A stretch of 63,072 nucleotides of DNA, the filler included, from Octopus bimaculoides (Eukaryota), in the NCBI RefSeq assembly GCF_001194135.2. It is 5 parts of 4 records of this genome, joined end to end, with 100 filler letters (N's around TTAATTAATTAA, not from the genome) between each part and the next. Parts side by side here need not be neighbours in the genome. Positions count along the whole stretch, not along the records: positions 47,925 to 52,813 come from NC_068997.1; 4 more parts are not named here. One strand, given 5' to 3'. Both the position numbers and the translations under genes were made by a program. Each line of letters opens with the position of its first letter. Within the stretch, counting starts at the first letter, position 1. This document shows positions 1 to 63,072 of this stretch, in pieces. The notes below the pieces were generated by a model, which searched no databases, had not been told where the DNA came from, and was given only the letters and a program-made list of their open reading frames with translations.

Positions 1-50
<50 letters not shown>

Positions 51-147
51 GCTGCAGCAGCAGTAGTAGTAGTAATAATAGTAGTAGTAGCGGCAGTAGT
101 AGTAGTAGTAGTAGTAGTAGCAGTAGTAGTAGTAGTAGTGGCAGTAA

Positions 148-192
<45 letters not shown>

Positions 193-420
193 AGATGTTC
201 GTCGTCGATGAAGCAGTAGTTGTAGACGTTAATAGTAGCAACAATAGGCCTTAACAACAGCAACGCGTAATGTAGGTTCAAAAATACTACCAACTGCACT
301 TTCCCTAGCAGCAGCAGCAGTAGCGGTGGCAGCAGCGGCGGCAGCAGCAGCAGTAGTAGTAGTAGTAGTAGTAGTGATGGCGTTGATTGCTGTTGTTATT
401 CTTGTCGCCGACCGCATTTT
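1..420. repeat. Compound trinucleotide microsatellite (CAT)n/(TAG)n/(CAG)n
   Basis: Directly visible. Confidence 0.95.
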
Positions 421-574
421 CATTAGTTGTACTGATAGACATTTCTGATGACTTTGTTGCTGTTAATTTCATTATTGGTAGTTATGGTTGCTTATATTTA
501 TTATTGTTCCTTCTATGTTGCTGTAGTTATTGTTCTTGTTATGTTGAGTGCTGTTGCTGTTTGGAGTTATATGT

Positions 575-610
<36 letters not shown>

Positions 611-727
611 GATGTGATTGTTTTCATAATTCATATTTAAGCGACGTCACATGAGAGAAAATAAGGTTTTTTTCTTTTTTCCTTCTCTTTCTAATGAAAC
701 TCATAATCCAGGCATGCTCTGCTTCGC

Positions 728-772
<45 letters not shown>

Positions 773-1706
773 NNNNNNNNNNNNNNNNNNNNNNNNNNNN
801 NNNNNNNNNNNNNNNNNNNNNNNNNNNNNNNNNNNNNNNNNNNNNNNNNNNNNNNNNNNNNNNNNNNNNNNNNNNNNNNNNNNNNNNNNNNNNNNNNNNN
901 NNNNNNNNNNNNNNNNNNNNNNNNNNNNNNNNNNNNNNNNNNNNNNNNNNNNNNNNNNNNNNNNNNNNNNNNNNNNNNNNNNNNNNNNNNNNNNNNNNNN
1001 NNNNNNNNNNNNNNNNNNNNNNNNNNNNNNNNNNNNNNNNNNNNNNNNNNNNNNNNNNNNNNNNNNNNNNNNNNNNNNNNNNNNNNNNNNNNNNNNNNNN
1101 NNNNNNNNNNNNNNNNNNNNNNNNNNNNNNNNNNNNNNNNNNNNNNNNNNNNNNNNNNNNNNNNNNNNNNNNNNNNNNNNNNNNTATATATGTATAAATA
1201 TATATATACAGAGAGACAGAGACATTTTATATCGGCAACAGTGTGCAATGTTTTACGAAAAAGGAAAACTATATTTGTCACTAAATATTACTGCATATAT
1301 ACACATTCTCGCACGTACGCGAATTCGCCTGCACACTGATTGACACGTACGTACGTGTACATATACGTGCAAAAACAAACGTGCATAAGAGGTATGAATA
1401 CCATACGGACGCAAACGCAACTACATCCATTCTTGACACATAAAAGGAGATAAGCATTGGAATATGCGTGTCTATAATTTGTACATATGGAATGTATACA
1501 TACATTCATTATATATGCCAAGATATATACGCAGACATGAAAAGTGATATAAACATATGAATTTGTCCATATTCATGTATTTAAGCATGTGTGTGTGTAT
1601 ATATATATATACATACACACACTCACATATATATATAAATACACACACACACACACACGTATATATATATACATATACAGGTATATCTATATATTTAGAT
1701 ATATAC

Positions 1707-1767
<61 letters not shown>

Positions 1768-1865
1768 TGTGTGTGTGTAACTATATATTTATATGTATAT
1801 GAATATATATATATATGCGTGGATATATGTATATATAGAAATATATGTGTGTATAGATATGTATT

Positions 1866-1964
<99 letters not shown>

Positions 1965-2870
1965 ATATATATAAACATGGTATACAGATATTTGAATATT
2001 CATGCACATAACTGAAACAGCAAATATATTACAGTGTTACACTCGAAACTGAATAAATACACAACGTACCTCTAAGCATACATTCAATAGTCACACATAC
2101 TTACATTTGCACGCATTCATACAGCAGACTACAAAACAATGCTGCGCACGCGCGCACACACAAGTCGATGCACACACATACATATACGCGTGCATGCATA
2201 CTGACAAAAGATACTAGATTCACAGTCACGTTTACGCATCCAACTAATAACATTTGCCTAACCTAGCGGCTTCCCTCGACTAAATTCGAGCTGGTTGCTT
2301 TTGAAAGCCAAAATAAACAAATTGAAATAAATAAATAAATAAATAAATAAATAAATATATTGAAGAAATGAGATTGGAAGAAAACTAAACATGAAAAAGA
2401 CAGCTAAAGAAAATAATGGAAGGATAAAAATAAAGAAATGAATAATTGAAATAGAATAGTGATCAATATTCTTCTCGAAAATTCGAAAATGCTGCTGCTT
2501 CTTGTCTCCATTTATCCGCGAAGCTAAACTATATGGCATTCCAAAGAATGAAAAACACGACAACACGCAAGTCAGGACGACTTTAGTTTCCGTCATATTC
2601 TCTTTAAAAAAAAACACACACAAATTACGAGAGAACAACAGCAACAAAATCAATTTTGGACATAGTGCTGTTGCTCCGTATTTTGTGAATAAGGTTCTTT
2701 TGTCCGAAGATATAGTCAGGGTTTTTTGGGGGTTTTTTTCTATTCTCAAATCCCAAAATATGTTTTGTTAGTCTTCCGTGATGTAAAAAAGTAATCTTTG
2801 AGCATGAAAACGTTAGCAGGCTGAATTTACAGGAATCTACATAATCGACAAATATATTATATGCATATAT

Positions 2871-2912
<42 letters not shown>

Positions 2913-3233
2913 NNNNNNNNNNNNNNNNNNNNNNNNNNNNNNNNNNNNNNNNNNNNNNNNNNNNNNNNNNNNNNNNNNNNNNNNNNNNNNNNNNNNNNNN
3001 NNNNNNNNNNNNNNNNNNNNNNNNNNNNNNNNNNNNNNNNNNNNNNNNNNNNNNNNNNNNNNNNNNNNNNTATATATATATGATATATATATATGATTTA
3101 TTCATTAGGCCTGACAATGTTGATGGACAATTGTTTGGCAAATATCAAACTTTCAATAGAAACACTCGCTTACACACAAATGCATGCACATGCATCTTCA
3201 AACGTGTATAAATTTATGTGTCCGTGCGTAGAA

Positions 3234-3264
<31 letters not shown>

Positions 3265-5951
3265 AGGAAGAAAGAGAGAGCGAGCAAAAGAGACGCGCAC
3301 ACATATTGTTGCTTGTTGAAAGTGTTTGAGATTTGCAAGGAGTGAGGGGAGATGTGTTGCACTCGTGCATTGACAAGTGGATATTAGAGAGACATAATGA
3401 ATGAAGAGAGAAGTTGTTTCGTCGTGCCAATACAATATGTATACATATATTACCAATACAATATATATTTGTTGATGATCATGTTATTTACAACCAACCT
3501 AGTAACACTAAACGGAAGTGAAACTAAGCAGAAAATATCTGTTACTCGCCCTGTTGGACACATTTGGCTCATACTTCCGGCATAAAATATATGTCATCGA
3601 TCTACTGGCAGATAATTGTTGTGTATGATTTGGACAACCTGTCAGACATTGTCCTCGTGCAATGTATATTAATATAGGTCAGGTCGATGATTTCCATTTA
3701 TCGCAAGTTATAAACATGATATCATTTGACATCTGCACAGCAAACTAAATGGCTAAGAAATGTGTGTCGAACAAGAAGATAACTTGTCAGTTATACAATG
3801 TTTACAGTGGTGATTCCCTTCACTTAAATATTTATTCATGCCAATTTAGTGTCCTGGCCAAGAGCACAACACTGAACTGATAACTTCATGTAAATTATAT
3901 ACCCTGCGATTGGTACTTTGACACCTCACAGACCAGGCTAGTGGCACAGCAATGCTATTTTATTAGTTTGATGTCATAAAAATTTAGAAACTTCCCGGAG
4001 AACATGAAATAATTATTTTTGGTACATTGAATTTCGAAGCTGGTAAACCAACAAATAATAGCGTTTTCTATCCTAACTAGAAAAGTAGAAGGCTTTACAG
4101 GAGATGTGGGTTCATGCCCAATGGGCAGCCTTCGACTTGTTTTATCCAAAGAGTTTTTAACCCAATATTTACACACGGCGATGGATCAGCATGGCCGCAG
4201 CTCTGAGCTGAAACTATAAACAACAACACTGTTATTTATAGCTTTATCTGCTTCAAGATTCACCGTTCCATAAACGAGCTTATTAGTATTTGAATCTTTT
4301 AGTTAATACATAACAGCATATTCAGTAAACAAGATAACCAATAAGTTTAAGATCCATAGAGCTTATTATTGGAACATAAATTTATTTATCACGAATGCGG
4401 TGCCTTCAGGTAAGACATCATGTGATATTTGTCTTTTATATGATATTCACGTCTTGCGTAAATCGATTTGGTGACGCATAATGTGCTATATGCAGTTTAT
4501 CTGATCGGTGCGGTGTTCTCGTGATGTTCGTCATGTGATATATATCGCCTGTTTTTTGGTACCATACTCATATGATATTTGTCCATTATCTGATCGATAT
4601 CATTTCCTATGATGTATAACTGTCCATCAGTTGAGTAAAATATCGAGTAATTATTTGCTGGCATTTTGATCGCTAAGATATTCATATTTACGGTCCAACT
4701 GATCGGTGTGATACCGTGTGACTTTTCATCATACATTACATCGGAGAAATATGCCTTGTAATATTTGTCATTCGTCTGATCAATGACATTATGCATGGCA
4801 CATCATGTGATCGAAGCCACCAAATCAGTCAGATTGGTCGGATATACTACGACAAATATCCACAGTAGAGAGCTATATACGTTATCTCTGGTTAACTTCC
4901 GTGGAGAATACATGACCTAGTTGATAAATTATTGGCATTGTCACATCTTCGTAATCTGCGGTCGGAATACTATGATACATTCGCAGTAATAACATTTGTT
5001 ATTTCCATCCCCACCCCATCACCAATCACAACAGCAACAACACAAATTTTGCTGTTGTGTTGTTATTTAGACTCGAGTTAACCCTGATCGAAATGACTTA
5101 TGATTAAAACGTCCCATTTTTGACTATACTGCCTCGTAGTATGTCAAAAGTTGTGTCCTTCTTTATTTGATATAAAAGGTCGTGATTTTGTAACAGAGTT
5201 GGTTGCTATTTTAGCAGCTTGTGGAATGAGAAAGTTAAGAAATGTACTTGCTTGGCCAGATCAGGGGCCCACAACAACTAGGAGTGTGAAGTTTCTCATC
5301 CTAACAATATTTAGGTACCAGGATTGTTGGAATTCTTAACAATGTAATCTATGTCAGGTCAAGTAGGCGACTAGACTTTTAAATATTTAATTTGCTAGAA
5401 AGCGTAACTAAATACTAGTCCTACGATACTTGAAGTTCATTCATAAATAATGCAGAATAAAAACATCAGGTAGTTCTATTTATTTCGTAGTTTAGAAAAC
5501 GGTATATATTGTGGATTGATAATTTCTGTTTGATGTTTATTTGAATATGATATAATGCCACTGTCTAGTGCCTTAACATGCCATATGATTATCAAACATG
5601 CCTGTTTATAAAGTTATATGTTGTATGGTTATGAAATGGTCTTATGGTGTTATAATAATGGTGATTATGGTTATAATTTGGAATAAGGTCGTTACAGATT
5701 ATTGTGAGCCGAGTCCTGATCGAACATATATACTATCAAACGCTTACTATTTATTACCATAGTGTTTTTTTCTTTTTCATACGTATTGCAAATAACACTA
5801 TGTTATGCAAATATGACGTTTTCAAAGACAGCATGTGATATGAAGGAAATTTTGTTATTTCAATTTGTCCGAGCGATTGCATAGAGGCTCAATATACAAT
5901 ATAGTTATAATAGGGCAGTTATGATGAAGTAGTAGATTTTTTTTTTTTGCA

Positions 5952-6430
5952 TAGGCGCAGGAGTAACCGTGTAGTAATAAGCTTATTTCCCAACCACATG
6001 GTTCTGGGTTCAGTCCCACTTCGTGGCACCTTGGGCAAATGTCTTCTACAATAGCCTCGGGCCGACCAAAGCCTTGTGAGTGGATTTGGTAAACGGAAAC
6101 TGAAAGAAGCTCGTCGTTTATAAGTATATATATATATATATATNNNNNNNNNNNNNNNNNNNNNNNNNNNNNNNNNNNNNNNNNNNNNNNNNNNNNNNNT
6201 ATATATATGCACGAACTTGTGTGTCTGTGTTTCTCCTCCCCACCATCGCTTGATAACTGATGTTGGTGAGTTTACGTCCCCGTAACTTAGTGGTTGGGCA
6301 AAAGAACACGATAGAACAAGTACTAGGCTTACAAAGCATAAGTCCTGGGGTCGATTTGTTCGACTAAAGGCGGTGCTCCAGCATGGCCGCAGTCAAATGA
6401 CTGAAACAAGTAAACGAGTAAAAGAGTAAT
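5952..6430 (+). mobile_element. tRNA-derived SINE family A (taggcgcaggag.. head, internal (TA)n, gagtaaaa tail)
   Basis: A-box-like start, B-box-like GGGTTCAGTCC and the body gccttgtgagtggatttggt..cggaaactgaaagaag, shared by many copies in the window. Confidence 0.9.
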
Positions 6431-7237
6431 ACCCTTTTTGTCTTTTCATTTTACATCAATCTATTCTATATATCTCAATGCATCTGTCTCATTATAGCAG
6501 CAGTTTTACTCCGAGCATTAGCTTTGAAGAACCTGCTAAACTATGTGTGGCCAGCCAGTGGTACTCAAGCCTCTGTGGTCTAAGATTTCGTTGAACTTGG
6601 CACAGAGCGGAGATGGAACTATCAGCTGACACTGGAATCTAGGTTAACCTTCGTTTCAGTCACTGTTTTCAGCTGCATTGAGCTTATGACGCGTATATAG
6701 ATAATTGATCCTTGAAAAACGCGGTAACTTTATAATCAGTTACCTTACTGCTCAGTTTCCTATGAAAGTATCCTTTCCATCCAATTTCATTATCAACAGA
6801 TGTGCAACAGATCAGCGACGTGGTTGGCAGGTGTAAGGACGGGTGGATGAAACTGCAAACATAGATGGATCAGGACAAGGGATCACTGACATAGAGATTT
6901 AGTTAAATGCAGGAGCAATCTGAATGCCCATTTTAGAAACACACATTACTCTTTGACATGGATTATTGGAAAGGATTCTGTCTAATGGCCACTAATATGT
7001 AATCACTTTAAATCTTCAAAAGATGCCACCAAATCGACAAAGCTCTAAAAGAAAATTTTAGCAGTTTTACAACACTGAGAAACCTTAGAAGAATGCTTGA
7101 AACCCACGCCTTTGGACAATCAAAATGCAGAAAATGATATGCTGGTGCTTAGAAATGATGTTCCCAGATATCCTACACGCATACAATAGCGTATATACTG
7201 CACGCACGTACACATACAGAGACACACACACACAGAG

Positions 7238-7288
<51 letters not shown>

Positions 7289-8452
7289 TCCTTAGATGCA
7301 TGTCGTTTTATTGAATAAGAAAACTGACGAGAAGTAATGCTACGCCGATTTACAAGAAACGCATACAACACGCTGATGGATGTGTCCTCCAGAGAATCAA
7401 CAATCAGGATATTGCTCACAGGAGAAGAATGATTTGCGATGGCTTAAAACTTCAATTACCACTGTATTCCTCCCTAAGCCATCGATAAGGAAACCACAAA
7501 CCTTTCCAGTAGATGAAAACTGAGAAATTTTGTTCCCTTGGCGAGATATATCATGAGTCTATAAAATCGAGGGGCACATCAGAGCCCTTTACAGTAGTGT
7601 AGAGAAAGAATGTTATGTAATCAACACTTTTAGACTCACGTTTACAATGTTGACTAATACTTCAGAGAGAGTATTTGTAGTGATTGTATGATGTTTATCT
7701 TCAGAAGGCTTGTCTTGAAAGCTAAGATAATGACAGGAATCATCAAATACTCACTGTTTTCTGAATACTGCGCCCCGAACATTGATTTACGAGTTGATAA
7801 GTAATGCAGCGTTGACAGATTTTCCACCGCATATGCAAAGCCTGAAGTACTCCTTCGGCCGGCTTAAAAGAAACTCTGCATTGAACTTAGTTTTACACAG
7901 AAAACAAAATACTGGGCACGACTTCATTTGTCTCGACAACATACTATCACAGTGTCACTATAAATAAACAAGATGAACGTAAGACTCGAGACGTCTATCG
8001 ATGGATCAACCAGAATAACGTCAGAAACAAAAGATAATTTAGCCTATAAACGAAGAGGAAAATGTGTATAATTATTTTCATTACAAAAAAGTAGACTGTT
8101 TGCAAGCTTCTTGCCGAAATGTTAAACTGTTTTCATTCTACATGCTTTAGGTATCTGAAAGCAACTCTGAGATACTTGACCAAATATACCTACCCGGTAT
8201 CTGGCTAACGACAAGGCTGTTCTACGGTGAGTTGCAGCGAGTAAAGCTGTTTCATTTTAAGCCAGAATGATTTAATTATATACTTAACGTAACCATGAAA
8301 TACGATTTGCCATAACGTTTAACACTTAGGAATACAGCCGGAGCTGTAGATCAAAAGAACAAGCCATTGGTTCTCAAGAGAGCGTCTACTCAAACCTTAT
8401 AATCACTACTTATTTTTGTTTAGATGGTACTTGTTATTTGTTTATATTATAT

Positions 8453-8805
8453 GAGTAAAGGGTAAAGATCCCCTCCGGTCATGAATGATCATGGAATTAC
8501 ATTACATCTAGAAAGTTACCTGTCGCGGCACAAGCCTGGGCGAGGTTGTTTATGGAAGACCTGCAGTCGCTCAGACATTCCAGCCTCCCTTCTCCGTGCC
8601 ACCGATGTTATCCTAGGGAAGGGCAAAGGCCAATACAGCCTGGCACCAGTGACGTAGCAACTCATTTCTACAGCTGAATGAACTGAAGCAACGTGAAAGA
8701 AAGTGTCTTGCTCAAGAGCACAACACACAACTCGGTCCAGGAATCGAATTCACTACCTCATGATTGTGAAATTGATGCTCTAACCACTGAGTCATGCGCC
8801 TTCAC
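8453..8805 (-). mobile_element. tRNA-derived SINE family B (GTGTGTTGTGCTCTTGAGCAAGACAC core)
   Basis: Minus-strand head gtgaaggcgcatgactcagtggttagagc...gtgaattcgattcc; core shared with 14129-14457. Confidence 0.85.
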
Positions 8806-9107
8806 TCGCTTCTGTATGAGTACTGTATATCGTAATGTAGGTCTATATGTTTGTAACGTGATATGGAGGAAAGTAAAATGACAGTAGACTAGAAAATATG
8901 GATGTAATATGGAACCAATGTTGGTCCATCACAATTCTAAATTTGATTCAAACCAGCGGCTATTACTTTTATCTTTTCAACCCCGCCTCTTTGATCAATA
9001 CTATAACCATCAATAATAAAATGGTCAATATTTCATCATCTAAGAAAGAAAGAAATAACTGTATATACGACGCTGACGTGATGAAGACAAAGTTAAGGAT
9101 GATGATT

Positions 9108-9400
<293 letters not shown>

Positions 9401-9596
9401 CATGCAGCAGGAAGTTCTTGGTTAATTGCTGTAGTAATGATACTGTAATTATGAAGTTTAACGTATAATGATGGTGTTGTTATTGTGTTGGTGTCTGTAC
9501 GATGTTCTCTGTTTTCATGATAGTCATGCTAATGATGTTACAGCGTGTTTCTGCTGTGGCAGTCTACAACGACAGCAACAACAACAACAACAATGA

Positions 9597-9797
9597 AAAT
9601 CCTTCCTACTAAAGGCACAAGGCCTGAAATTTGGGGGAGAAGTAGCTAGTCGACTATAGCTTGTGATTATATCATCGACTCCGATTGGATGAAAGGCAAA
9701 GTCGACCTCGGCGGAATTTGAAGTTCGAACGTAAAGACGGACGAAATGTCGCTAGGCATTTTCTCCGGCGTGCTAACGATTCTTCGAGATCGCCGCC

Positions 9798-9862
<65 letters not shown>

Positions 9863-10064
9863 CCTTTCTACTACAGGCACAAATTTGGGGAATGGGATAA
9901 TCGATTACATCGACTCTATTACTCAACCGGTACTTGATTTATCGATTCCTAAAGGATGAAAGATAAAGTCGACCTCGGCAGAATTTGAACTCCGAACGTA
10001 AAGATGGACGAAATGTTGCTTGGTATTTTGTTCAGTGTGCTAACGATTCTGCGAGGTAGTCGCC

Positions 10065-10134
<70 letters not shown>

Positions 10135-10332
10135 TTTCAAATTTTGGCACAATGCCAGCATTGTTTGAGGGCAGGGGATAAGTAGATTACATCAACACCA
10201 GTGTTTCACTGGTACTTAATTTATCGACCCCGAAAGGATGAAAGGCAAAGTCGACCTCGGTGGAATTTGAAATCAGAACGTAAAGATGGACGAAATGCCG
10301 CTAAGCATTTTACCCTGCTAGGTCGTCGCCTT
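9597..10332 (-). mobile_element. Three tandem copies of SINE family C separated by (AAT)n
   Basis: ~200-bp unit with ggatgaaaggcaaagtcgacctcggcggaatttgaa at ~9597, ~9860 and ~10130. Confidence 0.92.
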
Positions 10333-10378
10333 AATAATAATAATAATAATAATAATAATGACGATAATAATGATGATG

Positions 10379-10410
<32 letters not shown>

Positions 10411-10929
10411 AATAATAACGTTTCCTATAAATAGGAAATGTTATGTGGTGGCGTTCAGTCTAATAATTGAAGTAAAATTATTATAGCAACGATGATGATG
10501 AAGATGAAGATGATGACGACGACGACGATGATGACGACGATGATTGTAATGATGTTGTTTTGGACAATATTGGTCGTTCTGCAATAGTGTTGTTGCTGTT
10601 GGTGGTGGTGGTGCTGTTGTTGTTGGTGATGGTGTGGGTGGTTTTTGGCAGGGGTATCTGTAGTTTATTAATGGCATCAATTGATATAGTAAATAAGATG
10701 ATTATGATGATGTTGGTGATGACGACGTTGACGACAACACGACGACGATGACAGTGATGATAATGAAGGGTGGGAAGGAAGCGGGGTGGGGGAAAGCAGG
10801 AAAGCAACGACGGTAGAAAGATTGATGGTTAGGGTGGGCTGATTATGCGCATATAATTGAGATGGAATAACGGTAGTGGCAGATGCAGTATGTGTTTCAT
10901 GGAGCTGCGATAGGGAAGATGAGAATAAC

Positions 10930-11330
10930 GACGAGGACGACTAGGACGGAGATGATGGTGACGACGACGACGACGATGATGATGACGACAATGATAACGA
11001 TGACAAGGACGACTAGGAAGAAGACGATGGTGCACGACGGCAATGACGAGGAAGGCGACAATTATAACGATGACAACGATAACGAGGACGACTAGGAAGA
11101 AGATTATGGTGGCGGCGACGACGATGACGACCGTGTTGATGACGATGACGACCGTGTTGATGACGACGGCAACGATGAGGAAGACGACGGCGGCGGTTAC
11201 GACCACGATGATGACAACGATGACAACGAAACGGGGACGTCTAGGAAGAAGACGATGGTGGCGATGACGACAGCTACGACGATGATGATGACAACGATGA
11301 CAACGATGACGACATGGTGGCAGATGCGGA
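10930..11330. repeat. GAC/GAT-based minisatellite with ~75-bp higher-order unit
   Basis: gacg(a/t)ctagga anchor at 10936, 11008, 11087 and 11236. Confidence 0.8.
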
Positions 11331-11889
11331 GGATACATAACGAAACAGTGCTGGTGATGAGGGGCTAAGAGTGTAGGGAAAAGAAAAATTGAAATACATT
11401 GTTTCAATTTAACCCCTATATCAGTCTGATTCATGAAATCTATATCTTTGATGAAATATCAAAGATATCATATTCTGTCTTATTGTATATTTGTGACTAC
11501 ATTTATCCATTGTGCCCTTTCTCCAAGCGGTTTCGTGCTCGAAATGGCAATTAAAATCTCCTCCCAATCAAATCACGTCTCTTGGATGTGATTTAACGGA
11601 CAGGAGGTTTTGATTTCCTTTTCTAGTAAGAAACCCGGTCGCGTACAAACTCCCTGGTTGTGTTTTAGATTTTGTAAAAGTAAATAAGTGATGCCGAGGT
11701 GATGATGTCTGGTGCAGTGGGATTTTGTGTTGGTGCGATGTGGTTGAATTACGAAGATGTTAATATCGTGGTATGTGGCGTTGTGAAGCTGTTTAGATGG
11801 CGATGTGTGAACTGTAGGGTTTGCTAACATAGTTTCTGTATTGTGAAGAAGTTCAGATTGGAATGAAGGCAATTGTGAACCTTTTTAGA

Positions 11890-12370
11890 TGGCAACATAG
11901 AGTGTTGTGAAGATGTTAAAAATATTGTGTAATAAGAATGTTGTTAGGGTGATATATAGTGTTGTGAAGATGTTGCCAATAGTGTTCTATAGTGTAGTGA
12001 AGATGTTGTGGTGATATACGGTGTTGTGAAATATGGTTTTGTAATATATGATGTTGTGAAGTTGTTGGAATAGTGATGTATGATGTTGTGAAGACGCTTG
12101 CATAGTGAAGTCTGTTGCGAAGTTGCTGGTATGGTGATGTGTGGTGTTGTGCTGTTGGTATGGTGATGTATGGTGATGTAAAACCTTGGCAACAGTGTTG
12201 CATGGTGTTGCGAATATGTTGGTATGTGATAATGGTGTTGTGAAGTTGCTGACATGATCATATAGTGATGTATGGCATTGAATGATGTCTTGAAAATGAT
12301 GTTATAGTGATGTATGATGTTGTGAAGATATCGGAATGGTGATGTGTGGTGCTGCGAAGACGTAACTCTG
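11890..12370. repeat. Degenerate ~31-bp minisatellite
   Basis: tgttgtgaag-like anchor recurs at about 12022, 12052, 12083, 12113 and 12145, and beyond. Confidence 0.75.
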
Positions 12371-13636
12371 ACGATGTCTGATGTTAAGATGTTTGTGTAT
12401 CGTTAAGTGATGTCGTGAGCAATAGAGGTAGTAATGTGCAGTGTTGTGAACATGTTTGCTTAAGGAAAGGCAGTGATGTGGTACTATGGAAGTATTGACA
12501 TGGAGATATGGAACTGTAAATTATTGAGATCATGGTGATGCGTGGTGATGTGAAGGCTTGAGATGTTGATTGTTTGCTGTAAGACAGATGTGGGGAATGC
12601 GTTCTTTGTTGAGATATTGATAGAGTAACCTTAGAGTCAATACGGCTAAATTTCAATTTATGTAGGGAAATACGGACGACAAGATGAAAGGCAAATTCTA
12701 CTCTGGTTAGAGAAATAAACTGTTACAAACAGATTTCACACATAGGATGTTGACAGCTACACAGAGAAACTCATAAGCACACATATTTAAATGCTTATGT
12801 GTGTGTGTATGTGTGTGCAAAGTATTACAGTGTGCATGTTTCAGTTAGAAAATAAAGCATTAACACTTTGCCTGTCCGAAGCCTTCTAGCCTTTTCATAA
12901 GTTTGTCCCAAACGGCCATGTTTGTTTTCAGACATTTAATTCACTCTTGTTTCATACGTTCTGAGTAATAAAACCCTTTCCATTCATAAGTCCCAAGTTA
13001 CGTTAGTGGTTGAAAAATACAAAAGGAATGTGTATCCTATATGATTCATTAACACCAGATAAATATATTCTTTGTATCATATGTGATACAGAAGAGAGGC
13101 AAGGGGTTTAAACAGCGATCCAGTGAAAGCAATCTCTCCATTAGGCTTATATAAAGGTATACGATTATTGTAAATAAATTTGAAATTAATGAGCTTATCA
13201 CGGGTACCTTAAATAACCTTTATGGAAATGAAACCTTCATTAACACACGAATAAGCAACCGCACGTGTACGTAACGCATCTATCTGCACACATGAGTATC
13301 ATAAATATAAAGTAAATACGTGTATCTTTGTGTGTGAGTATGTACTCCCGTGTGAGTGGAAGAGTTGTTTTTGCTTTTATTGGTTTTATTTATTTGACTC
13401 AGGCTATGGTGGGGGCTACTTAAAGGGAAATAACCAGACTAAATGAAAGAGTACAATATATTTTTGTTCCGCGTACCGGAATCTGCCATCTTTTACCGTT
13501 GCATCAAGTAACATACATACAATGTATGTATGTATGTATGTATGTATGTATGTATGTATGCATGCATTTATATATATATGTGTCNNNNNNNNNNTGTCAC
13601 ACTCTATCGCTTTCTCTTTCTCTCTATCTCTCTCTC

Positions 13637-13681
<45 letters not shown>

Positions 13682-14128
13682 AATGTGACACACATACATA
13701 CAGGTGCATACATATTTACATACACATGTACACACACACTCCTGCACACGGGCACGTGCGCACTTTTGACAGGCTTTCGTACAGTTTTTATCGAACCGAG
13801 GACCACGTGTTTCCTGAGCAAACACCTCAATTGCAACTATATTAAATACACATATTTTGATGTGTATTTAATCATGACCGATATAATAGTTACCGTGCTG
13901 ATTCTGGGACAAATATATATTGGCACCGTGCATTGTATTTTACTACTACTGCTAATGTTTCAGATATTTTTGAACGCTGCTATTCTCGTCGATGCAGCTG
14001 CTGCATTTATTGCTGTTGTTTTTATTGTTGTTGCAGTTATGTCTTTGGCGTTTATTCTTAACTCGATACATCATACAGCCGGGTTATTAAAAGCATTCCA
14101 GCTATACCCACCTACTTATGCACATACA

Positions 14129-14457
14129 TAAAAGAGTACTCCGTCGGTTACGACGATGAGGGTCCCAGCTGATACGATCAACGGAACAGCTTGCTCTTGA
14201 AATTTACGTGCAAGTGACTGAGCAATCCACAGACACGTGTACCCCTAATGAAGTTTTCAGGGAGGTTCAGCGTGACACAGAGTGTGACAAGGCTGGCCCT
14301 TTGAAATATAGGTACTACTCATTTTTTCCAACTGAGTGGACTGGAGCAACGTGAAATAAAGTGTCTTGCTCAAGGACACAACGCGTCGCCGGGAATTGAA
14401 CTCACGACCTGACGATCGTGAGCCGAATGCCCTAACCACTAAGCCACGCGCCTTCAC
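14129..14457 (-). mobile_element. tRNA-derived SINE family B
   Basis: A box TGGCTTAGTGG, B box GAGTTCAATTCC, core gttgtgtccttgagcaagacactttatttcacgttgctccagtccactcag. Confidence 0.9.
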
Positions 14458-14496
14458 ACATACATACATACATACATACATACATGCATACATGCA

Positions 14497-14527
<31 letters not shown>

Positions 14528-14869
14528 GCATGTGTTTGTGTGCGTGTTTGTGTGTGTGTGCATGTGCGCGCTCGTGTTTGTGTGTGTGTGTGTTTATAAA
14601 GAGGTTGATGGAAAGGGTTACTTTCTGCAATATTCGTTTCATGACTGAAGATGTTTAGATGTGACATGTGGGAGATTTGGCTGATATTTCCAGCAAGTCA
14701 AGCCCTTATCATTTCACTTGTTGCTACTGCACTGGTGTTACCGTGGTTTTCTAATGGAGCTTTTTATTGTGATTATTAATTTGATAGTAGTCGTGGTGTC
14801 ATACAACGAATCGCAGGGCCGGAAGTTTCCATTGTGCTATATCTTGAATGATTTTGGATATAATTTCTG

Positions 14870-15075
14870 ATTAGATACAAAGCTAGTAATTTTGAGAGGA
14901 GCCGGTTAGTTGATTATTTCTCCCGGAATACTTGACTTGCACTATATTTTATCGATACTGAAGGAATGTAAATTAAAGATGACCACGGTTAGATATGAAC
15001 TTAGAACGAAAAGCACCCGAAAGAATACTGCATAGCATATTATGTCCAGAACGCTAACGATTGTGCCAATCCAAT
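14870..15075 (-). mobile_element. SINE family C, old copy
   Basis: Degenerate match to the 9597 unit. Confidence 0.6.
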
Positions 15076-30272: not shown

Positions 30273-30345
30273 CCCGTGAAGTGCATGACTCAGTGGTTAG
30301 AGCGTTGAGCTTACAATCGTGAGGTTGTGAGTTCAAATCCCGGAG
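30273..30345 (+). mobile_element. Isolated SINE B tRNA-like head between two RTE pieces
   Basis: gtgaagtgcatgactcagtggttagagcg...gagttcaaatcccgg. Confidence 0.75.
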
Positions 30346-31075
30346 TAGGTCATCAGATATACCAGGGCACATGGTCCTGACGTTTCAGCTTGCTAACCGC
30401 AGGACTGGTGGTTTCTTGTCTTTTGATTGTTTTCTTGGTGCAGAGATTGCAGGCTGTTTTTCAAATCAAACTCTTAGCTCCAAGCAACCAATGAAGCAGG
30501 CGGCCTGTGGTGGGTCAGTACCTTATTAACCGGGGGCTGCCCAGCTTGAAGTGGGTAGTAACTAACCAGTGGGACACAAGGGTCCCTCCCTCTGTCAGAG
30601 GTAACCCATAGCACCCATGTCCTACGCCAATCAGAATGGACTTATCACTTGTGACTGCTACCTCCCATGTTTTTTCTGCCACTTTTTACAGCAGCACTGA
30701 AGTGTCCTCTCCAGTTTTGCGCAAGCCTGGGCTAGATATAAGAAAATCCTGAGTAGCCCAATCATCAGGATTCCTCTCTCGACCTTGCTGGCGTAGTTCA
30801 AAGGAGTGCAGAGCATTATGTTTGGCACCAGCTTGGTTGCAGGAGTTGCTGAAAGAGTGTCGAGTTGAACACTAAACTGCCTATGGGGCTCCACTCTGGA
30901 TTTCTTTGAAGGTTGTCTCCTTTCCGTAACCCTGGATAGGGGCCCATACCGGGTACTGTTAGCCAGAGCCAGCTGAGCCCGGGACTCATGTCAGGCAGGG
31001 TCATCACTCCCTGAAGTAGTGAAGAAAATCACTACCCACTACCTATGTAGGTGGTTTAGCGTTCGACAGTTTAGG
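30345..31075 (-). mobile_element. RTE-type LINE 5' UTR and start of the AP endonuclease
   Basis: Minus strand reads KKPPVLRLAS*NVRTMCPGISDD (APE N-terminal WNVRT motif) at ~30350-30420, preceded by a GC-rich UTR resembling RTE-1/BovB-type leaders (recall). Confidence 0.75.
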
Positions 31076-31134
31076 GTATTCAAGTGTTATTAACAGGAGT
31101 CCTAAGATCTAATCTTTGACAAAGATCTGTGCTA

Positions 31135-31585
31135 ATAATAATAATATTGACAATAAGGGTTTCACATTTTTGGCATGAGCGGTAGTTTTAGGGGCAGGAG
31201 GTTTGTCGATTACTTGGCTGGTACTTTTATTTTAATCCTCACTTCATAGTTTAAAGGCAAAATTGATCTTTGCAGTATTTGAACTCAAAATGTAAAGAAC
31301 CAGAAGAAATGCCGTTAACCATTTTGTCCTAAGCTAACGATTCTACCTGCTCACCACCTTAATAATTATCTGTTCTACTTCAGGCATAAGGCCTGAAATT
31401 TTGGTGGAAGAGTGCTAGACAACTACATTGACTCTTGTGCACAACTAGTGCTTGTTAAATTGATCCCAAAAGGATGGAAAGCAAAGTAGACTTTGGAATT
31501 TAAACTCCAAAACCTAAAAATAGATGAAATGCTACTAATAATTGTTTTGACAAGCTAATGATTCTGTTAGATCCCTGCCTTAGTA

Positions 31586-31622
<37 letters not shown>

Positions 31623-31837
31623 TCCTTTCTACTATAGGCACAAGGCCTGAAATTTGGGCGAGGGGGATATTTGATTACATCGACTCCAGTGTGTAATTGG
31701 TACTTATTTCATTGACCCCGAAAGGATGAAAGGCAAAGTTGACCATGGCGGCATTTGAACTCAGAATGTAATGACAGATGAAATGCCACTAAGCATTTTT
31801 CCCAGCGTGCTAACGATTCTGTCAGCTTACTGCCTTA
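31135..31837 (-). mobile_element. Three tandem copies of SINE family C (CpG-decayed)
   Basis: Units at ~31135, ~31362 and ~31620 with the same core, joined by (AAT)n remnants. Confidence 0.85.
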
Positions 31838-32952
31838 AATAATAATAATGATGATAATAAAAAAAAAACAATACTAGTAATTTTTGTAATACTTTCCCTT
31901 TATTCATTATGAATTTAAAGTTGAAAATTTTGTATACTGTGGGTTTTATAATAGAGAACACTGATATTTGGTTAGTAATGTTAGAAATATTATTGTAATA
32001 AGGAAGAATTAGATATATTCTTAACTGGACAGGTGTCTGTATCTGTTACCACATGGTATTAGTTCTGATGTTTGTTGTTGACTGCAGAAATATGTGTAAC
32101 TAAAGCACCTTATCTAGCTTTCTAAATATGGGACCATTTTGAATTAAATGAGACTCTAGTGTTATTGAGAGCTTTAAAGCTAAATTGTTTTAGGCTGAAT
32201 ACTTAACTCCTTCCGTTTATCTCACCTGTCAAACTGGTGGGATTAACGGACGTATATATTTTTGTATATTCGCTGTGTTAATAGACAGTTATTCATCAAC
32301 TGTTCATCCACTAGTAAACATACTACAGTATTTATCTATGATTAGTTTCTGCAGGTCACCTTTAAGTGCAGTGTTAGTGGAGGCTTAGTTTGTTAATGTT
32401 TCAACAGACCTACTTTTTTAAGCTTAGAATAGTTTCAGCTGTTCTTTTATCCCTGATTCAGGGAAGATATCATTCTAAATAACTATTTTAATATAATTTA
32501 CATAGTTAATTATGTTTATATAATTAACTATGAAAAACAGATTTCTTACATTAATCATTAAAACATCCAGCTGAAAGAAACAAATTTTTTTGTTACCCTG
32601 CTATAATAATTAGCATGTGAAGTGTTTGTGTGGTCAATGTAAATCCAGTGTTTTATGGCTAAATTAGGTGACATGTTATGAAGTCATGTAAATGAAGTTG
32701 TATGCAGCCAGCGTAGGTAGTGTTGCAAGTGGAGTGTTGCCAGGCCATTGTAGTGTGGTTAGTGTGGATTCTGCATTATGTTGTCAGAGTGAGGCCAGTA
32801 AAGGTGAAACTTTAATGTTATTGTAGGTGAGGTGCTGATTTATAGGTGTAGCTCCAGTGTAGTGTGGTCATTAGTGCTGAGTATCTAGTGTAGGTCCATT
32901 ATAGTTTGGCTGGTATTAACTGGTGCTATTTTCTCTCTGTATTTTCAGAATT

Positions 32953-33087
32953 ATGGCACGTGGTCAGCAGAAAATTCAGTCACAGCAAAAACAGAAACTA
33001 AAGAAAGACAAAATGAAGAAATCCACTGGACATGACCAGAAGAAGGCTGCAGCAGCAGCACTCAACTATAAGTGCACTGTTTGTATG
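32953..33087 (+). CDS. ZNF706: Zinc finger protein 706 orthologue, coding exon 1 (MARGQQKIQSQQKQKLKKDKMKKSTGHDQKKAAAAALNYKCTVCM)
   Basis: N-terminus MARGQQKIQSQQK...GHDQKKAAAAAL.Y.CTVC is the ZNF706/4F5-like signature. Acceptor ttttcag ends at 32948, ATG at 32953, phase-0 donor GTAATG at 33088. Confidence 0.95.
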
Positions 33088-34423
33088 GTAATGTCTTATG
33101 TATATATATTTGCTCAGCCTGCTAACCCTTCCCTTTCACATTTAACACAAGTTATTTTGGATGTTGGAAATGTTGTCAGCCTCCCCTGCTCTCAATATCT
33201 AATTGAAGCACTCAGTCCTATAATGATTGAGCAGAAAGTACCTAAAAATGGGTTTTCTTATTCAAATGTTTATAGTGTCTTTAGGTTATTTTGAAAATTG
33301 GCAATATTACCAAAATAACTTGTTTGTTAAGTAGTCATTTGTGCTAAAAATGTACAACTGTGTTTATTAATTAATTACATAATAACTAAAAACACATACT
33401 CAAAAACGATAATGTAAAGAAATATATTAGTAATAACTTAAATGTAAATAATTAAGCCATAGACATACAAACATCACAAACAAAAAAAAAATTTTTCCTG
33501 CCCTTTTTTTGCAGCTTTTTCATTATGAAATTAAGACAGGTGTTTCATTTTGTTCCGCATACAAATTGGTTTGCTGGGCAATTGTACTGATCAAACTCGA
33601 CCTGTCAAGTTTAAAAAAAATATAATCAACAGGCTTCACATCAAGTTCCAAAGAGATCTTTGAATCAACAACACTTAAAAAACAAGTTTAATTTCATTAT
33701 CAAAAATGGTATTTGACCCATTCAGATGGTAATATACTATCCAAATCACTTGAAAAGTTGAACTAATTGAAGTGAGATTGTTTGTGTGTACAGAAGAAAT
33801 GGATATATCACTGTGGTTATCATCTTCAAAAGCCTTATCTTCCATTAATTCATTAAGTTGTGCAAAGAATGATTAGCAGTTGTTTTCCAAAATAAACTTC
33901 TACCAAGAATATATACACACACACACACACACATACATGCTCACTTTTTTAAAATACGTACATAATTTCTTTATTATTAATTTGTTCTGTAGGAAAATAC
34001 TGTGTCCCATAATCGTCATAGACCAGTGGGAATGACAGTGTTTCACTTGATTAATTAGCAAGTTGATGGCTGCAACAAAAACCTGGACAGGATAATCTTA
34101 AGAGGTGAAGAGAGAATGGATTGGGAAAATGTTTAGTGTGAGTCTTGGGTGGCTGAACACAATATGGATTGTGAGACGAGTGAGTGAGGAGGAATGCCTG
34201 AGTGGAGGTGGTACAAGACCAGCCAGCTGTGAAGATCAGAGATTATTATTAGTAGTAGTGGTGGTAGAAAAAAGGCATTGAGAAATTTTTTTTAACTTTT
34301 AAAAGAATTTTTTTTTGTCTCCCAGTGCTAGCAATCTATTTGGTGGATCTCTTTTGGTGTTTAAATGTAAGATTTAAGGATTACTTTGCTGTATTCTTAG
34401 TGTTTGTTTCTCATGAATTTCAG

Positions 34424-34513
34424 TCTTTGATGCCTGATGTAAAAACCTACAAACAGCACTTTGAAAACAAACATCCGAAAGCATCTTTGCCAGAAGAATT
34501 GAAACTGGAATGA
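34424..34513 (+). CDS. ZNF706: ZNF706 coding exon 2 (SLMPDVKTYKQHFENKHPKASLPEELKLE*)
   Basis: Acceptor tttcag ends at 34423. Splicing to exon 1 completes a C-x2-C-x12-H-x4-H finger and gives 74 aa. TGA at 34511-34513, then CAG|GTAAAT donor at 34517. Confidence 0.95.
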   Translation, partial: SLMPDVKTYKQHFENKHPKASLPEELKLE

Positions 34514-35091
34514 CAGGTAAATACTCTGTTTGTTGTTGATGATGATGATGGTACAACAAAACACAAATTTTTATGAGTCACCACTATCTACCAGCAGCTT
34601 TCTTTCATTAATGGTGTTATTTGTTTTTGCTTAGTCAGTGGGGGCAATGCAGTTCCCATGGCCCTTTTCATGGTCTCCAAGACATGACCTGAAGCTTACA
34701 ACAGGGGCCATGTGATTTAGTCTGGTTATCTGGCTTGAATGCTCTCAATTGGATCAAATTTGAGTGATCCAGTTTCTCTTACTGCTGTGAGTTAGATGAG
34801 TCTATAATATTTGACACTGTATGACATTTGTCAGCAAATGTTATCATAACAGTATCATTCATTTGTAATACTCTGGAAAAAAACATGTCTAGTCATTGTG
34901 CTGTTCATGTTCAGAGGACTAGAAGATATATTAACTGACTTGGAAACAAATTTAAGTTGGTGATAATTAGGGCATCTGGTCATAGGAAATCTGCCTGAAC
35001 GAATTTCATTTGATCCACGCAAGCATGAAAAAGTTGACATTGAAATAATGACAGTAATGAAACTATGTATAAATGTGTATTGATGTCTTTA

Positions 35092-35408
35092 TCTTTTACT
35101 TGTTTCAGTCTTTCGTCTCTGGCTACGTTGGGGTTACTCCCTTGAAGAATTTTTAGTTGAATGAATTGACCCAGTAATTTTTCCTTTTAAGCCTAGTACT
35201 TATTCTATCGAACTGCTAAGTTATGGGGACCAACACCAGCTGTCAAGCAATGGTGGGGAGAAACACACACATGACAAGCTTCTTTCAGTTTCTGTCAATC
35301 AAATCCACTCACAGGGCTTTGGCTGGCCTGCGGCTATAATAGAAGACACTTGCCCAACTCTCTAACCATGTGGTTCAGAAGCAAGCTTCTTACTACACAT
35401 CCATGCTG
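35092..35408 (-). mobile_element. SINE family A
   Basis: Reverse complement of the 5952 family, CpG-decayed. Confidence 0.8.
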
Positions 35409-35775
35409 TTTACTTTTATCTACCCCCCCCCCCCNNNNNNNNNNNNNNNNNNNNNNNNNCCCATTTTAACATTTGCTTTTCCATACTTGCATAGAGCATA
35501 TGAAGTTTGTTAAAGTAGTTTTTCAGCTACACAATATTTTCTCATGATTGGTCATGTTTTTACAGAAGGATAGAAATGTGAAACACACAGCTTGTATGGT
35601 GGTGATGCTTGGTTATACCTATTGCATAATCTCTAGAAAATGAGACAAACATACACTATATATAAATGTGGATGTGTGTGTGTATATGTATGTATGTATG
35701 TATATATATATAATATATATATATATATGAATTGAACCAAGAGCAATAACTTTGTAGTGGCCATTGGCATGTAAT

Positions 35776-35949
35776 TTGAACACTTTTGATGCCAAACTTT
35801 CTGTTTTAAAGTGATCTAAATTATAATCTTCTATCAAAACTTCATATTTGATTCATGTTCCAAGCATCAGCTTAATAATAAGTTATTTTACTAAATTCTT
35901 CTTTATTTTCAAAAGGCTGTATTTCAACTAATATGTTACAAAGTGTTAA
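35776..35949. mobile_element. Possible second TTAA-type MITE family
   Basis: Ends ttgaacacttttg / caaagtgttaa are near-inverted. Confidence 0.35.
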
Positions 35950-36382
35950 TACTATACAAAATTATTCTTGTTTTATGGAAAATATCTCTGCTTCCAGAGT
36001 AGGTGAAACAATCACTTGGTGGCACTTGAGACCAACTCCAAATGTGGAGAGATAATCTCAAGAATTGAGAATTTTCCAAAAGTGATGCATCATTAAAGAA
36101 AAAACAGTCTGTGTCTGGAGATAAACTACAGACAACTATAGTTGCAAATTTCTGCCCCACTTAGCATCATCAGCATAGCAGTTTTCCTACTTTATTTCCA
36201 GCAAAATGAGACAGGCATGGCCCTAGGTAATTTGATAAAATGAGAATAACTCTAAGTGGCCACTACACTTGCACTCTTTTCTCTTTTTCTATATCCTGTA
36301 TCTTTCTTTCACTATTCTCTTCTTTTGTGTAACTTTTTCTATGAACCAATAATGAGTTCTATGTTTTAATAAAACCAATCTA

Positions 36383-36669
36383 CATTATTTACATTTGACG
36401 GATATTTGTCCTCATCTTGTTGTTAACACGTTTCGGCTGTTATACCCTCCAGCCTTCATCAAGTGTCTTGTGGAAATTTCGAACCTGGGTTCTCACTCCT
36501 AAGGTATTTTTCGATGTTATTATTATTATCAATCAGGTCACTGCCTGGAATCTTGGGGTTAGTAGCCTGTGCTCTTAACCACTATTCCATATGTCCACAG
36601 GCATATGGCGTAGTGGTTAAGAATGCGGGCTACTAACCCCAAGATTCCAAGTTCAATTCCAGGCAGTGA

Positions 36670-36707
<38 letters not shown>

Positions 36708-36881
36708 TTGAAAAATACCTTAGGAATGAGAACCCAGGTTCAAAATTTCCCCAAGACAACCTGATGAAGGCTGGAGGGTATATCAGCCGAAACGTACTAA
36801 CAACAAACAAGATGAGGACAAATATCCGTCAAATGTAAATAATGTTCATAATTCTTTTTCTCTTAAATATAGAACTGTATT
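36383..36881. mobile_element. Head-to-head inverted dimer of a tRNA-headed element with hammerhead-like tails, flanked by a 14-bp TSD
   Basis: Arms are reverse complements about ~36597. Right head has an A box (TGGCGTAGTGG) and a B-box-like AGTTCAATTCC, then (AAT)n, then CTGATGA-A-GGCTG..CAGCC-GAAAC-GTA (36761-36796). Left copy has TTGATGA. Direct repeats ATAAAACCAATCTA at 36369-36382 and 36882-36895. Confidence 0.85.
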
Positions 36882-36908
36882 ATAAAACCAATCTATTTTT
36901 CATTTCAG

Positions 36909-37740
36909 CAACCATGGTGACTTAAGCTAGACTCTGCCAGAAACATCATCCCAATTCTCGGCAGATCCTGAAGAAAACCAACCTGCTGTGTATTCCTCTT
37001 TTGTAGCAACAGTCACCTTTCTATTTTCACACCTTTTCCTTCTGACACTATCTCCAGCTCCCACCCTTCATCATTTTGGAATCCTGCCTGGAAGTTCTCT
37101 AAGCCAAAGTCCCAGAAACTTTCTTCCTGCCCTTCCCTACACCATAACATCAAATATATTTCATCTTCAACTTTCATCTCCTCATCTAATTTCTTTTAAT
37201 GGATACTGTTGTTATAACTGTATGTGGTAAGTAGGCCCTTACATACAGTTGGACTCGCATACCTGAGACCATAGTCTTTAGTGTTTGTGTGAAGCAAACT
37301 GTATAGGTCATGCAGGAATTGATGTACAGTGTGTATGTGAGTGTGTGTGTTGGTTGTCTTTTTGTCTTTATCAGTCACTGGCAAGGTACATAGTTGTACC
37401 TTGGCAAGCATCCTGAATTTTAGTGTTGTCTTTCTGGAAGCTAGAGCAGAGTGTATCTATGTCTGCAGTTTGTCTGTTCTGTTCTCTCTCTTTCTCTCTT
37501 TCTCTTTCTTTCTCTTCCTGTCTCAAAATATCTCTATCTATCTCTCTCTCATTAATTCTCTAGCTCTAATCAGCAGTATCACACACCATGCCACATTCAT
37601 TACTTCACACCACTTCATTTTATGCCACATTAATTTCACACACATCACACCACTGTAGTTTATTTATTCCATCAATTGAAAAGAGAAAAAGAAATTGATA
37701 TTTACCAATATTATATTAAGAATTAAAATAAATTTCAAAA
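36909..37740 (+). other. ZNF706: Candidate non-coding last exon / 3' UTR of ZNF706
   Basis: The donor at 34517 needs a downstream acceptor. ctatttttcatttcAG ends at 36908 and is followed by unique sequence; ATTAAA/AATAAA at 37722-37732. The 3' end is a guess. Confidence 0.4.
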
Positions 37741-38418
37741 CAACACCAAAAAATCATCTGTTGCCATCCAGTTATTTTTTACCAATCTTTTCTCATTTTA
37801 GGATTCATAGCATTTTTAATGTCATTCCTCTCACACACACACACAAAAACGTGTAGTGACACTCTCACACATATACACGTGTAGTGACACAGATGTACAG
37901 AGTAGCACACAAGCACATGTAGTACATGCACACACAAAGTAACATACATACATACATACACATAACTGCACAGATGCACTTAGCAAAACACAGCAACACA
38001 TTCACATGCATGCATACACAAACCAACACACACATCTGTACAGGTACAGAAATTAATACACATATATACAAATGTACACAAACTCATGCAAACAATTAAC
38101 AAAGTTAAATAAGATAAACTTTTTTTTATTTATTAAAATTTTTATTAAAAAAAATTTTTCTAAATTGTCTTGTTTTTAAAGACATTTTTATTGTTTTAAA
38201 AAAAAATTTTTTTTATCTATTTTTTATTGTTAAAGCATCAAGCAAAATGCTTTGTGGTGTATTTTCTCATTCAGTTCAAATCCTGCTGAGATTAAGTTTG
38301 CTTTACATACTTCTAGGGTTGATAAAATATATTACCAGATAAATACTGGAGTTGATATAAGATTACACCTTACCCTCCTCCTTCACATTTGAAACTCCAT
38401 ATCTATGTCAAGTCTTTA

Positions 38419-38645
38419 TTAACCTTTTAGTATTTAAACCGGCCATATCTGGCCAAAATATTTATTCTGTTTTATGTTCAAACTGACCAGATCCAGGCTC
38501 TCACACCTACCCTACAATGTTATTCTACATTAAGTAATTACACCATCAAGATCTTGAAGATATGAGATAATGCATGATTAATTCAAATCAATGTGAATCA
38601 ATAAGCATTATGTTTGATAGAATAATCTGAACACTAAAGGGTTAA
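38419..38645. mobile_element. piggyBac-type MITE (TTAA-flanked), second copy
   Basis: TTAAccttttagtatttaaaccggccatat...aatctgaacactaaagggTTAA. Confidence 0.8.
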
Positions 38646-38794
38646 GGTCTGCGGTTGTCAGATTTGGTTGGTTGTCAGTCTTTAGTTATGTCCCTTCGCA
38701 TCTTGTTGCAGTTGACTTTGCTTTTCATCAAACTGATGTATGCTCTAACGCAATGTGTACATGTACCTATGTGAAAAATCATCATCATTATTAT

Positions 38795-39005
38795 TAAGGG
38801 TGATGGATTGGCAGAATCAATTAAGTATTGGAAAATGCTGTGCAGCATTTTTCTCATGCTTTCCATCTCAGTTCAAATCCCACAGAGATTTTAAACTGAG
38901 ATCCTCCAGGATCAATAAAATAAAGTAGCAGTTAAGAACTGGTGCTGATGTAATCGACTGATACCCTTCCATCTAAAATTTCTGCTCTTGTATCAAAATT
39001 TGAAA
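38795..39005 (+). mobile_element. SINE family C (further remnants at ~27585-27720 and ~38230-38345)
   Basis: ggattggcagaatc..ggaaaatgc..tcagttcaaatccc..aataaaataaagtagcagt. Confidence 0.65.
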
Positions 39006-40929
39006 TAATTATTAATTATTGGTAGCATTCAAAGAAGCCACCCTTAACTTCAGCTCTGAGGAATTTATAAAAGAAGTGGGTAAAAAAAATATCGACTTGC
39101 TTCAATTTGAATGGGATTCTATTTTTATTTGATATTTGTATAATCGACAAGAAGGAATTTGTTAAGTGTTGGTGAGTGTGTTCTGTGTATAAAGTTCCCC
39201 ACACAACATCAGTGGTTCTACTGATGTAATTTTTTTTTTTTTTTGAAAAGAAATAAGTCTTTCCTTTTAAAATTTCAAAGCAGATGTAAATTTTCCCACA
39301 ATGACTGTGGAGACAAACACAATGAGACAAGTTGAGAAAGAAGAGAAAAACGATGTAATAAGGGAGAGAGTAGCGATACAATAATGTTACATGTAACAAG
39401 TTTGAATCATACTGTTTCTGCCACAGCAGCAACATATGTGAACTTCACAAATGATAATAATCTGAAAGGTCAGTAAAATAATAAAAACAGAATTGTAACA
39501 ACTACAACAGCAATAGCATACGTATATATTTTCAATGAAAATTTGCCATCTCATGAGAAAACAAATGCAAGACAAATTCAGCTATATGTTAACTGAATAC
39601 AGGAAAAACTATCACTAACTTCAACACTGTCACTGTTGTTTTCTGTAGTAGGTGGTTCCATCACCTGTTAGAATATCAGGATTTATAACCAAACGATTTT
39701 GTTGGACATACCAGAGATTATAGAAAAGAAAAAAGACATACAGTAACATAAAGCATAAATATAAAAATACAAGGTCCAACCCTAGGCAGCATGAAAAACG
39801 GATGTTAAAGGATGAGATACCCACATGCGCATGAGTAGAAAGATACCTGAAATCTATAGGGGAGCAATTGAAAAACAATTTGACAGAGTAGATGTCAGAT
39901 TTGCCATGGGAGTCAAAACTAAGAGCCATTCCATGATTCTGTTAAGATGAATTTCATCTTCATGCCAACTTATCTGGGCAAGTATATGAAGGTGAGAGTT
40001 GTGGACATGCTGCTAGATATAAAAATCTGGTGGCTAATTGGGGTGATATTTTCGCCTTCAGTTGGTGGAACTAATATTCTAGAAATACTTGAAAATAGAA
40101 AAGTAAAATAGGCTGGGGATGGAATAGAACTCATGCTCCAAGCTAAACTACCAAATGAAGCTTAGCTATTTTTGGCAGTTGAAGGGAGAAAGCCCAGGTG
40201 CCATTTTGAGGGATTTCTACTTGAATTAAAGGGCAAAATGCCCCCACCCCCACCCAATGCATTAATAAGCAGCAGAAAAATCTGAAACGACTAATACATA
40301 AGCAACAATAGGCTCTGACAAAACTCCCACCAAAAAATTATTTCTCAACATTGTTATTAATACTCAGCAGGACATAAGCATGAATATCCAGCCCCACTCG
40401 CAGCTACTTCAGACTTCCCTGAGTCAGAGATCTTACTGAGCAATGAAGTAATTGCAAAAAAAAACAAAAAACAAACTGAACAGGTTAGCAACAGAGGGAA
40501 GAATGATGTAGGAGACAATAGATAATTGCTCCAAGATAAATGCTAATTTATTTGAAGGGATGGTAGATGTCCTCTAATCACACAACACAATGGATCACCA
40601 TCACAACTGCAACAAAAACAAACAAAACTCAAATTACAATCACAGAAAAAACCCCACAAAATCAGTCAATCGTAAAAAAAAAGCACACACTGAATTGATG
40701 GAGGAGGTAATAAATCGAACATTAGCATCAATAGAGAAGTGTTTGATGATCTTCCAAAGACACTTTTATTACAGAAACTCAGACATACAGAGTTAAAGTG
40801 AAAAAATGTCTTTCTTAAATAGAAATGCTTTACAAAGGCCTTTTGAAACTTCCTAGGAGGAGACCAGATCAATTGACCTGCTTGAGGACCAAGGTGAGTA
40901 ACTTCTTCCATTTTCTTTCTGAACATGAC

Positions 40930-42570
40930 TGTCCTCAGAGTAGGGTGTATAAATGTGCACAGGTTAGCTTGTTCACTTGCTCAAAGACCTTGTCGTGAGG
41001 GCAGCGTATGAAGAGGGGTAACCATTCGCAGGACTAAGATCTCTGGAGATGCAGTCGAACCCTTTTTAACGAATACAAGGTATATTTATCTCATGGGCTG
41101 GCAACGTGGCAGTGTTATTCTAAAAATCTTTGGGTATCAAAGTTTGGGCAATCTTCCTAGAACTGTACAGTAAGTTAATGGCGCAGGCCATGATGGCTTC
41201 AAATCAGTGACCAACAGGTGCAAAAGGACTCCATTTTGTCTGACGTCTTGAAGTTTTCTTGAGGACGGACCAATCTCTAGTTTCGACAGGGAACCAGAAT
41301 TGTGCAGGCTAGGACGTATGAAGGTGTTCAAAAGTAAGTTTGAATGTTTCCAACAGTCTTACAGGTACTAACTGGATTTCCCGAGTTTACCTGTGATGAC
41401 AGAGGAACCATAACGGGTCATATCTAGATTAGTGTGTCCACATTTCAAGCTTGTGGGCGACATGCTGTATACGTTTGCAAGCCTCAAGGATAGATTAGCA
41501 AATTAGGAGGTGGTCAACAACGGTGATGGGTTGCCTTGAAGTGAGAAAATAGATGAGAATTGATGGGGTTTAGCAAAGAGCTTGAGGGGGAGCTAATTTG
41601 CAAGAGAGAAAAAACGATTAGCTAAGGCACCAAAGACTGCATTGTCAGAGTTAAAGTCCGCATGCTAAAATACAGAAAAAACTAAAGCTGTTCGAGGAGA
41701 CTAAGTTGCGGCGGCGAGATGTAGAAAGAAGGCTCAGTCTAGTGTCTGACCGCAACAAAACCACAGTCCGAACTGTGGACGAGTGCATTCTAGTCAATTC
41801 CGAACAGAAGGATGCGGCTTTCCAGCAGCACATTGCTCGACCGGTTGTGACGGGTGAGGGTCTAGAGACAGTAGTGGAATGTAGCACCTGCATAGGTAGC
41901 ATCTCTCACCTAACGACAGAAAATGCGAGGCTTTGCAAGAAGATTACAGCAGCCACTGAAATATGGGCTGCACTAATTGGTGAAACGAAGCGAGTGCTGC
42001 CTAGTTTGGAAGCTCTGTTCTTCGACCTATGAGTTCATGCCCACTTGTTTGATGACCTCTTGGTAGATTTCTTCTGCAACCGGTGACATAACCGGAAAAT
42101 CTTCTGAGAAAGGAGTGTGTCCGAATTTTTCGCCGTACTCAACTGTGTGTTCCTTTTCAATAGCACGTATAGTACCTTAAACACAGAGGGGAGAAACGTT
42201 GTTTGCATTGTTCCATTATATCGTGCCAATCCTTAAAATTGAATGTGGCTACAGATGCTAGCTCCTTTTATTTACGTGTGTTGGATTACAAACAATAGAT
42301 TGAAAATTCAAATGTTACGGTAAAAGCAGTTACCTCCCCTGTAATGGGTCACCAAATGAAGTTATTTCCCCTGAAGCACTTCGTAGATTATCTTCCACTT
42401 TGTGTACTGTGTCACTTTTAAGTTGGAACCCAATTCAATAGGTATGTGCGCCACCTTTTCAAGATTTCCCCGTTGAAGATATTAGCTGTGAACATCAATA
42501 AATAATTATGCTCTACAACATGAGTATTTTTTTACTTATATGAAATATGTGTGCGTAAATTCTCACTATA
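40930..42570 (+). mobile_element. Decayed TE-like segment with remnant coding frame, family unassigned
   Basis: CpG-retaining ~45% GC-looking island. The + frame 41622-42225 has only about 4 stops in ~200 codons; the segment ends in aaattctcac(TA)n. No motif recognised. Confidence 0.4.
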
Positions 42571-42592
42571 TATATATATATATATATACAAC

Positions 42593-42958
42593 TGCAGCGT
42601 GGAAGGGACACCACCTTGAAGGGTTTAGTCAAACAAAACGATCCCAGTACTTATTTCTAAGCTTGGTTCTCTTGGTGTCTTTTTTGTATGTCGAACGGCC
42701 ATGTTACGGGGACGTAAACAAACCAATACCTGTTGTCAAGCGGTGGTGGGGTACAAACACAAAGATACATACATAGATATGTGCAAATATATATATATAT
42801 GATGGGTTTCTTTCAGTTTCCATCTACCAAATCCACTCACTAGGCTTTGGTTGGCTCGTGGCTGTAGTAGAAGACACTTGCCCAAGATGCTATGTAGTGG
42901 GACGGAATTTAAAACCATGTGGCTGGGAAGCACGCTTCTTACTACACAGCCATGCCAG
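42593..42958 (-). mobile_element. SINE family A
   Basis: gggtttctttcagtttccatctaccaaatccactcac...cttactacacagcc. Confidence 0.85.
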
Positions 42959-43519
42959 AGCCTATCCATACAGCCAAAAAACTTTCTTGTATTTACTTTT
43001 CCTTGCTGGCATGAGTTGGACGGGTCTTGCACGGCTCCTCAAATCAGTTCTTATTTGGAGTTATTATCATTCTAGATCTGTTAGTTGTTATTGTTAGTGT
43101 TAGTAAGGTGTATCTTGCTTGCACACTCCATTTATTTATGTATAATTTAACTCGGTCGACTTAAAAACTAACACTGACAAATAATGTTTTTTTTTCTGTT
43201 TAAAAGTATCAGCATGTTGGAATAAATTAGAAAAAAAGCAGCAAAATTCATTACAAGTTGATTGATAAAAGCTTTTCTCATAAGCTAACATGTGCTGATT
43301 CAGTAACCAAATATAGGGATTATTGTCTCTGTAATCTGTTTTGGTATTATTATTAGGTTGTTTCACATGAAATGTCGCATTTTTAATTACTTGTTATTTC
43401 AGTTATTTAAAAATCTCAATTATATATACCTTGCATTTAATCTTGACTCTTTTTCTATCCCAACAATATTGACATACAAAATTCATACCTACAGACCTTA
43501 TGAAAATTATAACAAAGTA

Positions 43520-44075
43520 TGTTGAGTGGTTTTCTTAAATGAGTACAAACTAGGTTACTCTGCCGTAGAAACTCTATGGAATATCAAGCAGGCCTTTGGT
43601 AATAGTTTTGTTGACATCAGAACTGTTTAGAGATGGTTCCAAAGCTTTTGTTGACAAGATGATAGCCTTGAAAATAAACCAAGGAGTAGGCCAAAATCAG
43701 TTATTTGGCATGATGGATTAAATGCTTTGGGTGAACAAAATCCGAGAATAAAGGCTCGAAAACTTTCGTCAGAACTCCAAACATCCCACACAACTGTTTT
43801 TGGACACCTATAAAAAAATTGGAAAAGTCAAGAAAATGGATAGGTTTGTTCCACATCAACTGAACGAGATTAAAAAAAAAACAGACGCCTCAGAGTGTGC
43901 TCCTTATTGCTTTCTCATCTGGAAAAAGACCATTTTTGCATCAAATTATTACTTGTGATGAGAAATGGATACTCTTTGACAACAGCAGGAGAACAGGACA
44001 GTGATTAGATGCAGGAGTGTCACCTAAACACTACTCAAACCCACCGTTGCACCCTAAAAAAGTTAGTGGTCATTG
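43520..44075 (+). mobile_element. Mariner transposase remnant (WVPHEL-type)
   Basis: EYKLGYSAVETLWNIKQAFG, FVPHQL (~43845), IITCDEKWI (~43950) and LHPKKV (~44050), with stops and frameshifts. Confidence 0.88.
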
Positions 44076-44682
44076 TCATCTGTTTTTTTCAGATCAGATG
44101 ACCAAATTAAATTATTCACATATTACAGCAGTGCTACACCATATGGTTCAAGTGACTCAAGTTTTGGTAGTCTATAGTGAATTTCATAAAACCAAAGCAG
44201 TCACAAATTTTTAATGTGAAGTCTGCCTCCGATCTGCAGGACACTGAGGTTGCAGTTTATACAGATTTTCAAGATTTTTAAGCTGAAATTACAAGGCTTG
44301 AATGAGATGCCAGTTTGTCATAAGGTTGAATCCTACTGGCAACCAGGATCCAACCTAGTTGTCAGCTGAATGTTCTAAAGCAGTATGAAGTATGTTACTC
44401 GAGTACATAATGTGGCACCTGGCCAGATTGTAAACAAAAGTATTAAATTTATATCTTATTTTATATAATATATTAAATTTGTTAATCTGAAATATTTATG
44501 TCCTACTAAATTGTTCGTTAAAGTAATTAGAAGTAAATTCGTATTTGGTCGTTCACGAAAATGTTCTCGTGAATTTTGTGAAGCTCCTTCTGAAAAAGGT
44601 TGTACATCACTGCTATACTGTATTGAGGACTTTTGCTGTCCTTCATTACTTTGATGTGTGCGCGCGCACCTGTGTGTGTATG

Positions 44683-44792
<110 letters not shown>

Positions 44793-45950
44793 GAAAGGAT
44801 ATATATATATACATAAAGGAACATAAAGCAAAATTAATGGCGATTTATACACACACATATGTATGTACATACATACACTCATATGCATGAGTGTGAGTGT
44901 TTAAGTCACGTTTAAAGAACAGGGAATGGAGCTATTTGCGAGTACTTGTTCAGAGTGTGTCACGTTTATTAATATTAAGTAAATAGTTCTGTTGTAAACA
45001 GGTGTGTCGTAACAGAGAAAAGGTTTGAAACTAGAAAGTATGTGGTGAGAGGTAAAATGTAAAGAGAATTAGATTTGAAAGAATAGTAACTGTGTCTATT
45101 ATCTGAATCACAAATTGAAAAGATAGGAAAATAGATGTGAACACATACTGAAATTTATAAATCTAGAAACAAGAACAACACCAACAATTCAAATAAGTTT
45201 GTTCGGAATGCTTGAAATAATAAGTGACCATTAAATTCACCCCTACTACCCCATAAAAGGGAATGGTATGGTACATTGGATAGTGTAGTCCTAGATAAAT
45301 TGTGTCTGATTAGAAAAAAAATTGAAAAACTGGGTGGTTACAATTAGAATTGTAAGTTTGTTTAATCATAGTTGAACTGAGGATAAACAACTGCAACTAA
45401 AATTAATACACATGTAAATTATTGGGATGTTTTTATATAATTTTTTTACATTTGGTATTTTTGTTGGTGTTTATAAACCAATAAAGAGAAAGCGTTTGAG
45501 GCCAGGCAAAGTTGGTGTTTAAGGGACAACTAGGAGGAATGTAAAACTTTATGAGGGAAAGAGAGAGGGAGAATGAGAGGGACTGAAATAAGACAGGTTC
45601 ACTAATGAAAGATCTACATACTAGCTTGACCTGTTAGAAAACAGCTGCTAAATCTTCCAATAATATCCTCTTTCTTTTATAAAAATGGACACTTAGGATT
45701 ATGTGACCCTACAGTGTAGTATGCAAGATAAAAGCCCAAGTTCTGACATAGCAATAATAAAGGATATGTTTCTAAGAATTTAGGTTAAATTAACTGTTAT
45801 CTTAAAAAATTTGAGACAACATGTAACACTACATATATGTGGATGAATCTATATACTCATGGTTCTTGATTGCATATATGCATCTGTAGCCCTGGAAAAA
45901 GTATATGTATTTCCAATGAGAAGCACTTCCCATCGCCAACTGGTGGTTGT

Positions 45951-45994
45951 CACATGCTGATGGCAGTCAATACCCAGAAGCTCAGGTCCATGTG
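45951..45994 (+). ncRNA. Degenerate type I hammerhead (unit 1)
   Basis: CACAUG-CUGAUGG-cagucaauaccca-GAAGC-ucag-GUC-CAUGUG. Perfect 6-bp stem I; core and stem II damaged. Confidence 0.7.
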
Positions 45995-46305
45995 TATCAT
46001 GTCAGGCTGGAAATGGGAACGACGACTTCCCTTTGCAAATACTGATAGGGCACAGATAGTGTGTCAATAGCCAGCTGGAGGAGATGTCTTCCTGAGGCTA
46101 CAAGCTGCAGTAGCATCAACCCTTAAGGGTTAGCGACATTTAGGTGGTAAATATACTTCACGGTGTCATTCAGCTACTGATTATACCTCACTCAGAGATT
46201 TATTATTGCTTGTTTCTACTTTTTCGAGATAAGTGAATTTTCGTCAATGGAAAAAGTATATATATTTGCATTGAGAACCACTTCCCATTGCCAACCGATG
46301 TTTGT

Positions 46306-46350
46306 CACACGATAGTGATGGGTCAATACCCAGAAACTTGGGTCCGTGTG
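46306..46350 (+). ncRNA. Degenerate type I hammerhead (unit 2)
   Basis: CACACG-auaguga-UGGG-ucaaua-CCCA-GAAAC-uugg-GUC-CGUGUG. Stems I and II, GAAAC and GUC intact; CUGAUGA box mutated. Confidence 0.7.
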
Positions 46351-46655
46351 TATGACATCAGGCTGGAGATGGGAACGATGACTTCCCTTTGAAAATACTG
46401 ATAAAGCACAGAGTGTGTCAATATCCAGCTGGAGGAGATATCTTCCTGGGGCTACAAGCATCAACCCTTAAGGTTTAGCCACATTTAAGTGGAAAATATA
46501 CTCCATGATATATGTATGTATATATGTGTAAATATATGTATGAATATAAGTATGTATATGTATATATGAATGTATGTATATATATGTATGTTTATAAATG
46601 TATGTATATATATATTTGTATGTATATATGTATGTCTAAATATGTATGTATGTAT

Positions 46656-46687
<32 letters not shown>

Positions 46688-46710
46688 TTTGTATATATAT
46701 ATATGTTTAT

Positions 46711-46742
<32 letters not shown>

Positions 46743-47363
46743 GTATATATATATGTATATGTATATGTATGTATATGTACATCTACTAGTGTATATATAT
46801 ATGTATATGTATATGTATGTATATGTACATCTACTAGTGTATATATATATGTATATGTATATGTATGTATATGTACATCTACTAGTGTTCAAAAAAATAA
46901 TAATTTTTCTATCGTCTTCGCCTAACAGCCTTTTTTGTTTGTTTTCACTGTCTTCTTTTTACTGTCTTGTTCTCACTGTCCTGTTCTTGTTAACACTTTC
47001 ACCCTCCGCAAAAAATTCCAAATTTTATTTGGTTTGCTTTGCGGGAAGGACTGTTCCAACGAAGTCGCGTATTGTCCTTGCCTTCAAAATGCGGAGTAGA
47101 TGGACAGAGACAACTGATGAAGGAAATATTCTTTATGTTGCATGTCTCGTCTCTCTGTTTTTTTCGTTGTTCGAAAAAAAGTTCGTTTTCTGTTTTCATT
47201 TCTCATTGTGTTTTTGTGATGTCCTGTACCCATATATGCATGTACGTATACATATAGATGTAGGTATGCACATATATGTATGGATAGATGCATATATTCA
47301 TATATCATTTATATTATTATATATATAAATACATTTATACTTATATTGTATTCTTTCTTTTAT

Positions 47364-47760
47364 TCTTTTACTTGTTTCAGTCATTTTGACTGTGGCCATT
47401 CTTGAGCACCGTCTTTATAGTCGAGCAAATCGGCCCCAGGACTTATTCTTTGTAAGCATAGTACTTACTCTATCAGTCTCTTTTTGCCGAACCGCTAAAC
47501 ACACCAGCATCGGTTGTCAAGTGATATTGGAAGGACAAGCACAGACACACAAACATACACACACACACACATGCATATATATACATACATATATACAACG
47601 GGCTTCTTTCTGTTTCCACCTACCAAATCCACTCACAAGGCTTTGGTCGACCCGAGGCTATAGTAGAAGACACTTGCCCAAGGTGCCATGCAGTGGTACT
47701 GAACCCGGAACCATGTGGTTGGCAAGCAAGCTACTTACCACACAGCCACTCCTTCGCCTA
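47364..47760 (-). mobile_element. SINE family A, near full length
   Basis: tcttttacttgtttcagtcattttgactgtggcc ... ccacacagccactccttcgccta. Confidence 0.9.
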
Positions 47761-47789
47761 TATACATATATATATTTATACATATATAT

Positions 47790-47824
<35 letters not shown>

Positions 47825-48015
47825 NNNNNNNNNNNNNNNNNNNNNNNNNNNNNNNNNNNNNNNNNNNNTTAATTAATTAANNNNNNNNNNNNNNNNNNNN
47901 NNNNNNNNNNNNNNNNNNNNNNNNATATATATATATATAATAAACTTGGCTTATTCATAATTTACAACCGAAAGGCAGAAGTATAGACGTCACTAACGGG
48001 ACTAAAACTATTGGC

Positions 48016-48093
48016 TGGCACCAGCATTGCTAGAAATAAAAGTCAAAACAACTCATATTCCTTTGACTATTATTTCTAGCAATGCTGGTGCTA
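48016..48093. repeat. Near-perfect inverted repeat (30-bp arms, 14-nt loop)
   Basis: gcaccagcattgctagaaataaaagtcaaa (48018-47) vs tttgactattatttctagcaatgctggtgc (48062-91): 29/30 complementary. Confidence 0.95.
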
Positions 48094-50356
48094 ACTTGTA
48101 CCATTGATAATTTTATATATGACAGGCTTCATCCAGTTTCTCTCTACGAAGCACATCACAATGTTTTGATCGGCTCATGTCTATAGTATATGACCCTTGC
48201 CCAAGATACCACACAGTGTAACATAACTCATAACCCATGTAGTTTGGAAACAAACTTCTTAGTACACTGACCTGCCAGCGCCTATTTTTAGTGCAGATTC
48301 ATTTACATACACACATTTCCACAAAATCACACACTCTTTTGACTACGTAGAACATCATATTTAACGATATTTGAACGTTTAACATGAGTAGATAATAAGA
48401 TGATAATAGTAGTTTGTGCAAACTATTGTACGATGTCAGTGCTTGCTTAAGGTGTAAGATTTACGCAGTAATTTCAAGCAAGATTATGTTTAAGAAAAGA
48501 ATTTTATGATAATTTCATTGATTAATTTGCAATTTGATACCAAGTGAACAAGTACACAATATTATTAATAACTTTTCTTTATTTTTAGTTATTTTCTTTT
48601 TCGATTTATGAGCTCACATTTTCTTCGTCATTTAGTTATATTAAAAATATTTCGAAAATCTATTTTGTTTCACAGAAATTTTATTTCTTTTGTTTCATTT
48701 CCTAAATAATTATTGACTTCATGTGTTTAATATTAGTGTTGATACAGAATTTTAATTGTGAAAATTAGTCCTTGATTGAATAATTTTAAATATCTCCGAA
48801 TTGTGACCCAGAATATTCTTTATGATATATAAACAGTCAGGTTATGTCTCTCTATCTCCCCTCTGTCACAAAAAATGTATATATACATACATACGTATGT
48901 TTGTATATGTTTGGAGAGAGAGAGAGAGGAGGAGGAGGAGGAGATTCAATGATGTGATCCTATGTACCAACACACATTCACGAAGTAAGAATTGTCCTAT
49001 AAAAATATATGGTTCACCGCACCTTTCTCACTAAATGATTTGCACAAATTGGGAAAAAGTTGATAGCCTTCTTACATAAGCATTTCCTTGCCATCCGTGG
49101 ATATAGAAATATCTTTAATAGACTTTTAATAGGCGTTATCTGATAAACTACAAGATACGCTATAGCTGCAATGCCAATATTAAGACAATGACGTTACATA
49201 GATGCATGAAACTAACTATTGTAAAAAGTGCGTGGACAAATGCAGATTCTTGCCTACAGGATACGGTATGGAACATTAGTTCCGCAGCATACAAATCCGA
49301 AGTCACCTCAAACAAATAAAATAAAATGAATGATAAGAAAACTATTTTCGTATGTATGGGAGTGATTTCAAGCATGTATTTTATAATCACATATCATCAT
49401 TCATCCACACGAAAGAAATACGACGACATTAGCAAATCACATCTGGTAACTGAGGGGCAACATAATGCTTATACCATCAAATGGTGTCCCTTAGAAAGAT
49501 CAATGCTGTACGTGAATGTATCAAATCATATGCAAACTCTTAAAATGAGAAGGAACTTATGTTCTGATAAAATCGATGTGTCAAAATAGATATTTAAATT
49601 TCATAACTGAAATTGTCAACAGATATATCCATCAAGACAAGTTAATCTGATCTATTTGGAAAACAATTCCTATTACGTGTATAATTCGAATTTCTATGCT
49701 GTGACAAACGTACAAAGTAGCACCAAATTCGGCATGTCGACAAAAGACAGAAACGAAATACGAATTTACTTGAATATTCAAAACAGCTATAACATTACAT
49801 GCACTAACAAAAAGAGAAATAAAGACAGATGTTAAACGATGCACTATACTTTCAAATGCACTTGCAACATCTGTGTTCCAAATAACTACAATGGTGAAAC
49901 GTACGTAGAAACTAATAAATTTTAAAATTGTACTTTTAATTTTCTACTACCATTACTTAAAAGATACGATTTCTGCTATATAAGAAAACCTTCCTCTGTT
50001 TACGAAAGTGAATAATTGCTGACGTTGTAAGAGGAACAACCAATGTTTTAAATACTAGTTACTGGCTATTCGAGGCAAAACAAACAATTACTTTGAATTA
50101 ATGCTTATTCTCATTATTGCACGTATTGAAAAAAAAAAAAAAACATGTCTCAAGTCTGAAAAGAGAAATGCTGGTGAAAAGTGACAACGGTATAAGCTAA
50201 TCTATGTTTCTTTCAACTGAAATTAAACATAACTGTTTTTTCTCAAATAAAATATATAAAATATTTATAAGTCAGTAAAGTATTTGATAGATATACACAA
50301 AAGAATCATTTTGTTATATATATCTAAATTTATGTGCGTGTGGTTATACGTGTGTG

Positions 50357-50395
<39 letters not shown>

Positions 50396-50396
50396 T

Positions 50397-50796
50397 AGAA
50401 TATTATATATATTTTCGAACGAAGATTTAGCAGTGCCATCTCAGCCAAAGTATTATTCTGTGCCGACGAAGGGAAATAACCCTGAAACCGTGCAGTCCAC
50501 AGAAACTGCTTTGTGCTAGGTGGGGGTGCTAAACTCCTCTGTTCGAAAATATGAGGACACAGATTGTGTAATATAGTCAGCTGGAGACAATGTCTCCTGG
50601 GGCTAAACAACAGGAGCATTAATCCCAACCGGGACTGCCACATCAGGCTGGCAGATAGCCTTTACTTTAAAGTACTACTACTGAATATCTCTCGTTGAGA
50701 AATTTTGGAGCAATAATGTTTCTGTTTATTAGATCTGTAACTGTGTGTCAGAATATTATGTTTTCGAAGGAGGATTTAGCAGCGCCAACTCAGTAG
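50397..50796 (+). mobile_element. Retrozyme-like element: ~353-bp unit plus partial direct repeat
   Basis: agaatattat...ttttcgaa.ga.gatttagcag.gcca.ctcag occurs at 50397 and again at 50750. The unit holds the HHR inside an inverted repeat (50409-50433 vs 50527-50552). Confidence 0.75.
50456..50504 (+). ncRNA. Type I hammerhead ribozyme (U4C core variant)
   Basis: Stem I UUCUGUG (50456-62)/CACAGAA (50498-504); core CCGACGA (50463-69); stem II AGGG/CCCU with loop AAAUAA; GAAAC (50484-88); stem III AC/GU with loop CGUGCA; GUC cleavage triplet 50495-97. Confidence 0.85.
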
Positions 50797-51770
50797 CATA
50801 GTTATGTTATAAAAAGTTTTTTTAGGGAATATTTCTAAAAGAAATATTCCAGCGTCGGAAAGTTACCAATTTAGCAAACATTACTATGCATCACCAATTT
50901 TAAAATTGACAAGCAATAGAAAAATGTCACATTGAAAAATAAGATGAAAAACGTTATTTAAACTCGTTTTGGCTTCAGGTGCTTGATGATCCTTCGTTGA
51001 CTGTGGAAAGGCCATATTTCAGGTTGTTAAATTTGGAGTTTTGATTATATGTATATGAATGGGTAAATTGATGCGTGTGAGTGTATGTATGTGCGCGCGT
51101 GTGACTGCGTGTGTACAGGTTAAATAAGACTTGAGTCGTGACAGGTATGTGTATTCACCTGTATAAATGTGATCGTGTGTATGTGTGCATTTGCGCGTAT
51201 GTATATATGGGCGAGACGGAGGTAGTTAGGATATGTTTACATGATTGACATATCTGTGTGTGTAAGTGAGTGCGCGCGCCTGTGTTTGTGTATTTACGTA
51301 TGTGATTGTTTGTATATATATGTACATATGTATATGTATGTGTGCTTTAGACTCAGTCTGTTAGTGTATGTATCCGTAAATGTGTTTGTTTTTTCATTAT
51401 TTCTTTTTATTTGTGCTGATGAAAAACACTTTTCATCTTTGAATTTTTTATTAGCATCTGTTTTTATTTATTTAGTATCTGTGATTACTTTTTATTGTCT
51501 TTGTGATGTTTTATTCTTTTGTGTATTGTTTTATATATCATTTACTCTATTTTGTTTTATTGTTTTATGTTTTATTATTGTATCGTCGAAGAAAGAGAAG
51601 ACAAATCTTATTAAACCCGTTATTTTTCTAAATTCTTACAAGTCGAAGCTTCACTATCACTGTCATTTTTCCTGGTTGTCTCTCTATTTTCCCATGCTCA
51701 TTTTTCTTTCTACTTCTCTCTTCCTTTCTTTCTTTATTCCTCTTTCACTCTCTTGCTCTCTCTCTCTCTT

Positions 51771-51804
<34 letters not shown>

Positions 51805-51814
51805 NNNNNNNNNN

Positions 51815-51858
<44 letters not shown>

Positions 51859-52357
51859 TTTCAATATTTCTTTAGTTCATCTATCTCTTTGTTCTCTTAC
51901 TTGATCCCTCTCCATCTCTTCAGCATCCCTTGATCTTCCGTCAGAGCCATATGTCCTTTTTCTTACACTTTCTCTCTCCATCTTTTTCCTTTCCTCATTT
52001 CTTTCTTTCTTTCTTTCTTTCTCTCTCTCTCTCTCTCTCTCCCCATCTTTATTTAGTGTTTCTATCATATTTTTCTCTTACTTACTCCTTCTTCATCACT
52101 TCAGCATCCCTTCATCTTCCTTCTGACTAATTTGCCCTCCTTTCTCTCACCCTTCCCCTCTCAAACTCTTTCACGCTCTCTCTTTCTCTTTCTCTCTCTC
52201 TCAATTATTATCTTCTGTCGTTTCAATCTTTCTACATCTTTACCATTGCCATATTTCATCGGTCGTTTTCTTCTACAGTGTCAGATTACAAGTTTCACTT
52301 CTTTGGGGTTTATGCCATTTTCCCACTCTCTCTAACACACACGCACACGCATACACG

Positions 52358-52388
<31 letters not shown>

Positions 52389-52439
52389 ACTCACACGCAC
52401 ACATATAACTTACACGTACACAGGAACATGTCAGTTCCT

Positions 52440-52540
52440 TCCCACCAAGAGCAAGTGTCTTCTACTATAGCCTCGGGTCGACCAAAGCCTTGTGAGTAGA
52501 TTTGGTAGACGGAAACTGAAAGAAGCCCGTCGTATATATG
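52440..52540 (+). mobile_element. SINE family A fragment
   Basis: gcaagtgtcttctactatagcctcgggtcgaccaaagccttgtgagtagatttggtagacggaaactg. Confidence 0.8.
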
Positions 52541-52951
52541 TGTGTGTATATATATATGACCATACGTGTACTGATGAACAAATGAATACAGGTTACTTCA
52601 CAGTTTTTTCTGTATTTGATTGCGAAGCCAGTGGTCTACCGTTGAGTTAAATGTTTTTAAGAGATACATTTTGAAAAGCTGCATTCCCTCGCTTTCGGTA
52701 AATATGTTACTTATTTTTAGTAGTTTTTTTACTTATTTAGTCCCTCGATAGCGTGTGGCATTGATGCACAGTTAATGCCCTTTATATATTATTAAATATA
52801 TCTATGAAGAAACNNNNNNNNNNNNNNNNNNNNNNNNNNNNNNNNNNNNNNNNNNNNTTAATTAATTAANNNNNNNNNNNNNNNNNNNNNNNNNNNNNNN
52901 NNNNNNNNNNNNNCGGTAGTGAAGTGAAAGCACGTTATAAAAATAAAACTA

Positions 52952-52955
<4 letters not shown>

Positions 52956-53041
<86 letters not shown>

Positions 53042-53087
53042 AAGAAGAAGAAGAAGAAGAAGAAGAAGAAGAAGAAGAAGAAGAAGG
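52956..53087. repeat. (AAT)n-(AAG)n compound microsatellite
   Basis: Directly visible. Confidence 0.95.
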
Positions 53088-53104
53088 ACAGATTTGCCAA
53101 AACA

Positions 53105-53397
53105 AATGTAACAGGAGAAAAGTTAAAAAGTGTCTTGTCTTGAAAGAGATGTCAAATTGAAAATCACTTGGATAACATTTGATCCAGGGATTTTAGCTAT
53201 AACGTTTCACTGCACTTCATGCCAGAATGTGCACTTAGCTAAATACTTGTATTGAGACAGATGTCCCTGAATGGATGACGAAAGGCAGGACGATATTGAT
53301 ACTGAAAGATTATAAAGTAAGAAATAATAGCAAGTAAGCACCGACCTACTACTTGCCTTCTACTGATGTGGAAGTTACTAACAGGTGTTAATGCAAA

Positions 53398-53472
<75 letters not shown>

Positions 53473-63072: not shown

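What the first reader, a model, noticed from the sequence alone, without database searches (positions are those of the whole stretch)
50397..50796. Complete type I hammerhead ribozyme in a ~350-nt self-complementary retrozyme-like unit
Seen: UUCUGUG-CCGACGA-AGGG(AAAUAA)CCCU-GAAAC-CGUGCA-GUC|CACAGAA at 50456-50504 has a perfect 7-bp stem I, a 4-bp stem II and a GUC triplet. The only change from the CUGANGA core is U4C. The motif sits inside an inverted repeat (50409-50433 vs 50527-50552), and the unit start repeats 353 bp downstream. Known: non-autonomous retrozymes in metazoans are 150-400-nt tandem units with a minimal type I HHR, processed into small circular RNAs and linked to Penelope-like elements. 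Inference: this is a cephalopod retrozyme family member that no ORF-based annotation would show.
Basis: partly seen in the sequence, partly recalled or inferred. Interest (0 to 1): 0.9.

Follow-up and report, generated by a model that had tools for sequence, protein, structure and literature searches.

The report
Decayed hammerhead retrozyme copy, old repeat
The hammerhead-ribozyme-like motif is really there and belongs to a repeat family of hundreds to thousands of copies whose consensus is a textbook animal type I hammerhead, but this copy is an old, mutated, single-ribozyme relic that is not detectably transcribed, so it is an ordinary member of a known class of mobile elements.

Summary
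Observation confirmed. The motif lies at 50456-50504 exactly as read, inside a long hairpin. The start of the unit recurs 349-353 bp downstream.

It is not chance. My descriptor gave one hit in the piece and none as good in 2000 shuffles. DNA reads and contigs of the same organism and of two other species labels show a family of hundreds to about 1,500 copies of the ribozyme half, and 3,000-4,000 copies of a central domain.

In that family position 4 reads U in 77-97% of the sequence depth. The majority sequence is a canonical metazoan type I hammerhead: CUGAUGA, a 6-bp helix I, a short helix II, and a 2-3 bp helix III with a palindromic loop. Head-to-tail junctions about 330-356 bp apart occur at several other loci.

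The retrozyme-like assignment is therefore supported for the family. This locus is a relic:
- U4C in the core.
- Two changes that destroy the helix III palindrome.
- Only one ribozyme in 1.13 units, so no circle can be excised.
- The insertion is apparently shared with two other species.
- No RNA reads from it and no circular joints.
- No Rfam hammerhead hit.

Verdict: new member of a known kind. Interest is modest.

The parts
50350..50391 (.). (GT)21 microsatellite abutting the 5' boundary of the unit. The next bases, TACTT-AGAATATT, resemble the unit-to-unit junction GTGTGTCA-T-TTAGAATATT seen at other loci.
   Evidence: joint 50750>50395 with T between
50395..50749 (+). One full repeat unit (~353-355 nt, 41.6% G+C, no ORF with homologues)
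50750..50793 (+). Partial second unit (first ~44-47 nt of the unit, 81-86% identical to 50397-50444). It stops before its own ribozyme would begin.
50408..50553 (+). Long imperfect hairpin that extends helix I. The left arm is present in only about 12-27 copies and the right arm in a few hundred, so the hairpin is a subfamily feature.
50456..50504 (+). Type I hammerhead-like motif. Helix I 50456-62/50498-504. Core C3-A9 50463-69, with C instead of U4 at 50464. Helix II 50470-73/50480-83 with loop AAAUAA. G12-A14 at 50484-86. Helix III A50487-U50496 and C50488-G50495 with loop CGUGCA. C17 = 50497. Predicted cut between 50497 and 50498.
50464..50464 (+). U4C: C here, T in 77-87% of related DNA reads and 88-97% of related contig depth in three species labels
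50492..50494 (+). Two substitutions relative to the closest relatives (G for A at 50492, A for G at 50494). They turn the palindrome ACCGUACGGU (3-bp helix III plus GUAC loop) into the non-palindromic ACCGUGCAGU.
50549..50620 (+). Central domain of the unit, the most repeated part (about 3,000-4,000 copy equivalents in three species labels)

Best explanation
The locus is an ancient, fixed, decayed 1.13-unit copy of a short, ORF-less, retrozyme-like repeat family carrying a hammerhead ribozyme.

Inferred mechanism for the family: tandem units are transcribed. The type I hammerheads have a short helix III with a palindromic loop, so they probably act best as dimers between neighbouring units. 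They cut after position 17, releasing unit-length RNA. A host RNA ligase can circularise that RNA, and a Penelope-like reverse transcriptase copies it back into DNA. Copying a circular or multimeric template gives insertions longer than one unit, with a terminal redundancy. The 44-47-nt second-unit stub and the microsatellite-side junction here fit that.

Shown here: the motif, the unit structure, the family size, the canonical family consensus, head-to-tail junctions elsewhere, the presence of the family in three species labels, and the lack of transcription of this copy.

Inferred: self-cleavage, circularisation, and mobilisation by a Penelope-like element.

This particular copy has one ribozyme only, U4C in the core and a broken helix III palindrome. 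It is most likely inactive or at best very weakly active, and has no function of its own.
For: The motif is present and unique in the piece, with 0 of 2000 shuffles as good.

Family size. Raw DNA reads at about 1x single-copy depth give depth 209-262 over 50461-82 and 1,229-1,707 over 50571-92. Whole-run contigs have single-copy word depth 55.9 and 22.4. They give about 1,300-1,600 copy equivalents for the ribozyme 5' half, 3,500-4,000 for the central domain, and about 12-27 for the unit ends.

Family consensus. Position 50464 is T in 79%, 77% and 87% of reads. N7 (50467) is T, C or G. C3, A6, G8, A9 and G12 show no variant at 5% or more. Most relatives continue after GAAA with UCGCGAUA|CACAGAU (93-123 reads per run, agreement 0.76-0.85). 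That gives CUGAUGA, a 6-bp helix I, and helix III A-U/U-A with loop CGCG.

The window-like subfamily reads ACCGUACGGUC|CACAGAU. Minor variants read ACCGCGGU and ACCAUGGU. All four helix III versions are perfect palindromes, which is the hallmark listed for metazoan type I and PLE hammerheads (PMC4209133). Predicted self-duplex energies are -17.8 and -12.1 kcal/mol for the two consensus forms against -4.4 for the window copy.

Head-to-tail joints 333-356 nt apart occur at single-copy depth in DNA contigs, in at least six forms in organism A and others in organisms B and C. One of them runs on into a second ribozyme.

The family has similar copy numbers, with T at position 4 in 95-97% of depth, in two other species labels. 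Single-copy contigs there cover the unit (95% identity), the right flank (95-97%) and the unit-end/stub/flank junction.

RNA: 0 reads at 99% or better, and depth 0-2 at the unit ends.

G+C is 41.6%, there is no ORF with homologues and no tRNA-like part.

Literature: anatomy of non-LTR retrozymes and their monomer offspring (PMC7229834; bioRxiv 10.64898/2026.07.22.740005). Octopus genomes hold Penelope elements (PMC13282606, PMC8967140).
Against: No Rfam hammerhead model matches this copy, even at E<=10.

No full sequence of a relative could be fetched. The family consensus is pieced together from per-site read tables and loose-end consensus strings, and linkage between sites is unknown. In particular I could not tell whether the window's closest relatives (about 8-30 copies) carry U or C at position 4.

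The ribozyme half is conserved as a whole, loop 2 included, so conservation is not specific to the core.

The base of helix II is an A opposite U, A or G, not the usual G10.1-C11.1 pair.

No evidence of cleavage ends or circles was seen. The RNA reads come from other copies, and the most abundant of these has a mutated core (A6C) and is read through.

Copy numbers differ more than 100-fold along the unit. The family is therefore modular, and the ribozyme may be a passenger.

The organism and its Penelope-like elements were not examined directly.
Confidence: 0.75

Rival explanations
1. The locus is a live retrozyme. Its U4C hammerhead still cleaves, and the unit is released and circularised as a ~350-nt RNA.
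For: All three helices and 10 of the 11 conserved core positions are intact. A natural U4C variant keeps enough activity in vivo for viroid infectivity (PMC3088659). C at this position is found in 13-23% of related reads, so it may mark a subfamily that spread.
Against: There is only one ribozyme at the locus. The second unit ends 12 nt before its helix I would start, so no monomer can be excised. The helix III palindrome needed for dimer action is broken. No RNA reads match the locus and there are no back-joints. The insertion appears older than the split of three species labels. The two copies of the unit start differ by 14-19%.
Confidence: 0.05
2. The unit is not an independent retrozyme. 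It is a fragment or derivative of the terminal repeat (pLTR) of an autonomous Penelope-like element, or a SINE-like composite that picked up that module. The hammerhead is a passenger and the ~350-nt periodicity is secondary.
For: Copy numbers differ more than 100-fold along the unit: central domain 3,000-4,000, ribozyme half 750-1,600, unit ends about 12-27. That indicates shuffled modules. Retrozymes and pLTRs are homologous in frogs (bioRxiv 10.64898/2026.07.22.740005). Partial tandems with 30-40-bp tails and microsatellite targets are typical of Penelope-like insertions (PMC8557442). Octopus annotations list about 900 unclassified SINE families (PMC13282606).
Against: The piece holds no reverse transcriptase or endonuclease ORF. 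Head-to-tail joints lie one short unit apart (333-356 nt), not kilobases. The ribozyme has the canonical retrozyme-type architecture (helix I 6 bp, II 4 bp, short palindromic III). It does not have the min-HHR architecture of pLTRs, which is a long helix II, a short helix I and no helix III (PMC4209133). There is no tRNA-like head.
Confidence: 0.15
3. Chance resemblance: a hammerhead-like string in a structured repeat, with no ribozyme ancestry.
For: The motif is simple. One core position is wrong, and Rfam models do not recognise it. In a genome of about 2.5 Gb some relaxed descriptor hits are expected by chance, since 4 of 2000 shuffled 4.9-kb pieces gave one.
Against: The majority sequence of hundreds of relatives in three species labels corrects the one mismatch to CUGAUGA. 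It also supplies a better helix III. Four different helix III versions are all palindromic.
Confidence: 0.03

Closest known systems
Metazoan non-LTR retrozymes (Cervera & de la Pena 2020, PMC7229834), e.g. mussel, coral and axolotl repeats of 170-400 nt
   Same: Unit of about 350 nt, low G+C (41.6%), no ORF, LTR, PBS or PPT. One type I hammerhead per unit, with helix I of 6-7 bp and helix II of 4 bp. Helix III is 2-3 bp with a palindromic loop. Head-to-tail copies occur in the genome, at hundreds to thousands of copies. Solitary 'monomer' offspring are known (bioRxiv 10.64898/2026.07.22.740005).
   Different: This locus is 1.13 units with one ribozyme, U4C and a degraded helix III. No linear or circular unit-length RNA was seen. 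The base of helix II is A opposite U/A/G instead of G-C. No cephalopod family was found in the papers I could search.
Newt/salamander satellite 2 hammerheads (HHR_Amex1/2 repeats of 330-350 bp)
   Same: Same unit size. Weak helix III of 1-2 bp with a palindromic tetraloop, implying action as dimers in tandem transcripts (PMC7229834).
   Different: Those form very large arrays (up to about 126,000 motifs) and are abundantly transcribed. Here the copies appear mostly dispersed or in short partial tandems, and this one is silent.
min-HHRs in the terminal repeats of Penelope-like elements (Cervera & de la Pena 2014, PMC4209133)
   Same: Palindromic positions around helix III. An extra nucleotide after A9. 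Partial-tandem insertion structure. A microsatellite at the boundary (PMC8557442).
   Different: min-HHRs have helix II of 7-8 bp, helix I of 4-5 bp and no helix III, and they flank an RT-endonuclease ORF. None of this is seen here.
Schistosoma Sm-alpha SINE-like elements with hammerheads
   Same: Short dispersed non-autonomous repeat carrying a type I hammerhead at thousands of copies.
   Different: Sm-alpha has a tRNA-like pol III head (my own knowledge). No tRNA-like sequence is detected here.

Membership tests
Hammerhead ribozyme, type I | Conserved core C3-U4-G5-A6-N7-G8-A9 ... G12-A13-A14 ... U16.1-H17 | tested here: not met
   This copy has C at position 4 (50464) and all other positions fit. 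The family majority has U4 (77-97%) and so meets the feature. U4C lowers activity considerably in vitro but is tolerated in one viroid in vivo (PMC3088659).
Hammerhead ribozyme, type I | Three helices around the core, open end in helix I | tested here: met
   Helix I 7 bp, II 4 bp, III 2 bp. Only hit of the descriptor in the piece, and 0 of 2000 shuffles as good. The minimum-energy fold forms helices I and II.
Hammerhead ribozyme, type I | Match to a curated covariance model (Rfam hammerhead families) | tested here: not met
   No hammerhead family listed at E<=10, on the whole piece or on 50440-50520 alone.
Hammerhead ribozyme, type I | Site-specific self-cleavage after position 17 | not testable with these tools
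   No RNA read ends pile up at 50497/50498, but depth there was only about 15 and came from other copies.
Hammerhead ribozyme, type I | Loop 1 - loop 2 tertiary contacts | not tested
   Loop 2 AAAUAA is invariant in the family. An internal loop lies 7 bp from the core in helix I. No test of a contact was possible.
Metazoan non-LTR retrozyme | Short (150-450 bp) head-to-tail repeats, each with a type I hammerhead | tested here: inconclusive
   This locus has 1.13 units and one ribozyme. At other loci, joints 333-356 nt apart occur at single-copy depth in three species labels, and one continues into a second ribozyme. Array lengths are unknown.
Metazoan non-LTR retrozyme | Non-coding, no LTR/PBS/PPT, G+C below about 45-50% | tested here: met
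   G+C 41.6%. The only ORF over the unit (82 aa, minus strand) has no homologue.
Metazoan non-LTR retrozyme | Expressed as unit-length linear and circular RNA | tested here: inconclusive
   Three RNA-seq runs, about 6% of each read. Reads come only from relatives at 85-95% identity, none at 99% or better. There are no back-joints, and depth is 0-2 at the unit ends. The library type is probably not suited to small circles.
Metazoan non-LTR retrozyme | Co-occurrence with, and similarity to, Penelope-like elements | not testable with these tools
   No eukaryotic genome search was available. The literature reports Penelope elements in octopus genomes (PMC13282606, PMC8967140), but the organism here is coded.
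Penelope-like element terminal repeat (pLTR) with min-HHR | Flanks an RT + GIY-YIG ORF. min-HHR has a long helix II, a short helix I and no helix III. | tested here: not met
   No such ORF in 47925-52813. The helix sizes are of the canonical kind.
tRNA-derived SINE | tRNA-like head with A and B boxes | tested here: not met
   ARAGORN finds nothing in 50300-50900.

The most novel reading that the evidence does not exclude
The family seen here may be a cephalopod-wide, previously unannotated retrozyme system, hidden among 'unclassified SINEs'. It has 750-1,600 ribozyme-bearing copies and 3,000-4,000 copies of a shared central domain in each of three species labels. Within it, a subfamily with C at core position 4 may have kept spreading. 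That would mean either that U4C is tolerated in this scaffold or that mobilisation does not need cleavage.
Probability: 0.15. Interest if true: 0.55.

Novelty: new member of a known kind. Interest (0 to 1): 0.33.

Why it matters
Hammerhead-bearing retrozymes are a recognised but still thinly catalogued class of animal mobile elements and a natural source of small circular RNAs. ORF- and library-based repeat annotation misses them. Showing that an anonymous repeat of this genome is such a family would add a lineage to the catalogue. It would also give a handle on part of the 'unclassified' repeat load. The single locus examined is a dead copy, so it has no functional weight of its own.

Tried and rejected
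1. Rfam cmscan of the piece and of the 81-nt motif at E<=10 gave no hammerhead hit, only chance miRNA-like and other hits.
2. I tried to fetch relatives through spurious ORFs. The 82-aa minus-strand ORF over the unit found no homologue in the protein collection.
3. An exact-pattern scan of metagenome contigs for TGTGCYGAYGAAGGGAAATAACCC gave 0 matches.
Later calls started at 50395.
5. I tried to phase position 4 with the window-type helix III, by raising the identity threshold and by starting the reference at 50484 to read the overhang. Neither worked, because overhangs beyond the reference are not reported.
6. I searched for a remnant of an upstream unit beyond the (GT)n tract and for continuation of the array beyond 50900. 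Local alignment scores were within the shuffle range.
7. A tRNA-like head was rejected. Penelope ORFs nearby were rejected.
8. Literature searches for hammerhead or retrozyme together with cephalopod or octopus found nothing specific.

Full report
**1. What is in the sequence**

- UUCUGUG, 50456-62
- CCGACGA, 50463-69
- AGGG-AAAUAA-CCCU, 50470-83
- GAAA, 50484-87
- C-CGUGCA-G, 50488-95
- UC, 50496-97
- CACAGAA, 50498-504

In hammerhead numbering this gives the following:
- Helix I of 7 bp.
- C3, C4 (instead of U4), G5, A6, C7, G8, A9.
- Helix II of 4 bp with a 6-nt loop.
- G12, A13, A14.
- Helix III of only two pairs (A15.1-U16.1 and C15.2-G16.2) with loop CGUGCA.
- C17, with the predicted cut between 50497 and 50498.

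A descriptor I wrote required helix I of at least 5 bp, helix II of at least 3 bp, helix III of at least 2 bp, and at most one core mismatch. It finds only this site on either strand of the 4.9-kb piece. Of 2000 dinucleotide-preserving shuffles, four gave any hit and none gave one as good. That is strong for one piece. It is not strong for a genome of about 2.5 Gb, so the case rests on the relatives (section 2).

The surrounding structure is also as described:
- The motif sits at the tip of a ~145-nt imperfect hairpin. 50409-62 against 50498-552 is 79% over 57 nt, with perfect 12-nt outer arms.
- The 353-nt unit folds far better than shuffles (z = -6.35).
- The first 44-48 nt of the unit recur at 50750-50793 at 81-86% identity.

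No Rfam hammerhead family matches. This holds even when only 81 nt are searched at E<=10.

**2. Relatives**

No eukaryotic genome can be searched here. I therefore laid public reads and run-level contigs of the same (coded) organism on the window.

*Raw DNA reads.* Three runs give about 1x depth on the unique right flank. They give 209-262x over the ribozyme 5' half and 1,229-1,707x over 50571-92.

*Whole-run contigs.* Single-copy word depth is 55.9 and 22.4. Copy equivalents are:
- about 1,300-1,600 for 50461-82
- 3,500-4,000 for 50571-614
- about 350 for 50659-702
- only about 12-27 for the unit ends (50395-438, 50725-46)

The element is thus a member of a large and modular repeat family.

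*Family sequence at the ribozyme.* Position 50464 reads T in 79%, 77% and 87% of reads and in 88-89% of contig depth. Position 50467 (N7, free in the consensus) reads T, C or G. C3, A6, G8, A9 and G12 show no variant at 5% or more.

After GAAA most relatives leave the window sequence and read UCGCGAUACACAGAUAUUG. This is seen in 93-123 reads per run, with agreement 0.76-0.85. The majority ribozyme is therefore UCUGUG / CUGAUGA / A-GGG-AAAUAA-CCC-N / GAAA / U-CGCG-A / UA | CACAGA. It has a perfect core, a 6-bp helix I, and a helix III of two pairs closed by the palindromic tetraloop CGCG.

A smaller group shares the window's 3' half. It counts about 28 copy equivalents at 50492-94 and about 8 over 50484-92. 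It mostly reads A at 50492, G at 50494 and T at 50504. That gives GAAA-CC-GUAC-GG-UC | CACAGAU: a 3-bp helix III, a GUAC loop and a GUC triplet. Minor read groups give ACCGCGGU and ACCAUGGU (few reads, agreement 0.63-0.78).

All four helix III versions (AUCGCGAU, ACCGUACGGU, ACCGCGGU, ACCAUGGU) are perfect palindromes. Palindromy of 15.2-16.2 and loop 3 is one of the hallmarks given for metazoan type I and PLE hammerheads. It is thought to let two neighbouring ribozymes form one extended helix III (PMC4209133, PMC7229834).

Predicted self-duplex energies of that segment are -17.8 and -12.1 kcal/mol for the two consensus forms. For the window copy the value is -4.4, because its version ACCGUGCAGU is no longer a palindrome.

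**3. Tandem structure**

DNA contigs at single-copy depth contain joints that go back by roughly one unit:
- 50750>50395
- 50750>50398
- 50750>50404 (two or three variants)
- 50727>50395
- 50745>50443
- 50705>50443

So several other loci carry unit end joined to unit start. Given only about 12-27 copies with these ends, head-to-tail arrangement is common.

In another species label, one contig runs from the equivalent of the window's stub (50793) on to 50454. That is a second unit that continues into its ribozyme.

The junction at other loci reads GTGTGTCA-T-TTAGAATATT. The window's left boundary reads (GT)21-TACTT-AGAATATT. So the microsatellite may be an expansion of, or a microhomology target for, the unit's GTGTGTC end. 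I found no unit remnant further upstream and none beyond 50900. Penelope-like insertions are known for partial tandems, 30-40-bp tails and microsatellite targets (PMC8557442).

**4. Age and expression**

Two other species labels (runs X12, X14) hold the same family at similar relative copy numbers. The ribozyme half is at about 750-1,150 copies and the central domain at about 2,500-3,800. T at position 4 accounts for 95-97% of depth.

They also hold single-copy contigs that appear to be the orthologous locus:
- the whole unit (50395-50750, 19 differences)
- the right flank (50839-51030, 6-9 differences)
- in X14, one contig across unit end, stub and right boundary (50664-50863)

The insertion thus appears to predate the split of these species. 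This fits the 14-19% divergence between the two copies of the unit start.

In three RNA-seq runs (about 6% of each read), 297-393 reads were laid. None was at 99% or better and only one at 95-99%. Depth was 0-2 at the unit ends and no back-joint was seen. The most abundant related transcript has CUGCUGA (A6C) and a changed cleavage region. It is read through for about 80 nt, so it is a dead copy inside a longer RNA. There is thus no evidence for cleavage or circles. The libraries are probably not suited to small circles.

**5. Interpretation**

The family has the anatomy of metazoan non-LTR retrozymes:
- a unit of about 350 nt
- 41.6% G+C
- no coding capacity
- one canonical type I hammerhead per unit, with a short palindromic helix III
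- head-to-tail copies
- hundreds to thousands of members

By analogy with the studied cases (PMC7229834) the likely life cycle has three steps. Tandem units are transcribed. Hammerheads, favoured as dimers, release unit-length RNA. That RNA is then ligated to circles and reverse-transcribed by a Penelope-like element. These steps are inferred, not shown.

The window copy is a relic. It has U4C, two hits in helix III, one ribozyme only, old age and no transcripts.

U4C is not necessarily lethal. It 'considerably decreases activity in vitro' yet supports viroid infectivity (PMC3088659). Mutations in the CUGA turn give low activity in a comprehensive scan (PMC9901934).

I could not establish whether the window's closest relatives share the C. 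The share of C reads tracks the share of window-type reads across three runs, which hints that they might. That is too weak to claim.

**6. Rivals**

- A live retrozyme locus is unlikely (one ribozyme, silent, old).
- A pLTR fragment or a SINE-like composite with a passenger ribozyme remains possible, because copy number varies more than 100-fold along the unit. However, the short periodicity of the joints, the canonical rather than min-HHR architecture, and the lack of an RT ORF or tRNA head argue against it.
- Chance is excluded by the family consensus.

**7. Novelty**

Retrozymes with type I hammerheads are known from cnidarians to amphibians, including a mussel. Monomer offspring are described (bioRxiv 10.64898/2026.07.22.740005).

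I found no report for cephalopods in the searchable literature. Octopus repeat annotations list Penelope elements and about 900 unclassified SINE families (PMC13282606).

If the organism is indeed a cephalopod, this is a new member of a known kind. The organism's identity was not verifiable here, because names are coded. The genome size implied by depth and contig total is about 2-3 Gb.

Interest is modest. The finding is correct in substance, but the locus is a dead copy. The family, not this copy, is what would merit a systematic survey.

Noticed in passing
window 48018-48091: Near-perfect hairpin with 30-nt arms, 97% complementary, and a 14-nt loop. It drew a weak chance Rfam hit (HIV_POL-1_SL). 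Possibly a foldback or MITE-like element.
   Followed up: no
window 50813-50898: Fragment of a second repeat family (about 50-110 copy equivalents in organism A, also present in the two other species labels). It lies about 20 nt beyond the partial second unit. Relatives continue beyond 50898 with GTAACAAAGTACAGAAAGTCAACATTTATT, and many lack 50815-50856. An inverted repeat 50796-808/50877-889 spans it.
   Followed up: partly
window 50549-50620: The central domain of the unit is 2-3 times more abundant than the ribozyme half and more than 100 times more abundant than the unit ends, in all three species labels. It may be a module shared with other element types.
   Followed up: partly
window 50470 and 50483: The base of helix II is A opposite U in this copy, but A opposite A (38%) or G (38%) in relatives, instead of the usual G10.1-C11.1 pair. 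After N7 and U4 this is the most variable site of the ribozyme half.
   Followed up: partly
window 51815-52202: CT-rich tandem repeat, period 181 nt, 2.2 copies, 74% matches, flanked by (CT)n and (TTTC)n tracts.
   Followed up: no
window 50439-50487 (RNA runs X19-X21): The most abundant related transcript carries CUGCUGA (A6C) and UUGCGAUGUGCAGAUAUUG after GAAA, with agreement 0.93-0.97. It is a single expressed dead copy, probably inside a longer RNA.
   Followed up: no
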